Assembly (NCBI GenBank): GCA_020432165.1
Contig: JAGQGU010000001.1
Location: 273,705 to 337,704 of the forward strand
Origin: Thermomicrobiales bacterium
Lineage (GTDB): Bacteria; Chloroflexota; Chloroflexia; Thermomicrobiales; UBA6265
Reading direction: 5' to 3'
DNA length: 64,000 nt
Shown here: positions 1 through 64,000 of the stretch, piece by piece
Layout: each line of letters begins with the position of its first letter
How positions within the stretch are numbered: the stretch's first letter is position 1
Made by a program: the position numbers and the translations under genes
The notes under the pieces: generated by a model
The model's database searches: none
What the model saw: the letters and a program-made list of their open reading frames with translations, nothing else
Told to the model about the DNA's origin: nothing

Positions 1-2
1 CC

Positions 3-524
3 ACGCGCATCGCCGAACAGGGAGCGGTTGTTACGGATTATCCGCCCGGCACCAAACCAGATCGCTTCAACTTCCCGCCACGTAATCGCATCATTAGCGG
101 ACTTTCGCTCGGAGTCGTGGTCATCGAGGCACCGGATCGATCGGGTGCGCTTCTCACCGTCAACTTTGCCGCGGAGCAGGGCAGGGATGCTTTCGCCGTA
201 CCAGGTCCAGTTGGTGCACCCGCCAGCGAAGGATGCCTGCGGATCATCCGCGAAGGCGCGACCATGGTTCGGGATGCTGCAGATGTGCTGGAGGATCTCC
301 ACATTCGTCGCAATACTGTCGCCTCTGAACCCGTGCAAACGACACTGCCAATCAGCGATGCGGATCGTCATTTGCTTGCTGTCTTGACATCGCAGCCTCA
401 GCATATCGATGACATTGCCGAGAAGATGGCGCGTTCAGTACCTGAGGTATCCGGCCATCTGATGATGCTGGAATTGCAGGGAATGGCGAAGTCCACTGGT
501 GCGGGATATTACATCCGCACTTGA
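3..524 (+). CDS. dprA: DNA-processing protein DprA/Smf, C-terminal part (5' end outside window)
   Basis: The ORF enters from the left edge with no start codon in the window. Its tail (VVIEAPDRSGALLTVNFAAEQGRDAFAVPGPVGAPASEGCLRIIREGATMV) matches the DprA Rossmann-like core, followed by a short winged-helix-like end. Confidence 0.75.
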   Translation, partial: TRIAEQGAVVTDYPPGTKPDRFNFPPRNRIISGLSLGVVVIEAPDRSGALLTVNFAAEQGRDAFAVPGPVGAPASEGCLRIIREGATMVRDAADVLEDLHIRRNTVASEPVQTTLPISDADRHLLAVLTSQPQHIDDIAEKMARSVPEVSGHLMMLELQGMAKSTGAGYYIRT

Positions 525-617
525 CATATCCGGAGTTCGCATTTCACTATCAATTTGACAGCATCGGCTACGCTACGAAACGGATGGCACTGCATCGTTG
601 ACTGACTGTGATTAACG

Positions 618-2897
618 ATGCTTCATAATGCATTGAATCATGGGATAACGTTATTTATGGCAACAGCAGCATCAGGCAAAGCGACGAAGAAGCCCGCGGC
701 AAAGAAAACCGCAGCCAAGACCCCCAGCGCCGGTCGAGGCAAATTGGTGATTGTGGAATCTCCCGCCAAGGCCAAGACGATCGGCAAGTATCTTGGTCGC
801 GGCTACACCGTTAAGGCGAGCATGGGTCATGTGCGCGATCTTCCCAAGAGCACGATGGGTGTCAATGTTGATGCCGATTTCGAGCCGAAGTATCTGGTAC
901 CGCGTGACAAGAGCAAGCTCGTTAAGGAACTGAAGAGTAGCGTCGCTGCCCATAAGGAAATTTACCTCGCAACCGACCCTGACCGCGAGGGCGAGGCTAT
1001 CGCGTGGCACCTGGTGGCAGCAACTGATGCCGAGAGCAAGCCCGTACACCGCGTGGTCTTCCACGAGATCACACCCGGTGCCGTGACAGCTGCGATGGAG
1101 CATCCGCGCGAGATTGATATGGATCTTGTGGATGCCCAGCAGGCGCGTCGTATTCTCGACCGTCTCGTTGGCTACAGCGTCAGCCCGTTGCTCTGGAAGA
1201 AGGTGAAGCGCGGACTGAGTGCTGGCCGTGTGCAATCGGCAGCTATGCGCATTGTGGTCGATCGTGAACGCGAGATTGAGGCTTTCCAGCCGGTCGAATA
1301 CTGGAGCCTGGACGCTGATCTCGCCAAGATCACCGATGGCAAGTCCACCAAACGCGATCAGTTCCGTGCTGCCATTCATCGTGTGCATGACAAGAAGGCG
1401 GAACTGGCCACCGGCGAGGAAGCATCGGTCATTGTCGATGCGCTTGATGGTGCCTATTGGCAGGTGCAATCCGTGCAACGACGACAAACCCGTCGTCGTC
1501 CGCAGGCTCCGTTCACCACCAGCACACTGCAGCAGGAAGCCTCGCGCAAGTTGGGTTATTCCGTGCGCCGAACTATGCAGATAGCGCAGGAACTCTATGA
1601 GGGTGTCGATCTCGGTGCGGAAGGAACGCAAGGCCTTATCACCTATATGCGTACCGATAGCACCAATATCAGCACGCAGGTACAGCACGAAACGCGTGAT
1701 GTGATTGCGGCCACCTTCGGCGCTGATTATGTGCCGGAGAAGTTGCCCTTCTATAAGAGTCGGGCCAAGGGCGCTCAGGAGGCGCACGAGGCGATTCGAC
1801 CCACCAACCCCGCCCGCGATCCGCAGTCGGTGAAGTCGATCCTTAGTGCCCCGCAGTTCAAGCTCTACAACCTTGTTTGGCAGCGCTACATGGCCAGTCA
1901 AATGGCTCCCGCGTTGCTGGATAGCACCCGGGCTGACATCGGTGCGGGTAAAGAGGTCGAGGTGAAGGCGGGGAATGCACCATTCATCTTCCGTGCTACC
2001 GGTAGCATCGTCACCTTCCAGGGATGGATGGCGGTCTACCAGACCGGTCGCGATGAGGGTGATACAGACGAACTGGATAAGGGGGCATTGCCCGAGCTGG
2101 CAGAGGGTGAGCCTCTGAACCTGTTGAAGCTTCTGCCGGAGCAGCACTTCACCCAGCCACCACCTCGCTACACCGAGGCCACACTGGTGAAGGCATTGGA
2201 AGAGCAGGGGATCGGGCGACCATCCACCTATGTGCCTACGATCGCGACCCTCCAGGCGCGAAACTATGTCACGCTGGAAGAGAAGAAGCTTGTTCCAACC
2301 GAACTTGGCTTTGTGGTGAACGATCTGCTTGTTGAGCACTTCCCGGATATCTTCGATATCAACTTCACCAGCCAGATGGAAGCGGAACTCGACGATATCG
2401 CCAGTGGAGAACGCGAGTGGGTGCCCACCCTGCAGGAGTTCTATCAGCCCTTCACGGCCACATTGAAGAACGCCGAACAGACGATGGAGAAGGTGAAGAT
2501 CCGCGACGAGCCGACCGACGAGGTTTGCGAGAAGTGCGGTAAGCCGATGGTGATCAAGCTCGGCAAATACGGCAAGTTCCTGGCCTGTAGTGGCTTCCCG
2601 GAATGTCGTAACTCCAAGCCGCTGCTGACCCGTATTGGTGTGGAGTGCCCGACCTGCCATCAGGGCGAGATCGTGGAGCGCCGTTCCAAGCGCGGTCGCA
2701 AGTTCTATGGCTGCGAACGCTATCCGGATTGCGACTTTGTCAGCTGGAACAAACCGATCGTTGAGCCTTGCCCGAACTGTGGTGGTGTGCTTGGTGAGAT
2801 CGGTCGCGGCGGTGAACGTGTCAAGTGCAACAGCTGCGGTTGGCAAGGCGAGAAGAGTATGGTTATGTCCGAGGCCGCTGCCACCGCGGAGGCCTAG
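618..2897 (+). CDS. topA: DNA topoisomerase I (type IA)
   Basis: 759-aa ORF with a TOPRIM start (KLVIVESPAKAKTIGKYLG), DPDREGEAIAWH, a catalytic-Tyr segment (GLITYMRTDS) and repeated C-terminal Cys4 zinc ribbons (CEKCGKPM..CSGFPEC, CPTCHQGE..CERYPDC, CPNCGG..CNSCG). ATG 657 is an alternative start. Confidence 0.95.
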   Translation: MLHNALNHGITLFMATAASGKATKKPAAKKTAAKTPSAGRGKLVIVESPAKAKTIGKYLGRGYTVKASMGHVRDLPKSTMGVNVDADFEPKYLVPRDKSKLVKELKSSVAAHKEIYLATDPDREGEAIAWHLVAATDAESKPVHRVVFHEITPGAVTAAMEHPREIDMDLVDAQQARRILDRLVGYSVSPLLWKKVKRGLSAGRVQSAAMRIVVDREREIEAFQPVEYWSLDADLAKITDGKSTKRDQFRAAIHRVHDKKAELATGEEASVIVDALDGAYWQVQSVQRRQTRRRPQAPFTTSTLQQEASRKLGYSVRRTMQIAQELYEGVDLGAEGTQGLITYMRTDSTNISTQVQHETRDVIAATFGADYVPEKLPFYKSRAKGAQEAHEAIRPTNPARDPQSVKSILSAPQFKLYNLVWQRYMASQMAPALLDSTRADIGAGKEVEVKAGNAPFIFRATGSIVTFQGWMAVYQTGRDEGDTDELDKGALPELAEGEPLNLLKLLPEQHFTQPPPRYTEATLVKALEEQGIGRPSTYVPTIATLQARNYVTLEEKKLVPTELGFVVNDLLVEHFPDIFDINFTSQMEAELDDIASGEREWVPTLQEFYQPFTATLKNAEQTMEKVKIRDEPTDEVCEKCGKPMVIKLGKYGKFLACSGFPECRNSKPLLTRIGVECPTCHQGEIVERRSKRGRKFYGCERYPDCDFVSWNKPIVEPCPNCGGVLGEIGRGGERVKCNSCGWQGEKSMVMSEAAATAEA

Positions 2898-3069
2898 ACA
2901 CCCAACAATCGGGTCCTGGATCGGATCATCCACCAGTTATCCATCGCCCGGTTTTCCCCACAGGAATCCGGGCGATTTTGGCGTACACTTCCAGTGGTTA
3001 TCGTGTGTTGTGCACGAGACATTCACTTGTATACAATTTCGATCTCAGGCTGGACTCGAAAGGGCACAC

Positions 3070-4032
3070 ATGGCACTCCCGCACGTACTTGGTGTTGATC
3101 TTGGTGGAACCAATATCCGCGTGGCGGTGCTGGATGCCGATGGCACGATCGATTTCACTGCGCGTACGCAAACGCACTCCGAGCAAGGTCCCGATGCCGT
3201 GATCGCGCGCATCGCCGATCTCATCGCCAAGGTCGCTGCCGATGCCAATATTGGTGCTGATATTCCGGTCGGTGTCGCTTCGCCTGGCCCCCTTAATCCA
3301 CGCACTGGTGTGGTGCACTACACCCCAAACCTGCCTGGCTGGCGTGATGTGCCACTGGTGCAGAAGCTGCAGAAGTTGACGGGTCGTCGCGTTGCTCTGG
3401 CGAACGACGGCAACTGCGCTGCACTTGGCGAGGTGCGTTTTGGTTCGGCCAAGGGCTGCGCCAATCTCGTCTATCTGGCCCTCGGTACGGGCATCGGTGG
3501 TGGTGTCGTCACTGAGGGCGTGCTCATTGATGGCAAGAACGGGCTTGGCGCGGAAATCGGGCACACGCTCGTTTCGCTGGATGGGCCCCGCTGCAGTTGT
3601 GGAGCTATTGGTTGCCTGGAAGCGTTTGCTTCCGGTTGGGCGATCCAGGCCGAGGCGATGAAAGTGGCGACCACAGCCGATGGCGATCGCCTGAAAGAGC
3701 TTGCAGGCGAGGGGCCGATTCACGCGGGTATCGTCGCCCGGGCCGCCGCGGAAGGGAATGCAGCGGCGATTGCTATTTTGGAGCGCGCCGGGCGTGCACT
3801 TGGGGCATCGATTGGTTCATTCATCAATATCTTCGATCCGGAGATGATCGTGATCGGTGGTGGTGTCGCTACGCTTGGTGAAGCATTGATGGGCACCGCC
3901 CGCAAGACGATTCCCCAATACTCATTCGTGGATATGCGCAAGGACGTGCCGGTGGTCTACTCGTCGCTCGGTGGAGAGACGGGCCTTTATGGTGCTGGTG
4001 CACTGGCGTTCATGACGTTCGATAAGGCGTAA
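3070..4032 (+). CDS. ROK-family glucokinase
   Basis: Internal ATG of the 2635..4032 ORF. It has the N-terminal LGVDLGGTNIRVAVLD ATP motif and the ROK Cys/His zinc motif (GHTLVSLDGPRCSCGAIGCLEA). The upstream part of the long ORF looks non-coding. Confidence 0.85.
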   Translation: MALPHVLGVDLGGTNIRVAVLDADGTIDFTARTQTHSEQGPDAVIARIADLIAKVAADANIGADIPVGVASPGPLNPRTGVVHYTPNLPGWRDVPLVQKLQKLTGRRVALANDGNCAALGEVRFGSAKGCANLVYLALGTGIGGGVVTEGVLIDGKNGLGAEIGHTLVSLDGPRCSCGAIGCLEAFASGWAIQAEAMKVATTADGDRLKELAGEGPIHAGIVARAAAEGNAAAIAILERAGRALGASIGSFINIFDPEMIVIGGGVATLGEALMGTARKTIPQYSFVDMRKDVPVVYSSLGGETGLYGAGALAFMTFDKA

Positions 4033-4113
4033 ACACCCAATCGACTTTGCAGCGAACGATCCCGGATGTACGATGACGCTAATTGACGTTCTCGTGCTAT
4101 CAGGGAGATTACT

Positions 4114-5037
4114 ATGACTGCGCATCCGGAATATCTGTGGCGAAACGGCGAACTCGTGAAGTGGGAGGACGCCACCATCCATCTCACCGATCTGGCCTGG
4201 GGTGCTGTCGGTGCGGTTTTTGAAGGTATTCGCGCATACACCACGGCAGATGGTCAGGGATTGAACGTATTTCGCTTGCCGGAACATATGCAGCGATTGC
4301 GAGATTCCTCGCGTCTTGTTCGTCTGCCGTTGTCCTATAGCGTGGATGACCTGATTGGCTTCACCATTGAGCTCCTGCGTGCCAACAATGTTCACGAGGA
4401 CACCTACATCTTTCCCCTGGTGCACATTGGTGGCGATCACGCCCAGCGCAACGATCCCCGATCGTTAGTGGCGGCCATGTATATGCGTCACAATCCCAGC
4501 GTCACACATCTTTGCACGGGTCTCGCTCACCATGCCCGCGTGAGTTCGTGGACGCGTATCAGCGATAACGTGATGCCGCCGCGTATCAAGAACATCTCCA
4601 ACTATCGCAATGGTCAGCTCGCGAATTACGAGGCCAAACTCGACGGGTACGACTCGGCGATTCTGCTCGGCCCGCAGGGGAAAGTTTCCGAAGCACCTGG
4701 TGCCTGCCTGATGATGGTCCGTCACGGCAAACTCATCACGCCGGACACCACTAGTGGCATTCTCGATAGCATCACCCGCAACGCGGTCATCACACTTGCC
4801 ACCGATCTCGGTATCGAAGTGGTTGAGCGAACCGTCGATCGCACAGAACTCTATTTGGCGGATGAGGTCTTCCTCTGCGGCACCGCCGCCGAGATCACCT
4901 CCATCACCCAGATCGATCACTTTGCCATCGGTAGCGGCGAAATGGGACCAGTTACCAGCCAGTTGGAGAGCCTGCTACTCAGCATCTTCCGCGGTGAGAA
5001 TGCCGACTATGCCCACTGGCTGACGCCGGTTTACTAG
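4114..5037 (+). CDS. ilvE: Class IV aminotransferase, branched-chain amino acid aminotransferase-like
   Basis: 307 aa. The length and sequence pattern (FEGIRAY.., ..NYRNGQLANYEAKLDGYDSAILL.., EVFLCGTAAEITSI) are typical of fold-type IV PLP aminotransferases. Confidence 0.75.
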   Translation: MTAHPEYLWRNGELVKWEDATIHLTDLAWGAVGAVFEGIRAYTTADGQGLNVFRLPEHMQRLRDSSRLVRLPLSYSVDDLIGFTIELLRANNVHEDTYIFPLVHIGGDHAQRNDPRSLVAAMYMRHNPSVTHLCTGLAHHARVSSWTRISDNVMPPRIKNISNYRNGQLANYEAKLDGYDSAILLGPQGKVSEAPGACLMMVRHGKLITPDTTSGILDSITRNAVITLATDLGIEVVERTVDRTELYLADEVFLCGTAAEITSITQIDHFAIGSGEMGPVTSQLESLLLSIFRGENADYAHWLTPVY

Positions 5038-5146
5038 CCACCCGGAACCAGCGGCGCGTTGCCAACGTATACTTTGCGAACGCACGGGCTCGGAGCTGCG
5101 CTCCATTGCGAAGTCGATCAGGACATCGCGCCGATCTGGAGGACTC

Positions 5147-6415
5147 ATGAAGAACTCAGTACTTTCAGGCAGTACGCTGAAGAGAGTTGGACTCAGCGCA
5201 TCGCTGGTTGGCACCCTCATGTTGGGTGCGGGGCTGGATCGTATCCTCGTTGGAGTTGGTGAAGCAAGTGATCGCTTCTCGGACGCCAGCAACTACAGCA
5301 TCATCGGTGAAACGTATGATGCCATTCGCGAAAACTATGTGCTTCAGGACGATTTCACGGACGAGCAACTCGTTTGGGGTGCCGCCAGCGGCATGATCGA
5401 TGCCCTTGGCGATACCGGGCATAGCACGTTCATGAATCCTGATGAGACGCAGGCATTCAATGAGAGCTCCGCCGGTGAATTTGTTGGTATCGGTATCAAC
5501 TACGACGCCAGCGGTGATCTCCCAATCGTGAACTACCCGATCAAGAACTCGCCCGCTGAGGCGGCTGGCGTTCTGCCCGGCGACACGTTGATCTCGGTCA
5601 ATGGTGTTGACCTGCGCGATCCGGAAGTCGATCAAGCTGAGGTACTGGATACCATTCGGGGTGAAGCAGGTACCACAGTAACACTGCAGTTCATTCACGC
5701 TGGTGAAACCGAACCGTATGAAGTGACAATTACGCGCGCGCCCATCACGGTTGATCCGGTACAGGTTGCGATGCTGCCGGGTAATGTGCTTTGGTTACGA
5801 CTCGAGCAATTCTCCGATGGTGCCAGCGATCGCATCGTGGCCGGTTTGGAGTGGGGCAAGGAGCAGGGTGCGACGAGCGTCGTTCTCGATCTTCGCGGGA
5901 ACCCGGGTGGCTACATTGTTGAAGCCATGGCTATCGCCGGTCAGTTCCTGCCCGCGGGAACACCACTCTATCAGGAGATGGACAATACTGGTGCCAAGCG
6001 TGTGGTCTCTACTACCACCACCGATGGCGCATATCTGGATGGTCCGCTCGTGGTGTTGATCGATGGCAATAGTGCCTCTGCCTCAGAGTTGACATCATCG
6101 GCATTGAAGGAAACAGGACGGGCCACACTCATCGGTGAGACAACGTTTGGCACCGGTACCGTGCTCCTTCCCTTCGACCTGAGCGATGGGTCGACCGCAC
6201 TGCTTGGTGTGGAGCTCTTCCTTACGGGCCAGGGCAACGACATCTATCACGTTGGTGTGGAGCCGAACGAGGAAGTGGCATTCTCGGATAACCCGAATGA
6301 TCGTCCGAGTATTCCGCGGACACTGGGCATTGATGAAGGTTCAATGACGCAGGCCGATTTCGATGCACTGGCCGATCCTCAACTCCACGCTGCTGTTGAG
6401 TTGCTTACCCAGTAA
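5147..6415 (+). CDS. S41 family C-terminal processing peptidase
   Basis: N-terminal hydrophobic anchor, a PDZ-like segment (PAEAAGVLPGDTLISVNG), and S41 motifs LDLRGNPGGY and LIDGNSASASE (Ser nucleophile region). Confidence 0.85.
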   Translation: MKNSVLSGSTLKRVGLSASLVGTLMLGAGLDRILVGVGEASDRFSDASNYSIIGETYDAIRENYVLQDDFTDEQLVWGAASGMIDALGDTGHSTFMNPDETQAFNESSAGEFVGIGINYDASGDLPIVNYPIKNSPAEAAGVLPGDTLISVNGVDLRDPEVDQAEVLDTIRGEAGTTVTLQFIHAGETEPYEVTITRAPITVDPVQVAMLPGNVLWLRLEQFSDGASDRIVAGLEWGKEQGATSVVLDLRGNPGGYIVEAMAIAGQFLPAGTPLYQEMDNTGAKRVVSTTTTDGAYLDGPLVVLIDGNSASASELTSSALKETGRATLIGETTFGTGTVLLPFDLSDGSTALLGVELFLTGQGNDIYHVGVEPNEEVAFSDNPNDRPSIPRTLGIDEGSMTQADFDALADPQLHAAVELLTQ

Positions 6416-6424
6416 TCCTTCATG

Positions 6425-6472
6425 AAGCCGTTCCGGATGCTATTATCACAATGCATCCGGAGCGGCTTTCCG
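6425..6472 (+). terminator. Hairpin after the S41 peptidase gene
   Basis: AAGCCGTTCCGGATGC (6425-6440) pairs with GCATCCGGAGCGGCTT (6453-6468) over 16 bp with one G-U. The loop is 12 nt and a short T-containing tail follows. Confidence 0.55.
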
Positions 6473-6573
6473 TTAATGAAACACCGGTGTGAGTACCCTC
6501 CTTTGGGCACACGAGCGTGTTGTGTGTCGAGCAAACGTCGCCCTGGCTCCTGGGGGAGCCTGACGAGGTGCAG

Positions 6574-6999
6574 ATGATTTCCGTCGAGAATATGCCCGAG
6601 CCTCTCGCCCGCTTATGGGAGTTCGCGCACCGCTTTCAGAAGTTCCTTGTTGTCGGTGCGATTGGTTTCGCGACGAACCAGGGATTTCTCTGGCTCTTTC
6701 ACGAGCAATTCGGGTTGGCTGTTCGATCAGCCTCTCCCATCGCCATTCTTATCTCCATGGCGGTCACGTACTATCTCAATGAAATCTGGACCTGGCACGA
6801 TCGGGGTGGGCCGAACTGGTTGCGACGGGCGCAATCGTACGTGCCGATCAATCTGGGTGGCCTCGCGATTAACTGGACGGTTCTTAACCTGCTTCACGAT
6901 CGTTGGGATGTTCACTATCTGTGGGCAAATGTCGCCGGTGCAGCGCTGGCGGCCATCTGGAATTTTGGTCTCAATAACGCGATCACCTGGCGCAAGTAG
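6574..6999 (+). CDS. GtrA-family membrane protein
   Basis: Small protein with four TM segments and the GtrA-like start FQKFLVVGAIGFATNQGFLWLF. ATG 6574 is preferred because GAGG lies 5 nt upstream. The ORF track begins at 6517. Confidence 0.7.
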   Translation: MISVENMPEPLARLWEFAHRFQKFLVVGAIGFATNQGFLWLFHEQFGLAVRSASPIAILISMAVTYYLNEIWTWHDRGGPNWLRRAQSYVPINLGGLAINWTVLNLLHDRWDVHYLWANVAGAALAAIWNFGLNNAITWRK

Positions 7000-7138
7000 C
7001 AGCAGCGCTGGCCACGCGCTATCATGAGCGCTGGCAGTAGGTGGTATAACCAACAAGGGAATACCCCGTATTCTGCGTCTTTGGCCGATATTCATTCGAC
7101 GCACCATCGCCACCACGCACGAGAGGACAGCACACGAC

Positions 7139-8623
7139 ATGGTTGATGCACAGAACGCATCCGCAAACGGCACACCAGGCAAGACAATAGTGATGGGCGC
7201 TGGACCCGCTGGTCTGTGCTCTGCCTATGTACTCAGCAAGGCTGGCGCACCGGTAACAGTGGTGGAATCCGCCCCCTTCGTTGGTGGTCTGGCCCGTACG
7301 ATCAAGCGCGAGACGGAGTTCGGCGAGTTCAAGTTCGATATTGGTGGCCACCGGTGGTTCACCAAGAACGACGAACTGAACGCGCTCTTTGAGGAGGTCG
7401 TTGCCGACGAACTCCTCTGGGTGAACCGCATTAGTCGCATTTACTTCGATGGCAAGTTCATCGATTATCCACTGAAGTTTAAGAGTGCGCTGACATCGCT
7501 CAACCCCATCACAGGCGCCCGTGCCGTTGCCGATTTTGGTATCAGCATGGCCAAGCGTCGTTTTACCGACGAAGACGAATTGGTTTCCATGGAGGATCGA
7601 TACGTCGATCAATACGGTCGCACCCTCTATGGACTTTTCTTCAAGAACTACTCGGAGAAGCTGTGGGGTCGCCCGTGCAGTGATATGAGTGGCGACTGGG
7701 TGAAGCAGCGCACCAAGGACATGAACCTGTGGACTGCGATCAAGGATGCGATCGTCCCCAGCAAGGGTGACGTTGTGAGCCTGATCGATGAGTTCATGTA
7801 TCCGCGTGACGGTTTTGGTCGTTTCAGCGAGCGCATGGCCGATGCTGTGGAAGCTGCTGGTAACGAGGTACTACTGAAGCATCCGGTCAAGAAGATCGTG
7901 CTGGATGGTAACCGCGTAAAGGGCCTGCTGGTGCAAACAGAGCAGGGCGAGGAACTGATGGAGGCGGAGAACTTTATTTCCTCCATTCCCCTGACAGTGC
8001 TCTGCAAGATCACGGATCCGCCGGCACCGCAGGATGTGCTTGATGCCGCAGATTTCCTCGATTTCCGCGATATCATCACCGTCAATATGATGTTCAAGAA
8101 GAAGCAGGTCACCACCGATACCTGGCTCTATGTGCATGACAAGAATATTCTCTTCGGACGATTCCACGAGCCGAAGAATTGGAGTCCTGCCATGGTGCCT
8201 TCGGATGAGTACACATCCCTGGTGGTCGAATACTTCTGCACCAAGGGTGATCATATCTGGAACATGACCGACGAGCAGTTGGTCAACCAGACGGTGAAGC
8301 ACCTGGTGGAAGATCTCCACTTTGTTAAGCCAGAAGAGGTCATTGGCGGGTTCACTCTGCGCGCGACCAAGGCGTATCCGGTCTACAACATCGGCTATGA
8401 GGAACCACTCGGCAAGATGAAGGATTACATCAAGTCGATTGAGAACCTCCAGTACATTGGTCGTGGTGGCTCCTTCCGCTACAACAACACCGATCACAGT
8501 ATCGAGACCGGTATGCTGGCTGCCAAGAACATCCTTGGTGCCCACTATGATCTGGAAGATGTGAACGCCGATCAGGAATACCACGAGATGAAGAAGAGTG
8601 TGACCCCGGCTCAGGTGGGCTAA
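7139..8623 (+). CDS. FAD-dependent oxidoreductase (amine-oxidase / UDP-galactopyranose-mutase-like fold)
   Basis: N-terminal dinucleotide-binding motif (VMGAGPAGLCSAYVLSKAGAPVTVVESAPFVGGLART) and a C-terminal GRGGSFRYNNTDHSIETG typical of this flavoprotein superfamily. Confidence 0.7.
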   Translation: MVDAQNASANGTPGKTIVMGAGPAGLCSAYVLSKAGAPVTVVESAPFVGGLARTIKRETEFGEFKFDIGGHRWFTKNDELNALFEEVVADELLWVNRISRIYFDGKFIDYPLKFKSALTSLNPITGARAVADFGISMAKRRFTDEDELVSMEDRYVDQYGRTLYGLFFKNYSEKLWGRPCSDMSGDWVKQRTKDMNLWTAIKDAIVPSKGDVVSLIDEFMYPRDGFGRFSERMADAVEAAGNEVLLKHPVKKIVLDGNRVKGLLVQTEQGEELMEAENFISSIPLTVLCKITDPPAPQDVLDAADFLDFRDIITVNMMFKKKQVTTDTWLYVHDKNILFGRFHEPKNWSPAMVPSDEYTSLVVEYFCTKGDHIWNMTDEQLVNQTVKHLVEDLHFVKPEEVIGGFTLRATKAYPVYNIGYEEPLGKMKDYIKSIENLQYIGRGGSFRYNNTDHSIETGMLAAKNILGAHYDLEDVNADQEYHEMKKSVTPAQVG

Positions 8624-8628
8624 CGCTC

Positions 8629-9003
8629 ATGGATACCTCGAATCCGACTGTGGAGACCACACAGACATCGGTGCATCCCATGCGCCTCATTGTTTTCGCG
8701 GTCATGGCAGTCGGATTCTTTGTCTGGGTCGCCTTCGGCACGATTCAGGCCCGTGTTTGGGTGCAGGGTCAGCTCAATCTGCTGGACCGCAGAATCGCGG
8801 CGATGTGGCAGTATCTGGGCAACAATCTTCCGCAAACGCCTGCTCCTGCGCTCTTTGAAATGATCTATTGGCTCTCGATCTCCTTCGTTGTGGTAGGGAC
8901 AATTATCGGACTGTGGCTCTTCCTCGGCACGCCGGACGATGATCCTCACGATGAATCGTGGGAAGCCATACACGCCGCTCACCTCGCCGATGACGCCCAG
9001 TAA
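8629..9003 (+). CDS. Small hypothetical membrane protein
   Basis: 124-aa ORF with two clear hydrophobic segments. It is tightly packed between the flavoprotein and the large membrane protein. No recognised domain. Confidence 0.5.
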   Translation: MDTSNPTVETTQTSVHPMRLIVFAVMAVGFFVWVAFGTIQARVWVQGQLNLLDRRIAAMWQYLGNNLPQTPAPALFEMIYWLSISFVVVGTIIGLWLFLGTPDDDPHDESWEAIHAAHLADDAQ

Positions 9004-11062
9004 ATCCAACGATATCGAACGCTACGTCCGCGTGGGTTGGGGCGTGGCGCTGATTGTGCTCTGCCTCGTTGTCTTGCGCAGAATCGGTGCCTTCGATCTG
9101 ACAGCCACGCTTTCTTCCGGCCGAACCGTTATCGATACATACGGCACGGTCGATCATCCCTTCCATGCTGCCCGCGCGGCCGAACTTCTGGAATCGCTGA
9201 AGAATGGCGAGATTCTGCGGTGGATGGGTAGCCACCAGGGCGGATATCCGGTGGAGTTCTACCCGCTTGGTGTCGCCTGGCTGGATGTAGCCGCCTGGGC
9301 GGCGCTCCTTGGCCATTTTTCCATCCTCGCGATCCACAAGCTGGTTGTTGGACTGATCTTCATCCTCCCGGCATTGGCGTATTGGTTACTGGTGCGGGGT
9401 GATCGCATTCATCCCTCTGCCGCCTTCCTGGCCATGTCGATCCACGTTGCCGTTCCCGGATTCTGGCTGAATGGTGGTTACGAGGAACTGGTCGGCTGGG
9501 GACTCGTCACCAATGTCGCGGGCGCGAGCTTCGCGGTTATCAGTACTGTTTTGCTGGCTCGGTATGTGCTATACAGCGATCATCGTTGTGGTATAGGTGC
9601 CGTTTGCACGATTGCGCTCGGCACCGTTTGCAATCCGAGATCGCTTTTTGGTGTGGCCATCGCCGCGCTTCTTGTCGCCTTTTGGCAGCTCATCACTGAT
9701 ACGGAATCGGATTGGCGGCAACGCCTCCGTGGTGCTGTTCTTCCCGTCGCAACCGTAGGGGGTCTTGCCTTCCTCATCGCGGCACCGGTGGTGGTGCCGC
9801 TCATGCGCTATAGCGATCAGTATTTCTTTCTTCACTACCAATTCTACGATCCGCTCAGCATGTTTTGGGATGCGCTGGTAACAGCACTGACCACACCCAT
9901 CTTATGGATTGCGATAGTCAGTGGTGTCGGAATGGTGATGCTCCTGCGAGTGACGACGCTTCGGGTTACACAGGTGTTGGCACTGGTTGCTGGAGCATAT
10001 TCCCTCTTCACGATCTGGGTGGCAACGACTGACAATCCTCCACCGTTGGTGGAACAGCTTGAGGCACCACGCCTGATGCCATTCCAGCGCCAGATCATGA
10101 TCGCCCTGGCGGCTATGGGGCTTGTGGTGACCCTTCAGTGGCTTCTGAAGAACGTAGCCAACATCTGGCGGGAAGCTATCATCGCAATCCTCGTCCTTGG
10201 TGTTAGCGTTGTCGGTATTCGCCATGCCTCTGACCCGAATCGGGATGTTGCCGCCAACGAGGTAGCGATGTACCAGGTTAGCACCGTTGGTGATCAACGC
10301 TTTGCGGATCTTGAAGATGCCGTTCGCGCTGCCAACGATGCCCGTCCTGAAGGCTCGGCTATCTTCGTGGTTGGTAATCAACAGGATTGGTGGCACGAGC
10401 AGCTCTGGGCACCCGGAATCGAGCAGGGCACCTACTATTACGACGATTGGCTCTGGTACTGGCACGATGACCAATCTGGCCCCTACGACCCCTCCAGTGG
10501 CTACTACATGCCCAATCCGACCTATGCATTTACCAACGAGTACTTCCAGACGCATGGTATCGGTGTGGTGATGGTGAGCGACATGTGGGTTTCCAGTGGA
10601 CCTTCACCGCGGAATGCCGCCGCTGAGAATGAACTATTGGTGTACGTTGGCACCTGGGGAAGCTGGGATGTCTACACCGTGGTCGATCCTGGCAGCACGG
10701 TCACACGCGGCGATGATACCCCTGTCTCGGTATCTGTCGAGAACGAGCGCATAGAAGCCACGTTTGCGGATGGCAGCGGCGAGATCATCGTCCGGCAGAA
10801 TTGGTTCCCGCGTTGGCAGGCCACGGTGAATGAGAAAACCGTCGAGATCACGCGTACGGATGATGGTTACATGAGTATTGCCGTCCCCGACGGTGCGGTA
10901 GATTTGGTGCTCACGTATGAGGTGACGGCGGTGGATTGGGCAGCGCGTGCCGCCAGCGTGCTCGGTGTGGCTGGTACACTTCTCTTCGCCGCTCGCGGTC
11001 GAAGTCTACGACCCAGTTCCTCCGAGGAGATGCCCCGTGTCGCACCAACCATCATCAACTGA
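8990..11062 (+). CDS. Large polytopic membrane protein with C-terminal soluble domain (possible GT-C-type glycosyltransferase)
   Basis: About 690 aa. The first ~400 aa contain roughly a dozen hydrophobic segments, followed by a W/Y/D-rich soluble tail. ATG 8990 overlaps the stop of the preceding gene. The function is inferred from architecture and neighbours only. Confidence 0.6.
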   Translation: MTPSKSNDIERYVRVGWGVALIVLCLVVLRRIGAFDLTATLSSGRTVIDTYGTVDHPFHAARAAELLESLKNGEILRWMGSHQGGYPVEFYPLGVAWLDVAAWAALLGHFSILAIHKLVVGLIFILPALAYWLLVRGDRIHPSAAFLAMSIHVAVPGFWLNGGYEELVGWGLVTNVAGASFAVISTVLLARYVLYSDHRCGIGAVCTIALGTVCNPRSLFGVAIAALLVAFWQLITDTESDWRQRLRGAVLPVATVGGLAFLIAAPVVVPLMRYSDQYFFLHYQFYDPLSMFWDALVTALTTPILWIAIVSGVGMVMLLRVTTLRVTQVLALVAGAYSLFTIWVATTDNPPPLVEQLEAPRLMPFQRQIMIALAAMGLVVTLQWLLKNVANIWREAIIAILVLGVSVVGIRHASDPNRDVAANEVAMYQVSTVGDQRFADLEDAVRAANDARPEGSAIFVVGNQQDWWHEQLWAPGIEQGTYYYDDWLWYWHDDQSGPYDPSSGYYMPNPTYAFTNEYFQTHGIGVVMVSDMWVSSGPSPRNAAAENELLVYVGTWGSWDVYTVVDPGSTVTRGDDTPVSVSVENERIEATFADGSGEIIVRQNWFPRWQATVNEKTVEITRTDDGYMSIAVPDGAVDLVLTYEVTAVDWAARAASVLGVAGTLLFAARGRSLRPSSSEEMPRVAPTIIN

Positions 11063-11072
11063 TCTTTGGCTG

Positions 11073-12239
11073 ATGAACGACGCCTTTCCGCAGGGACGAC
11101 TTCTCGAGAGTTACTACGATCGTGATGTTACCCGCCTGAGCGATCGTGGACTTGCCAGCAATATGATTGGCGACCGCTGGAGCGATATCTGTGCCGAGGT
11201 TGTGGAGTCTTGGCCTGGTTCCGCGATTACTCTGCCGGACGGAATCACCGTACAGGTTGAGTCGGTGTATCGCCTCGATGCGATCCCGCAGCTCGCACGC
11301 ATTGCCTCCAAACGTGGTTTGCAGAATCCCGACTTTATCCTTTCCGGTACCGAGAACGGTGAGACGATACTGGCAGCTATTGATGCCAAGTTCTCGATTG
11401 ATACTGCCAAGAACTCACAGGTCGCAGCCGACACGCTCACGGCGCTGTTGGAAGTAGGGGAGCTTATTACCGATTTGCTTCCGGGTATCGATTTGCAGGT
11501 ACGCGTGCTGGATGGGTACTTTCTCTCGCCGGAATCCCCACTGACGGATTACGTGCTCAATCTCCGCCGCGGTCGGCTGGCTGCGCGGGTTCGACGTGAT
11601 CGGGTGATACTCCTACCGCTCACGCCTGTGCAGTTCATCAAGCCACTCCAGGGTTCTCGCCTGATCGGTACCGTGGCGACAATCGACGGATTGCGTCAGG
11701 AGATTCGCAGTAACCTTCTGTTGGCCATGTACTACTTCCGCCTTGTGCGTGCCTGTTTCGGCGCATATATCGAGTCGAAGACACCGCTGCTTGGTGCAAT
11801 GGGCACACCTATGGTTAACGAACCGGATATAGAGCAGATCACGATCGAGATGGCGCGAGGTATCCAGAGTTCGTGGCAGCTTGTCCTCTCCTGGGATGAG
11901 CGTGCCGAGCATGTGCGCCGACAACGTGACGCCGTCAACGTGGCGACGAATCTGCCAATGCGCAGCCACGAACTGCGTGATCGTGTGGTTGCGGAGGCTG
12001 AATTACGCGGTATCGACGCGCCGAGCATCAACAGTGTCCGACGCGCCTTCGGATCCTGGTACCGACAACAGTTTGATGATGCTATCGGTACGATTCCCGC
12101 TCCGGTGGATGACTTGCCAGGCCTGCTGGAGCGTATTCACACCGTCGCGGCCACACTGACACCCGAAGTCCAACCTGCGCTGGAGCGAGTGCTGGACGCA
12201 GCGTTCGCGCAAAAGGCAAGTGAGTTGAACGCAGAATAA
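11073..12239 (+). CDS. Hypothetical protein with PD-(D/E)XK nuclease-like motif
   Basis: 388 aa from an internal ATG 10 nt after the upstream stop. The motif NPDFILSGTENGETILAAIDAKF (nt 11328-11390) fits PD..(D/E)xK spacing. There is no other recognisable domain. Confidence 0.6.
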   Translation: MNDAFPQGRLLESYYDRDVTRLSDRGLASNMIGDRWSDICAEVVESWPGSAITLPDGITVQVESVYRLDAIPQLARIASKRGLQNPDFILSGTENGETILAAIDAKFSIDTAKNSQVAADTLTALLEVGELITDLLPGIDLQVRVLDGYFLSPESPLTDYVLNLRRGRLAARVRRDRVILLPLTPVQFIKPLQGSRLIGTVATIDGLRQEIRSNLLLAMYYFRLVRACFGAYIESKTPLLGAMGTPMVNEPDIEQITIEMARGIQSSWQLVLSWDERAEHVRRQRDAVNVATNLPMRSHELRDRVVAEAELRGIDAPSINSVRRAFGSWYRQQFDDAIGTIPAPVDDLPGLLERIHTVAATLTPEVQPALERVLDAAFAQKASELNAE

Positions 12240-12250
12240 CTCAGCAGGTG

Positions 12251-13075
12251 TTACTTGATGAGATAGGCGAAGATACCCACCCACACGACAAACTGCACAG
12301 CCAGGCTTCCGCCCAACAGGAAGCGGGGGAGGAAATGACCCCAACGGGCGAGGAACCAGGCAATAACACCGCTGATGAGCGTGATCATGCCCGCGATGAG
12401 CGGCATGCGCCAGACCGCACTACTATCCTCAGCGACCTGCACTCCGCCATTGGCATTGATATGTGTGGGGATAACCGCATCGAGCCCGTCTCGCTTGAGT
12501 GCGACGACAATGATCATCACAATTACGCTCAACAGACCGGCTCCGAACATCGAAAGTGACATTCGATCCTTCACCAGTGGTGCTTCGGCAATCATTGGTG
12601 GCAGCGCGAAGCCTGTCCCACCTCGGTTCTGGCGTGGTCTGCGTTCTTGCGGACGCCGTCGCTGCGGTCGTTCCTGAATCTCTTCATCGTCCACGTAGGG
12701 ATCGTCGTAGAGATCGTCTTCGTATTCCACTACCGGTTGGCGGCGGCTGGTTTGTCGGCGGGTCGGTGCTACAGGTGCGGGTTCGTATTCATCCTCGTAT
12801 CCGTAGCCGTCGTCTTCATACTCCTGCCAGTCCTGATCGTCATCGGCATAGGTGCCGTAATCATCCTGATACTCAGGCTCAAACTGCTGAGGTGCTGCAG
12901 GCATCTGGCCGGTACTCTGACTACGGCCATAAGGATCGAAGCGGGGTTGTTTGGCTGGCTGACCGGACATATAACGATCCAGCTCATCGGCATCCAGACC
13001 AAAGCCACCAGTCTGTCGACTCTGACTGCTGCTGGAGGGTCGATTGTATCGGCTGGAGCCATCTCGAGATGTCAC
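12251..13075 (-). CDS. Membrane protein with long low-complexity acidic/Q/P/Y-rich N-terminal region
   Basis: GTG start preceded by GAGGAAGGAAG. The N-terminal ~170 aa are low complexity (QEYEDDGYGYEDEYEP, PQRRRPQERRPRQ). The C-terminal ~100 aa carry three hydrophobic segments. Confidence 0.65.
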   Translation of the reverse strand: MTSRDGSSRYNRPSSSSQSRQTGGFGLDADELDRYMSGQPAKQPRFDPYGRSQSTGQMPAAPQQFEPEYQDDYGTYADDDQDWQEYEDDGYGYEDEYEPAPVAPTRRQTSRRQPVVEYEDDLYDDPYVDDEEIQERPQRRRPQERRPRQNRGGTGFALPPMIAEAPLVKDRMSLSMFGAGLLSVIVMIIVVALKRDGLDAVIPTHINANGGVQVAEDSSAVWRMPLIAGMITLISGVIAWFLARWGHFLPRFLLGGSLAVQFVVWVGIFAYLIK

Positions 13076-13168
13076 GATAGCTGCTTCCTTCCTCGGTCGG
13101 CTACGTCGCTTCCTTAGACAATCATACCGGATATCAACAAGGGAGATATCCGGTATGACTGAAAAACG

Positions 13169-14689
13169 TTACGCAGGGGTGGACGCTGGTGATGCTTCCG
13201 GGCTCGCGACCGGTGATGCTTCTGGCGTCGCCGATGTCGGGATAGCCGGGCCTTGCACCGGTGTCGCACTCAGATCCGGTGCGGATACAGGTGTGGCAGT
13301 GATCGGTGTTGGTGCATCAGCGGGTGCCGCGAAGGCAGTAGCCGTCGGCTCCGGTGTCGGATTGTAGTAGTCCGACTTGATCTCGCTCTTGGCGCGTTGC
13401 TCGTCCAGCATGGCGGTCTTGGCAGCGGCCACGGCGTTGTCGTACTGGGTATCGGTTAACGGACGGTCATCGTCCTTGTCCGTCACCATCACGATATGCC
13501 AACCGTAACCTGACTGAATCGGCTCCGAAACGGTGTCCGGTGTCATCGTAAAGACAACCGCGTCGACTTCAGTCGGCAATTCGCCTTCGGTCACCCAACC
13601 GAGCTGACCACCATTTGCCGATGTGGTGCTATCGATGGAGTAGATAGCGGCAGCATCCTCGAAGGTGATCTCACCACTTGTGATCTTGCCGTAGACCTCA
13701 TTGGCGAGTTCTTCGGTGCTCACAAGAATGTGGCTGACTTCCACCTGCGGGGCACTCTGCGCCACGCTGGCGGTGATCTTGGCATCTACTTCTGCACGTG
13801 CGACTTGCGGCTTCGCGAAGAGATTCAGGTATTCCGCCTCGGAGAGGCCAACATCAGGGAGAATCTCTTTGACGAAGGTTTGATAGTCGGTTTGCGCTGT
13901 CGCTTCGATCTCCACCATATTGGGTGTTGCTTCAACAACTGGCGTTGCACCCGGTGTGCCCTCGGCCACAGGGGTTGCCATAGGTGTGCCCAGTGCCTCT
14001 GCTGTCTGCGCTGCGGCAGTCTGGTCGGCTTCGGCGGTTTGCGTCGCCCATTCGGCCCGCTCCGGAATCAGTGTGGGCGAGGGGATAGCTGTTGCCACCG
14101 GTGAATCGAGCGGCGCGAAGTTGTTCAGCGCATACTGCTGCAGCACCGGCATACTCATGTCTACGCCCTGCTCTTCAGCGGCCTGAACATAGAGCATATC
14201 TTCGATCATCTGCGTTAACGTGGCTTCACTCACATCCGTGGAGCCTTCCACGTCCTTGCGAGCCGCATCAAGCTGGGCAGAGTAGAGGAGGAACTGGCTC
14301 TGCTCCGAGCCGGTGTACTGGAGGGCGAGTTCCTCATAGACGCGGGCCTGGTTATACAGAGAAATGTTCTGGTATTTCCAGTAGTCGCGACGGGTGATCT
14401 CCTGACCGTTAACGGTGGCGATCACCTGGTTCGGCATAATGCGGTATTGCCACAATGCTCCGATACCGAGCGAGAGGATGATCAGACCAGCAGCAATCCC
14501 GAGGCCGATGTAGAGCCATCGCTGGTATTGAGCTTCCTTCTGCTGCTGGGTCATGTATTTCTTCTGACCCGAGCCGGTGCTTCCGCGCTTCGGGCGCGTT
14601 GCATTGCTGCTGGATGCCTGATTTCGACTGGAGCCGCGGGGGGCGTTTCCACTCGATTGCTGCGAAGTTTTCTTGTTCTCGTCAGTCAT
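13169..14689 (-). CDS. Membrane-anchored parvulin-type peptidyl-prolyl isomerase (PpiC/PrsA/SurA-like)
   Basis: Basic N-terminus, one TM segment (WLYIGLGIAAGLIILSLGIGALW), a parvulin domain (SHILVSTEELA..GGQLGWVTEGEL..GYGWHIVMV) and a P/T/A-rich C-terminal tail. Confidence 0.8.
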   Translation of the reverse strand: MTDENKKTSQQSSGNAPRGSSRNQASSSNATRPKRGSTGSGQKKYMTQQQKEAQYQRWLYIGLGIAAGLIILSLGIGALWQYRIMPNQVIATVNGQEITRRDYWKYQNISLYNQARVYEELALQYTGSEQSQFLLYSAQLDAARKDVEGSTDVSEATLTQMIEDMLYVQAAEEQGVDMSMPVLQQYALNNFAPLDSPVATAIPSPTLIPERAEWATQTAEADQTAAAQTAEALGTPMATPVAEGTPGATPVVEATPNMVEIEATAQTDYQTFVKEILPDVGLSEAEYLNLFAKPQVARAEVDAKITASVAQSAPQVEVSHILVSTEELANEVYGKITSGEITFEDAAAIYSIDSTTSANGGQLGWVTEGELPTEVDAVVFTMTPDTVSEPIQSGYGWHIVMVTDKDDDRPLTDTQYDNAVAAAKTAMLDEQRAKSEIKSDYYNPTPEPTATAFAAPADAPTPITATPVSAPDLSATPVQGPAIPTSATPEASPVASPEASPASTPA

Positions 14690-14808
14690 GTGCGTCCTCG
14701 TGTGGCGACATTGCTCGGGTAGCGTGTGTGGCTGATAGCAGAAAAGCGCGCATCACGGGGCGAGATGGTTCCCGTAAGCGCGCCATTCTGACGGACGATA
14801 GCTACGAA

Positions 14809-15141
14809 CTATCCGCGCGGGGCGCTGCTGGTGAAAGGCAGCAACGCAATGTAACGGGCGCGCTTGATAGCAACGGTTACGGAGCGCTGGTGGCGCGCGC
14901 AGGTGCCCAGCTTGCGGCGGGGCTCGATCTTGCCGCGCTCGCCGACATGACGGCGAAGGCGGGCGAGATCCTTGTAATCAACGTGGCGGATGTTGTCTGC
15001 ACAATACTGGCAGACCTTGCGGCGACCGCCGAAACTGCGGCTGCTGCTGGAGCCACCGCTGCGGCGAGCGCCACCACGGGCACCGCCCTGTGCGCCGCCA
15101 AAACGGCTTGGTCGAGATTCAGTATTCTGGGAGTCTGTCAT
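14809..15141 (-). CDS. rpsR: 30S ribosomal protein S18
   Basis: [60 protein letters not shown] is the S18 core. It carries an RGG/S-rich N-terminal extension. Confidence 0.95.
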
Positions 15142-15170
15142 TTCTTGCTTTCCTGTTTCTGTGCTGAGAT

Positions 15171-15671
15171 CTAGAACGGCACATCATTCATATCGCTCGG
15201 ATCACCCGAGCCGAACTGATCATCGTTGTATTGGCTGCCAGAGTACTGGCTGCCGCCCTGCGAGGGATCGAAGTCGCCATCATTCCGACGATTCTGGAAG
15301 TTGCCACCACCCTGGCCGCCCTGCTGGTTTTGTTGGTTGTTACCAATGAACTGCCAGTCAGACAGGCGTACATCCAGGGAGGTTCGCTGCTGGCCGTCAT
15401 TACCTGTGTACTGACGCGCCTCCATCTGGCCCTCTACATAAAGCTGACGACCCTTGGCGATATAGCCCTTCTGGACCATATTCGCCAGCCGTTCAGCCTG
15501 TTCGCCGAAGGCGCTCACCCGGAACCAGGTCGTAGCCCGCTCACCACCACCGCTGCGGAAGAACCCTTGCGCAGCCATGGAGAACGAAACGACCAACTGG
15601 CCCGACTGAAGATAGCGGGATTCCGGATCTTGACCCAGATTTCCTACGATTGCGACTTTGGCGAAACTCAT
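15171..15671 (-). CDS. ssb: Single-stranded DNA-binding protein
   Basis: OB-fold start ([15 protein letters not shown]..), a G/Q/N-rich linker and the acidic tip ending DVPF. It sits between rpsF and rpsR. Confidence 0.95.
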
Positions 15672-15692
15672 GTGGGGCTCCTTCCGCTTCGG

Positions 15693-16211
15693 TTACTCCG
15701 CCGGAGCTTCCTCTGCTTCCTCGACTTCTTCATCTGCCACGGCTTCTTCGGCCTCGGCGATGACTTCCTCGGTTGCTTCCTCTACAGCCTCGACTTCGTC
15801 AGCGGCTTCCTCGGCGATATCCTCGGACTCGTCGAGGGCTTCAGCGACTTCCTCGCCTTCAACTGTCTGCTCGCCCATGTTCTCGTCATAGCTCAGCAAC
15901 AGGTAGCGGATGACATTGGTATCCAGCTTCAGCTCACGCTCGATATCGCTCAGCGTGCTCGGCAATGTGGTGAAGTAGGCCAGCACATAGTAGCCATCAC
16001 GATAGTCCACACCCTCATGGCGAATGGTGTAGGCCAGGCGACGGCGGCCCCACGGGGAATCGGTGCTCAGGCTATCGATGGTGCCGTTCTGCTCGGAGAT
16101 ATACCCGACCAGAGCTTCCACCGCCGCCTGTGTTTCCGCCTCTGGCTGATCTGGCAGAAGAATCGCCATCAGTTCGTAGGCGCGGGGCTGAATGTATTGA
16201 GACTTATCCAA
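15693..16211 (-). CDS. rpsF: 30S ribosomal protein S6 with acidic C-terminal extension
   Basis: The S6 core is RAYELMAILLPD..SPWGRRRLAYTIRH..GYYVLAYF. A TTG start at 16211 is proposed, preceded by AGGAAGGA. The ORF-track ATG at 16310 would add a non-conserved N-terminus. The C-terminal ~70 aa are E/A/V-rich. Confidence 0.9.
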   Translation of the reverse strand: MDKSQYIQPRAYELMAILLPDQPEAETQAAVEALVGYISEQNGTIDSLSTDSPWGRRRLAYTIRHEGVDYRDGYYVLAYFTTLPSTLSDIERELKLDTNVIRYLLLSYDENMGEQTVEGEEVAEALDESEDIAEEAADEVEAVEEATEEVIAEAEEAVADEEVEEAEEAPAE

Positions 16212-16370
16212 AAGGTTTCCTTCCTTTGGGTTTCTACCGGCAACATTTGCCGACAGAGAAAGGTATGGCGGTGTTGCCGCACACACAGAACACAACAGGA
16301 ACCCATGCAAAGCAGGGTCCCGACGGATCAGTATACCGCCTTCTGGTTGTGCTTATCCACTATTGAGGAG

Positions 16371-17561
16371 CTACTTCTCCAGCGTCAATCCGACCAGTGC
16401 CCCCAGCTCACGAAGCTGCTCTTGCGCGGCCCGGACATCTGCGCCCGGATTCTGGAGAATTTCTTCGGCCAGTTCATCCAGGGCAGCTACCGCGCTGATC
16501 GTATCAAGGTCATTATCCATGGCTGCCAGGAAGCGCTCGCGATAGGGATCGGCATCCAGAGCCTCGCCATTGCCGGTCGGCTGATGCGCCGCTTCGGCCA
16601 GGGCCACAGCGGTGGCTGCGTACCGGGGCGTTTCGGCATCGAACCACTCCCAACGGTCGCGATAGTGGTGGGCCAGCAGCGCCAGTCGAATCGCATCTGC
16701 CGAGTAATCGCCCAACAAATCACGAATGTAGACGAGGTTGCCGAGCGACTTGCTCATCTTCTCGCCCTCGTAATCCACCATCGCCACATGCATCCAGTAC
16801 TTGACGTAGGGGGCTTCACCGGTGGCGTTCTCCGCCTGGGCGATCTCGCACTCGTGATGAGGGAAGATCAGATCGTGACCACCGCCATGGATCGCGAAGG
16901 TATCTCCCAGATATTTCTGAGCCATCGCGGTGCATTCGATGTGCCAGCCAGGTCGACCTTCACCCCACGGCGTCTCCCAGGTTGGTTCGCCCGGCTTGGC
17001 CGCCTGCCAAAGCACGAAATCCAGCGGATCCTGCTTGTTGGGATCGTTGGGGAAGTTGCCCCGCTCATTCGCTGTCGGTAGCCATTCAGCCTGAGGCAGG
17101 TGACTGAGCTTGCCGAATCCCTCGCTCTTGGCGACGGAGAAGTAAACACTGCCATCTACTTCGTAGGCGAAGCCCTTATCCAGCAATGCCTGAATCAACT
17201 CCAGCATTTCCGGGATGTGCGCAGTCGCCGCCACATAGTGATCGAACGGGATCGCGTGCATCTGCTTCATATCGTCCAGATACTGGTTCGTTTCCTGATC
17301 ACCCAACTCGCGCCAGGTCATGCCGCGTTCTTTGGATTTGCGAATGATGTCGTCATCGATATCGGTCACATTCTGGACGTAGGTGACATCGTATCCGTGA
17401 TAGCGGAGGTAACGCACCAGGACATCGAAGGTGAGAAAAGTGAATGCATGCCCGATATGAGTAGTGTCGTACGGTGTCACACCACAAACGTAGACACCTA
17501 CCTTGTTGTCATCAACGACGAATTCCTCGATCTGTTGCGATTGGGAATTGTAGAGACGCAT
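16371..17561 (-). CDS. CysRS-family class I ligase, short form (cysteine--tRNA ligase or MshC-like cysteine ligase)
   Basis: Motifs seen: VYVCGVTPYDTTHIGHAFTF (HIGH), GRPGWHIECTAM, GGGHDLIFPHHECEIAQ and KMSKSLGN. The start is taken at ATG 17561 (MRLYNSQ), with AAGGAG 9 nt upstream. The protein is about 396 aa and ends right after the DNDLDT helix bundle, with no long C-terminal extension. Confidence 0.85.
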   Translation of the reverse strand: MRLYNSQSQQIEEFVVDDNKVGVYVCGVTPYDTTHIGHAFTFLTFDVLVRYLRYHGYDVTYVQNVTDIDDDIIRKSKERGMTWRELGDQETNQYLDDMKQMHAIPFDHYVAATAHIPEMLELIQALLDKGFAYEVDGSVYFSVAKSEGFGKLSHLPQAEWLPTANERGNFPNDPNKQDPLDFVLWQAAKPGEPTWETPWGEGRPGWHIECTAMAQKYLGDTFAIHGGGHDLIFPHHECEIAQAENATGEAPYVKYWMHVAMVDYEGEKMSKSLGNLVYIRDLLGDYSADAIRLALLAHHYRDRWEWFDAETPRYAATAVALAEAAHQPTGNGEALDADPYRERFLAAMDNDLDTISAVAALDELAEEILQNPGADVRAAQEQLRELGALVGLTLEK

Positions 17562-17728
17562 GCTGCGTTGCTCCTTGGTAGTGGCCATAAACCGGCCTGG
17601 CATCGATTACTACACGAAATACTGTAACTTCACGAAATGCAGTGTACCAGTATTCTGGCACCTGAAAAGGCTCTCGTAACCACCCATCGCTGGTATGCTC
17701 TCCCTTGATGATGTTGCAAGGAGATTGC

Positions 17729-18370
17729 ATGAATCCATTCGCCAAAATCCGCTCGGCCTCCATCATGACACTGGCACTATGGGTATGCCTTGCCGTACCC
17801 GTGTTTGCGCAGAGTTCTACACCCGAAGCAGGCCTTACCTCGGATGCCAACGCCCACTGCATCGAATCACGTCTACGCGTTGGTGACCTGAAATCTATCG
17901 ACAATACGATCGAGCCTGGGGTGAAGCGTGCAACTGAGGAAGCCACGCAATGGCAGAGCGATGCTCGTCTCTACACCCTTCGACTTGGCTGTTCGTTGCT
18001 GGTGACCGGTGTAAAGTGGGAAGGCGTCTTCTTCTCTGAATCTGCCCAGGCGTTCTATGAAACGGACACCGGCAAGGTCGAGCCAGTGGAAGTGGAGCCA
18101 AAACTGATTCCGACGCTGGAGCCATCGGAGTTCAAGATGTCGCTCGTCTACGAAGCACTCATCGCCTACGGATTTACCGATGATCTGCTTCTAACCCCGG
18201 CCGGTGGCGTGACCATCAAGACAAATACCAACCAGCTTCCTTTCGGTCCACCCAGCACCAGTAAGGATACGGTTTACGCTCATGTGGCTGTGGAACAGCA
18301 GGATGTGATCGTGGACGTCTGGATCTCGATGGCGGATTATTCGGTTCACACCTATCGGGTTGGGGATTAG
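17729..18370 (+). CDS. Hypothetical secreted protein
   Basis: ATG 17729 is preceded by AAGGAG. A signal-peptide-like N-terminus is present (MNPFAKIRSASIMTLALWVCLAVPVFAQSS). No recognised domain. Confidence 0.6.
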   Translation: MNPFAKIRSASIMTLALWVCLAVPVFAQSSTPEAGLTSDANAHCIESRLRVGDLKSIDNTIEPGVKRATEEATQWQSDARLYTLRLGCSLLVTGVKWEGVFFSESAQAFYETDTGKVEPVEVEPKLIPTLEPSEFKMSLVYEALIAYGFTDDLLLTPAGGVTIKTNTNQLPFGPPSTSKDTVYAHVAVEQQDVIVDVWISMADYSVHTYRVGD

Positions 18371-18382
18371 CGGGGAGCGATC

Positions 18383-19192
18383 ATGAGTTCATTGGCTACA
18401 CGTGTGTGCGAGATTCTCCGAAAGAGCCCCTCGGGCCTCTTCAGTGATTTTGATGGAGTCCTGAGCGAGATCGCTCCGACTCCCGCCGCTGCCTTTGCCC
18501 ATCCCGGAGTGGCAGACACCTTTCATCGTATCGCCGAAGATGTGGACGTGGCAGGAATCATCACCGGTCGTGCCGTCGATGACGTCAACCGGATGTTCCC
18601 GATCGACACGCTCACCGTTGTCGGGAATCATGGTCTGGAATGGTGGGAGCAGGGAAGTCGTCACGATCATCCTGCGGGTGTGGAAGCGGTGCAAGCCATT
18701 GCGACGGTAATGGCTGAAACCGAGAAGCAACTTTCCGCCCAGATGGATACCACCGGCATGATTTGGGAGAACAAGCGACTTAGCAGCACCGTTCATTTCC
18801 GCAATGTGGATGACCCCGCCGCCGTGGAGTCCGCACTATTGCCTATCGTGCAACCTCTGGCGGATGCGCATAATCTCCGCTGTACCTTCGGGAAAATGAT
18901 CATTGAGTTCCGCCCTCAGGCACATGTCACCAAGGGCACTGCATTGGCGCAATTGGTAGAACAGCACGGTCTGAGAGCCGTCATTTTCGCGGGCGATGAT
19001 GTGACCGATGTCGATGGCTTTCGGACATTGCACGAGTTGCGAGCGCAGGGAGTAAAGACATTGGCTATTGGCGTGGTCACGCCCGATGCCCACCCGGATG
19101 TTGCCGCCTACGCTGACGTCACCGTCGGATCCGTTGCGGAATTCGCAACCATGCTGGCTGAGGTGGCTGATTGCCTGGAGCGACCGCGATGA
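18383..19192 (+). CDS. otsB: Trehalose-phosphatase (HAD superfamily)
   Basis: HAD motif I in the trehalose-phosphatase form (LFSDFDGVLSEI), KGTALAQL and FAGDDVTDVDGF (motif III). The length is typical of OtsB. Confidence 0.8.
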   Translation: MSSLATRVCEILRKSPSGLFSDFDGVLSEIAPTPAAAFAHPGVADTFHRIAEDVDVAGIITGRAVDDVNRMFPIDTLTVVGNHGLEWWEQGSRHDHPAGVEAVQAIATVMAETEKQLSAQMDTTGMIWENKRLSSTVHFRNVDDPAAVESALLPIVQPLADAHNLRCTFGKMIIEFRPQAHVTKGTALAQLVEQHGLRAVIFAGDDVTDVDGFRTLHELRAQGVKTLAIGVVTPDAHPDVAAYADVTVGSVAEFATMLAEVADCLERPR

Positions 19193-19695
19193 TTCGTCGG
19201 ACTGTCATATCCATCCTTGCCGCTCTCATGATCTGCACACCGCTTGCTGTTGCTGCGGAAGCGACTCTGCCGCCATGGCGACGTGATCTCCCCGATGGTC
19301 GTGAGCAAGCGACGATTGTTGTCGGCGAGACGGAAGTCACCGTGGATCTTGCGCTCACATCGTCCCAGCAGTCGCTCGGACTTGGCTATCGCAATGGCCT
19401 GGATGAAGATCACGGAATGCTTTTCGTCTTCGATAACTATCGATCTCGCACATTCTGGATGAAGGGCATGCGCTTTTGCCTCGATATCATCTGGATTCGC
19501 GACGATGTGATTGTCGGCGCGGCTGAGTCGGTCTGTCCTGATCCCGATGGAACCATTGATGCCGATCGTGCCACCTTTGAGTCAGTCGAATCTGTGAACT
19601 ACGTGTTGGAGATGGATGCTGGTTGGCTGGATTCTCACGGCTACGGACCAGGCACGCATGTCGATTTCAGCCAACTGCCCGAGTTTGGCAACTAA
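19189..19695 (+). CDS. DUF192 domain protein (secreted)
   Basis: ATG 19189 overlaps the otsB stop (ATGA). It has a signal-like N-terminus and the DUF192 pattern GLGYRNGLDEDHGMLFVF..RTFWMKGMRFCLDIIWI. Confidence 0.75.
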   Translation: MIRRTVISILAALMICTPLAVAAEATLPPWRRDLPDGREQATIVVGETEVTVDLALTSSQQSLGLGYRNGLDEDHGMLFVFDNYRSRTFWMKGMRFCLDIIWIRDDVIVGAAESVCPDPDGTIDADRATFESVESVNYVLEMDAGWLDSHGYGPGTHVDFSQLPEFGN

Positions 19696-19721
19696 TCTGC
19701 TGACCTCATCCCGACCGGATG

Positions 19722-20351
19722 CTATCCTCGCCCTAATCCTGTCTCTGCCGCCCGTAGCGCCTTCTCCAGACGCGCCTGCCGCATGCTCATCGTGACATCG
19801 CCACGTGTTCGTTCCAGCACCGCCCGAAACTGATCGGTGGTGCGTCGGAGTCCACCTGTGATCGAATCCGGGAAATCCACCGTCACGAGCAGATCGTAAA
19901 TCTGTTCCATCAGCGCCAGCAGTCGCTCGGCCTCATCCGTATGATCGTGGCGGAGCGCATCCAGCGTGTCTCGTCGTAGCTCGCTGCCTGCCTCGGCGAG
20001 TCCATTCAGCCAGGCCGCATCCTCGACGCCAATCTCGCCAGCTGCAGGGATTTCGGAACCCGCCAACAGGCTGGCGGTGATCGCTGCCTCGGCATATTCC
20101 TTCATCGCATCCTGCACGTAGCCCGCCCAATAGACCGAAGGATAGTCGGCGGTCACCGTCGCAACCTCCGTCAGCAGTTCGCGAGCTTCAGCAAGGAGAA
20201 GAGTGGCGTCCTCGCCTCGATGCAACGCGCGGATTGCGTTGGCGCTGAGACGCACAATCGTGCGCGTGGTGTTCACCGCCGTATCACGCGCATTGCTCAT
20301 CGCCGCCATTCGCGCGATCGTTTCAGTCATTAGGTCGTTCAGATTGGGCAT
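19722..20351 (-). CDS. Translin-family protein
   Basis: 209 aa from ATG 20351 (GAGGAGG upstream). The protein looks all-helical. Segments YWAGYVQDAMKEYAEA and WLNGLAEAGSELRRDTLDAL resemble the conserved translin/TRAX helices as I recall them. Confidence 0.7.
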   Translation of the reverse strand: MPNLNDLMTETIARMAAMSNARDTAVNTTRTIVRLSANAIRALHRGEDATLLLAEARELLTEVATVTADYPSVYWAGYVQDAMKEYAEAAITASLLAGSEIPAAGEIGVEDAAWLNGLAEAGSELRRDTLDALRHDHTDEAERLLALMEQIYDLLVTVDFPDSITGGLRRTTDQFRAVLERTRGDVTMSMRQARLEKALRAAETGLGRG

Positions 20352-20418
20352 CTTCGCCTCCTCGAAATCCGGATTCTGCTGCAGCAAGCATAGTTCAGCA
20401 AAGAGTGGATGATTTTTG

Positions 20419-20448
20419 TTGACGTTGCACTGCAAATGCACCTATACT
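20419..20448 (+). promoter_or_regulatory. Candidate sigma-70-type promoter for the tRNA-Ala gene
   Basis: TTGACG (20419-20424), an 18-nt spacer, then TATACT (20443-20448), about 60 nt upstream of the tRNA 5' end. Confidence 0.35.
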
Positions 20449-20510
20449 GCTTTTGCTCCGAACGGGTACATCCGGTACGAGCAGGCGGGAGATATCTTTC
20501 GCACACCCAT

Positions 20511-20586
20511 GGGGCCGTAGCTCAGCTGGGAGAGCACCACACTGGCAGTGTGGGGGTCAGGGGTTCGAGTCCCCTCGGCTCCACCA
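20511..20586 (+). tRNA. tRNA-Ala (anticodon GGC), CCA encoded
   Basis: Full cloverleaf is readable. The acceptor GGGGCCG pairs with CGGCTCC, the D arm is GCTCAGCTGGGAGAGC, the anticodon stem CCACA/TGTGG carries loop CTGGCAG, the T arm is AGGGGTTCGAGTCCCCT, and the discriminator A is followed by CCA. Confidence 0.95.
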
Positions 20587-20587
20587 T

Positions 20588-20625
20588 AAACAGCGTCGTA
20601 TAAATCGACGCTGTTTTTTGTTTTT
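20588..20625 (+). terminator. Rho-independent terminator after tRNA-Ala
   Basis: AAACAGCGTCG (20588-20598) pairs with CGACGCTGTTT (20606-20616). The loop is 7 nt and a long T run follows. Confidence 0.85.
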
Positions 20626-20720
20626 CTCGTCTGGCGCGTTTCAGTATCTGCTTGGGTAGGTTCCGATGATACGATTCGTTATCATCCTGGTGACCGAACT
20701 CCCGAGGAGACTACACGCAT

Positions 20721-21638
20721 ATGTCGTCGAGTAGCACTATCCACATGTCGCACGGGAGTTTCACCCGCAAGGGATGGCTCCTTTTTGCCGTGATGGCAGT
20801 GGTATGGGGTATGCCATACCTGTTTATCAAGGAAGCGGTTGCCTCCTACCCACCTGTCGCTGTGGTAGCCGGTCGCACGCTTATTGGAGGTGTGGTACTG
20901 CTGCCCTTCGCCATTCGTGCGGGGGCACTGAGACCGGCCTTACAGGTTTGGCCCTGGGTGCTCCTCTTCGGTACGATCGAGATGGCCGGGCCATTTCTAT
21001 TGCTCAGCCACGCGGAAACGCAGTTGCCCTCCGGGCTAACCGGGTTACTGGTGGCAACCGTGCCGTTGTTTGCTACTCTGATCGCGCTATTACGTGGCGA
21101 TCGATCTGCTCTCACGTCGCTACGGTTGGTTGGGTTGGCAATGGGGTTCACCGGAGTTGCTATCGTGGTGATTGGCCCAGGTCTCGTCACGCACGATACC
21201 GGCAGCATTGTCGCCATCGTCGAGGTGCTGTTCACGGCGGTACTCTACGCAATAGCACCTTTCGTTATCGCAGCGAAACTTTCGCATGTGCCCTCGCTCG
21301 GGACAATCACCTTTGCCCTCTTCGCCATTGGCCTGGCGTACTTGCCCGCCGCGCTATTGGTCACCGACGGCAGCCCCACGTTCCGCGCGACTGCATCCCT
21401 GGTACTGCTCGGCGTGATCTGTACCGCTCTGGCATTCGTAGTCTTCTTCGCGCTGATTCGAGAGGTCGGGCCAGTACGTGCTCCTCTCTTTACCTATGTG
21501 AATCCATTTGTTGCCATGATCCTTGGGGTCATGCTGCTCTCTGAGCCGGTCACGCCGGGGTTGCTGATCGGATTCCCAATCGTGTTGATTGGTTGTTGGC
21601 TGGCGGCCACTGGTGGGCGGCTACGCTCTGCGGAGTAA
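20721..21638 (+). CDS. DMT-superfamily (EamA-type) transporter
   Basis: 305 aa with about 10 hydrophobic segments in two EamA-like halves (WGMPYLFIKEAV.. and the repeated second half). Confidence 0.85.
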   Translation: MSSSSTIHMSHGSFTRKGWLLFAVMAVVWGMPYLFIKEAVASYPPVAVVAGRTLIGGVVLLPFAIRAGALRPALQVWPWVLLFGTIEMAGPFLLLSHAETQLPSGLTGLLVATVPLFATLIALLRGDRSALTSLRLVGLAMGFTGVAIVVIGPGLVTHDTGSIVAIVEVLFTAVLYAIAPFVIAAKLSHVPSLGTITFALFAIGLAYLPAALLVTDGSPTFRATASLVLLGVICTALAFVVFFALIREVGPVRAPLFTYVNPFVAMILGVMLLSEPVTPGLLIGFPIVLIGCWLAATGGRLRSAE

Positions 21639-21715
21639 GGGCCGGACTTACCGACGTTTACATGCCTGCGGTATGATACCGCCGTGAACAGCGTCAACAA
21701 AACGGAGAACCGACA

Positions 21716-22699
21716 ATGTGCAACGGTAATCACTTGAGGATTCTCTTGCTCGGCGGTACGGGCTTTCTCGGGCGAGCGATCACGGCTGCGGCTGTCACCC
21801 GCGGGCATGAGATCACATGCCTCGCGCGAGGAAACGGCGAGATCCTGGACGGCACGGTCTTCGTTCAGGCTGACCGTGACGATGACAACACCTTGGCGGC
21901 TGTTTCAGATCAGAGTTGGGACGCGGTCATTGATTTGACGCGTCATCCGGTGCACGCCAGGCGAGCAGTTCGAGACCTCAGCGCGCAGCATTGGGTCTAC
22001 GTCTCTACAAGTAGCGTGTATATCAGGGGCGACGTTCTTGAACAAGACGAGACAGGCCCTGTGGTGGACGCCCTCGATAGTGACTTCCTGACCGATATGT
22101 CTCTCTACGGCGCGGCGAAAGTCGCCTGCGAAAACGTCTATCGCGAACATCGCGCATCGCACACCATCATTCGATCCGGTCTCATCGGCGGCAACGGGGA
22201 TCATACAGGCAGAACAGGTTACTACCCGTGGCGGTTCGCTCATGCTTCCGGTGAAGACGTGCTGGTGCCGGATCCTACCTTTCCGGTTGCGATGATCGAC
22301 GTTGAAGACCTGGCCGCATGGATTATCGCGTGTGCTGAACAGCAGCACTACGGCACATTTAACGCCACAGGGAACACCACAACACTGTCCGAAGTGCTTG
22401 ACCTCTCGCAGAAGATCACCGGGTCTGGCGCAGTGCCATATGTCGTTAGTAATGAGGTTCTCGATGCACATGGCATCGGATCCTGGATGGGACCGAAGTC
22501 GCTTCCGCTGTGGGTCAACGATCCCAGATTCCGTTACGTGGCAACGCTCGATACCACCGCAGCTCGCAAACATGGGTTGACCTTACGCCCGTTGCGCGAT
22601 ACGCTCGCTGCCGCTCTGGAGTATGAAGAACACCGCCAGCAACCCAGGCTGGCGGGTCTTAGCGACGAGGAAGAAGAGCAGCTGCGTCAAGGCATATAA
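21716..22699 (+). CDS. NAD-dependent epimerase/dehydratase family (extended SDR) protein
   Basis: N-terminal Rossmann motif ILLLGGTGFLGRAI and a YGAAK catalytic-type motif (SLYGAAKVACE). Confidence 0.8.
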   Translation: MCNGNHLRILLLGGTGFLGRAITAAAVTRGHEITCLARGNGEILDGTVFVQADRDDDNTLAAVSDQSWDAVIDLTRHPVHARRAVRDLSAQHWVYVSTSSVYIRGDVLEQDETGPVVDALDSDFLTDMSLYGAAKVACENVYREHRASHTIIRSGLIGGNGDHTGRTGYYPWRFAHASGEDVLVPDPTFPVAMIDVEDLAAWIIACAEQQHYGTFNATGNTTTLSEVLDLSQKITGSGAVPYVVSNEVLDAHGIGSWMGPKSLPLWVNDPRFRYVATLDTTAARKHGLTLRPLRDTLAAALEYEEHRQQPRLAGLSDEEEEQLRQGI

Positions 22700-22843
22700 C
22701 CACTCCCTCCCGAAGAACATGTGCATGGAAGGCTCCGGTTTGTGTTTGGTACCTGCCTTTCCCGAGAGCGGCTCACCATAGCAATTGTGGATCGGACTCA
22801 ATATCGGTGGCCGCCTGATCAGGAATGCGGGTGAGGAGCCTCA

Positions 22844-25800
22844 TCAATTCGGGTCAAACACCATCTCCCGGGTTTCGCATGGTGCGAGTCCAAACCCTCC
22901 AAGATAGTGGAGCGAAACCAGCATGCCTCGCTCAAGATCCTGCATATAGACGAAGAACGAGCCATCGTTTTGGACGTTCGAGTACGCTGTTCGTTGGTCT
23001 TCTACAGGCTCGTCTTCGTAACGGGCGACAAGGAGGATGGTGCCATGGTCGGCAAGACTGCCATCGCCGCGTCTGACCGTACCGAGAACACCAGGTTCAG
23101 CATAGAAGGCGATATCACGAATTTCGGTGCCCCGGCCCGAACGAATCTCGAGTGAGGCTCCACCCGTGCAGGATGCCGAGCACACACCATGAACCCGTCC
23201 CGAAACATCAAGCACATTGCTCATCTCCCACATCGCCGATCGATTGGCGTCTATGAAGGTTGCCCAAACGGGATCGCCATCCAGACACTCTGTCATGACC
23301 TGAATCTCGCGAGTTTGCTGGGCTGGAAGCCGAACCCAACTATGCTCCACATACGTACGGTAAAACGGTGTTGATTGGCGCACCGCGGGGAAGATGACCG
23401 CGGTATCGTCGGTTGGGTTCTCCAGCTTGATGGTGAAGCGCTTGCGTGCTGACGGCGAGCCACTTTCCGACCAGAACTTGTCATAGTTGGACTGCGCGAA
23501 GTTGTCGCGATCACTGTGCTCATGGATGGCGGGGTCAGTGGCGTCCTCGTAAAGAGGGATATCGACGGTGATGCAATAGTGACCGCTGCTCGGTGCAACC
23601 CACGGCTTTTCGAGTTCCAGTTTGCCGACGTCGTTTGGCTTGATGGTGACCGCCTTCGACTTCCCCAGAGGTTCCAGCGTCGCGGGAGGGGAATCCGCCG
23701 CATTCGTCGTCAGGTTCTTGATGGAGAAATAGGCCACGACATCTTTGGCTTCAAGTCCACCGTGATTCTTCACAGTGGCATAGACACGGTTCGGGTTTCC
23801 ACCCCAGGGTACATTTAGCCACGCGTTGTCAGCATCGCTCTTCGCGTTTTCGATGAGGATGTCCGGACTCTGCCATTGCTTGTCACCATTTGGCCAGGGA
23901 CGAATGGATAGTTCGGGCGTAACCTGGGAGTTGTAACGAATCTGCAGATCGGCGCGGTCATCGTAGACAGCCTGAACCGTCGCCACAAAGTCTTTCGGCG
24001 CGCCCTCCGTAAAGTCGGGTTCCTTATAGTTCTGGCCTACGCCAAGGAAAGCACCCTGTGTGAGCTTGCCATCAGAGTCGTCGATGCCATCGTGATCGTC
24101 ACCAAGGCGCATCACCATCGGGCGTACGTCGTAGTTTTGAGCACCTTCGGGCGAGACCATATCTGTACCCATAACAACTTTTGGTTTGGGAAGAGCGGTA
24201 TCACCGATCGCCCCGGCGATTCCATTCCGGTACTCAAAGTAGTAATTACGGCCCTCAGCAATGCGGATTTCGACGCCCCGCAGAGAGTCGGCCGGAATGG
24301 TCGTCTGCTCCAATGCGTAGATTGTGGGCGTGGCAAGTACCGCGCCGCCTCCATTGTTCGCGAAGTTGAACGAGAGCACTTCCTTCGCATCAATCCAACC
24401 CAACGCCATCCGAATCGGCAGACTGAACTGGGGTAGATCCTTCTCGCGAGCCATCGGATCCCAGTCTCGTAGCGCAAATTGATCCAGGCCCTGATTCATC
24501 CAGTCGGTGATGTACAGATCAGGCAAGCCGAGTGTATGTCCGAGCTCATGGATGAGCGTTGCGTAGATCGCCCGGTTGCTCTTGTCGACCTGGGTCCAGT
24601 CCTCCGGCATCATGAGCATTGGCATGGCGCGGTCACTGCCCTTTGGTTTGTAGTCGGGTGTGGTTTGTTGGGGCCAGACGAACCGACCGATACTCGTTGA
24701 CGTGGGCGGTGAAATGGATGTGTCAGGACGGTTCAGCGTGCGTACCACAAAGACCACCGCATCAGTGTTCAGTAGATTAACCACCGGAGGTTTGGGTGGA
24801 CTCGCAGCCGCATTGGCGGCGTTCGCTACCTCCAGTGCCGAGGCAAATGCCCTCCACGTATCAGGTTTTGGATTCCAACGTCTCGGCAGCATGGTACCAG
24901 GATTCGCGGCATCCTCCTTCGTCTCGAGCTCGAAGTAGTCATCCCAGGAGCCAGCGGCACTCACGACATCGGCAATATCGTTGCCGACGAGGCTCATGGT
25001 GAGTTTTCCGTACGACGTCTCTTTGTAGTAATCGATAACTGAGCGTTTAACGCCGCCAACGGTGATCCCGTTGACCATTGCGTCTCGCCAATCATCCCGA
25101 ATCGTCTTGAGATCGTTTCCGGTGGGGAATCTTCTGCTTGATGTGTCTATCGGTACAATCGCGACTCGCCAGGTGGAGGGGATCTCTATCGCTTTGATAT
25201 TTTGTGGTCCGTTATCCCCACCACCCCAGGCCGCATGGACGATCGGAGCACGCAGTTCGCCGGTGACCGAATAGCTTGGTCCCTCGTTGGTGTCGGGCCA
25301 GCGATCGGTGATCTCAAACTCAACACGCCCCACCGTCTCGCCTGTGGCCTTATTGCGAGCGGTGACAATGCTTCGCCCGGTTCGCCAGCCACCTGTTACC
25401 AGCAAGTGCGGTGCAGCAGGATCAAAGGTTTCGTCCTTCGAGGGAGATACGGCACCGAGATCCTGGTTTTCCACCGATAGCTCCACATCATCGAAGCTCA
25501 GTCCGCTCCCGGTTGTATCCGCGCGCACGGCCGTATAGCCACCGATGAACATGGCTTCGTCGTCAATGGTCAGTAAAACAGGATCGACGATGCCAAGGGG
25601 CAGCGTGGTCTGCATAACCTGCGTTCCCGTAGTGAACAGCACGCCGCTGTTCTCCACAAATGTGACGGCACGGATCGCATCCGCAACACCGGCCAGACTT
25701 GAGAGCGTTCGTATGGTGCCATCGCCCACGATTGCCGGGGAGCCATTCGGTGCAGCGACAAGTGACCATTTGGGCGCGACGGCGGTGATGCGACCGCTGA

Positions 25801-26392
25801 ACGCCAGGGGATTCGGTGTGAGTGTGCGCACCGTGCCAACACTCAGATCGACCAGCTGTACTGTCGTACCTCCCTGAACCGCGGATAGTACCTGGACCGT
25901 ATGGTTATTAGGATCAATTTCCGCAGGGAGAGCAGCGAGATCGAATGCCCCGGCCAACGCCGGTACAACGGTGCGCACAGAGGCGCCAGGGGTGTTTCCG
26001 AGTGTGTAGATATCCAGTCGAGGTCCGTTGGTGCTATCGAGTACCGCCAGCGCGCTTGCGTTGGCATCGGTGACAAGTGCCATTCCACGCAGGGCTCCCG
26101 GCTGGTTCGCGAAGGCGGTGGCACTGGCGCGGTCGGCGTGATTGATTGAGGCGGACCAGAGTCCATCGGCATCGGCAACAATCACCTGGTTGCCATTAAT
26201 GACGACGTTCGTGGGATCTGCGTATCCGCTGCCAATTGGACGCGACTCATATGTACCGTCGTCGTCTTGTCGCAGGAGGTCAAGGAGCGTGAGCTTGCCT
26301 GACTTCTCTGCCAAAACCGCAACTCTCCGGCTGCTTGAGAAGCCAATCGCGGTGATATCGGTGAATCCTGATGAAACAACTGATAGTTCCAT
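22844..26392 (-). CDS. Large M6-like (immune-inhibitor-A-type) zinc metalloprotease with N-terminal repeat domain and C-terminal CARDB-like domain
   Basis: 1182-aa ORF with GGGGG 5 nt before the ATG. HELGHTLGLPDLY lies at residues ~615-627 (HELGH encoded at 24536-24550). Upstream of it is VIDYYKETSYGKLTM, typical of the M6 domain. The first ~330 aa are G/T/V/A-rich beta-repeat-like, and a CARDB-like segment (VYATVKNHGGLEAKDVVAYFSIKN) follows. No signal peptide is visible. Confidence 0.8.
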   Translation of the reverse strand: MELSVVSSGFTDITAIGFSSSRRVAVLAEKSGKLTLLDLLRQDDDGTYESRPIGSGYADPTNVVINGNQVIVADADGLWSASINHADRASATAFANQPGALRGMALVTDANASALAVLDSTNGPRLDIYTLGNTPGASVRTVVPALAGAFDLAALPAEIDPNNHTVQVLSAVQGGTTVQLVDLSVGTVRTLTPNPLAFSGRITAVAPKWSLVAAPNGSPAIVGDGTIRTLSSLAGVADAIRAVTFVENSGVLFTTGTQVMQTTLPLGIVDPVLLTIDDEAMFIGGYTAVRADTTGSGLSFDDVELSVENQDLGAVSPSKDETFDPAAPHLLVTGGWRTGRSIVTARNKATGETVGRVEFEITDRWPDTNEGPSYSVTGELRAPIVHAAWGGGDNGPQNIKAIEIPSTWRVAIVPIDTSSRRFPTGNDLKTIRDDWRDAMVNGITVGGVKRSVIDYYKETSYGKLTMSLVGNDIADVVSAAGSWDDYFELETKEDAANPGTMLPRRWNPKPDTWRAFASALEVANAANAAASPPKPPVVNLLNTDAVVFVVRTLNRPDTSISPPTSTSIGRFVWPQQTTPDYKPKGSDRAMPMLMMPEDWTQVDKSNRAIYATLIHELGHTLGLPDLYITDWMNQGLDQFALRDWDPMAREKDLPQFSLPIRMALGWIDAKEVLSFNFANNGGGAVLATPTIYALEQTTIPADSLRGVEIRIAEGRNYYFEYRNGIAGAIGDTALPKPKVVMGTDMVSPEGAQNYDVRPMVMRLGDDHDGIDDSDGKLTQGAFLGVGQNYKEPDFTEGAPKDFVATVQAVYDDRADLQIRYNSQVTPELSIRPWPNGDKQWQSPDILIENAKSDADNAWLNVPWGGNPNRVYATVKNHGGLEAKDVVAYFSIKNLTTNAADSPPATLEPLGKSKAVTIKPNDVGKLELEKPWVAPSSGHYCITVDIPLYEDATDPAIHEHSDRDNFAQSNYDKFWSESGSPSARKRFTIKLENPTDDTAVIFPAVRQSTPFYRTYVEHSWVRLPAQQTREIQVMTECLDGDPVWATFIDANRSAMWEMSNVLDVSGRVHGVCSASCTGGASLEIRSGRGTEIRDIAFYAEPGVLGTVRRGDGSLADHGTILLVARYEDEPVEDQRTAYSNVQNDGSFFVYMQDLERGMLVSLHYLGGFGLAPCETREMVFDPN

Positions 26393-26641
26393 GATTACCC
26401 CCTAACGACCAGGGGTAACTCGTGGCCCACCTGGCCAGTACGGTTGAGACATATGAAGTTCTGTATGACTGGGTATCTGGTTAATGCGTCCAGTATCCTC
26501 CTGGGTCTTGCTTCTGTCAATAGGTAGAAAATTCGGCAAAGAAGCGTGACATGCAACCCGTGCTTGATTTTCATGGTGTTGAGTTGATGGATGGTGTTGC
26601 TGGAATCAGTGGGGTGGGTGGATCTGCGCATAGATCGCCGC

Positions 26642-26806
26642 ATTTTCGAAAGTAGCCTCGAACCTCGTTCGCGTATGCGCAAGGGGGCCGAGGTACATTC
26701 CAGCACCTTGGTCATCATCTGCTTCCACAATCACAAACGTCTCCACCAGGCACCTGGGTACCAAACTCCCATTCAGACTCTCGCATTCTCATATGTATCG
26801 AACTAG
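26642..26806 (+). pseudogene. Relic of the C-terminal end of an rve-type (IS3/IS481-like) transposase/integrase
   Basis: A short ORF ends IFESSLEPRSRM..VIICFHNHKRLHQAPGYQTPIQTL. This mimics the conserved ..F.S.EE....YN..RPH.ALGY.TP tail of DDE integrases. No catalytic core lies upstream, and the surrounding region is lower-GC and non-coding. Confidence 0.4.
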
Positions 26807-26818
26807 CACACGAGCTTG
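26794..26818 (+). repeat. Copy A of a ~25-nt imperfect direct repeat
   Basis: TGTATCGAACTAGCACACGAGCTTG compared with 28376-28400 TGTATTGAACTAGCACACGAAGTTG gives 22/25 identical, including a perfect 14-mer GAACTAGCACACGA. Confidence 0.35.
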
Positions 26819-26882
26819 GACTGTCCGCCTAAACATGAAACAATTGCCCCGGAAGATAGACGATGCCACAAGGAGTCATCAG

Positions 26883-28082
26883 ATGTTTCAACAAGGCGAT
26901 GTCGCGACTCTCGGACCGTGGCGGCTGACTTTGACCAGTTCAGTCGGTGGTGCCGAAGCAGATGTACTGGTAGCTGGCTGGAACTCAGCGAATGCCGCGG
27001 CTCCTGACGGATTGAGTTATGTTGTTGCGACGCTATCAGTCGAGAACATTGGCACTCGTGATCAGGTCATTGGGCTATCTGATTTCTTGGTGACTGGCAA
27101 GGATGGCGTGATTCGGCACCCACCAACTATCTCAATTGACGACCAGGCACTCCAGGGAATCGTCGCTCCTGGAGGGACTCTGACGGGACATGTTCCGTTG
27201 CTTGTCGATGATTTTGAAAGCTGCGTGCTATGGTTTGAGAGCACACTAATTGGCGGAAACTGGGCAAATGCCACATTCGCTTTGGGCCCTTCCGCCGAAG
27301 TGCCGACATTCCCGACAACAACTTCCGCCAGCGACTATGTTGAAGGGTCCGTGGATTCACCGGCCGCATTCGGAGAATTCATTAAGGTTGGAGACTGGGA
27401 AGTAACCCTCACTGACATCGCAGAAGGTCAGGCAGTGTTTGATATGGCCACTTCAGAACTGCGGGCACTTGGTCAGTCAGCCCCTGAAGATATTCCAAAT
27501 TGGTTGGCAGTCTATGGAAAAATCAAGAATGTTGCTCCGGTTAAGTCGTTTTTCTCCCCAACTGCGCTGAGGCTCGCTGACGAGTCAGGCGAACCGTGGG
27601 ACCATATCCTGGCGCTAACCCCGCCGCCGCCTGATCTGAGATGCTATTTATTACCTGGTGCTAGCCATGAAGGTTGGGCCGCATTCCAGCGCACTGATTA
27701 CGGCTCGGAAGGAGCAATTTATTCAACTGCCCACTTAATCCAGGTTCGACCATATGCCTTGACCGATACTCCCAAATATTTCAGCATCCCGAACGCATCC
27801 TCTAGCAACGCCGCTGGTGCAACAGTTGAGGAGACTGACGAGACACAACTGCCTCTTCAGTTGGCAGTGGGCGACGAGGTGGTTACAACTGAAGATGCCG
27901 TCAATCTTCGTGCGGAACCCTCAATCGAGGGCGAGATCGTGACAGTGTTGGAGAAAGGGGTGACATTGGAAATTGTCGCTGGCTCTGTCGAGGCAGATGG
28001 CTATGTTTGGTTTCCAGTTGAGACCACCGATTTGAGGTATGAGGGGTTCGTCGTACAAGATTTCATCGCTTCAACAAGCTGA
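26883..28082 (+). CDS. Protein with two DUF4352-like Ig-fold domains and a C-terminal SH3b-like domain, no signal peptide
   Basis: ATG 26883 is preferred because AAGGAG lies 7 nt upstream. The ORF track starts at 26793. There are two DUF4352-like units (GPWRLTLTS..YVVATLSVENIGT..FLVTGKDG and VGDWEVTLTD..WLAVYGKIKNVA..LRLADESGE). The C-terminus (VNLRAEPSIEGEIVTVLEKGVTLEIV..GYVWFPV) looks like a bacterial SH3. Confidence 0.75.
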   Translation: MFQQGDVATLGPWRLTLTSSVGGAEADVLVAGWNSANAAAPDGLSYVVATLSVENIGTRDQVIGLSDFLVTGKDGVIRHPPTISIDDQALQGIVAPGGTLTGHVPLLVDDFESCVLWFESTLIGGNWANATFALGPSAEVPTFPTTTSASDYVEGSVDSPAAFGEFIKVGDWEVTLTDIAEGQAVFDMATSELRALGQSAPEDIPNWLAVYGKIKNVAPVKSFFSPTALRLADESGEPWDHILALTPPPPDLRCYLLPGASHEGWAAFQRTDYGSEGAIYSTAHLIQVRPYALTDTPKYFSIPNASSSNAAGATVEETDETQLPLQLAVGDEVVTTEDAVNLRAEPSIEGEIVTVLEKGVTLEIVAGSVEADGYVWFPVETTDLRYEGFVVQDFIASTS

Positions 28083-28158
28083 CTCTTGTGTAAGGTCGAC
28101 ATCACAGGTGCCAAACGACGGGTTGGCCGTGAGCCAGTTGACGGCAGGCGACCTCTAA

Positions 28159-28356
28159 TTGGGGAGCGCTCGACTGATTGGCCAGCAGCTCGATCCCGCT
28201 GAGTCTTCGTCCGAGTGCCGCATAATCCTGGCCCCTCGCCAGTCGCCGGGCTGCAATCCAATCGAACGGTCCCTCGCTAGGCGTAGGTCTGCGCGCTGCC
28301 GATTCAATCTGGCAGTAGTTACCCTCCATGATGGTGAAACGTTCGCGACACGATGA
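28159..28356 (+). pseudogene. Relic of an IS630/Tc1-mariner-type DDE transposase (C-terminal third)
   Basis: The short ORF contains CRIILAPRQSPGCNPIERSLARRR. This matches the conserved ..LP.YSP.LNPIE..W.. block that carries the catalytic E of IS630-family transposases. It is bounded by stops with no intact upstream part. Confidence 0.4.
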
Positions 28357-28375
28357 CACCTCTGGTGGCAGGTAT

Positions 28376-28400
28376 TGTATTGAACTAGCACACGAAGTTG
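28376..28400 (+). repeat. Copy B of the ~25-nt imperfect direct repeat (overlaps predicted leuS -35)
   Basis: See copy A. The 3' end of this copy runs into TTGACC at 28398-28403. Confidence 0.35.
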
Positions 28401-28427
28401 ACCAGCCATCCCGCCAATCCGTATACT
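28398..28427 (+). promoter_or_regulatory. Candidate promoter of the leuS T-box leader
   Basis: TTGACC (28398-28403), an 18-nt spacer, then TATACT (28422-28427). This sits about 40 nt upstream of the first T-box Stem I element. Confidence 0.5.
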
Positions 28428-28433
28428 GCCGGT

Positions 28434-28707
28434 GGACAATACGTAGCCACCTGGCTACCTGTCCTGGGTGATGATCGGAAGTAGTAAGCCCGCAAATATT
28501 CAGAGAGACGTCGGTTGGTGTGAGGCGTCGCACATGGGCCGAACTCGTCCGGGAGCTTCAACTGGTGAACAGAGAGTAGTCAGTTGCGGGAGCCTCCGTT
28601 AGCAGGCAGAGAGTGGATCGGTATCGTTAGGGAATGTTGCCGATCAATTAGGGTGGTACCGCGGAGTGCAAGCGCCTTCGTCCCTTGTGAGGGATGAGGC
28701 GTTTTTT
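28434..28707 (+). promoter_or_regulatory. T-box riboswitch leader (Leu, specifier CUC) with terminator
   Basis: Elements appear in canonical order: GAUGA K-turn (28470-28474), AGUAGUA, AGAGAG bulge (28502-28507), distal loop GGUUGGUGUGA, specifier loop GAA-CUC-G (CUC at 28544-28546), and Stem III GATCGG..CCGATC. The T-box sequence AATTAGGGTGGTACCGCGG lies at 28646-28664. The terminator hairpin is at 28673-28701, followed by TTTTTT. Confidence 0.85.
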
Positions 28708-28725
28708 GTGTTAATGGAGCAGAAC

Positions 28726-31203
28726 ATGACCGATACGATTGAAGAGAAGGTATACGATCCAGCGGTAATCGAGCCGAAGTGGCGCGCCAAATGGCAGGAT
28801 GCGGCGATCTACAAGGTGGAGAATACGACCGGCCAGCCGAACTGGATGAGTCTCACCATGTATCCGTACCCATCCGGCGTCCTCCATGTCGGGCACTGGT
28901 TTGCGTTCTCGATTCCGGATGTCTTCGCCCGTGCCCAGCGCATGCGTGGCTACAACGTCATGTACCCGATGGGTTTTGACAGCTTTGGTCTGCCCGCCGA
29001 GAACGCAGCCATCAAGCACAACATTCACCCGGCAAAGTGGACCTACGAGAATATCGACGACATGACACGTCAGTTCGATCTGATGGGTGCCATGATCGAT
29101 TGGGATCGTAAGGTGATTACTTGCGATCCCGAGTACTACAAGTGGAATCAGTGGTTCTTCCTGAAAATGCTGGAGAAAGGGCTGGCCTACCGTGCCGGAG
29201 GCTCAGTCTGGTGGTGCCCGAACGATCAGACCGTGCTCGCGAACGAGCAGGTTGTCGATGGCAATATCTGCGATCGTTGTGGGGCTGAGGTCTACAAGCG
29301 CGATCTGGAGCAATGGTATCTGCGCATCACCGATTACGCGCAGGAACTGTTGGACGGTCTGGATGGCCTCGATTGGCCCGAGCGCGTCAAAACGATGCAG
29401 CGCAACTGGATCGGTCGTTCCGAAGGGGCGCGCCTGAGCTTCGCGCTGGAAGATGGCAAGACGCTCGATGTCTTCACCACCCGTCCGGATACCGTCTTTG
29501 GTGCAACCTTTATGGTGTTGGCACCCGAGCATCCATATGTGGCTGAGATCACGACACCAGAGCAGCGTGCGGCGGTCGATGAATACGTCAAGAAGGCGCG
29601 CACAAAGACGGAAATCGAACGCCAGAGCACCGATGTTGATCGCCAGAAAAGCGGTGTTTTCACCGGTGCCTATGCGATCAATCCGGTCAATGATGCGCGT
29701 ATTCCGATCTGGATCGCCGATTACGTGCTGATGACTTACGGTACCGGCGCGATCATGGCTGTTCCGAGTGGTGACACACGGGACTTCGAGTTCGCGCGCC
29801 AGTTCGATTTGCCTATCATTCCCACGGTGCAGCCGACCAATGGTGAACCGCTGGATGGTGCCACGATGACGGAGGCCTATCACGGCGACGGCATCGTGGT
29901 GAACTCCGGCCCCTTCGATGGCATGACCCAGAGCGAAGCCTTGCCGAAGATGATCGAATGGCTGAGCGAGCAGGGGCGTGGCCAGGCCGAGATCAGCTGG
30001 CGCCTGCGCGATTGGTTGATCAGCCGCCAGCGCTATTGGGGCACGCCAATTCCTGTGGTCTATTGCGATACCTGCGGAATGGTGCCGGTTCCCGAGGATC
30101 AGTTGCCGGTCGTGCTGCCGCTGGATGCCGAGTTCAAGCCTACGGGTCAGAGTCCGTTGATCACGCACGAATCCTTCGTGAATACGACTTGTCCCCAGTG
30201 CGGCGGGGCCGCCCGTCGGGAGACGGATACGATGGATACCTTCATCGATTCGTCCTGGTACTGGTTCCGCTATGCCAGCCCGCACGATGACACGGCACCC
30301 TTCGATCGCATTGCGGCCGAGGAGTGGAATCCTGTCGCGCTCTACTGTGGTGGTATCGAGCACGCCATTCTGCACCTGCTCTACGCGCGCTTTTTCACCA
30401 AGGTTATTCGCGATCTCGGTATGATCGATGTCGATGAGCCATTTAGCCGTCTTCGTAATCAGGGCATGATCCTGAGCGAGGATGGCCGCAAGATGAGCAA
30501 GAGTCGTGGACGCCAGATCGGACCGGACGAGCTTGTAGCGGCGCACGGTGCCGATGCTCTGCGCCTGCATCTCATGTTCCTGGGACCGTGGGAGCAGGGC
30601 GGACCGTGGAATGATCGCGGTATCACCGGTATGGAGCGCTTCATCCGCCGCGCCTACACCGTCGTGGAAGAGTTGGGTACCACTCAATCCGGTGCGGCAT
30701 CTGGCTCTGATGCCGAGCGATCATTAACGGCGTTGCAGCATCGCACGATCAAGCGCGCGACGGATCAGATCGATTCGTTCGGCTTCAACACAATGGTTTC
30801 GGCATTGATTGAGTACGTCAACGAGCTGATGAAGCTGAAGGAGACCGATATCGTCACCTCGCCAGTCTGGCGCGATGCGGTGGAGACACTGGTGCTATTG
30901 ATGGCACCCGCCACGCCATATGTTGCTGAAGAGATGTGGGAGATGCTGGGCAAGCCGTTTAGCGTTCACCAGCAATCCTGGCCGGTTTACGATTCGGCTT
31001 TGGCTGTTGAAGCGACGATCGAGATTCCGGTGCAGATCAACGGCAAGGTGCGCGATCGCGTGATTGTGCCAAGCGGTGCCACTGCAGATGATCAGTTGGC
31101 CGCAGCCAGGGCGCTGGAGAAAGTGGTCGCGCTGATCGCCGACAAGCAGATCGTGAAAGAGATTTCCGTTCCGGGACGGTTGGTGAACATCGTCATTAAG
31201 TAG
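28726..31203 (+). CDS. leuS: Leucine--tRNA ligase
   Basis: About 825 aa from ATG 28726 (GGAG 6 nt upstream). Motifs include YPSGVLHVGHW (HIGH), the editing-domain region and KMSKSRG (KMSKS). A Leu T-box precedes it. Confidence 0.95.
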   Translation: MTDTIEEKVYDPAVIEPKWRAKWQDAAIYKVENTTGQPNWMSLTMYPYPSGVLHVGHWFAFSIPDVFARAQRMRGYNVMYPMGFDSFGLPAENAAIKHNIHPAKWTYENIDDMTRQFDLMGAMIDWDRKVITCDPEYYKWNQWFFLKMLEKGLAYRAGGSVWWCPNDQTVLANEQVVDGNICDRCGAEVYKRDLEQWYLRITDYAQELLDGLDGLDWPERVKTMQRNWIGRSEGARLSFALEDGKTLDVFTTRPDTVFGATFMVLAPEHPYVAEITTPEQRAAVDEYVKKARTKTEIERQSTDVDRQKSGVFTGAYAINPVNDARIPIWIADYVLMTYGTGAIMAVPSGDTRDFEFARQFDLPIIPTVQPTNGEPLDGATMTEAYHGDGIVVNSGPFDGMTQSEALPKMIEWLSEQGRGQAEISWRLRDWLISRQRYWGTPIPVVYCDTCGMVPVPEDQLPVVLPLDAEFKPTGQSPLITHESFVNTTCPQCGGAARRETDTMDTFIDSSWYWFRYASPHDDTAPFDRIAAEEWNPVALYCGGIEHAILHLLYARFFTKVIRDLGMIDVDEPFSRLRNQGMILSEDGRKMSKSRGRQIGPDELVAAHGADALRLHLMFLGPWEQGGPWNDRGITGMERFIRRAYTVVEELGTTQSGAASGSDAERSLTALQHRTIKRATDQIDSFGFNTMVSALIEYVNELMKLKETDIVTSPVWRDAVETLVLLMAPATPYVAEEMWEMLGKPFSVHQQSWPVYDSALAVEATIEIPVQINGKVRDRVIVPSGATADDQLAAARALEKVVALIADKQIVKEISVPGRLVNIVIK

Positions 31204-31235
31204 GCACGTAGACGCAGGCGGATCAACAGATGTGA

Positions 31236-31266
31236 AGAGGCGGATCGTATGTGACGATCCGCCTCT
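31236..31266. terminator. Bidirectional hairpin between convergent leuS and gcvPB
   Basis: AGAGGCGGATCG (31236-31247) pairs with CGATCCGCCTCT (31255-31266), a perfect 12 bp stem with a 7-nt loop. Confidence 0.65.
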
Positions 31267-31302
31267 CGCGTTCGAGATGGATGATGTGGAAACCGATCGA
31301 AC

Positions 31303-32745
31303 CTAATCCGCTGCTGGCGTCCAGACCTGATTCGGATTGCGATTCGCGCCGACCTCGTCCAGCCGCTTGTACTCCGTGTTATGTGGTGCGCTGGTGATAA
31401 TCTCCGGATTCGTCTCTGCCTCGTCAGCGATCTGCAACATTGCTTCGACGAAGTAGTCCAGGCTCTCCTTGCTTTCGGTCTCGGTTGGCTCAATCATGAG
31501 CGCTTCCGGCACGATCAGCGGGAAGTAGGTTGTCGGCGGATGCACCCCGAAGTCCAACAGTCGCTTGGCGATATCCAGTGTCTTAACACCCTGCTTCTTC
31601 TGGCGGGTGCCATTCACCACAAACTCATGCATGCAGGTCCGCGGGTACTGCACATCGAAGCGATCCTGCAGGCGTGCCATCAGGTAATTAGCGGCGAGCA
31701 CGGCATCCTCGCTGATCATGCGCAGGCCCTCGGCTCCGTGCATGCGGATGTAGGTGTAGGCGCGCACGAACATACCGAAGTTGCCATTGAAGCTGTGCAG
31801 GCGACCGATCGATTTGGCTGGATCAGCCCAGATGTAGGTATCGCCATCTTTCTCGACACGTGGTGCTGGCAGATAGGCTTCCAGACCCTCGCGTACGCCG
31901 ACCGGACCAGAACCCGGTCCGCCACCACCATGAGGCGTGGAGAATGTCTTGTGCAGGTTGTAGTGCATCACATCCACCCCGAGATCACCTGGTCGGGCGA
32001 TACCGAGAATGGCGTTGAAGTTGGCACCATCGTTATAGACCAGCCCCCCGCACTCGTGTATGAGCTTGATGATCTCCTGGATATGCTCATCCCAAAGACC
32101 GAGTGTGTTCGGATTGGTGATCATGAGTCCGGCGATATCCGGCCCCAGCAGGCCCTTCAGGGCCTCGATATCGGCATTCCCACGATCATCGGAGGGGATA
32201 CTGACGATATCGAATCCGGCCATCACTGCGGTTGCTGGATTGGTGCCGTGTGCGGAATCCGGAATCAGCATCTTGGTGCGGGCGGTATCGCCTCGCTCTT
32301 CGTGATAGGCGCGGATAATAAGGCAGCCGGTCAGCTCACCGTGAGCGCCGGCCGCTGGTTGCAGTGTTACCTGATGGAAACCGGCGATCTCCGCCAGCAT
32401 CTCCTGGAGCTCATACATCAGCTCAAGGGCGCCCTGCACGGTTTCGGCTGGCTGATAGGGATGCAGGTTCGCAAAGCCTGGGAGCCGACTCACCGCCTCA
32501 TTGATCTTCGGGTTGTACTTCATGGTGCAACTACCGAGCGGATACATCGCGATATCGATGGCGTGATTCTTTTGGCTCATGCGCGTGAAGTGGCGGATCA
32601 CATCGATCTCGCTCACTTCTGGCCACATCAGCGATTCGCGCTGCATCTCAGCCGGCGGCTCGACGGCTGGAACATCGGATTGAGGAAAGCGCACGCCGCG
32701 CCGACCGGGCTTGCTGAGTTCAAAGATCAACGGCTCGACCGCCAT
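31303..32745 (-). CDS. gcvPB: Glycine dehydrogenase (aminomethyl-transferring) subunit 2
   Basis: About 480 aa from ATG 32745 ([17 protein letters not shown]). The PLP-lysine region is [18 protein letters not shown]. The sequence is strongly GcvPB-like throughout. Confidence 0.95.
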
Positions 32746-32832
32746 GTGGAAAACTCCCTGTGAAGCGTAAATCTGGAGAGCACGGGAGGCGAATCGCGAC
32801 CCCATTTGCCATCGTTGATGGTAGCACGGGAA

Positions 32833-34029
32833 TCAGTGTTGTGGAGCAATCTCACTGGCACGAGTACCGAGTCCCCGGCGATGTCGCCAGGCGATGACGG
32901 AAGCCATGGTGATGCAGCTGATGATGGAGACGATAAATGGGAGAACTGCATTCCAGCCATAGAGCGCGGCGGCCACCAGTGGCGAGAAGCTGAGTGCACC
33001 TCCACCAAGCACCTCAATAATCGCGAACGCCCGTGTTTGCAGATGCTGTGGCGCGTACTGGCCGACGGTGGCAACAAGAAACTGCCAGGTGGCGAAGAAT
33101 CCGCCACGGCAGATATAGGCGATCGCTATTGCCGGTAACCAGGGGGAGACCGCGAAGAGGAGATAGCCAAGCGCGGTGACGAGAATCGACCAGATCGCTG
33201 CCAAAAATGGCTCACGCGCCATGAAGCGCAATCGCAGTCCGGCCCACCCGAATGCCAGCGTACCGATTGCAGCGCCAGTTGAGAGCAGCGTGATCGTTGC
33301 TGGTGTGATATCGCGCACATCCTGCAGAAAGTTCGGCAGAAGCATGCTGCCGACACCAAGACTGAAGATGGTGAGGGCGTGAATGATGACAATATCGCGT
33401 GTCGTGCTATGCCGGATTACGTCACGGATCGAACCTGGTTCGGCGGCCTGCGCGAAGTCGCGATCTTTACTGAAATCCATTTGGGAGAGGAAGAGCGTTC
33501 CTGCTGCGCTCAGACTTGCCGAGAAGAGGATGCCACCCTTCATCCCGAAGTTGCTTATGACCAGGCTGGCGATGAGAGGTGTGATGAGGAGTGCGAATGA
33601 CGGCCCGATGGTGCAGGTGATACTGAAAGCGCGGCCGACATCCGCCCCTGCGTGCACCGGAATGTGCGCGTGCAAGGCCGGGAAAACGAGTTCGCCGAAC
33701 CCGATCAGGAAGACCGTGATCAGGAGGTATTCCCACGATCGCGCGAACGCGGCAAAGCAAACACCAGCTACCATGGTTAAGCGCGCGATCACCAGCATCC
33801 AGCGCACATTCACACGGTCACTTAGCCAGGAACCGCCCAGCAGAATGAAGGGACGCAGAAATCCACCCAGACTCAGGACAATGCCGACTGTGCCAATGGC
33901 TGCGCCGAGATGCTCGATCCAGAGCGGCCAGATGGTGGACCAGACACCATACGCCGCCTCGAACAAGGTGAGCGACCAGAAGACCAGACCAAGCTCCTTG
34001 CCGAGCCCCATATCCCAGCGAATCCGCAT
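32833..34029 (-). CDS. MFS transporter
   Basis: Only the C-terminal ~398 aa of the 637-aa ORF look coding, with 12 hydrophobic segments. The start is taken at ATG 34029, or alternatively 34011. The upstream ORF part overlaps a + strand gene and lacks coding character. Confidence 0.8.
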   Translation of the reverse strand: MRIRWDMGLGKELGLVFWSLTLFEAAYGVWSTIWPLWIEHLGAAIGTVGIVLSLGGFLRPFILLGGSWLSDRVNVRWMLVIARLTMVAGVCFAAFARSWEYLLITVFLIGFGELVFPALHAHIPVHAGADVGRAFSITCTIGPSFALLITPLIASLVISNFGMKGGILFSASLSAAGTLFLSQMDFSKDRDFAQAAEPGSIRDVIRHSTTRDIVIIHALTIFSLGVGSMLLPNFLQDVRDITPATITLLSTGAAIGTLAFGWAGLRLRFMAREPFLAAIWSILVTALGYLLFAVSPWLPAIAIAYICRGGFFATWQFLVATVGQYAPQHLQTRAFAIIEVLGGGALSFSPLVAAALYGWNAVLPFIVSIISCITMASVIAWRHRRGLGTRASEIAPQH

Positions 34030-34164
34030 GTAGATGAACCTGTGATGAAGTAAGAAAAGCCGAATCCAGCTGATTGTATGTGAGAGTCGCGCAAGCAGCC
34101 ACGTCCTGCCGTACAATTGGCGCGGTCCGGATAGGACCAGGTTGAATCTTAGGAGTACGCGCGC

Positions 34165-34770
34165 GTGAATCCCTATCTTGCTACCGGTCTCGCCATGTGC
34201 GCGATTGTCTTTGTCGCCCTCATTGGTACTGGCTATCTCGCTGTTTACTTCACCCGTCGTGCCAAGGCCGATGTCGAGCGGATGATCGCGCCACTGGCGG
34301 CCGCGCTGGATGAAGGCGAAGCCGATGTTGAGGAGGCTGAAGTTAAGGGTAAGTATGGAGGCGCACTGGTTTTCGGACGGATGGCGCGCGCCGCTGCTGG
34401 CACCGTCACTTTGTGGCAATCCGATTTGATCGACAGCGCCGGAGGCCACGGGTGGAACTTCGTTTACTCGCGCCCTAATCCCAAGAAGCATGATCCTGCA
34501 GAAGAGATCGATATCGTCACCGAATCTGACGCGATCCGATCGTGGCTCGAGACCTGGACCGTGGAAACGATCACAGCGATCCAGCCGACAGAGAGCGACT
34601 GGGTACAGGTCGAGTACACGTCTGAGTCCGGCACCATTCGTATAGCCCGCCCCATCAAGGGCCGCAACCAGATTCCACCGCCGGAAACCTTCCTTGCCGA
34701 TCTCGCTTTTGCTCAAGAGATCGGCGATCGTAACCGTGCCATGCAACAGGGAGCCATTGATGCCGAGTGA
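34165..34770 (+). CDS. Hypothetical membrane-anchored protein
   Basis: 201 aa with a single N-terminal TM segment (LATGLAMCAIVFVALIGTGYLAVYF) and a soluble remainder with no recognised domain. The stop overlaps the next gene by 11 nt. Confidence 0.55.
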   Translation: MNPYLATGLAMCAIVFVALIGTGYLAVYFTRRAKADVERMIAPLAAALDEGEADVEEAEVKGKYGGALVFGRMARAAAGTVTLWQSDLIDSAGGHGWNFVYSRPNPKKHDPAEEIDIVTESDAIRSWLETWTVETITAIQPTESDWVQVEYTSESGTIRIARPIKGRNQIPPPETFLADLAFAQEIGDRNRAMQQGAIDAE

Positions 34771-35524
34771 TCTTCAGCCTATCGTCTATATCGACTCCGA
34801 TGTGGAACAGGCCGCCTGGATCTACGCCACCTTTGGCCCGGATGGTACCTGGCAAACGGTAAGTCAGACCATGAGACCGTCCGCCGACGGCACACTTCAG
34901 GAGATTCTGGAGATTCAGCCGGTCGGCGGCGAGAGTGTTTTCGTGCCGTTCATGGAAGCATCGCCCGATGAATCGCTGGAAGGTACCGGTATCGATCGTA
35001 CCGGTGTCATCGAAGATGTGATGCACATCGCGGCGCAATATGCTGAGGCTAATCCCCCGCATCATCCGGGTAGCTTGCCTCGCTTCCCGATACCGGCTCG
35101 CTCTTACGAGCACGCGTTGGTGGTACCGATGGCGATATTGGCTGTTGATGACACTGGCCGTCGCGGACTCTATGCTCCTCCGCGGCAGGTGGTGCTTTCA
35201 GTTACGGACAATTCGCTAATCGGATTTGGTGACTTCCCGGGATTCGATCCCGAAGAATGGCCCCCTGCACGCGTGGGTGATTGGCCGCCTCATGCCCTCA
35301 GCCACATGCCAGAGCAGCAGATGCAGGGCGTGATCCAGCGCTTTAGCTGTTGCTGGAGCCGCGTCCTTGAGGCCTGGTTCAATCGCGATGGCGATGAGAA
35401 AAGCGATGTCCTTCGTGCTGACGTTGTCGAAAGTTTGCGCTATCGTGCGTTGTTGGATGCACCCGGATTTGAGGAGCTCTATGTTCGCCTGAACCCAGAG
35501 TTCGAGCGCTGGTTACACTCGTAA
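34760..35524 (+). CDS. Hypothetical protein (translationally coupled to 34165..34770)
   Basis: 254 aa from ATG 34760. No recognised motifs. The coding call rests on ORF length and overlap with the upstream gene. Confidence 0.55.
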   Translation: MPSDLQPIVYIDSDVEQAAWIYATFGPDGTWQTVSQTMRPSADGTLQEILEIQPVGGESVFVPFMEASPDESLEGTGIDRTGVIEDVMHIAAQYAEANPPHHPGSLPRFPIPARSYEHALVVPMAILAVDDTGRRGLYAPPRQVVLSVTDNSLIGFGDFPGFDPEEWPPARVGDWPPHALSHMPEQQMQGVIQRFSCCWSRVLEAWFNRDGDEKSDVLRADVVESLRYRALLDAPGFEELYVRLNPEFERWLHS

Positions 35525-35527
35525 CAA

Positions 35528-36523
35528 TTAACCTGCCGCCAACGGCTCCGGCAGGCCATCCGTTTCGGTAACCGCAACTGGTTCCGGCTCGGGAATCTTG
35601 CTCCACTTCTCGATCCACGCCTTGGTGGCCCACCATGAATAGGTGGTAACGCCGCCGCCAACGATGATATCGATCACATAGTGCTCGCCCATGTAGACCA
35701 ACGCCAGGCCCATGCTCATCGAGTAGATAAAGGCGGCGATTCGCCACCCCCATCCGCGACTCCAGGCGACCCAGAAGAGCAGGAAGGTGATACCGAAGTG
35801 CATGCTTGGCATGGCGGCTATCGGATTACTCTCGCCCACTACCTTATAGCCGGCTTCATACAGCCCTCCACCCAAACTCTTGGCGATCGGCTCCATGATA
35901 CGTTGCACCACCGGCGCGGTGGGGGAATCGATCGCCTCTGGTGCCATCCAGGGTGGATTGGACGGAATGATTGCGTAGATGACAAGCCCCAAAAAGAGTG
36001 TCATTGTCAGTGCCGCCAGATAGTGCTGGAACTGGCCCTTGTAACGCAACAGAATCCATAGCGCTACTGCATGTGGGATGATGAAATAGCTCCAGTGGAC
36101 GAAGGTGAAGTAGTAATCCCACAGGTGGATGTGCCCTGGCGTATAGAAACGGGCCTGAAGCGTGATGGTGGGCAGTTCGCCATTGAAGAGCCAGCGCTCG
36201 AACTCGGCGACCTGCGTATTCAGCGTCTTTGCGAAGAGGGTCTCATCCGTGAACGATCGCAAGAAGGTGAAGACAAACCACACGGTCGCATACGGCACAA
36301 TACCGGCCACAAACGCACGCGCACTGCCCGCAGGGATGAAGACGACCAGGAGCGAAGCCGCAAGCCCCCAAAGAAGGAACTGAATATCGCCGCGTAACCA
36401 CGCCACCACAATGATTGCGACAGCAATGGTGATGCGTATCGCGCGTTCTGTCGTTAGATTTGGGCGACGTTGGCTCCACCTGCTCTGGGTATCCGGTTCC
36501 AACTCAGGATTATCGTTGCTCAT
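35528..36523 (-). CDS. PAP2-superfamily membrane protein (PAP2_3 / Aur1-like type)
   Basis: Polytopic membrane protein with C-terminal PSMH (PSGH-like) and GEHYVIDIIVGG (H..D) motifs, as in PAP2 phosphatase/phosphotransferase families. Confidence 0.65.
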   Translation of the reverse strand: MSNDNPELEPDTQSRWSQRRPNLTTERAIRITIAVAIIVVAWLRGDIQFLLWGLAASLLVVFIPAGSARAFVAGIVPYATVWFVFTFLRSFTDETLFAKTLNTQVAEFERWLFNGELPTITLQARFYTPGHIHLWDYYFTFVHWSYFIIPHAVALWILLRYKGQFQHYLAALTMTLFLGLVIYAIIPSNPPWMAPEAIDSPTAPVVQRIMEPIAKSLGGGLYEAGYKVVGESNPIAAMPSMHFGITFLLFWVAWSRGWGWRIAAFIYSMSMGLALVYMGEHYVIDIIVGGGVTTYSWWATKAWIEKWSKIPEPEPVAVTETDGLPEPLAAG

Positions 36524-36591
36524 GCAGGGTATCCCACCAGAAAAGCTATGTTCCCCACCGGCTGCCTCTCAACCGCGGGTGATAGGTAATA

Positions 36592-37107
36592 TTATCCCAA
36601 TCGATACCTGTGCATAGCCTTGCTCGTCATCGCGTAGGTATCAGCAGTGGTTTCTTCATCTGGTTTCTTGCTCATGAAACCTCTTCGCAGCTGTTCGTCG
36701 ATCCATGCGCGATCAAGATCGTAGCTGCCCGCGAGCGCAATGATCTCGGATTCTCCCAGATGATTTCCTGCATCCCGCAGGGCTGCGAAGAAGTGCTCCC
36801 TGTTCATCTCGGCAGGTGTAGTTGCGTTCAACAACAATCGTGTCGGCATCTCCCCTCCGCTCAGAAATGCCACGATATCAGGGACATCGTTCTCTTCCAC
36901 ATTGCTGAAAACGATATTGTCCGGATAGACCACGATATTCGGTCCGATATCGCAGAGATCGATGGTGCCGCAGGTGTTCATGTGAACGGGTGTGTTCAGC
37001 TTCCGTCGCATGAGTTCGAACCGCAGACGGTTGATTACCTTGGCGGCACCCTTCTGATTGCAGTGGTTGCCTGTGCACGCAAAGATATGACGCTCGGTCC
37101 AATACAT
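36592..37107 (-). CDS. Thioredoxin-like [2Fe-2S] ferredoxin domain protein
   Basis: The N-terminal half has CTGNHC (C-x4-C) and, about 30 aa later, CGTIDLCDIGPNIVVYP. This is typical of thioredoxin-like 2Fe-2S ferredoxins. The extra ~70-aa C-terminal region is of unknown function. Confidence 0.6.
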   Translation of the reverse strand: MYWTERHIFACTGNHCNQKGAAKVINRLRFELMRRKLNTPVHMNTCGTIDLCDIGPNIVVYPDNIVFSNVEENDVPDIVAFLSGGEMPTRLLLNATTPAEMNREHFFAALRDAGNHLGESEIIALAGSYDLDRAWIDEQLRRGFMSKKPDEETTADTYAMTSKAMHRYRLG

Positions 37108-37110
37108 GTA

Positions 37111-38227
37111 CTACTCCTTGTCGTCCTCTGGCTTGACGAGATACTCCAGCCAGGCATCGACAAACGGATCGAGGTTGCCATTGAGCACACCTTGGGCATC
37201 GCCGACAGTCGCATCGGTGCGATGGTCGGTGACTTGCGTGTAGGGATGGAGCACGTAAGAACGAATCCGGCTCCCGAATCCAGCGGCGATCGCATCGCCC
37301 TTCAGTTCGTTGCGGGCGGCCGCTTCTTCTCGCATTTTCTTTTCCAGCAGGCGGCTGCGAAGGATCTTGTACGCGCTCTCACGGTTCTGTAACTGACTGC
37401 GCTCGTTCTGACACGTCACGACGATTCCCGTCGGCAGGTGCGTGAGGCGGATCGCTGAACTCGTCTTGTTCACGTGCTGACCACCTGCACCGGAACTGCG
37501 ATAGGTATCCACGCGGACATCATCCGGTTTGAGATCGATCTCGGAGTCACTTTCGATTTCGGGAAGGACCTCGACCAACGCGAAAGCTGTGTGCCGTCGG
37601 TGTGCGGAATCGAATGGCGAAAGTCGCACGAGGCGATGGCTCCCACCTTCGCCCTTGAGGAAGCCATAGGCATTGGTGCCCTGGAACTCGATTGTTGCGT
37701 TCTTGATGCCTGCCTCTTCACCGTCGGTGGTATCCAGCAAATCCGCCTTGAGCCCACGCTTGTCCGCCCACCGCAAATACATGCGGCTGAGCATGCTTGC
37801 CCAGTCCTGAGCATCCACACCGCCTTCGCCGCTGTGGATCACGAGGATGGCGTTGGCCCGATCGTGCGGACCATCCAGTGCAGATTCCAGTTCCAGATGA
37901 TTGACTTTGGCGAGCAGCGCATCCCGTTCGGTTTCGATCTCGTCCAGAATCTCTGGCTCATCATCGGCGAGCGCGATCATCTCGAGATAGTCATTGATTG
38001 CTATTTCAGTGCTCGTGAAGCTCTCAACGCGAGCCTTTAGTTCGCCGAGCCGGCGCATTTCTCGCTGCGCGGTATCCGGATCATCCCAGTATTCTGGTTG
38101 AGCGCTGCGGTGCTCGAGATCGTTGATCTCTCGTTCGTCACTATCGAGGTCAAAGACGCCCCCTGAGCGACACGAGGCGCTGTTGCAGCTCGGTCAGGCT
38201 CCTGGAGAGGTCGTCACGCGATGCCAT
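37111..38227 (-). CDS. prfB: Peptide chain release factor 2 (requires +1 programmed frameshift)
   Basis: Frame 0 reads ATG(38227) MASRDDLSRSLTELQQRLVSLRGRL then UGA. The +1 frame continues DLDSDEREINDLEHRSAQPEYWDD.. into the 315-aa ORF, which contains SPF and GGQ (SGAGGQHVNKTSSA). The total length of 1117 nt equals 3n+1. Confidence 0.95.
38149..38155 (-). other. RF2 +1 frameshift site CUU UGA C with upstream SD-like AGGGGG
   Basis: The minus-strand RNA reads AGG GGG CGU CUU UGA CCU. This is identical in logic to the autoregulatory prfB frameshift site. Confidence 0.9.
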
Positions 38228-38307
38228 GGTGCACAATCTCCTGGTAGGTCATATCGATCGCATCGTTGCGATCGCCACATGCAGGCAAGTATACGAGGGG
38301 AGCGCCA

Positions 38308-38589
38308 ATGCGATTCGGGACGGTGCAGGGTGTACTTGGCGAGAGCGAGAAGGGACGATGGTTCACTGTCATCCTGACGATCCGTGATGACAATGTTGTC
38401 GTCCGCGACGATCTGGTGCCACAGGCTCTCGCGTCTGAGGAGGCCTCCTGGCTGATCGATCAATTAGTGCAGGAAACGCTTGGGAACGAATTGGCTGAGC
38501 AAGGGTGGGAGGTTATCGCCGTTGGCGACGAGGCCTCCTCTAGTGAAACCCAGAGTCGTATCTATACTGTGAGGAATCTGGGAGAGTGA
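38308..38589 (+). CDS. Small hypothetical protein (93 aa)
   Basis: ATG 38308 is preceded by GAGGGGAG. It is acidic, has no recognised domain, and diverges from prfB. Confidence 0.45.
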   Translation: MRFGTVQGVLGESEKGRWFTVILTIRDDNVVVRDDLVPQALASEEASWLIDQLVQETLGNELAEQGWEVIAVGDEASSSETQSRIYTVRNLGE

Positions 38590-38648
38590 TAATGTATTTA
38601 GTCTGATTGCAGAGATACTTGTGATAGTCGGGTGGGAGATATGATCAG

Positions 38649-38978
38649 GTGGAAGAAACCGTCACACTCTATCGAATCTGTCGTACATCTCCCCCAACAG
38701 CCGAAGACTTGCGATCCTATGCAGCGCTGGGTATACCACTCAGAGGAGATAGTCCAGAGATGCGGCGGCTAGCGACGGGCATCTCAGTATTTGGATCGCT
38801 CGAACGAGCACGGAAACAAGCGAAAGGAAAACCGTGGCTGGGTGATGCCTTTCTTGCGGAGCTGGTAATCCCTACTGGTCAATTCCAGGTTGAGAAGACG
38901 GGTGGTCGCGACCATTACACGCTTTGGGGAGATGCCCATGCTATCCTGAGATATGTGAGAAGCGTCGAACCAGTTTAG
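38649..38978 (+). CDS. Small hypothetical protein (109 aa)
   Basis: GTG start with GGGTGGGAG about 10 nt upstream. It lies in a visibly lower-GC stretch and has no recognised domain. Confidence 0.5.
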   Translation: MEETVTLYRICRTSPPTAEDLRSYAALGIPLRGDSPEMRRLATGISVFGSLERARKQAKGKPWLGDAFLAELVIPTGQFQVEKTGGRDHYTLWGDAHAILRYVRSVEPV

Positions 38979-38998
38979 TTCAGAAAGGAGAGAGGCAG

Positions 38999-39235
38999 AT
39001 GGTGTATGCACTCTGGGACACAGTCACAATCAACCTCGTCGCCTCCTTTGACAATAGGCAGGATGCGCTGTCGCTTGTTCTCAGTGGGATAGAACGGAAC
39101 GGTCCACGAGATACTGATACGCTTGCTCTCGAGGCTGAAGATGAGAACGGAAACATTACTTCTATCGCGCAAGGCAAGGAACTTGCCGAGCTGGCCCGGA
39201 AAGAGCTTAGCTCTTTGGGGCGCCTGGTCGGCTAA
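38999..39235 (+). CDS. Small hypothetical protein (78 aa)
   Basis: ATG 38999 is preceded by AAAGGAGAG and lies 20 nt after the previous stop. It is acidic, with no recognised domain. Confidence 0.5.
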   Translation: MVYALWDTVTINLVASFDNRQDALSLVLSGIERNGPRDTDTLALEAEDENGNITSIAQGKELAELARKELSSLGRLVG

Positions 39236-40174
39236 CTACCACAATTCCTCATCCACCAAGCGATCGTAGATCGCCTGTAGTTGCTCGTCCGAATAGAATT
39301 CGATCGTAATTGAACCCGATTGATTCGCAGCCCGCTTCAGAGAAACCCGGGTGTTCAGCGCGCTGCGCAGTCGTCCTTCGATACGCACCGTATCCGGATC
39401 GATTTCCGGTTTTGTGAACTCCTTTTGCACCGGTGCCTTCGCCCAACTTCGCACCAGATTCTCAGTCTGCCGCACATTCAGGCTCTTGCGCAGAACTTCG
39501 TCCAGCATCGCGATCTGATCTGTCAGCGAACCAGTGCCCAGGAGTGCCCGCGCGTGGCCTTCCGTGATCTCGCCGTTGACCAATGCCTGCTGGACCTGTT
39601 CCGGAGCATTGAGCAACCGCAGGGTGTTTGTCACTGCCACACGACTCTTGCCGACGCGCTCTGCCACTTCACCCTGGGTCAGGTGGAAGTCTTCGATCAG
39701 GCGGCGATAGGCGTGCGCTTCTTCGAGTGGACTGAGATCGGCGCGGACCACGTTCTCGACAATGGCCAGTTCCAGCATCGCCTGCGGCGATGCTTCCAGC
39801 ACCACCACTGGCACCTGCTCGAGTCCGGCGAGAGTAGCGGCGCGCCAGCGTCGCTCGCCGGCAATCAGTGTGTAGGTACCTGAAGAGTCAGCAGGGGAGA
39901 CAACCAGCGGTTGCATCACACCATGTGTGCGAATACTGGCAACCAGTTCGTCCAGCTGCTCCTGACGCATGCTGAGTCGTGGTTGCCAGGGGTTTGGTTG
40001 AATGGCATCGATCGCTGCCTGCAGCATTCCTCCAGTATCGGTAGCATCGGTCAGATCGGCTTCGGGAGGCGCTGTTGGAATCAGCGATCCCAGCCCGCGA
40101 CCGAGCCCACCCCGACGCTGCTTCGATTTCCCTGAATCCGCCACCGAATACTCCCATGCGCTATCCATACCCAT
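39236..40174 (-). CDS. parB: ParB/Spo0J chromosome partitioning protein
   Basis: GGLGRGLGSLIP box, the ParB N-terminal domain (QPRLSMRQEQLDELVASIRTHGVMQPLVV), an HTH (LTQGEVAERVGKSRVAVTNTLRLL) and a C-terminal dimerisation segment. Confidence 0.9.
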   Translation of the reverse strand: MGMDSAWEYSVADSGKSKQRRGGLGRGLGSLIPTAPPEADLTDATDTGGMLQAAIDAIQPNPWQPRLSMRQEQLDELVASIRTHGVMQPLVVSPADSSGTYTLIAGERRWRAATLAGLEQVPVVVLEASPQAMLELAIVENVVRADLSPLEEAHAYRRLIEDFHLTQGEVAERVGKSRVAVTNTLRLLNAPEQVQQALVNGEITEGHARALLGTGSLTDQIAMLDEVLRKSLNVRQTENLVRSWAKAPVQKEFTKPEIDPDTVRIEGRLRSALNTRVSLKRAANQSGSITIEFYSDEQLQAIYDRLVDEELW

Positions 40175-40208
40175 ATCCTCGAAAGTCTAGCATCGTGGAG
40201 GGCTATAC

Positions 40209-41213
40209 TTGGCGCGATGCGCTCAGCGCATCGCTATTCCGACTTCGCTTCAAGGATGGCTCTCCCGCATGCTTCAGTTCACCGCCACGCTCTTTGCCGG
40301 ATTCATTGCGATCGCTGCCATCTTTGGATTGATCAACTGGTGCCAGAAAGCCTCGACTGGCGATAAAGCCGCGGTGATGGGCCTCTATCTCCTCTGGGGA
40401 ATGCCCGGTGTGCTCATGTTCATCGCCGGACTCGCGCTGGCGGTAAACGGCCGTGGTGAGGGGGCGCCGGTGCTCGGTATCGGATTAGGTCTTTCGCTGC
40501 CATTGCTGAGGCCATTTCGACAACTCGTCGCTCGTTACACGCCCATGGATCCAGATTCGCCAATCGACTACTCCGGTCTGGCGATCGTGCTGGCGCTGCT
40601 CGGCTTCCTGATTCCCACCGTCTTCGTCGATTCTGAGCCTGCGACATCGACTGCCAGCGGCACCGAGGACTTGATCAACGGTGTCCTCCAGCAACTGGTG
40701 GCGTATCTGATGATCGCCTACGTGGCGGTGGGCTATCGCAACTATCGTACCGGCGCGGAAGCTACCGCACGGCTCGGCATCCAGAAGCCTACGAATGTCC
40801 AGATTATTGCTGGGCTCGCGGGAACCGGAGCCGCCTTTGTCGCCGCATATCTGGGTAGCGCCCTCACATCCTGGTTGCAGCCAGATAGCGCGGCGGGTAT
40901 CGATAGCGTCGTGCAGAGCATGGTTGCGGGTGTCTCAAGCGGCATCGTTGCCCTCATACTGGCGTTGGCGACAGGTATTGGTGAAGAAGTCCTCTTCCGT
41001 GGCGCCATCCAACCACGCTTCGGTATCGTGATTACGGCGTTGCTCTTTACCTTCCTCCATGCGCAATACGGGTTCACCTGGATCCTGCTTGGCCTTTTCC
41101 TCATGGGATGCGTCTTTGGTTACATCGCCAAACGCTATGGCACGATGTCTGCCGTGATCGCACACACTCTCTACAATCTGGCGATCGTGATTCTGCAGGT
41201 CTGGATTCTCTAG
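40209..41213 (+). CDS. CPBP-family intramembrane glutamic endopeptidase (CAAX protease-like)
   Basis: Polytopic protein with the three CPBP motifs GIGEEVLFRGAIQPRF, FTFLHAQYG and AHTLYNL. The start could be TTG 40209 or ATG 40269. Confidence 0.8.
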   Translation: MARCAQRIAIPTSLQGWLSRMLQFTATLFAGFIAIAAIFGLINWCQKASTGDKAAVMGLYLLWGMPGVLMFIAGLALAVNGRGEGAPVLGIGLGLSLPLLRPFRQLVARYTPMDPDSPIDYSGLAIVLALLGFLIPTVFVDSEPATSTASGTEDLINGVLQQLVAYLMIAYVAVGYRNYRTGAEATARLGIQKPTNVQIIAGLAGTGAAFVAAYLGSALTSWLQPDSAAGIDSVVQSMVAGVSSGIVALILALATGIGEEVLFRGAIQPRFGIVITALLFTFLHAQYGFTWILLGLFLMGCVFGYIAKRYGTMSAVIAHTLYNLAIVILQVWIL

Positions 41214-41308
41214 CGAAAATCGCGCGCAACCTCCACAATACGCATACGAGTTTTCGGTTACTGGCACACTTGCAGCACTGATGGCAGTGCATACCCGGGT
41301 GAACCAAG

Positions 41309-42880
41309 ATGCGTATCGAAGAAGTTCGCGACCTCGATGGTCCAAATCTCTTTCTGGCTCAGCCGGCTGTAAAGGTGGAAATAGCGGAAGTCCCTGAGGA
41401 ATCCGCCGCCGCGATCATGCTGCAGCTCGCCGAATGCGTCGAGCGCTTGCACGAAGCTACGGGGCAGGGAATACCGCCAATCGTCTCTACAGAGATGGAT
41501 CGTGCTGGCCATATCGCAGTCGCCTTTGGGTGGCAGCGGCGCGCTTACGCCCGCAGTCTGGGCACCTGGGCGGCGCAGCTTGTGATTGGCGAACGTGACG
41601 ACGAGGATGCAGTTGTCATCGATCTGAATGCCATTTTGGATCAACCCGCAGATAGTGACGACGCTCCATTGGTAGTGAAGACGGCCAATGCAGGCATTCC
41701 GGTGATTGCGATCACTGGTACGAATGGCAAGACCACGACCTCGCGCCTCATCGCATACGTATTGCGGCACCTGGGGCACAAGGTTGGCCTCACGTCCAGC
41801 ACGGGTGTCTATGTCAATGGTGAACCGGTTATTCGTGGCGACTACTCCGGCCCATCCGGTGCTCGTCGCGTCTTTGCTGAACCAGGCGTGGAATACGCGG
41901 TACTGGAAACCGCCCGCGGGGGCATGTTGCTCCGTGGTTGCGGATACGACGCCAGCGATGTCGCCGTGATTACCAATGTCACTGAGGACCATATGGGTCT
42001 GCATGGCATCACCACCATCGAGGGATTGGCGCGCGTGAAGGCCATCATCGCCCGCTCCGTCAAGCCGGGTGGATTCTGCGTTCTCAATGCCGACGATTCC
42101 TTCACCCTCGCCATGACCGAGCAGACATCCGGTGTGCCGGTGCTCTTTACCCGTAAGATCAACAATCCGGACGTCGCCAGTCATTGCGCTGCGGGCGGCA
42201 AGGCGATCACCCTCGCCGAGAATGGCGACTTTGTCTGGCACGATGGCTCAGAAACCACCGTTGTTACGAATGTCGTCGACATCCCCATGACATTCAACGG
42301 ACGGGCTACGCACCAGGTGGAGAATGCGCTCGGTGCCACGGCCGCTCTGATTGGTTTGGGAATCTCCTTCGACGATATCAAGTCTGGGCTGGCTGCTTTC
42401 AAGAGCTCGGCAGAGGAAAGTCTTGGTCGCCTCAATCTCTTCGAGATCAACGGCGCGACGGTCATCATCGACTTCGCGCACAACGAAGCCGGTCTCGTTC
42501 ATCTGCTCAACTTCGGTCGCAGCTTCGTCAAGGATGACGGACAGCTCGTCACGATTGTTGGTACGGCTGGTGATCGCGACGATGACGCCGTGGCGGCTAT
42601 CGCCAAAACCGGTGTGGAGATGGCCGACAAGGTTGTATTGAAGGATTCGCACAAGTTCCTGCGCGGGCGGAATCCGGGTGAGATGATGGTGCCGTTGCGT
42701 GCTGGAGCCGCAGCTGCCAATCGACCCGAGGTGGAAGTCGTCGAGTATCCGGATGAGCTGGTGGCGACCCTTACCGAAGTGGAAGCGCTGAAATCCGGCG
42801 ATGTGCTGGCGGTAATGGCCCAGGAGGACTACGAGGAACTCATCGCCAAACTCACCGAGCGAGGCAAGGTTCTGGTCTAG
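41309..42880 (+). CDS. Cyanophycin-synthetase-like ligase with N domain plus Mur-ligase (M) domain but no ATP-grasp (G) domain
   Basis: 523 aa. The start MRIEEVRDLDGPNLFLAQPAVKVEI parallels the CphA start MLKILETTVYRGPNIWARMPAIRYVV. From residue ~135 (PVIAITGTNGKTTTSR..YAVLETARGG..NVTEDHMGLHGI..LARVK) it is collinear to the end with the M domain of the CphA at 56518..59154. No counterpart of the ATP-grasp segment is present. Confidence 0.8.
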   Translation: MRIEEVRDLDGPNLFLAQPAVKVEIAEVPEESAAAIMLQLAECVERLHEATGQGIPPIVSTEMDRAGHIAVAFGWQRRAYARSLGTWAAQLVIGERDDEDAVVIDLNAILDQPADSDDAPLVVKTANAGIPVIAITGTNGKTTTSRLIAYVLRHLGHKVGLTSSTGVYVNGEPVIRGDYSGPSGARRVFAEPGVEYAVLETARGGMLLRGCGYDASDVAVITNVTEDHMGLHGITTIEGLARVKAIIARSVKPGGFCVLNADDSFTLAMTEQTSGVPVLFTRKINNPDVASHCAAGGKAITLAENGDFVWHDGSETTVVTNVVDIPMTFNGRATHQVENALGATAALIGLGISFDDIKSGLAAFKSSAEESLGRLNLFEINGATVIIDFAHNEAGLVHLLNFGRSFVKDDGQLVTIVGTAGDRDDDAVAAIAKTGVEMADKVVLKDSHKFLRGRNPGEMMVPLRAGAAAANRPEVEVVEYPDELVATLTEVEALKSGDVLAVMAQEDYEELIAKLTERGKVLV

Positions 42881-42906
42881 TCTCGAACATCCTGGATTCA
42901 TGGTAC

Positions 42907-42927
42907 AAGGGCAGCTTGTCTGCCCTT
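42907..42927 (+). other. Hairpin AAGGGCAG-CTTGT-CTGCCCTT just after the CphA-like gene
   Basis: Perfect 8-bp stem with a 5-nt loop, preceded by TGGTAC. It resembles the element at 59190-59214. Confidence 0.45.
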
Positions 42928-43040
42928 GGGTCCCTTCTCAGAGGGGAGATGCAACCCTTCGCTGAGACTGATGCGGCGAGACCAGAACGAGGTTTTGGCA
43001 TTGGCCATGCTACCATCGCAGGGTAGATAAGCGAGGCATC

Positions 43041-44072
43041 ATGGCGAGTGTGCAGCCACTATCAATCTATCCCAACGTTGCCACGGCAACTGGTCCGCGC
43101 GATCAGTTCGGGCGGACGATGAACTATTTGCGCATTTCACTTACGGATCGCTGCAATTTCCGCTGTCTTTACTGCATGCCGCCAACCGGTATGCAGTTCC
43201 AACCCAAAGATGAGATGCTGACCGACGACGAGCTGGTGCGACTGGTTGGTATTTTCGCGCGCGAGGGTGTCACCAAGCTCCGTCTTACCGGCGGTGAACC
43301 GACGATTCGTCCTCATCTCACCGAACTCATTCGGGAGTTCAAATCCTTCCCTGGTATCAACGAAATCGCGATGACGACCAATGCCCTACTTCTGTCGCGG
43401 AAAGCGCAGGAGTATAAGGATGCCGGTCTTGATCGTGTCAATGTCAGCATTGATACCCTCGATCCCGCTCGATTCCGCTTCATGACCCGTGGTGGTCGCC
43501 TCGATCTGGTTTGGGAAGGGATCGAACAAGCCGATGCTGTTGGTCTTGGTCCGATCAAACTGAATAGCGTGGTGGTGAAAGATCACAATCAGGCTGATGT
43601 GCTACAGATGGCTCGCCTTACCCTGGATCGACCCTGGCAGGTGCGTTTTCTGGAGATCATGCCGATGGAAGGTGTCGGCATGATCTATGAGGAAGGCCTG
43701 GTCACCTCTGCCGAAACCAGAGCCGATCTTGAAGCGGAGTTTGGACCTCTGGAGCAGCTGCCCTCACCGGATGCTGACCCTGCCAAACTCTGGCGAATTC
43801 CTGGTGCCAGGGGTACGATCGGCTTCATCAGTCCGATGTCCGAGCCGTTCTGCGAGACGTGCAACCGTATTCGCCTGACCGCCGATGGTAATCTCCGCCT
43901 TTGCCTCCTGCATGGTGATGAAGTGAATCTGCGCGATTTGTTACGGGCAGGCGGTTCGGATGACGAAATCGGCGCACTTATCCGCGAGGGTGTTTGGCGT
44001 AAGCCATGGGGTCATGCCGCCTGGGAAGAACATATTCGCACCATTCGGGGCATGTCGCAGATCGGTGGATAG
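43041..44072 (+). CDS. moaA: GTP 3',8-cyclase (molybdenum cofactor biosynthesis protein A)
   Basis: LRISLTDRCNFRCLYCMP radical-SAM cluster motif, GGEPTIRP, and the C-terminal second cluster CETCNRIRLTADGNLRLCL. Confidence 0.95.
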   Translation: MASVQPLSIYPNVATATGPRDQFGRTMNYLRISLTDRCNFRCLYCMPPTGMQFQPKDEMLTDDELVRLVGIFAREGVTKLRLTGGEPTIRPHLTELIREFKSFPGINEIAMTTNALLLSRKAQEYKDAGLDRVNVSIDTLDPARFRFMTRGGRLDLVWEGIEQADAVGLGPIKLNSVVVKDHNQADVLQMARLTLDRPWQVRFLEIMPMEGVGMIYEEGLVTSAETRADLEAEFGPLEQLPSPDADPAKLWRIPGARGTIGFISPMSEPFCETCNRIRLTADGNLRLCLLHGDEVNLRDLLRAGGSDDEIGALIREGVWRKPWGHAAWEEHIRTIRGMSQIGG

Positions 44073-44211
44073 GACTGTCCGGTCGGGAATTATCTGACGC
44101 GCTAGTTTGTACATCTTGTCACAATCCCATTGTCACACCAAACTGAAGGGGAATCGCGCCGCCATCTGACGGCGCTTGCCATGTTCTCTTTGGGGAAAGA
44201 GGGGAGTGACA

Positions 44212-45630
44212 ATGTCATCAGTTGACGCCGGTGGATTCCTTGAGAAGCAGTTCAAGCTATCCAAACTCGGCACGAATCTCCAGACGGAGTTTATCGCCGG
44301 CCTGACCACATTCATGGTTATGGCCTACATCATTTTTGTGAATCCGAATACGCTCAACATGGGCGGTGGCGGACTCGATATCAAGCAGGTCGCCACGGTC
44401 ACCTGCCTTGTCGCCGGTGTGATGTCCATCGCCATGGGCCTCTATACCAATCGTGCCGTCGCGATTGCGCCGGGTCTTGGTATCAATGCCATCGTCGCCT
44501 ACACGCTGGTCGGTGCGATGGGGTTGAGCTTCCCGGAAGCGATGGGTGTGGTGGTTACCGAAGGTATCATTGTCACGCTCTTCGTGCTCACCGGCGTACG
44601 CAAGTACGTTCTGGAAGTTGTGCCGCTGGTGCTAAAGAAGGCCATCGGTGTTGGTATCGGTCTCTTCATTCTCTTCCTGGGACTTAAGAATGCCGGTATC
44701 ATCGTCTTCCACACGGATGTCTTTGATGGCTCGGAATCGAGCACTGTGGGGCGTCTCGATCTCGCTCCGCTCAATACCTGGTCCATCTTCGTTGCGATGG
44801 TCGGATTGCTTGCCATCATTCTCCTGATGGCCCGCAATGTGAAGGCGGCTATCTTCTGGGGCATGATTATCGCGACCATCGTCGCCTATATCGTGCCGGG
44901 CAATGTTGCGACCTTCCCGAGTGACCCCTTCGCCGGCCCGGACTTCGGCCTGATCGGCGACTTCAGCTTCGGCTACTGGGGCAACCTTGGCGCACTGACA
45001 TCGATCCTGGTGGTGCTCAGCTTGCTCATGACTGACTTCTTTGACACGATGGGCACCCTGATCGCGGTCGGCGGCCAGGCCGGATATCTCGACGAGAATG
45101 GCGAGCTGCCGGATTCCGAGAAGCCGCTGTTGGTTGATTCCCTCGCGGCGGTCGCCGGTGGTGCCATGAGCGCCAGTTCTGCGACAAGCTATATCGAGTC
45201 CACTGCGGGTGTCAGCGTTGGTGGCCGCTCCGGTCTCACCGTTGTCTTCACAGGTCTGCTCTTCCTGGTCGCGCTGCCCTTCGTAGCGCTGGTGGGAGCG
45301 GTACCGAGTGTTGCCACCGCTCCAGCACTGATCGTGGTTGGTCTGCTGATGATGAGCACGCTGGCCGAAGACGAAGGCACGGACAAGTTTGGCAACAAGA
45401 AGAACATCGACTGGAGCAACATGGAGGATGCCTTCCCCGTTGCCCTGACGATGTTGATCATGCCCTTCACCTTCAACATCACCTACGGTGTCGGTGCTGG
45501 TTTCGTCAGCTATGTGTTGATCAAGATCGCTCGCGGCAAGGCGAAGGATGTGAATCCAGCACTCTACATCATTGCGGCTGCGTTCTTGCTCTACTTCCTG
45601 CGCTGGGCTCTCTTCGACGCCCAGTTCTAG
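44212..45630 (+). CDS. NCS2-family purine permease (AzgA/PbuG-type adenine/guanine/hypoxanthine permease)
   Basis: 472 aa from ATG 44212 (GGGGAG upstream). The start FKLSKLGTNLQTEFIAGLTTFMVMAYIIFVNP and the segment SYIESTAGVSVGGRSGLT are typical of this family. Confidence 0.9.
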   Translation: MSSVDAGGFLEKQFKLSKLGTNLQTEFIAGLTTFMVMAYIIFVNPNTLNMGGGGLDIKQVATVTCLVAGVMSIAMGLYTNRAVAIAPGLGINAIVAYTLVGAMGLSFPEAMGVVVTEGIIVTLFVLTGVRKYVLEVVPLVLKKAIGVGIGLFILFLGLKNAGIIVFHTDVFDGSESSTVGRLDLAPLNTWSIFVAMVGLLAIILLMARNVKAAIFWGMIIATIVAYIVPGNVATFPSDPFAGPDFGLIGDFSFGYWGNLGALTSILVVLSLLMTDFFDTMGTLIAVGGQAGYLDENGELPDSEKPLLVDSLAAVAGGAMSASSATSYIESTAGVSVGGRSGLTVVFTGLLFLVALPFVALVGAVPSVATAPALIVVGLLMMSTLAEDEGTDKFGNKKNIDWSNMEDAFPVALTMLIMPFTFNITYGVGAGFVSYVLIKIARGKAKDVNPALYIIAAAFLLYFLRWALFDAQF

Positions 45631-45652
45631 AGCCAGAAACACGAGTACACTG

Positions 45653-45692
45653 GAGGAGAGAGTTCGCACAGAACTCTCTCCTCAGTCTTTTT
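45653..45692 (+). terminator. Rho-independent terminator after the permease gene
   Basis: GAGGAGAGAGTTC (45653-45665) pairs with GAACTCTCTCCTC (45671-45683), a perfect 13 bp stem followed by AGTCTTTTT. Confidence 0.75.
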
Positions 45693-45711
45693 GCAAACGA
45701 AATGGATTCCA

Positions 45712-46680
45712 ATGCCACGTCCGGAACTTCGCAAAATCGTCTTTGTCGGCTATGCCAATCCGCGTTCTCTTGATGCAGCCAGGGCCGCCGCTCCGGGTGC
45801 CGAAGTGATTTTGGCATCCTCCTCCGAGGAACGTGCTGCGCACATTCCCACCGCCCAGGTGACCATGGGTGGCGGACTCTCCGATGATGAGCTTGCCAGT
45901 GCGATGGAACTCTTTTGGCATCACGTGCCATGGGTTGGGGTGGAAGGTACGCTCTCTCCTGCCATGATTGCGAAGAATATTCTCATCACCAACGGCAGTG
46001 GTGTGAATAGCGCCAATATCGCTGAGCACGTTGTGGCGATGATGCTTGCCTTTGCGCGTCAGATCCCGCGATTTGTGCGGGATCAGGAGCAGCGCTGGTG
46101 GCGACACTGGGAAAATGAGCCGAACTACTTCGAACTTGGTGGACAGACAGTGCTCTGCCTCGGCACCGGCAATATCGGCCAGGATGTGGCCCGTCGCCTG
46201 AACGCATTCGGCTGCGAGCTCATCGGCGCCTCTCGCTCCGGACGGCAGATCGAAGGGTTCACACGCTGCGTCTCCTTCGATGACCTTGCCAACGTGCTGC
46301 CACTCGCTGATCACGTGGTAAGTAGCTTGCCGATGACACCTGGCACAGACAAGATCATGAGCGCCGAACGCATAGCGCTGATGAAGCCAGGATCGTATTT
46401 CTACAATGTTGGACGCGGTGGGACGGTCGATCAGGAAGCACTCATCGCCTCCCTGGAGAACGGACATTTGGCCGGGGCTGGGTTGGACGTGGTCGATCCC
46501 GAGCCGCTTCCGGAGGATCACCCCCTGTGGACGACATCCAACGTGCTCATCACCAGCCACACCAGCGGTAACTCACCGCAGAGTGCTCAGCGCATGGCGG
46601 ATCTGATCGCCACGCAGCTACAGCGCTATCAGGATGGCGAAGAACTGCTGAACGTGGTTGACCAGAGCGCTGGATACTAG
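45712..46680 (+). CDS. D-isomer-specific 2-hydroxyacid dehydrogenase family protein
   Basis: NAD-binding GTGNIGQDVARRL, NVGRGGTVDQEAL, LDVVDPEPLP and the catalytic-His segment ITSHTSG. Confidence 0.85.
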   Translation: MPRPELRKIVFVGYANPRSLDAARAAAPGAEVILASSSEERAAHIPTAQVTMGGGLSDDELASAMELFWHHVPWVGVEGTLSPAMIAKNILITNGSGVNSANIAEHVVAMMLAFARQIPRFVRDQEQRWWRHWENEPNYFELGGQTVLCLGTGNIGQDVARRLNAFGCELIGASRSGRQIEGFTRCVSFDDLANVLPLADHVVSSLPMTPGTDKIMSAERIALMKPGSYFYNVGRGGTVDQEALIASLENGHLAGAGLDVVDPEPLPEDHPLWTTSNVLITSHTSGNSPQSAQRMADLIATQLQRYQDGEELLNVVDQSAGY

Positions 46681-46852
46681 AGCGGGCTCCCATTGGTCTC
46701 GACGCTCCTCGCTCGGTAGTAGCGTGCCTTGTGCACGCTCCAGTAGAGAATTGGATGCTGATCATCCGCCACAGGGTGGCCATGAAGGCCACCGCTACCG
46801 ACGGGGTCGACGATCCGTGTACTCCGTGTCTGTGAAAACCGCTCTGACGACT

Positions 46853-48052
46853 CTACGACTCTCGATGCGCCCCTGGACCAAATGTGCAAACATGGAATGC
46901 CCGATCCGGATTACGGATCGGGTGTTTTGCATAGAAGGTAGCCAGCGAAGCGCGCACCGCATCGACCGCTGACTTCTCGAGCAGGACAAGGGCTGGACCA
47001 CCATTGCCGCCACCCATCATGCGCGCACCCAATACACCCGGTTGCGCTTTCATGTGGGCCACCAGCTCTTCAACCACGGGATCGCTAATATCATAGTCGC
47101 CCGCCGAGCTCTCTCCGGACGCATTCATCAACTCTCCGAATGTCACCCAATCGCTCCGATTGACGGCCTCAGCAGCGGCATTGACGCGGCGTGTTTCGGT
47201 GACGATGTGTCGGACCCGCGCCAGTAGTACAGGGGAAAGGTGCTGTTTCAAGGTTGGCAGAATGTCGTCCCAGAATGGCTCGACAGCGGCGAGATTGGGC
47301 AGATCGAGGTTGTATGCCTGTGCAATCGTTTCCCGCGCCTCAGTCGTTTCCTGAACACGCATGCCATAGGCGGATGTCCGCAGGGAGCGGCTCACTCCGG
47401 AATCGGCTACCGCGAAGACATGATCACCCAGGTGCGGTTCGACGTGCTCAAAGGTGTTGTCGCGACCGTCGAAGCGAATCACCCCGCCCGCGAGCGAAGC
47501 GCTCTGGTCCATCGCACCCACCATCGCACCAGCCCGATGCTCGGCCTCGCGGGCAATCGCAACCATTTCATACGGGGGATTATCATCGGCTGTCAGTGCC
47601 AGAATCGTAGCCAAACAGAGTGCTGCGCTCGAGCTCATGCCAAATCCCGGCGGAATATCACCGGAGACTGCCAGCCCCACACCGCTCCGCACCGGAATCC
47701 CCCGTGCCATCAGCGCGGCAACGATGCCCTTGACGTAGACGATCGGACCGCGATCATCACTTGTCGCTCGCCAGTCAATCAGATCGCGTGGGCTGCACGA
47801 GGCGGCGTCGCTGCGAAGATCTGCCGCAGTAATGCTAATGGTGTCGGCTTCGAGGATTGGTCCGGCAGCCATCAGCATGACACGATCGATGGCTCCAGCC
47901 AGTACCGGACCGCCGTTGTAATCGGTGTGATTGCCGATGAGCTCGATGCGACCCGGTGCGACCGCCCAGCCATCAATGGCCCAGTCGCCGCCGAAGGCAG
48001 AGGCTCCGGCGGACTCGGCACGAGCTTTGAGATGGTGATGGTTCGTCGTCAT
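46853..48052 (-). CDS. Galactokinase-family GHMP sugar kinase
   Basis: Galactokinase signature GRIELIGNHTDYNGGPVL and the GHMP ATP motif PPGFGMSSSAALC. Confidence 0.85.
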   Translation of the reverse strand: MTTNHHHLKARAESAGASAFGGDWAIDGWAVAPGRIELIGNHTDYNGGPVLAGAIDRVMLMAAGPILEADTISITAADLRSDAASCSPRDLIDWRATSDDRGPIVYVKGIVAALMARGIPVRSGVGLAVSGDIPPGFGMSSSAALCLATILALTADDNPPYEMVAIAREAEHRAGAMVGAMDQSASLAGGVIRFDGRDNTFEHVEPHLGDHVFAVADSGVSRSLRTSAYGMRVQETTEARETIAQAYNLDLPNLAAVEPFWDDILPTLKQHLSPVLLARVRHIVTETRRVNAAAEAVNRSDWVTFGELMNASGESSAGDYDISDPVVEELVAHMKAQPGVLGARMMGGGNGGPALVLLEKSAVDAVRASLATFYAKHPIRNPDRAFHVCTFGPGAHRES

Positions 48053-48068
48053 TCCGGGCGTATCGGTG

Positions 48069-48776
48069 CTATCGCATCATGCGTACGGACTTATACGCTT
48101 CCGCCAGCTCGAAGGGCTGATCCTTGGCGAGTTCGGCCGAGCGTTCGCGCAGGCGATCCGCCAGATCGGCTCGTGCGCCAACCTGGGTATCATGGGCTTT
48201 CAGGGCGCGAATCTTGTCATCGAACGTATCGGTGATATCGATGAAGATATCCGGCGACTCCGCTCCGAAGTACCAAATCTCGGCGGTCTTGTGCGGTTCG
48301 ATACCAGCCTCGAGATGCTCAGGGAAGTAGAGGTGATCACGCGCAGTCGGATACACCGAATCGTGCGTGGAGAGTCCGACATTGCGATGATCCGGGTGCA
48401 TGGCATACGGCCGGAAGGGATCGTGTGTGATCACCACATCCGGTTTATGCAGACGAATCTGCTTCACGATCTTTTCACGCAGCGTCATATTGGCTTCGAC
48501 ATAGCCATCACGCTCGTGCAGGAACACGACGTCTGCCAGGCCGAGAACCTGGGCGGAATCTTCGACCTCGTGTTCACGCTGGGATCGGAGTGTCTCCGGA
48601 GTGAAGCTGCGGTCGCCTGTGCCATGATCGCCGGAGGTTACCTGCACCAGAATGCAGCGCTTGCCTGCATTTGCGAATCTCTTGACCGTGCCTGCGGACG
48701 AGAAGTCGAGATCATCTGGGTGGGCGACAACCCACATGTATGTCTCGTACTCCTCGGGTCCTGGATAATCGCTCAT
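48069..48776 (-). CDS. PIG-L/LmbE-family N-acetylglucosaminyl deacetylase
   Basis: VVAHPDDLDF (the PIG-L AHPDD motif) and downstream HPDHRNVG (the HxDH zinc-ligand region). Confidence 0.85.
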   Translation of the reverse strand: MSDYPGPEEYETYMWVVAHPDDLDFSSAGTVKRFANAGKRCILVQVTSGDHGTGDRSFTPETLRSQREHEVEDSAQVLGLADVVFLHERDGYVEANMTLREKIVKQIRLHKPDVVITHDPFRPYAMHPDHRNVGLSTHDSVYPTARDHLYFPEHLEAGIEPHKTAEIWYFGAESPDIFIDITDTFDDKIRALKAHDTQVGARADLADRLRERSAELAKDQPFELAEAYKSVRMMR

Positions 48777-48778
48777 TG

Positions 48779-50101
48779 TTACTTGCCTTTCGTCAGATTC
48801 GTCACGGTTGCTACCACAGCGTCACGATCAATCGTGATCTGTTCACCTGTAGCAAGATTTTTGAGCGAAATCTGATTGTTGGCAAGCTCCTCGGTACCCG
48901 GAATCAAGGCGAAGGGGATACCGCGTCGGTCTGCATACTTGAGCTGGGCACCAATACTCTTGCCGCTGGCCAGACTCTGATCGACATTGATGCCTGCGGT
49001 CCGCAGTTCCCGTGCGATCTCACCAGCTCGCGGCAGAGTCTCTTCGATATGCACCATGGCCACCTGCGCGGTGCTGCTGCCAACCGGGAGCAGGTTGAAC
49101 TCCTGGATCACCTCAACGATGCGCTCGATACCAAGCGAGATACCTGTTGCCGGGATATCACGCCCGAGGAAGGTGCCGACGAGACCGTCATAGCGACCAC
49201 CGCCGCCCACGGAGCCAATCTTCGGTTCCTGCACCTGGGCTTCCCAAACGGGACCGGTGTAGTAATCGATACCCCGCGCCAGAGCCAGATCGATGCGATA
49301 ACCATCGGCGGGTACACCCAATGCCTGGAGGTAACTGAGAAGGCTACGCAGCTCTGCTAGCGCCAGCTTGCCCTGTTCGATATTGCCCAGTTCGCTTTCG
49401 GCAAGATCGAGCAACCCTTCGTTCGATCCCGTCGTGGTGATGATTCGCAGAATTGCATCAGCGGCGTCCGCGCTGGCTCCAAACTCGAGTAGTTCAGTAC
49501 GCACTTTCTCTGCACCGATTTTGTCCAGTTTGTCGATGATGCGGAAGACACCTGCAGCGCGGTCATCCGGCACACCGGCCATGAGTGCCAGCGCTTCCAG
49601 CAGTTTGCGATGATTGATCGCAATCACCGCAGTATCCAGACCGATGGCGCGATAGGCATCCACGAAGGTGCTCACTGCTTCAGCATCGGCCAGCGTACTC
49701 TCGACTCCAACGATATCGGCATCGCATTGCCAGAACTCACGGAAGCGGCCACGCTGTGGTTTCTCTGCGCGCCAAACGGGAGCCATGTGGTAGCGCTTGA
49801 AGGGGAGGGCGATATCGTTCTGATGCATGGCCACAAAGCGCGCCAGTGGCACAGTGAGATCGTAACGGAGGCCGATCTCGCGCTCACCCGCATCCTGGAA
49901 GTGGTACATCAGCTTTTCGTTCTCACCGGCCTTGCCGGTGAGAATCTCCATGTACTCCAACACCGGCGTATCGAGCGGTTCAAAGCCATGGGCTTCGAAA
50001 ACGGTGCGAATACGCTTCATTACTTCCTGACGCAGGAGCATCTGCTCGGGAAGATAGTCGCGAAATCCCTTCAGGATCTGCGGTTTGCGATTTCCGGACA
50101 T
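48779..50101 (-). CDS. hisS: Histidine--tRNA ligase
   Basis: KGFRDYLPE, class II motifs (VWRAEKPQRGRFREFWQCD), GGGRYDGLV and a C-terminal anticodon-binding domain. Confidence 0.95.
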   Translation of the reverse strand: MSGNRKPQILKGFRDYLPEQMLLRQEVMKRIRTVFEAHGFEPLDTPVLEYMEILTGKAGENEKLMYHFQDAGEREIGLRYDLTVPLARFVAMHQNDIALPFKRYHMAPVWRAEKPQRGRFREFWQCDADIVGVESTLADAEAVSTFVDAYRAIGLDTAVIAINHRKLLEALALMAGVPDDRAAGVFRIIDKLDKIGAEKVRTELLEFGASADAADAILRIITTTGSNEGLLDLAESELGNIEQGKLALAELRSLLSYLQALGVPADGYRIDLALARGIDYYTGPVWEAQVQEPKIGSVGGGGRYDGLVGTFLGRDIPATGISLGIERIVEVIQEFNLLPVGSSTAQVAMVHIEETLPRAGEIARELRTAGINVDQSLASGKSIGAQLKYADRRGIPFALIPGTEELANNQISLKNLATGEQITIDRDAVVATVTNLTKGK

Positions 50102-50116
50102 ACGTAACTCCGTATA

Positions 50117-50701
50117 CTAGTTCTGCTTGTTGATTTCATGCACAACGTGCCCGAGTTCTGGCCCGATCAGCTTCTCCAGCGCCAGGCGCACTGCGTTCAC
50201 CGAGCCAGGAATGCTGAAGATCACGGTATTTTCACTCACCCCGGCAATGGCGCGACTGAGCATACTGGCTGCGCCCACTTCATCCCAACTCAACATCCGA
50301 AAGAGTTCCCCGAAGCCGGGCATAGGCTTTTGAATCAGATTGGCAATGGACGCATAGGTGACATCGCGTCCGGCAATGCCGGTGCCACCGTTGATGATAA
50401 TCGCTTGAATCTGTGGATCGGACAACCACGCCTGGAGCGTGTCCAGAATGGCTGCCGCATCGTCACGCACGATTCTGTACGACAGAATATCGTGACCACG
50501 GAAATTGAGATGATCCCGGATAAGCCGGCCGCTGGCGTCGTCTTCTTGTGTTCTCGTGTCGCTGACCGTGAGCACGGCGATACCCACCGACGTCGGTGCC
50601 TCCGCACGGTGCTGACTGGTGCTTTCGGAAAATGGATGTGTTGAGAAATCTGGCACGGATGCGTTCCTTTCCGCGATAACCGTGCGGAAAGTGTACGCCA
50701 C
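50117..50701 (-). CDS. moaB: Molybdenum cofactor biosynthesis protein B (MoaB/MogA family)
   Basis: IAVLTVSDTR.. and INGGTGIAGRDVT motifs of the MoaB/MogA fold. An N-terminal ~35-aa extension has an uncertain start. Confidence 0.8.
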   Translation of the reverse strand: MAYTFRTVIAERNASVPDFSTHPFSESTSQHRAEAPTSVGIAVLTVSDTRTQEDDASGRLIRDHLNFRGHDILSYRIVRDDAAAILDTLQAWLSDPQIQAIIINGGTGIAGRDVTYASIANLIQKPMPGFGELFRMLSWDEVGAASMLSRAIAGVSENTVIFSIPGSVNAVRLALEKLIGPELGHVVHEINKQN

Positions 50702-51076
50702 CTAGCCGATCACGATGGCATTGATGTAGTGACGGATCTCATCAATCTCTCCATCCGGTGTGAGCGAGACACCGACCAGATCGATCCTCCATATCCGGCC
50801 ATCGGCACCCGGCATCACCTGAGTGTAGAGCTCGCCTGTGCGCAGTAGTGTGCTTGCCTGTTTCTTGCTAACGCCTTCTTCGGGATACCCTGCCCAATCG
50901 GAACGTCGCGCCTTTACTTCCACGAAGACGAGTTCGTCGCCTTCTTCCATCACCAGATCCAGCTCGCCGTGACCCATCCGCCAGTTGCTATACAAGTGGC
51001 GATACCCTTTTGCCTCCAGCCAGGATCGCACATGTTGCTCTGCCCTGGTGCCAATGGCTTTACGATCATCGGGCAT
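50702..51076 (-). CDS. yraN: YraN-family (UPF0102) endonuclease-like protein
   Basis: GTRAEQHVRSWLEAKGYRHLYSNWRMGHGELDLVMEEGDELVFVEVKARR shows the typical D..E.K arrangement. ATG 51076 overlaps the rnhB end by 11 nt. Confidence 0.85.
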   Translation of the reverse strand: MPDDRKAIGTRAEQHVRSWLEAKGYRHLYSNWRMGHGELDLVMEEGDELVFVEVKARRSDWAGYPEEGVSKKQASTLLRTGELYTQVMPGADGRIWRIDLVGVSLTPDGEIDEIRHYINAIVIG

Positions 51077-51719
51077 GATTCTTCTCCATAGCGGCGCGAA
51101 TAGGTGCATAGCAAAATCGGTGAACAGGGCAGGGGCCGTGCTTCGCGATCGCTTCGCGATGCTGTCTCGCCGCGTACCCCTTGTGTTGGGCGAAACCGTA
51201 AGCGGGATACTCATCATCCAGCGCGATCATGATCGTATCCCGCGCAACCTTGGCGATGATACTGGCAGCAGCAATCGAGAGGGAGAGGGCATCGCCATCG
51301 ATAATGCCGACCTGAGGCAAAGCGTGATCAATGGTGGTTGCATCCAGCAAGAGAAAGTCCGGCTGGATGGAAAGTGCTGCCACCGCACGTTCCATAGCGG
51401 TTCGGTTGGCTGCCGCCACCCCAATCTGATCAAGCTCATCCGCTTCGACCGTGCCGATGCCACAGGCGCGGGCTCGAAGCGCGATGCCTTCGGAGAGTTG
51501 CGCACGTTTCGTGAAGCTAATCGTTTTGGAATCCTTCACCGTGCACCAAAAGTCAGCATCAGTCAGGATATCGTCCCAGATCGGCAGGACCACGGCACCC
51601 GCCATGAGTGGACCGGCCAACGCTCCACGTCCGACCTCATCCACACCGGCGACGGCAAGGTAACCGGATCGGATCAGATGTACTTCCCACTCGGTTGTTG
51701 GAATCTGAGGGACATTCAT
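51066..51719 (-). CDS. rnhB: Ribonuclease HII
   Basis: VAGVDEVGRGALAGPLMAGAVVL (DEVGRG motif), LLLDA.., and DSK/SIAAASIIAKV motifs. Confidence 0.95.
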   Translation of the reverse strand: MNVPQIPTTEWEVHLIRSGYLAVAGVDEVGRGALAGPLMAGAVVLPIWDDILTDADFWCTVKDSKTISFTKRAQLSEGIALRARACGIGTVEADELDQIGVAAANRTAMERAVAALSIQPDFLLLDATTIDHALPQVGIIDGDALSLSIAAASIIAKVARDTIMIALDDEYPAYGFAQHKGYAARQHREAIAKHGPCPVHRFCYAPIRAAMEKNHAR

Positions 51720-52678
51720 CCGATTTCATCCAGCAAACGCTCAGTGGCCTCGGCAACGCGTTCAAGCGACCCGATATTTCGGGTGAAGGCATTGTAGCGA
51801 ATGTGATCCAGCCCGATGTGCAGCTTGCAGCAGGCGAGTCGTTCATCGGCGTGATCGCCCTGGATGCCAACGAGATCGATGATTGACTCAGCCAGATGCA
51901 CACCTTGCCACTGCGGATACCAGGGCTCCCAGAATGCGAACCAGGCGAGATCGTAGACTGCATCGCCCCACATGGCGCAACCCCAGTCGTAGACACCACT
52001 GACGCGATTGTTCTGCACGTTCAGGTTGTAGTTGAGGGTATCCATGTGGATCAGTTGGCGACTACTACTCAGGAACTGAACCTGGTGCTGCAAGGTCTCG
52101 ACACCGCGTTCAAGTGTCGCCAGCGCCTGAGGATGCTGTTGGAGCGTGTCGTATCGACTATCCTCGCGCCGCTCCAGCACATCCTTGGCGATCTCCAACA
52201 ACTGATCACCGAAGGATTCGAAGCGGCCATTGCCAGCGGCGTCCAGGCCGCCGTAGCCGAGCGTACCGGATGCATCCACGCTCCGCATCGCGATGAGCAT
52301 GTCGGCGAGAGAAGGGATGGTCGCGGCGAGATCTGCGGCGTTCAGATCATCCAGATGTATTCCCGGCACCCTCTCGGAGAGACACCACCAGTTGGAGTCA
52401 ATCTGACCAATTCCCAGTACCCGAGGGATCGGGAGGTTCAGTCCCGCAAACCTGGCGACAAATTGGTCTCTGCGAAAGTCTTCGTCGGTTCTACTGAAGC
52501 GCATGACATAGTCGCCGTGACGAGTGGTGATGCCGACGGCGCTACTCCAGGCGCCGCTGCGAATCGGCACGATCGTATCGACCTCCAACCCCAGGTCATC
52601 GTGCAGAAGCTGACGAATCTCTTCCGGAGAAATCAATGATGGTGGGTCAGGTTTGCTCATCTTCGGATTGTGGCACAA
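51716..52678 (-). CDS. Aminoglycoside-phosphotransferase-fold (APH/choline-kinase family) kinase
   Basis: The Brenner-type catalytic segment LIHMDTLNYNLNV and the downstream VYDWGCAMWGDAVYDLA are typical of the APH family. The substrate cannot be inferred. Confidence 0.75.
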   Translation of the reverse strand: MCHNPKMSKPDPPSLISPEEIRQLLHDDLGLEVDTIVPIRSGAWSSAVGITTRHGDYVMRFSRTDEDFRRDQFVARFAGLNLPIPRVLGIGQIDSNWWCLSERVPGIHLDDLNAADLAATIPSLADMLIAMRSVDASGTLGYGGLDAAGNGRFESFGDQLLEIAKDVLERREDSRYDTLQQHPQALATLERGVETLQHQVQFLSSSRQLIHMDTLNYNLNVQNNRVSGVYDWGCAMWGDAVYDLAWFAFWEPWYPQWQGVHLAESIIDLVGIQGDHADERLACCKLHIGLDHIRYNAFTRNIGSLERVAEATERLLDEIG

Positions 52679-52731
52679 AACAAAACAGTCGGCAGGTTAC
52701 CCCACCGACTGTTGTGCAATTTCTCTGGAGA

Positions 52732-53283
52732 TTAGGCCTCGGTCTCGTCTTCAGCGACCTCTGCCACGGTCTCTTCGACCACTGGAGCCTCGTCCTCAAC
52801 GGCGGCAGCCTCAGCAGCAGCGGCCTCTGCGGCGGCAGCTTCCTCAGCGGCAGCAGCTTCGAGAGCGGCGATTCGTGCGGCTTCTTCCTCCGCAGCGGCG
52901 CGCTCGGCGGCCTTGCGGGCGGCTGCGGTCAGATCGCGACGGCGCTCAACGATACGAGCGGCACGACCTGTGAGTCCGCGCAGGTAGTAAAGCTTGGCAC
53001 GGCGAACCTTACCAAAGCGGGTAACTTCAATCTTGTCGATACGGGGGGAGTGAATCAGGAAGGTACGCTCGACACCGACAGCGTGGCTGGCGATACGGCG
53101 AACGGTGAAGTTCTCCGCAATACCACCACCGCGACGGCGGATGCAGATGCCTTCGAATACCTGGATGCGCTCGCGCGTGCCTTCAACCACTTTGGCGTGT
53201 ACGCGAACCGTATCGCCAGCCTGGAAGTGGGGCACTTCCTTGAACTGCTCCTGCTCGATCGAGCGAATGAGCTGATGCGTCAT
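52732..53283 (-). CDS. rplS: 50S ribosomal protein L19 with Ala/Glu-rich C-terminal extension
   Basis: The core is [66 protein letters not shown] further ~65 aa of AAAEE-type low complexity follow the normal end. Confidence 0.95.
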
Positions 53284-53388
53284 GTCTTACCTCTATATCT
53301 CCCGGAAACCCCGGAAACTCTTACATGTGTGCATACATTCCGCGCAAGGGCAAACCACCCAGGATCAGCGGGCACAGCGGATAGTCTA

Positions 53389-55278
53389 TCAGTTGGCGAT
53401 AGGCCGCGACAAGATTTCCGTGTCATCCTCGCCGAGGATACTGAGCACTTCCGCCGCGGTCTCATAGCGGCCGAACGAGGGCATCAAATAGACACCTTCG
53501 GCATACTGCCTCAGTTCCAGCAGAAGCTCCTGGGCCATCCTGATACCTTCCTGTCGACCATTCTCGCCAGCGAGTTGCATGCGTCGACGCGCTTCCTCGG
53601 TAAGCGTGATGCCAGGTAGTTCGTTGTGGATGAACTCGGCATGTTTGGCGCTTTGTAGCGGCAGGATCCCGATCATGACCGGCAGCGGCAGCTTGGGTGC
53701 CCCGAAGACCTTGAGAAAATCCACCCACACCTGTGGATCAAAGATCGGCTGTGTCATCACGAACTGCGCACCGGCCTCGATCTTGCGATGCAGGCGTCGT
53801 GCTTCTTCTTCTACATCGGGCTTGGTGGGATCCACAGCGCAGAGAATGGTGAAGTTGGCGTTGCGACCGATCGAGGTACCAGTGCTATCGGCACCCTCAT
53901 TCATACCGGCGATCACGCGGATGAGCCCGATCGAATCGACATCGAAGACGCCAGTTGAACCGACGTTATCACCCAAACTCGGCGGATCACCGGTGAGCGC
54001 CAGAATATTGCGGACTCCACTGGCATGCGCTCCCAGGAGATCGCTCTGCAGCCCCATCATGCTGCGATCACGCGTCGTATAGTGCAGGATTGTATCGATA
54101 CCGACTTCGTGCTGAATGAGATAGCACATGGTGAGTGCGCTCATGCGCACGCGCGCCATCGGTGAATCCGCCACCGTGATCGCATCCACCCCGGCATCCT
54201 TCAACAACCGTGCTCCATTCAGCGCCTTGGTGGGATTGAGACCCTTGGGAGGCTGAATCTCCACACATTTCAGGAAACGCTTGCCCAGCGCCAGCTTGAG
54301 AGCGCTTGGTTCGTCGGACGTATCCACCAGAGAAATCTTGGCCGATGGAAGGGTTTCGGTGGCTTCTGTCTCGCCACGCACCACCACGGCATCCAGCGCT
54401 TTGCGCATCGCAGCAATGTGTTCATTGGTGGTGCCACAGCAGCCACCGATTATGTCCGCTCCTGCCTCATATGCGTTCACGGCGAATTCGGCGAAGTACT
54501 CGGGAGTCGACGGATAGATGTATCTGCCGTTGGAGATCGTGGGCCAACCGGCATTCGGCATCGCGATGAGCTTCGGTGCGTTTTCCGCTCCTTCGACTGC
54601 CTTGCGCATCTTCTTGAGCACGCGCAGCAGTACCTTGGGTCCTACCGAGCAGTTGGCACCGATCACCTGCACATCAAGCGGAAGCAACTGCGCCACGACC
54701 GCTTCAGGTGTGAGCTGCCGAATGGTGCGTCCATCTTCCCCGAAGGTGACACAGGCGATGACAGGAAGATCGGAAACGCTGCGGATACCGCGTACTGCGG
54801 CCTTCAGTTCTTCGACATCGCCCATCGTCTCAATGAGGAAGCAATCGACTCCTCCTTCGAGAAGTGCATCAGCCTGCTCCCTGAAGGCGGCTTCAGCATC
54901 ATCAACCGGGAGTTGGCCGTACGGTTCCAGTGTGCGACCGGTTGGTCCCACCGAGCCTGCTACCACCACATCCTCGCCGGAAATCTCGCGTTGTTCCCGG
55001 GCGATGCGAACTGCCCGCTTGTTGAACTGTGCGACCTTGTCTTCGAGGCCGTGGGCTTCCAGTCGATATCGATTCGCACCGAATGTATTCGTCTCAATTA
55101 TCTGGGCACCGGCGGTGATCATGGCACGGTGGATCCGCCCCACATCATCACGATGTGTCTCGTTCAGCGCTTCCAGGCACGCATCGTTGGCATGACCTGC
55201 CGCAAAGAGTGATGTACCCATCGCACCATCGCACAGCAGCGGTGTTGTGCTCAATTTGTCAATCAGGGGATTCGTCAA
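53389..55278 (-). CDS. Bifunctional homocysteine S-methyltransferase / 5,10-methylenetetrahydrofolate reductase (YitJ-like)
   Basis: The N-terminal Hcy-binding domain has LLCDGAMGT, GANCSVGP and GGCCGTT. The C-terminal half is MTHFR-like (TTRDRSMMGLQSDLLGA..ILALTGDPP). The TTG start at 55278 has AAGGA 8 nt upstream. Confidence 0.9.
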   Translation of the reverse strand: MTNPLIDKLSTTPLLCDGAMGTSLFAAGHANDACLEALNETHRDDVGRIHRAMITAGAQIIETNTFGANRYRLEAHGLEDKVAQFNKRAVRIAREQREISGEDVVVAGSVGPTGRTLEPYGQLPVDDAEAAFREQADALLEGGVDCFLIETMGDVEELKAAVRGIRSVSDLPVIACVTFGEDGRTIRQLTPEAVVAQLLPLDVQVIGANCSVGPKVLLRVLKKMRKAVEGAENAPKLIAMPNAGWPTISNGRYIYPSTPEYFAEFAVNAYEAGADIIGGCCGTTNEHIAAMRKALDAVVVRGETEATETLPSAKISLVDTSDEPSALKLALGKRFLKCVEIQPPKGLNPTKALNGARLLKDAGVDAITVADSPMARVRMSALTMCYLIQHEVGIDTILHYTTRDRSMMGLQSDLLGAHASGVRNILALTGDPPSLGDNVGSTGVFDVDSIGLIRVIAGMNEGADSTGTSIGRNANFTILCAVDPTKPDVEEEARRLHRKIEAGAQFVMTQPIFDPQVWVDFLKVFGAPKLPLPVMIGILPLQSAKHAEFIHNELPGITLTEEARRRMQLAGENGRQEGIRMAQELLLELRQYAEGVYLMPSFGRYETAAEVLSILGEDDTEILSRPIAN

Positions 55279-55296
55279 CAGTACTGTCCTTTATCG

Positions 55297-55382
55297 GTTT
55301 GGCACTATCGCGATACTGGCGCGGAATTGGGCTGCAATTCCCCTTGCGCCAAACGGCGGTTCGCGTCATGCTAGAGTATCGC
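55297..55382 (-). other. Structured 5' leader with nested helices and an alternative pairing near the RBS
   Basis: The outer helix pairs 55310-55316 with 55376-55382 (GCGATAC/GTATCGC). Inner helices pair 55317-55322 with 55346-55351 (TGGCGC/GCGCCA) and 55323-55329 with 55335-55341 (GGAATTG/CAATTCC). GTTTGGC (55297-55303, next to the RBS) is complementary to GCCAAAC (55348-55354), which competes with the inner helix. Confidence 0.35.
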
Positions 55383-55543
55383 ACTTCAACGAAGAAGACT
55401 GCAGCGATGGTTACAACCATGGTTGATTGACGATCTCATTGATTTCGCGGTACATTCGCGCGGAAACCGGTAGGGTTTGCCCGCACGCCGGCTCCAACAT
55501 TCCCGGCGAATGCACAACCAGATTGCAAGAGGTTTCGCTCCAC

Positions 55544-56383
55544 ATGCTCACGAATTCCGTAACGACCGATGAACTCCCGACCACCCTCGCGACTGGACCA
55601 GGTGTCCTTATGCCGATTGGTGGCGCCGAGGACAAGCTGGACGATAAGGTCATCCTGAATGAATTCGTGCGGCTATCCGGCGGCAGCAAGGCCAGGATCG
55701 CGATCGTCCCGACCGCATCCTCAATCGAAACAGCAGGTCTGCGCTATAAGGCGATCTTCCTCGGATTGGGTGTAGAGAGCGCTGAAGTGATCTACATCGG
55801 ATCGCGGGAAGATGCGAACGACGATGAGACACTGGAGCTTGTCGCCAATGCCTCCGGCATCTTTCTCACTGGTGGTAACCAAATGCGCCTGAGCGCCATT
55901 ATTGGCGGCACGCGTTTGGAACAGATGGTGCGAGAGCGCCACGAAGCCGGTGCAGTTGTGGCAGGAACCAGCGCCGGTGCATCCATTCTTAGCGCTCACA
56001 TGGTGGCCATGGGAGCTAGCGGTGCCACACCGAAGCTGCGCATGGCGCAGATGTTTGCCGGATTCGGACTCATTAGTAACGTCATTATCGACCAGCATTT
56101 CCGTCAGCGCGATCGTATCGGTCGATTGCTGGCGCTCGTGGCTGGAAATCCTGGCTTGCTCGGCATCGGTATCGACGAGGATACATCGGTAGTCATTGAT
56201 AATGATGGCATTCTCCGGGTGGTAGGGCGCCACAGTGTCACCATTGTCGACGGGTCGCAGATGAAGAGCGATATCTTCGAGGTGAAACGCTACGGCGATA
56301 TCACCATTAGTGATGCTCGGCTCCACGTGTTGGGGCCAGGCAAACGATTTGATATGAATGCGCGTAAGATGCTGGTAGATTAG
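55544..56383 (+). CDS. cphB: Cyanophycinase (S51 peptidase)
   Basis: 279 aa from ATG 55544. Motifs are LMPIGGAEDK, IFLTGGNQMRL and the Ser nucleophile segment VAGTSAGASILS. It lies immediately upstream of cphA. Confidence 0.9.
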   Translation: MLTNSVTTDELPTTLATGPGVLMPIGGAEDKLDDKVILNEFVRLSGGSKARIAIVPTASSIETAGLRYKAIFLGLGVESAEVIYIGSREDANDDETLELVANASGIFLTGGNQMRLSAIIGGTRLEQMVRERHEAGAVVAGTSAGASILSAHMVAMGASGATPKLRMAQMFAGFGLISNVIIDQHFRQRDRIGRLLALVAGNPGLLGIGIDEDTSVVIDNDGILRVVGRHSVTIVDGSQMKSDIFEVKRYGDITISDARLHVLGPGKRFDMNARKMLVD

Positions 56384-56517
56384 AGCCAGTAAACCAGTAG
56401 CAGAATCGCAAGGCAACGGAGCCTCGCCTTTTCGAAAATGGCGGGGCTTTGGTGTACAACTCGAATACGACATGAGGCGGTAAGTACGCGGCGGTTGCGC
56501 CGGGGAGAGGGACCCAG

Positions 56518-59154
56518 ATGCTGAAGATTCTTGAGACCACCGTCTATCGCGGTCCGAACATTTGGGCACGCATGCCCGCGATCCGCTACGTCGTTGACAT
56601 TGGTGAGTTGGAAGATCGACCAACCAACAAAATTCCCGGATTCTACGAACACCTCACCGAGCTGCTGCCATCGCTTTACGATCACGGCTGTTCGCTCGGC
56701 CGACCAGGCGGATTCCTGCAGCGCATGCGCGAAGGCACCTGGATGGGTCACGTTCTCGAGCATGTCGCTCTGGAACTGCAGAACCTTGCCGGTGCCGAAG
56801 TTTCTCGCGGTAAGACACGCACAACCGGTGAGCGGGGTATCTACAATGTCATCTTTGCCTATGAGCAGGAGGATGTAGGACTCGCCGCCGGTGAGCTGGC
56901 GGTTCGCCTTCTCAACAACATCATCTATCACACCGAACCCGATGTTGACTTCATCAAGGAGCACGAGGAGAAGGTCATTAAGGTGGCCGAGCGCCTCGCC
57001 TATGGTCCGTCGACCGGTTCGATCGTGCAGGAAGCGGATCGCCGCGGCATCCCGCATCTCCGACTTGATCCCCGTCGATCCTTCGTGCAGCTTGGTCACG
57101 GCAAGTATCAGAAGCGTATCTGGGCGACGGTGACATCGGAGACCGCGAACATTGCTGTCGAAGTCGCCAGCAACAAGGAACTTACGAACCGACTCATGCA
57201 TGAGATCGGTATCCCGGTACCGCGTTCGGTCGTGGTGAACTCGGTCGATGAAGCCATTCGTCAGGCTGGACGCCTGCGCTACCCGGTGGTGATCAAGCCG
57301 CTGGATGGAAATCATGGCCGCGGTGTCTTCATCAATCTCACCAGTGCGGAGGATATCCGTGAGTTCTATCCCTCGGCATTGGCCGAGGCGCGTGGACGCA
57401 GCATCATCGTCGAGACCTATCTGCCCGGTCGCGACTATCGCATCCTCGTGGTGAACAATCAGGTTGTGGCGGTGGCCGAGCGCGTGCCGGCTCATGTAGT
57501 TGGCGACGGCAAGCACACCGTGCAACAGCTGATTGATATCACCAATGCTGATCCTCGCCGCGGTGTTGGTCACGAAAAGATTCTGACCAGAATCTCGGTC
57601 GATGGCCAGACAATGGAAGTGCTGGAACGCGATAATCGTACGCTGGAGACGGTGCCAGCCCCGGGTGAGTTTGTACAACTCAAGCTCACCGGCAATATGA
57701 GCACTGGTGGTACCTCGATCGATCGTACGGACGAGATTCACCCGGATAATCACGAGATTGCCCGTCAGGCCGCGATGGTGGTTGGGCTGGATATTGCCGG
57801 TATCGACTTCATCACACCGGATATCGCGCTCTCGGCGCGCGAGAATGGCGGTGGTATCGTCGAGGTCAACGCCGGACCTGGCTTCCGTATGCACACCAAT
57901 CCGACTGAAGGTCACCCGCGCCACGTGGGACGCGCCGTCGTCGACATGATGTTCCCGAAGGGCGCACCGAGTCGTGTGCCGATCGTGGCGGTAACCGGTA
58001 CAAACGGCAAAACCACCACCTCGCGCATGATCGGACACATCATGAAGGTGGCTGGTCGCACGGTGGGGCTCACCACCACCGATGGTATCTACATCGATGG
58101 CACCAAGATCCTCTCGGGAGATATGAGTGGTCCGACCAGTGCCCGTATGGTGCTGAAGAACCCAACGATCGACTACGCCGTGCTCGAAACCGCTCGCGGC
58201 GGTATTCTCCGCTCCGGTCTCGGTTTTGATCGCTGCAATATCGGTGTTGTCACCAATATCGCTGCCGATCACCTCGGCCTGAAGGGTATCGATTCGCTCT
58301 CCGAGTTGGCGCGGGTGAAGGAAGTTGTTGTCGCCAGCGTCATGCGTGATGGCGCCAGTGTTCTCAACGCTGACAACGAATACACCGCCAGCATGACCCG
58401 GGTGGCTCGTGGCGAGATCATCTTCTTCAGCATGGATGAAGACAATCCGGTCGTGCGGGAGCATATCCGCGCCAAAGGCCGGGCAGTGGTTCTACGGCAG
58501 ACACGTCAGGGCGAGATGATTACGATCATCGAGAATCGCCGGGAGACATCTCTGCTGGCCGTCTCGCAGATTCCTGCCACTATGGAAGGACGCATCCGCG
58601 TCAACATCGAGAATGCCATGGCCGCGGCCGCGGCGGCATTGGCCGACGACATCAATCTCGATTACATCCGCTTCGGTTTGCGCACCTTCATCAACAGCTT
58701 TGAGACTACGCCGGGTCGGTTCAACCTGCTCGATCTTGGCAGCAAGCGTGTGTTGATGGACTACTGCCACAATGTCGCGGGTCTTGAGTCCATGGCAGAT
58801 TTCGTCAGCCGCATGGATGCCGAACGCACCGTGGCGGTGATTAGCCTGCCTGGAGATCGCTCCGATGGCGACATGGAAGCTTTTGGCACATTGGCGGGCA
58901 AGGTCTTCGACAAGATCATCATTCGCGAGGATGACAATCGCCGTGGTCGTAAGCAGGGCGAGATCGCCGAGAATCTGCGTGCCGCTATGGAAAGCACCGG
59001 CAAGGACATGGCCGATGTGGAGATCATCCTGAACGAGATGGAAGCCTCCCAGGCTGCTGTCGATCGGTCAGAAAAGGGGGACCTTGTCATCCTTATGGTC
59101 GATAAGCCTACCGCTGTCTGGGCACAGCTGCAGGAGAACCACAAGGGCGCATAG
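56518..59154 (+). CDS. cphA: Cyanophycin synthetase (N + ATP-grasp G + Mur-ligase-like M domains)
   Basis: 878 aa. The N domain starts MLKILETTVYRGPNIW. The ATP-grasp segment is NKELTNRLMHEIGIPVP..PVVIKPLDGNHGRGV..VVEVNAGPGFRMH. The M domain has VTGTNGKTTTSRM..YAVLETARGG..NIAADHLG. Confidence 0.95.
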   Translation: MLKILETTVYRGPNIWARMPAIRYVVDIGELEDRPTNKIPGFYEHLTELLPSLYDHGCSLGRPGGFLQRMREGTWMGHVLEHVALELQNLAGAEVSRGKTRTTGERGIYNVIFAYEQEDVGLAAGELAVRLLNNIIYHTEPDVDFIKEHEEKVIKVAERLAYGPSTGSIVQEADRRGIPHLRLDPRRSFVQLGHGKYQKRIWATVTSETANIAVEVASNKELTNRLMHEIGIPVPRSVVVNSVDEAIRQAGRLRYPVVIKPLDGNHGRGVFINLTSAEDIREFYPSALAEARGRSIIVETYLPGRDYRILVVNNQVVAVAERVPAHVVGDGKHTVQQLIDITNADPRRGVGHEKILTRISVDGQTMEVLERDNRTLETVPAPGEFVQLKLTGNMSTGGTSIDRTDEIHPDNHEIARQAAMVVGLDIAGIDFITPDIALSARENGGGIVEVNAGPGFRMHTNPTEGHPRHVGRAVVDMMFPKGAPSRVPIVAVTGTNGKTTTSRMIGHIMKVAGRTVGLTTTDGIYIDGTKILSGDMSGPTSARMVLKNPTIDYAVLETARGGILRSGLGFDRCNIGVVTNIAADHLGLKGIDSLSELARVKEVVVASVMRDGASVLNADNEYTASMTRVARGEIIFFSMDEDNPVVREHIRAKGRAVVLRQTRQGEMITIIENRRETSLLAVSQIPATMEGRIRVNIENAMAAAAAALADDINLDYIRFGLRTFINSFETTPGRFNLLDLGSKRVLMDYCHNVAGLESMADFVSRMDAERTVAVISLPGDRSDGDMEAFGTLAGKVFDKIIIREDDNRRGRKQGEIAENLRAAMESTGKDMADVEIILNEMEASQAAVDRSEKGDLVILMVDKPTAVWAQLQENHKGA

Positions 59155-59189
59155 AGCCGATTCCGGATGTACTGACACACCCACGGACT

Positions 59190-59240
59190 GGTAGCGGGGC
59201 AGTTTATCTGCCCCAAGGGGAGACAAGCTCCCCTGCTACC
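59190..59240 (+). other. Three-way-junction-like element after cphA
   Basis: The outer stem is GGTAGC (59190-95) with GCTACC (59235-40). It encloses hairpin GGGGCAG-TTTAT-CTGCCCC (59196-59214) and hairpin GGGGAG-ACAAG-CTCCCC (59217-59233). All stems are perfect. Confidence 0.45.
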
Positions 59241-59324
59241 GATCTTATACATGACAACATGTAGCGAATCCGCTGTAACCCGGGATTAAGGGGGCCCGAG
59301 ACCCCATTCGACAACTCAGAAATC

Positions 59325-59365
59325 CCCGAGTGGGCGACCGTTCACGGTCGCCCACTCGGGTTCTT
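59325..59365. terminator. Bidirectional hairpin between convergent cphA and MFS genes
   Basis: CCCGAGTGGGCGACCG (59325-59340) pairs with CGGTCGCCCACTCGGG (59345-59360), a perfect 16 bp stem with loop TTCA, followed by TTCTT. Confidence 0.7.
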
Positions 59366-59370
59366 AACCC

Positions 59371-60663
59371 CTATCCAATATGCTCGGGCTCTTCAACTTC
59401 CGGCAAATCAGCCAACCGCGATGCCAACTGCGGCACCATTCGCACCGCACCAATTGCAGCCAGAATCGTGCCAACACCACCAATCGCCACGGCGGCCGGT
59501 GCACCCATGGTGCTTGCCATGATGCCGGCACGGAACTCGCCGAGTTGTGGACCACCCATGGCGAACATCGAGTGGGCGGAGGCGATGCGTCCGCGATAGG
59601 CATCCGGCGTAACGAGGTTGCGAATCGTGTGTCGCATCGCCATCGAGATTGAGTCCGCAGCCCCTGTGCCGGCCAGGAAGAGGAGCGCAAGCCACAGATT
59701 ACTACTGAGTCCAAAGCCGACAATGCACGCTCCGTAGCCGATCACACAGGCTACCATGCCCAATCCCGGACGCACCGGCATGCGCATCAGGCCGAAGACC
59801 AGGCTGCCAACGACCGCGCCAGCCGCCGGCGCGCTCAGGAGCAGACCGAGCCGATTGGCACCGCCACCGAAGATCTCATCCGCAAAGATCGGCAGCAGAT
59901 TGCTGAACGCACCGAAGAATGTTGCGATGAAGTCAAGTCCCATCACGGTGAGTAGAATCGGCGTTTGCCAGAGGAACACGAACCCGGCCTTGATCGCGGT
60001 CAGCCCACGCTCGGTGTGAGTGTGAATCTCTGGTCGCGCCTTGATCGCCAGCGCCGCGACGATCACCGCCAGGAAGCCGATGGCATTGAGGCCGTAGACG
60101 ATTGCAAGGGAGGTGCTTGCGATGAGAATACCGCCAACTGCAGGACCAACCACGCTCGCCGCCTGCATGGCCAGGTTCGCCATGGTGGCCGCGCCGGCAA
60201 GCTCGCTCCGTGGCACCAGATTCGGGATCAGGGCTTGTCTTGCTGGTCCGGCAAGGGCGTTGATGGCGGCGCTGGCAAACGTCACAGCGTAGATAACCAG
60301 GAGGGTATCGTGACCGCTGGCGGTCGCCAGGACCAGCACGACTGAAGAGACCAGCAAGGCTATGTGCGTCCAGACCAGAATCATCCGACGATCACCGCGA
60401 TCGGCGACCACACCGCCGAAGAGTCCGAAGATGATGACTGGTGCGAAGCGGATGAGACCCAGGAGACCGAGCAGAAGTGCATCGCCGGTAAGCTCATACA
60501 CTTGCCAGGTAATGGCCATGCGCTGAATCTGCCAACCGAGGATGGAGAGGGTATCGGCGAGCCAGAGCTTGCGGAAATCTGCATGCCTGAGCGTAGAGAA
60601 TGCGTTGTTGGCAGGCACAGATAACCCCGGCGTCAGACGGACATAATCGTCCGATTCTTCCAT
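59371..60663 (-). CDS. MFS transporter
   Basis: 430 aa with 12 hydrophobic segments and an MFS-like loop motif (GGVVADRGDRRMIL). Confidence 0.85.
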   Translation of the reverse strand: MEESDDYVRLTPGLSVPANNAFSTLRHADFRKLWLADTLSILGWQIQRMAITWQVYELTGDALLLGLLGLIRFAPVIIFGLFGGVVADRGDRRMILVWTHIALLVSSVVLVLATASGHDTLLVIYAVTFASAAINALAGPARQALIPNLVPRSELAGAATMANLAMQAASVVGPAVGGILIASTSLAIVYGLNAIGFLAVIVAALAIKARPEIHTHTERGLTAIKAGFVFLWQTPILLTVMGLDFIATFFGAFSNLLPIFADEIFGGGANRLGLLLSAPAAGAVVGSLVFGLMRMPVRPGLGMVACVIGYGACIVGFGLSSNLWLALLFLAGTGAADSISMAMRHTIRNLVTPDAYRGRIASAHSMFAMGGPQLGEFRAGIMASTMGAPAAVAIGGVGTILAAIGAVRMVPQLASRLADLPEVEEPEHIG

Positions 60664-60751
60664 ATTCGCGGATGATGGTCAATTCCGGGTTTGCCCGGTC
60701 GTGTATCGACTAAGCTTTCACAGATAGCAAGATATACACAGGAGACTATTC

Positions 60752-61279
60752 ATGTCAGATTCATTAGCCGGTGCCTTGAGCCGCGAGCAGCTTCATGCCC
60801 TCATCCTGAGTGATCAACCGTTGTTGACTGAGTTGCAGGATCTGGAGACGCAGTTGCAACCGAACGGTATCGATCTCACGCTGCGTGAGGTTGCCCATCA
60901 TAGTGGGCAGGGTGCAATGGGGATAGATTCTGCGGACCGCGTGTTGCCAGAACTTGAGCCGCTGGAGTTCGATGCTGATGGTTGGCTTGATCTGGCACCA
61001 GGTATCTACCACATTGTCTACAACGAAGTGGTCGATATTCCCACCAGCCTGATGGCGCTGGGACGTCCCAGAAGTAGTCTGGCGCGCTGCGGTGTGAGTA
61101 TTGTCACCGCGGTCTGGGATGCTGGTTATAACGGTCGATCCACGAGCCTGCTGGTGGTGCACAATCCCGCTGGATTCCGGGTACAGCGTAATAGTCGGGT
61201 CATGCAGCTCGTCTTCTTCGGCATGAGCGAAGCCCCCGCCGATGGCTACCGTGGACGCTACCAGGGCGAGAATCTGTAG
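60752..61279 (+). CDS. dCTP deaminase / dUTPase superfamily protein
   Basis: 175 aa. LQPNGIDLTLREV, GRPRSSLARCGV and VWDAGYNGRSTSLLVVHNP match the trimeric Dcd/Dut beta-barrel family pattern. Confidence 0.75.
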   Translation: MSDSLAGALSREQLHALILSDQPLLTELQDLETQLQPNGIDLTLREVAHHSGQGAMGIDSADRVLPELEPLEFDADGWLDLAPGIYHIVYNEVVDIPTSLMALGRPRSSLARCGVSIVTAVWDAGYNGRSTSLLVVHNPAGFRVQRNSRVMQLVFFGMSEAPADGYRGRYQGENL

Positions 61280-61286
61280 CACAGCG

Positions 61287-61321
61287 ATCACGAGCCCGTG
61301 GATCAACCACGGGCTCGTGAT
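61287..61321. terminator. Perfect 15-bp hairpin between convergent genes
   Basis: ATCACGAGCCCGTGG (61287-61301) pairs with CCACGGGCTCGTGAT (61307-61321) around loop ATCAA. There is only a minimal T tail. Confidence 0.5.
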
Positions 61322-61435
61322 TCATGCCGTCATTCCGAACCCTGAGCAAGGGGAAGGGAGGAATCAACCGAACAATCGGTAGCCTGGTGACTGGTTACTC
61401 CTGGTCGACGCTACGGAATTGCCGAGAAGAGTTCC

Positions 61436-61705
61436 CTAGTCGTTCACCCGTGCAAAAGATGGGCGCTCTGGCGCGGCACCAGGGATAGCCGCCTGATTGC
61501 GGCGGACAACGCGCTCCGCGCTATAGCTACAATCATCGTGTGGGCAGACGTAAATCAGCGTATACTCACTCGACGTCTGGTCGAAGAATCGCGCTGGTCG
61601 GCCAACCTTGCCGCGCAAACGTAGCTCAACGCCATGATCTGGGCAGATCGGTGCATCTGCATCTTCAATACGTTCATTTGCCAGACGCTGCTTCAAGGTT
61701 GCCAT
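61436..61705 (-). CDS. Small hypothetical protein with zinc-ribbon-like Cys/His pairs
   Basis: 89 aa from ATG 61705 (MATLKQRLANE..). It contains CPDH and, about 40 aa later, CPHDDC. The RBS is weak. The N-terminal extension in the ORF track looks non-coding. Confidence 0.4.
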   Translation of the reverse strand: MATLKQRLANERIEDADAPICPDHGVELRLRGKVGRPARFFDQTSSEYTLIYVCPHDDCSYSAERVVRRNQAAIPGAAPERPSFARVND

Positions 61706-61767
61706 AGGTTTGCTTTCTGCCTCAGGACGCGACAATTTCACACGATCCAAGTATACGAGATGATGCC

Positions 61768-62280
61768 ATGGATGATCGAAACGAAAACGAAGTCTCCGAG
61801 CTGCAGGATTCTGTCGCGCCGGAGAATCTGCCCACGCCACTGAATGATGTGGAGTTCTTCTTGCGTCTGCGTGATCTGGTTCGCACCGAGTATCTGTGGA
61901 AATGGGATGCCGATGCCGAAGATGCCAAGACAATCATCAAGGCGATCCAGCGTAGTCTCAAGAGTTCCGGTGGGTTTCGGCTCGTTGGCGATATCGAGGT
62001 AGAGGACGATCTCTTCGATCTTCGTCTCTGGCTGGAAGAACCGCTCGCCTTCACACTCGGTGATGTCGATGTGATGCTCCTGGAGGCACTTGCGCTTGAT
62101 CTTGGCAGAGGCACACTCTTCGTACGCGAGATGACCCGCACCGGTCTGGTCTATCACATCCTCAGCTTCGGCGAGGGTAGGGCACGGCAATTGCAGATCA
62201 ACGTGATCGGCCCGAGAATGCAGCAGATTCGTGATCTTGGTACACTCACCGTCTCTTCCGTCGATTCATTCAGCGCCTGA
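61768..62280 (+). CDS. Hypothetical acidic protein (170 aa)
   Basis: ORF of reasonable length, divergent from 61436..61705. No recognised domain. Confidence 0.5.
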   Translation: MDDRNENEVSELQDSVAPENLPTPLNDVEFFLRLRDLVRTEYLWKWDADAEDAKTIIKAIQRSLKSSGGFRLVGDIEVEDDLFDLRLWLEEPLAFTLGDVDVMLLEALALDLGRGTLFVREMTRTGLVYHILSFGEGRARQLQINVIGPRMQQIRDLGTLTVSSVDSFSA

Positions 62281-62309
62281 TTGGGTTTAGGCGATGGCAG
62301 CGGCTATAC

Positions 62310-62582
62310 TTCTGCTTGTCGTGCTAGACGGGGAGTTAGCGGTGCCCTGTACCCGCAACCCGCTCCAGCGGGGTTGAATTCCCTCTCGAGGCTCGGCTTT
62401 GCAGGACTGTTCCGATACGGAGTGTTGAACATCGGGTCTCACACGGCGGGGAACTGTGAATCAGGTCAGGACCGGAAGGTAGCAGCCTTAAGCAGCACTC
62501 TTCGGGTGATGTGAGGTTTCCCGGTGGGAGCTCACGACCGGCAATAAGCTGGAAGGTTCTTGTCGACAGAGGGTGCACGACT
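62310..62582 (+). ncRNA. ffs: Signal recognition particle RNA, long (Bacillus-type, with Alu domain)
   Basis: The 5' Alu-domain sequence GTCGTGCTAGACGGGGAGTTAGCGGTGCCCTGTACCCGCAACCCGCTCCAGCGGGG is close to the B. subtilis scRNA 5' end. The S-domain core is CAGGTCAGGACCGGAAGGTAGCAGCC. The 3' end CGACAGAGGGTGCACGAC pairs with the 5' GTCGTGC. Confidence 0.9.
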
Positions 62583-62596
62583 TTCACCCTGAATGC

Positions 62597-62631
62597 AAAA
62601 GCGGCTCCACATACGGAGCCGCTTTCGTGTT
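62597..62631. terminator. Hairpin terminator after SRP RNA (also faces the convergent minus-strand gene)
   Basis: AAAGCGGCTCC (62598-62608) pairs with GGAGCCGCTTT (62615-62625) around a 6-nt loop. It is flanked by an A run 5' and a T-containing tail 3'. Confidence 0.75.
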
Positions 62632-62645
62632 GTCTGGAGTGATAG

Positions 62646-63032
62646 CTATCTGGCTGCCTTGCGAGTCTGGAGCCGGGCATCGTTCAAACCGCGCGTCTCG
62701 CGATCCGCTGGCGCCTGTCGCCAGAGCCAAACGCTCACCGCGATCAGTGCCAACCAACTCAACAGAATCCAGATTCCGCGACCAAGGGTGATTGGATCGA
62801 TCTGTAACAGGCGGATGATGCCGAAGAACATCCCGATACCACTCATCCAGCCGACCCAGCCGCAGACTTTGCTGACAAATCCCTGTGTGTACCTGCCATT
62901 GAATGGCCAGGACCCCGGTCGTGTGGCCAGAATTGCGGCGCCAACGGTGCCTACGGTGAAGATCGCCAGGCTGAGCAATGCCAGCCAATGGTTTGCTTCA
63001 TCGGGAGTCGGGCGGGTAAACAACCAATCCAT
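62646..63032 (-). CDS. Hypothetical membrane protein downstream of sdhB
   Basis: 128 aa with four hydrophobic segments. It starts 4 nt after the sdhB stop. No recognised domain. Confidence 0.6.
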   Translation of the reverse strand: MDWLFTRPTPDEANHWLALLSLAIFTVGTVGAAILATRPGSWPFNGRYTQGFVSKVCGWVGWMSGIGMFFGIIRLLQIDPITLGRGIWILLSWLALIAVSVWLWRQAPADRETRGLNDARLQTRKAAR

Positions 63033-63035
63033 ACG

Positions 63036-63734
63036 CTACTGATCTCCGAAAATCAGGGCTCTCTTCACCTGCTCAATTGCTTCTGTCACCTTGATATCAC
63101 GCGGACAGGCATCAGTGCAATTGAAGACGGTTCGGCAGCGCCACACGCCGGTACCCTTGTTCAGAATCTGCAAGCGCTCGGCACCGGCCTGGTCGCGGCT
63201 ATCAAAGATGAATCGGTGCGCATTCACGATCGCTGCCGGACCAACAAAGTCATCGCTCATCCAGGTTACCGGGCAGCTGGTGGTGCAGGCAGCGCAGAGA
63301 ATGCACTTGGTGGTGTCATCGAAGAGGTGTCGCTCTTCCGGGCTCTGCAGTCGCTCCCCGTGGGCCGGCGGGTTATCGGCAATAAGGTATGGCTTCACGG
63401 ACTTGTACTTGTCGAAGAAGCCATCCATATCGACCAGAAGGTCTTTTTCGATACGGAATCCCATCAGGGGTTCGAGCGTAACGCGCTTGCCCAGATCCTG
63501 CATGAGCACCTTGCACGCCAGACGATTGCGACCATTGATACGCATCGCGTCGGAGCCACAGATGCCGTGACCACACGAGCGTCGGTAGGTGAGGGTACCA
63601 TCCTGATACCACTTGACCTGATTCAACGCATCCAGCACACGATCACGCGGGTCCACCTCGACCGCGTACTCCTCGAAATGCGCCTTTTTGTCCGTTTCCG
63701 GATTGAAGCGCTTAATCCTGAGCGTGACTTCCAT
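63036..63734 (-). CDS. sdhB: Succinate dehydrogenase / fumarate reductase iron-sulfur subunit
   Basis: 2Fe-2S region SCGHGICGSDAMRINGRNRLAC, then 4Fe-4S/3Fe-4S motifs CILCAACTTSCP and CRTVFNCTDACPRD. Confidence 0.95.
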   Translation of the reverse strand: MEVTLRIKRFNPETDKKAHFEEYAVEVDPRDRVLDALNQVKWYQDGTLTYRRSCGHGICGSDAMRINGRNRLACKVLMQDLGKRVTLEPLMGFRIEKDLLVDMDGFFDKYKSVKPYLIADNPPAHGERLQSPEERHLFDDTTKCILCAACTTSCPVTWMSDDFVGPAAIVNAHRFIFDSRDQAGAERLQILNKGTGVWRCRTVFNCTDACPRDIKVTEAIEQVKRALIFGDQ

Positions 63735-63784
63735 AGCTCTTGCCTCTCCCTGCGCGAACGCACGTTGCTTCGCTTCATTGTAAA

Positions 63785-64000
63785 TCAGTACGTGCGTTCT
63801 TTGGGCTCAAATCTCGTGATTGTCACAGGTTTGTATGTCATCAGCGGGCCATCGGGGCCGTTATGCGCCACCGTATGCTTCAGCCAGCCCGCGTCATCGC
63901 GCGATGTGAAGTCGGCACGATAGTGAGCACCTCGGCTCTCCTGCCGATCCAGCGCGCCCACGCACATGACTTCCGCGATGTTGAGCATGTGACCAAGCTC
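63785..64000 (-). CDS. sdhA: Succinate dehydrogenase / fumarate reductase flavoprotein subunit, C-terminal end (5' part outside window)
   Basis: The ORF runs in-frame to the window edge. Its tail ..CVGALDRQESRGAHYRADF..TYKPVTITRFEPKERTY is the conserved SdhA/FrdA C-terminus. Confidence 0.9.
   Translation of the reverse strand, partial: ELGHMLNIAEVMCVGALDRQESRGAHYRADFTSRDDAGWLKHTVAHNGPDGPLMTYKPVTITRFEPKERTY

Follow-up and report, generated by a model that had tools for sequence, protein, structure and literature searches.

The window analyzed here, a 64,000-nt stretch of a Thermomicrobiales genome, carries a gene (41309..42880, + strand) for a 523-aa protein that combines a CphA-type N domain with an M domain and has no G domain. 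Cyanophycin is a nitrogen-storage polymer, and in its synthetase, CphA1, the G domain (an ATP-grasp domain) extends the poly-Asp backbone, the M domain being the arginine-adding half. To our knowledge, descriptions of cyanophycin synthesis assign it to this one enzyme, CphA2 being its only known cut-down relative. The conserved CphA relative described here, which retains only the arginine-adding half, is probably an accessory cyanophycin enzyme, since its gene is conserved and adjoins the normal cyanophycin genes in four phyla.

The open reading frame begins with ATG, and its start is unambiguous because it is preceded, 9 nt upstream, by an in-frame TGA. Its product is identical to the protein KC435_01515 of a Thermomicrobiales metagenome-assembled genome. 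A scan for promoters and terminators around 41309..42880 returned sites no more frequent than in shuffled sequence. Only two Pfam domains were found in the protein, Mur_ligase_M (PF08245, residues 135 to 346; 82.9 bits against a cut-off of 24) and Mur_ligase_C (PF02875, residues 373 to 504; 49.8 bits against 28.4), which place it in the Mur ligase superfamily. Searches with Pfam and NCBIfam gave no ATP-grasp match for the 523-aa protein or for 33 members of its family, whereas the CphA1 encoded in the window (56518..59154) matched about nine ATP-grasp families of Pfam. Similarly, no G-less ORF of the loci compared gave a BLAST match to the G domain. The profile searches thus agreed with the first-pass annotation, which had described an N plus M architecture devoid of ATP-grasp. 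The NCBIfam cyanophycin synthetase model TIGR02068 scored 397 bits against a cut-off of 850 and was matched at positions 473 to 860 only, so that the protein falls outside the full-length equivalog that defines CphA1. Where CphA1 has its G domain of about 325 aa, the N and M domains are joined directly by an acidic linker (41648..41689, +; residues 114 to 127) with D118 and P120 invariant in the family alignment. Accordingly, in the AF2 model of the whole protein (pLDDT, 92.2; pTM, 0.90) the N domain runs straight into the M domain.

The N-terminal region (41309..41647, +; residues 1 to 113) is homologous to the CphA N domain, despite a nonsignificant pairwise BLASTP comparison with the CphA1 of the window (E, 0.088). 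The Pfam model of this domain, PF18921, was not detected in the 523-aa protein or in any of the 33 family members, and therefore profile-profile and fold comparisons were needed. With hhalign, the region matched the CphA1 N-domain profile over 113 columns (probability, 97.9%; E, 5.6e-13). When the N terminus was modeled alone (pLDDT, 91.7) and compared with the PDB by Foldseek, the top 15 hits were all CphA1 or CphA2 N domains (E from 1e-5 to 3e-2), followed by noise. The fold is beta-beta-alpha-beta-beta-alpha-alpha with the GPNxF loop present, and the residues invariant in the family alignment are E5, R7, L9, P12, N13, P19, A20, K22, A72, W75, and R78. At about 113 aa, against about 160 in CphA1, the domain is some 45 residues shorter: the Cys loop is deleted, the helix aligned with HxxEH has no His, and thus the zinc-peptidase motif Cx19HxxEH is absent. 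This motif was defined for the N domain in PMC9262961 and is present in 83% of CphA1s, so it is not strictly defining. The reduced domain has lost the primer-generating metallopeptidase site. The earlier statement that the N domain is kept therefore holds for its CphA-type identity and not for its completeness.

For its part, the M domain was collinear with that of the window CphA1 from residue 124 to residue 506, as had been proposed from the sequence, with 141 of 391 positions identical by BLASTP (36%; E, 2e-74). In the stretch of 115 residues following the P-loop, estimated earlier as more than half identical, the similarity is real and the figure somewhat lower, 58/115 (50%), or about half. 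The middle domain (Mcore; 41711..42346, +) contains the P-loop TGTNGKTTT (residues 136 to 144; 41714..41740), E200 within an ETARGG motif, and D227-H228. The C-terminal domain (Mlid; 42425..42820, +) contains R374, D388, H391, N392, a GDR triplet at 421 to 423, and a class-specific loop, K445..Y450-L451-R452-G453-R454. K141, T142, S164, E200, D227, H228, R374, and H391 were invariant in the 33 family members. In TeCphA1, residues K499, T500, T522, E558, R731, and H748 bind ATP/Mg (PMC9427784), and they correspond to K141, T142, S164, E200, R374, and H391, respectively; the ATP/Mg2+ catalytic set of the M domain is thus intact.

Among the columns conserved in both the G-less and the CphA1 classes, 55 of 56 carry the same residue. 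These shared CphA-type residues include ETARGG, RGR, N392, and F364, positions at which MurE differs. Specific to the G-less proteins are G184 (Ser in CphA1, S541/S542), R209, H335, and Y450 plus one inserted residue in the loop preceding RGR, at the position aligned with the MurE DNPR motif. Because of G184, R209, Y450, and the insertion, the acyl or amine specificity may differ from that of the CphA1 M domain; the sequence suggests that the two are not identical. In Foldseek searches with the whole model, the CphA1 structures 7wae_A, 7lg5_A, and 7lgq_A aligned over the N and M domains together (TMq, 0.83 to 0.85), and M-only alignments reached TMq values of up to 0.68. The predicted N-M arrangement therefore superposes on that of CphA1. 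Among the other Mur models, the best score was that of MurE (TIGR01085; 134 bits against a cut-off of 257), and those for MurF, MurC, MurD, MurT, FolC, and CfbE fell further below their cut-offs. The kinship is thus with CphA and not with MurE, MurT, or FolC, in agreement with the initial reading.

Homologues with the same architecture occur in Chloroflexota, Actinomycetota, Gammaproteobacteria, and Myxococcota. More than 120 of them, 520 to 565 aa long, have the same domains, and the actinobacterial members include Kribbella, with all named species of that genus among the top matches listed. A C-terminal TPR_5 protein-interaction domain was also seen in some actinobacterial members. An N-terminal profile search of 1.84 billion representatives yielded 158 matches, an undercount of the family because the profile was built on sequences of the Thermomicrobiales clade, from which the N domains of actinobacterial and proteobacterial members diverge. 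Carriers among cultured strains are Kribbella flavida DSM 17836, Terrabacter, Luteimonas lutimaris JCM 16916, and Plesiocystis pacifica SIR-1. Database labels for the protein read only "Mur ligase family protein" (PGAP) or "cyanophycin synthetase," and in the cyanophycin literature consulted we found no mention of a G-less CphA and no characterization of the family.

The gene is under purifying selection, with dN/dS values of 0.10 and 0.13 in two species pairs. The identical protein was found on 5 contigs, and the syntenic genes of other Thermomicrobiales encode proteins of 521 to 549 aa with the same two Pfam domains, which excludes the assembly artifact that had been considered at the outset. 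The G-less protein is 32 to 44% identical to any CphA1, its cognate CphA1 being no closer than the others, and in a neighbor-joining tree the G-less M domains fall outside the CphA1 M-domain clade, with weak deep support (61/100 for CphA1 monophyly and 21/100 for G-less monophyly; neighbor joining was the only method used). The equal distance to all CphA1s and the tree position rule out a recent deletion derivative of the neighboring cphA1, so that the term paralog, as first applied to the protein, is not appropriate in that sense. The CphA1s that have a G-less partner cluster together in the neighbor-joining CphA1 tree.

In the window, the cyanophycin pair comprises cphB (cyanophycinase; 55427..56383, +; TIGR02069, 257 bits against a cut-off of 127) and a full-length N-G-M cphA1 (56518..59154, +; TIGR02068, 1,177 bits against 850) with Cx19HxxEH intact, the latter being the presumed functional partner of the G-less gene. 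The G-less gene lies 12.5 kb upstream of cphB (14 kb from start to start), embedded in the housekeeping synteny ParB-CPBP-X-MoaA, where X is the G-less gene. Directly upstream is its conserved neighbor, a CPBP/Rce1-like membrane protease gene (40209..41213, +), which holds this place in the Thermomicrobiales loci sharing the synteny of the window but not in locus L005 or in other phyla. A MoaA gene near the G-less gene recurs in Actinomycetota as well. In the Thermomicrobiales with the window synteny, linkage to cphB-cphA1 is loose.

Across the four phyla, the G-less gene adjoins cphB-cphA1 in most loci, an arrangement newly seen here that makes the link to cyanophycin stronger than the sequence alone had shown. 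In Kribbella, Terrabacter, and other Actinomycetota and Chloroflexota loci it is convergent with cphB-cphA1 at a distance of 0.03 to 9 kb. In Lysobacterales and relatives it is the third gene of the set, after cphB and cphA1; loci L075, L076, and L080 have the order cphB-cphA1-X on one strand, and in Luteimonas the three genes form a cassette between trpD and trpC. Tandem cphA1-X pairs were found in locus L049 and in Plesiocystis (L064). As for a split G domain, the genes called in four Thermomicrobiales loci and in the gammaproteobacterial cassettes include no separate ATP-grasp gene. The partner CphA1s have both the M-domain catalytic residues and the Cx19HxxEH motif intact; compensation for a defective partner was thus rejected, and no missing activity is visible for the G-less protein to supply.

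Compared with known systems, the G-less protein shares with CphA1 (TIGR02068; PDB 7LG5, 7LGQ, and 7WAE) the ATP/Mg residues, ETARGG, and RGR of Mcore and Mlid, an N domain that is homologous and predicted to be oriented to M in the same way, and the cphB neighborhood. It differs in its class-specific M residues, in its shorter N domain, and in the complete absence of the G domain, without which backbone extension is impossible and de novo polymerization is not expected. CphA2 (PDB 7TA5 and 8FXH) is likewise an accessory, cut-down CphA relative encoded alongside CphA1 and has a catalytically silent N domain. However, in CphA2 the G domain is active and the M domain truncated and inactive (PMC10273328), whereas in the G-less protein the M domain is complete and apparently active and the G domain is missing. 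The G-less protein is therefore the opposite truncation, as the first-pass annotation had pointed out. Furthermore, CphA2 is described as a specialized cyanobacterial enzyme (PMC9262961), in contrast to the four phyla of the G-less family. A second CphA-like gene adjoining cphA1 is also found in the beta-proteobacterial tandem CphA' loci (L016, L022, L027 to L030, L032, L041, L046, L052, L066, and L073). CphA' matches CphA1 from residue 2 to about residue 730 (N, G, and Mcore, without Mlid) and lies upstream of cphA1, and its partner CphA1s have no Cx19HxxEH, unlike those of the G-less proteins. Like MurE, the G-less protein has both Mur-ligase domains, middle and C-terminal, together with the P-loop, and as members of the superfamily the two are expected to share an acyl-phosphate mechanism. 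The G-less protein lacks the Mur N-terminal UDP-binding domain and a cell-wall gene context, the DNPR motif is replaced by Y-L-R-G-R, and MurE models score at most 134 bits against cut-offs of at least 257.

Taking these data together, we lean slightly toward a stand-alone, ATP-dependent M-type side-chain ligase that would act on cyanophycin-type chains alongside CphA1 and cyanophycinase. Given the description of the substrate groove in CphA1, the N plus M protein would retain the whole M-site apparatus, and, like CphA1, it may bind a cyanophycin-type chain in the groove that separates N from Mcore. ATP would then phosphorylate a free carboxylate, the likeliest being the beta-carboxylate of an Asp without arginine, and an amino acid (Arg or a related amine) would be ligated to the activated group. 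Such an enzyme would have to work in trans on chains made by CphA1, since with no G domain it could not extend the backbone. It might complete or repair Asp residues left bare, re-charge side chains, or introduce side chains of a second kind. The only Asp that the CphA1 M domain accepts is an unmodified one at the C terminus (PMC9427784), and the G-less protein would have to have changed in this respect to act on internal Asp residues. More tentatively, and with the odds somewhat against it, the family may constitute a third class of cyanophycin enzyme, a dedicated side-chain ligase that would be the functional mirror of CphA2 and would act in trans on CphA1 products, either poly-Asp or cyanophycin that has been partially stripped.

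The protein might instead be a catalytic or scaffolding subunit of a hetero-oligomer with CphA1, with no substrate of its own, and would there increase the number of M sites per G site or keep the polymer tethered. We regard this as rather unlikely, even though the tight pairing with cphA1, the clustering of the partner CphA1s, their lack of an obvious deficiency, and the TPR_5 domain of some members are in line with it, as are the CphA1 contact surfaces on N and M, including the conserved M-contacting GPNxW/F loop (PMC9262961). The full conservation of the ATP/Mg residues argues for catalysis over mere scaffolding, and the subunit reading overlaps with that of a stand-alone ligase and does not exclude it. 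Still less probable is a ligase with small-molecule substrates from the pathway, for example one that forms beta-Asp-Arg or short primers out of Asp and Arg or modifies the dipeptide released by cyanophycinase. Clustering with cphB as well as with cphA1, the reduced N domain without its polymer-cleaving site, and class-specific changes near the predicted substrate loops would fit such a role. However, the partner CphA1s keep Cx19HxxEH, their primer-generating site, and an external source of primers therefore seems unnecessary; the retained N domain and N-M groove also suggest a polymeric substrate (PMC9427784).

An ordinary Mur-family ligase (MurE-, MurT-, or FolC-like) without a cyanophycin role, resembling CphA1 through shared ancestry, is already disfavored and in our view very improbable. 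The PGAP name and the housekeeping neighbors in Thermomicrobiales with the window synteny would agree with it, and CphA M domains are indeed related to MurE/MurF (PMC11915815). Against it stand the score of 397 bits with the CphA model compared with 134 for MurE, all MurE, MurF, MurC, MurD, MurT, and FolC models being far below their cut-offs, the CphA-type N domain in place of the Mur N-terminal domain, the CphA1-specific residues, and the proximity to cphB-cphA1 across four phyla. As for a functionless remnant of a decaying cphA1 duplicate or an assembly deletion, to which we give almost no weight, the missing domain is the only feature in its favor, and it is refuted by the many homologues of similar length and domain content, the identical protein on several contigs, the syntenic orthologues, dN/dS values of about 0.1, the invariant catalytic residues, and the equal distances to all CphA1s.

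The coinheritance of a conserved G-less relative with cphB-cphA1 in four phyla points to an unrecognized step in the making, repair, re-charging, or diversification of cyanophycin. Since cultured strains carry the gene, a side-chain ligase role is directly testable. Such a ligase would be a naturally separable M-domain enzyme, with which side-chain addition could be studied independently of polymerization, and it could serve as a biotechnological tool for tailoring cyanophycin side chains or arginylating poly-aspartate. If the proposed role is correct, the polymer could be re-charged with arginine without rebuilding its backbone, or could carry a second kind of side chain, and many soil Actinomycetota, Chloroflexota, Lysobacterales and relatives, and myxobacteria would have a three-enzyme cyanophycin system composed of CphB, CphA1, and the G-less ligase.

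The G-less gene (41309..42880, + strand) comprises 523 codons, starting from an ATG with an in-frame TGA two codons before it, with a G+C content of 0.59, the same as in cphA1 and in the window as a whole. Pfam profiles placed Mur_ligase_M at residues 135-346 and Mur_ligase_C at residues 373-504 of the protein, with no ATP-grasp domain and nothing else of note, whereas the window CphA1 (56518..59154, +) additionally matched Cyanophycin_syn (its N domain) and about nine ATP-grasp families. The NCBIfam cyanophycin synthetase model, TIGR02068, scored 397 bits (cut-off, 850 bits) over model positions 473-860 only, and the best non-CphA model was MurE, at 134 bits. BLASTP aligned the protein with the window CphA1 along 391 collinear residues (36% identity; E = 2e-74). 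The P-loop is TGTNGKTTT (residues 136-144), and in the 115 residues beyond it 58 were identical, about half rather than the more than half estimated in the first-pass annotation, whose proposal of an N + M architecture lacking the ATP-grasp, with M collinear with that of CphA1, was confirmed. Membership of an unrelated, characterised Mur-ligase family, also raised there, was ruled out by model scores for MurE, MurF, MurC, MurD, MurT, FolC and CfbE.

In pairwise comparison with the window CphA1 the N-terminus was not significantly similar (E = 0.088), and PF18921 matched none of 33 aligned G-less relatives. An hhalign comparison of 48 G-less N-termini with 56 CphA1 N domains gave a probability of 97.9% (E = 5.6e-13), pairing residues 1-113 with CphA1 residues 2-160. 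The AF2 model of the full-length protein (pLDDT 92.2, pTM 0.90) superimposed on whole CphA1 chains (7wae_A, 7lg5_A and 7lgq_A) with query-normalised TM values of 0.83-0.85, against up to 0.68 for M-only alignments; thus, N and M match together and G is skipped. With a model of residues 1-129 alone (pLDDT 91.7), the top 15 PDB matches were exclusively CphA1 and CphA2 N domains (E, 1e-5 to 3e-2; TM, 0.50-0.69), and matches beyond these were noise. These three independent tests, on profiles and predicted structures, all assign the N-terminus to the CphA N domain. The domain is therefore kept, as first annotated, with respect to homology and fold, but in shortened form. About 40 residues, including the loop with the zinc-ligand Cys, are missing, and the helix equivalent to the HxxEH helix contains no histidine, so the primer-generating endo-cyanophycinase site described in CphA1 (PMC9262961) is absent; the window CphA1 has this site (Cx19HxxEH). 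Conserved in the G-less N domain is a GPN(L/I)(F/W) hairpin, equivalent to the CphA1 loop reported to contact the M domain (PMC9262961). The N domain plus linker is acidic (pI 4.3).

With both N and M, the protein retains the complete M-site apparatus, and on computational evidence it is catalytically competent and carries CphA-type substrate residues. The ATP/Mg2+ ligands of the reference enzyme TeCphA1 (K499, T500, T522, E558, R731 and H748; PMC9427784) correspond to K141, T142, S164, E200, R374 and H391, and none of these varies within the family. Among columns conserved in both groups (at least 85% in CphA1 M domains and at least 90% in G-less proteins), 55 of 56 hold the same residue. R146, D178, A202-R203-G204 (ETARGG), F364, N392 and G453-R454 are shared with CphA1 and differ in MurE. 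Specific to the G-less proteins are G184 (Ser in 95% of CphA1s), R209 (E, S or A in CphA1), H335 (the adenine-stacking F692 in TeCphA1), and an invariant Y450 with a one-residue insertion just ahead of RGR. This last loop aligns with the DNPR motif of MurE, which determines the amino-acid substrate of that enzyme.

The G-less proteins are a real family under selection. An identical protein was present on five contigs, the same two Pfam domains recur in over 120 relatives 520-565 aa long, and the syntenic Thermomicrobiales orthologues (ParB, CPBP protease, G-less gene, MoaA) encode 521-549 aa, which together rule out the assembly artefact, with a full-length gene at the syntenic position, considered in the first-pass annotation. 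When one genome per species was scanned, full-length relatives turned up in Sphaerobacteraceae, Thermomicrobiales and Chloroflexia, and also in Actinomycetota such as Kribbella, Nocardioides and Terrabacter. With a Kribbella query, a G-less protein was seen for each of the Kribbella species named in the 120 best matches, including K. flavida DSM 17836; database names among these matches were 'Mur ligase family protein', 'Mur ligase middle domain protein' and 'cyanophycin synthetase'. In the fetched loci, ORF mining brought to light a further clade, from Gammaproteobacteria (Lysobacterales, Luteimonas and Steroidobacteraceae) and Myxococcota (Nannocystis and Plesiocystis), whose N-termini show homology with the first clade's reduced N domain (hhalign probability 89%, E = 2e-6). 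The dN/dS ratio was 0.10 between two Kribbella sequences and 0.13 between two from Terrabacter.

Recent derivation from cphA1 by deletion was excluded, as the M domains of G-less proteins share 32-44% identity with each CphA1 M domain, the cognate neighbour being no closer than others, and lie outside the CphA1 clade. In the neighbour-joining tree (92 sequences, 393 columns, rooted on E. coli MurE/MurF), CphA1 was monophyletic in 61 of 100 replicates, a weak support, with the G-less proteins outside in two groups; CphA1s with a G-less partner clustered together.

The gene-cluster evidence is the main new finding and substantially strengthens the cyanophycin interpretation. Downstream of the G-less gene, at a distance of 0.03-9 kb and on the opposite strand, there is a cphB-cphA1 operon in loci from Kribbella (L002, L020), Terrabacter (L019, L021), other Actinomycetota (L003, L007, L014, L069) and Chloroflexota (L004, L005, L077). 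The cphB and cphA1 calls were verified in L002, L004, L005, L007, L014 and L019 (TIGR02069, and full-length TIGR02068 above 1100 bits). L075, L076 and L080 have cphB, cphA1 and the G-less gene in that order on a single strand, and L049 and Plesiocystis L064 a cphA1-G-less tandem. In Luteimonas lutimaris JCM 16916 (L076:6232-14118), the three-gene block sits between trpD and trpC and looks like an inserted cassette, which argues that these genes travel as a unit. In the window and close relatives, cphB follows 12.5 kb downstream of the G-less gene (14 kb between the two starts), and the G-less gene is set in conserved housekeeping synteny. No separate ATP-grasp gene was found beside it among the genes called in four Thermomicrobiales loci sharing this synteny or in the gammaproteobacterial cassettes.

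Other neighbours were recorded. A CPBP/Rce1-like intramembrane protease gene (40209..41213, +) directly precedes the G-less gene on the same strand, with a gap of 70-110 nt, in every Thermomicrobiales locus with window synteny (L081, L083, L084, L085); in L005 its place is taken by ParB, and the loci of other phyla lack it as well. moaA (GTP 3',8-cyclase; 43041..44072, +) follows immediately in Thermomicrobiales (also L081, L083, L085) and lies about 3 kb upstream in Actinomycetota, as confirmed in L002:6259-7278 (TIGR02666) and indicated by BLAST clustering in L003, L009, L014, L020 and L069. This proximity could be coincidence or relic synteny, with no functional link apparent. In L081:11667-13160, an IS66-family transposase right after the intact G-less gene separates it from moaA. 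Upstream of the RF2 ORF (37111..38058), an ordinary, classical prfB programmed +1 frameshift site (38148..38163, -; SD-like AGGGGG, then CTT TGA C) explains its listing at only 315 aa.

CphA' corresponds to CphA1 residues 2 to about 730, with N, G and Mcore but without Mlid, and its gene lies just upstream of cphA1 in L016, L022, L027-L030, L032, L041, L046, L052, L066 (Nitrosomonas europaea) and L073. Most of these loci are of beta-proteobacterial type, but L027 comes from a Polyangiaceae MAG and L032 from a Gammaproteobacteria MAG. None of the 11 partner CphA1s checked (all but that of L073) has the full Cx19HxxEH, L029 and L041 keeping HxxEH only; this pairing is of a different kind from that of the G-less gene with cphA1. 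Two full-length cphA1 genes in tandem (L008:5690-11131; identities to the window CphA1 of 42% and 39%) are a third kind.

We propose that the G-less protein would be an ATP-dependent Mur-type ligase acting in trans on chains built by CphA1. The group activated would be a free carboxylate of a cyanophycin-type chain, in the most plausible case that of the beta position in an Asp without its Arg, and Arg or a related amine would then be attached to it; the role of the protein may be finishing or repair, re-charging, or adding a second side chain. The decoration of a pre-made polymer suggested in the first-pass annotation is partly supported, and substantially strengthened by the clustering with cphB-cphA1. 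No obvious defect was found in the M-domain residues or Cx19HxxEH of partner CphA1s, which leaves no evident reason for having a second M site. A serious rival, or complement, is that the G-less protein forms a hetero-oligomer with CphA1, in favor of which some actinobacterial members bear a C-terminal TPR_5 domain. In Terrabacter sp. BE26 (L019:9911-12187) this extension of about 190 aa matches TPR_5 at E = 8e-24; in L021:11735-14032 (-; 766-aa ORF), L014 and P0199 (745 aa) it is deduced from length only. Taken whole, the L019/L021 pair is under purifying selection. Such extensions suggest a protein-protein docking function.

The ligase proposed here would work like the M half of CphA1, yet it is not a CphA1, given that G is absent and TIGR02068 falls below cut-off. 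CphA2, in which G is active and M is truncated and inactive (PMC10273328), is the opposite truncation, as the first-pass annotation held, and the beta-proteobacterial CphA' differs in keeping N + G + Mcore. No mention of a G-less form was found in the literature searched. The G-less protein represents a third CphA-family architecture, as yet uncharacterised, that is conserved, is subject to selection and can be tested directly in strains held in culture.
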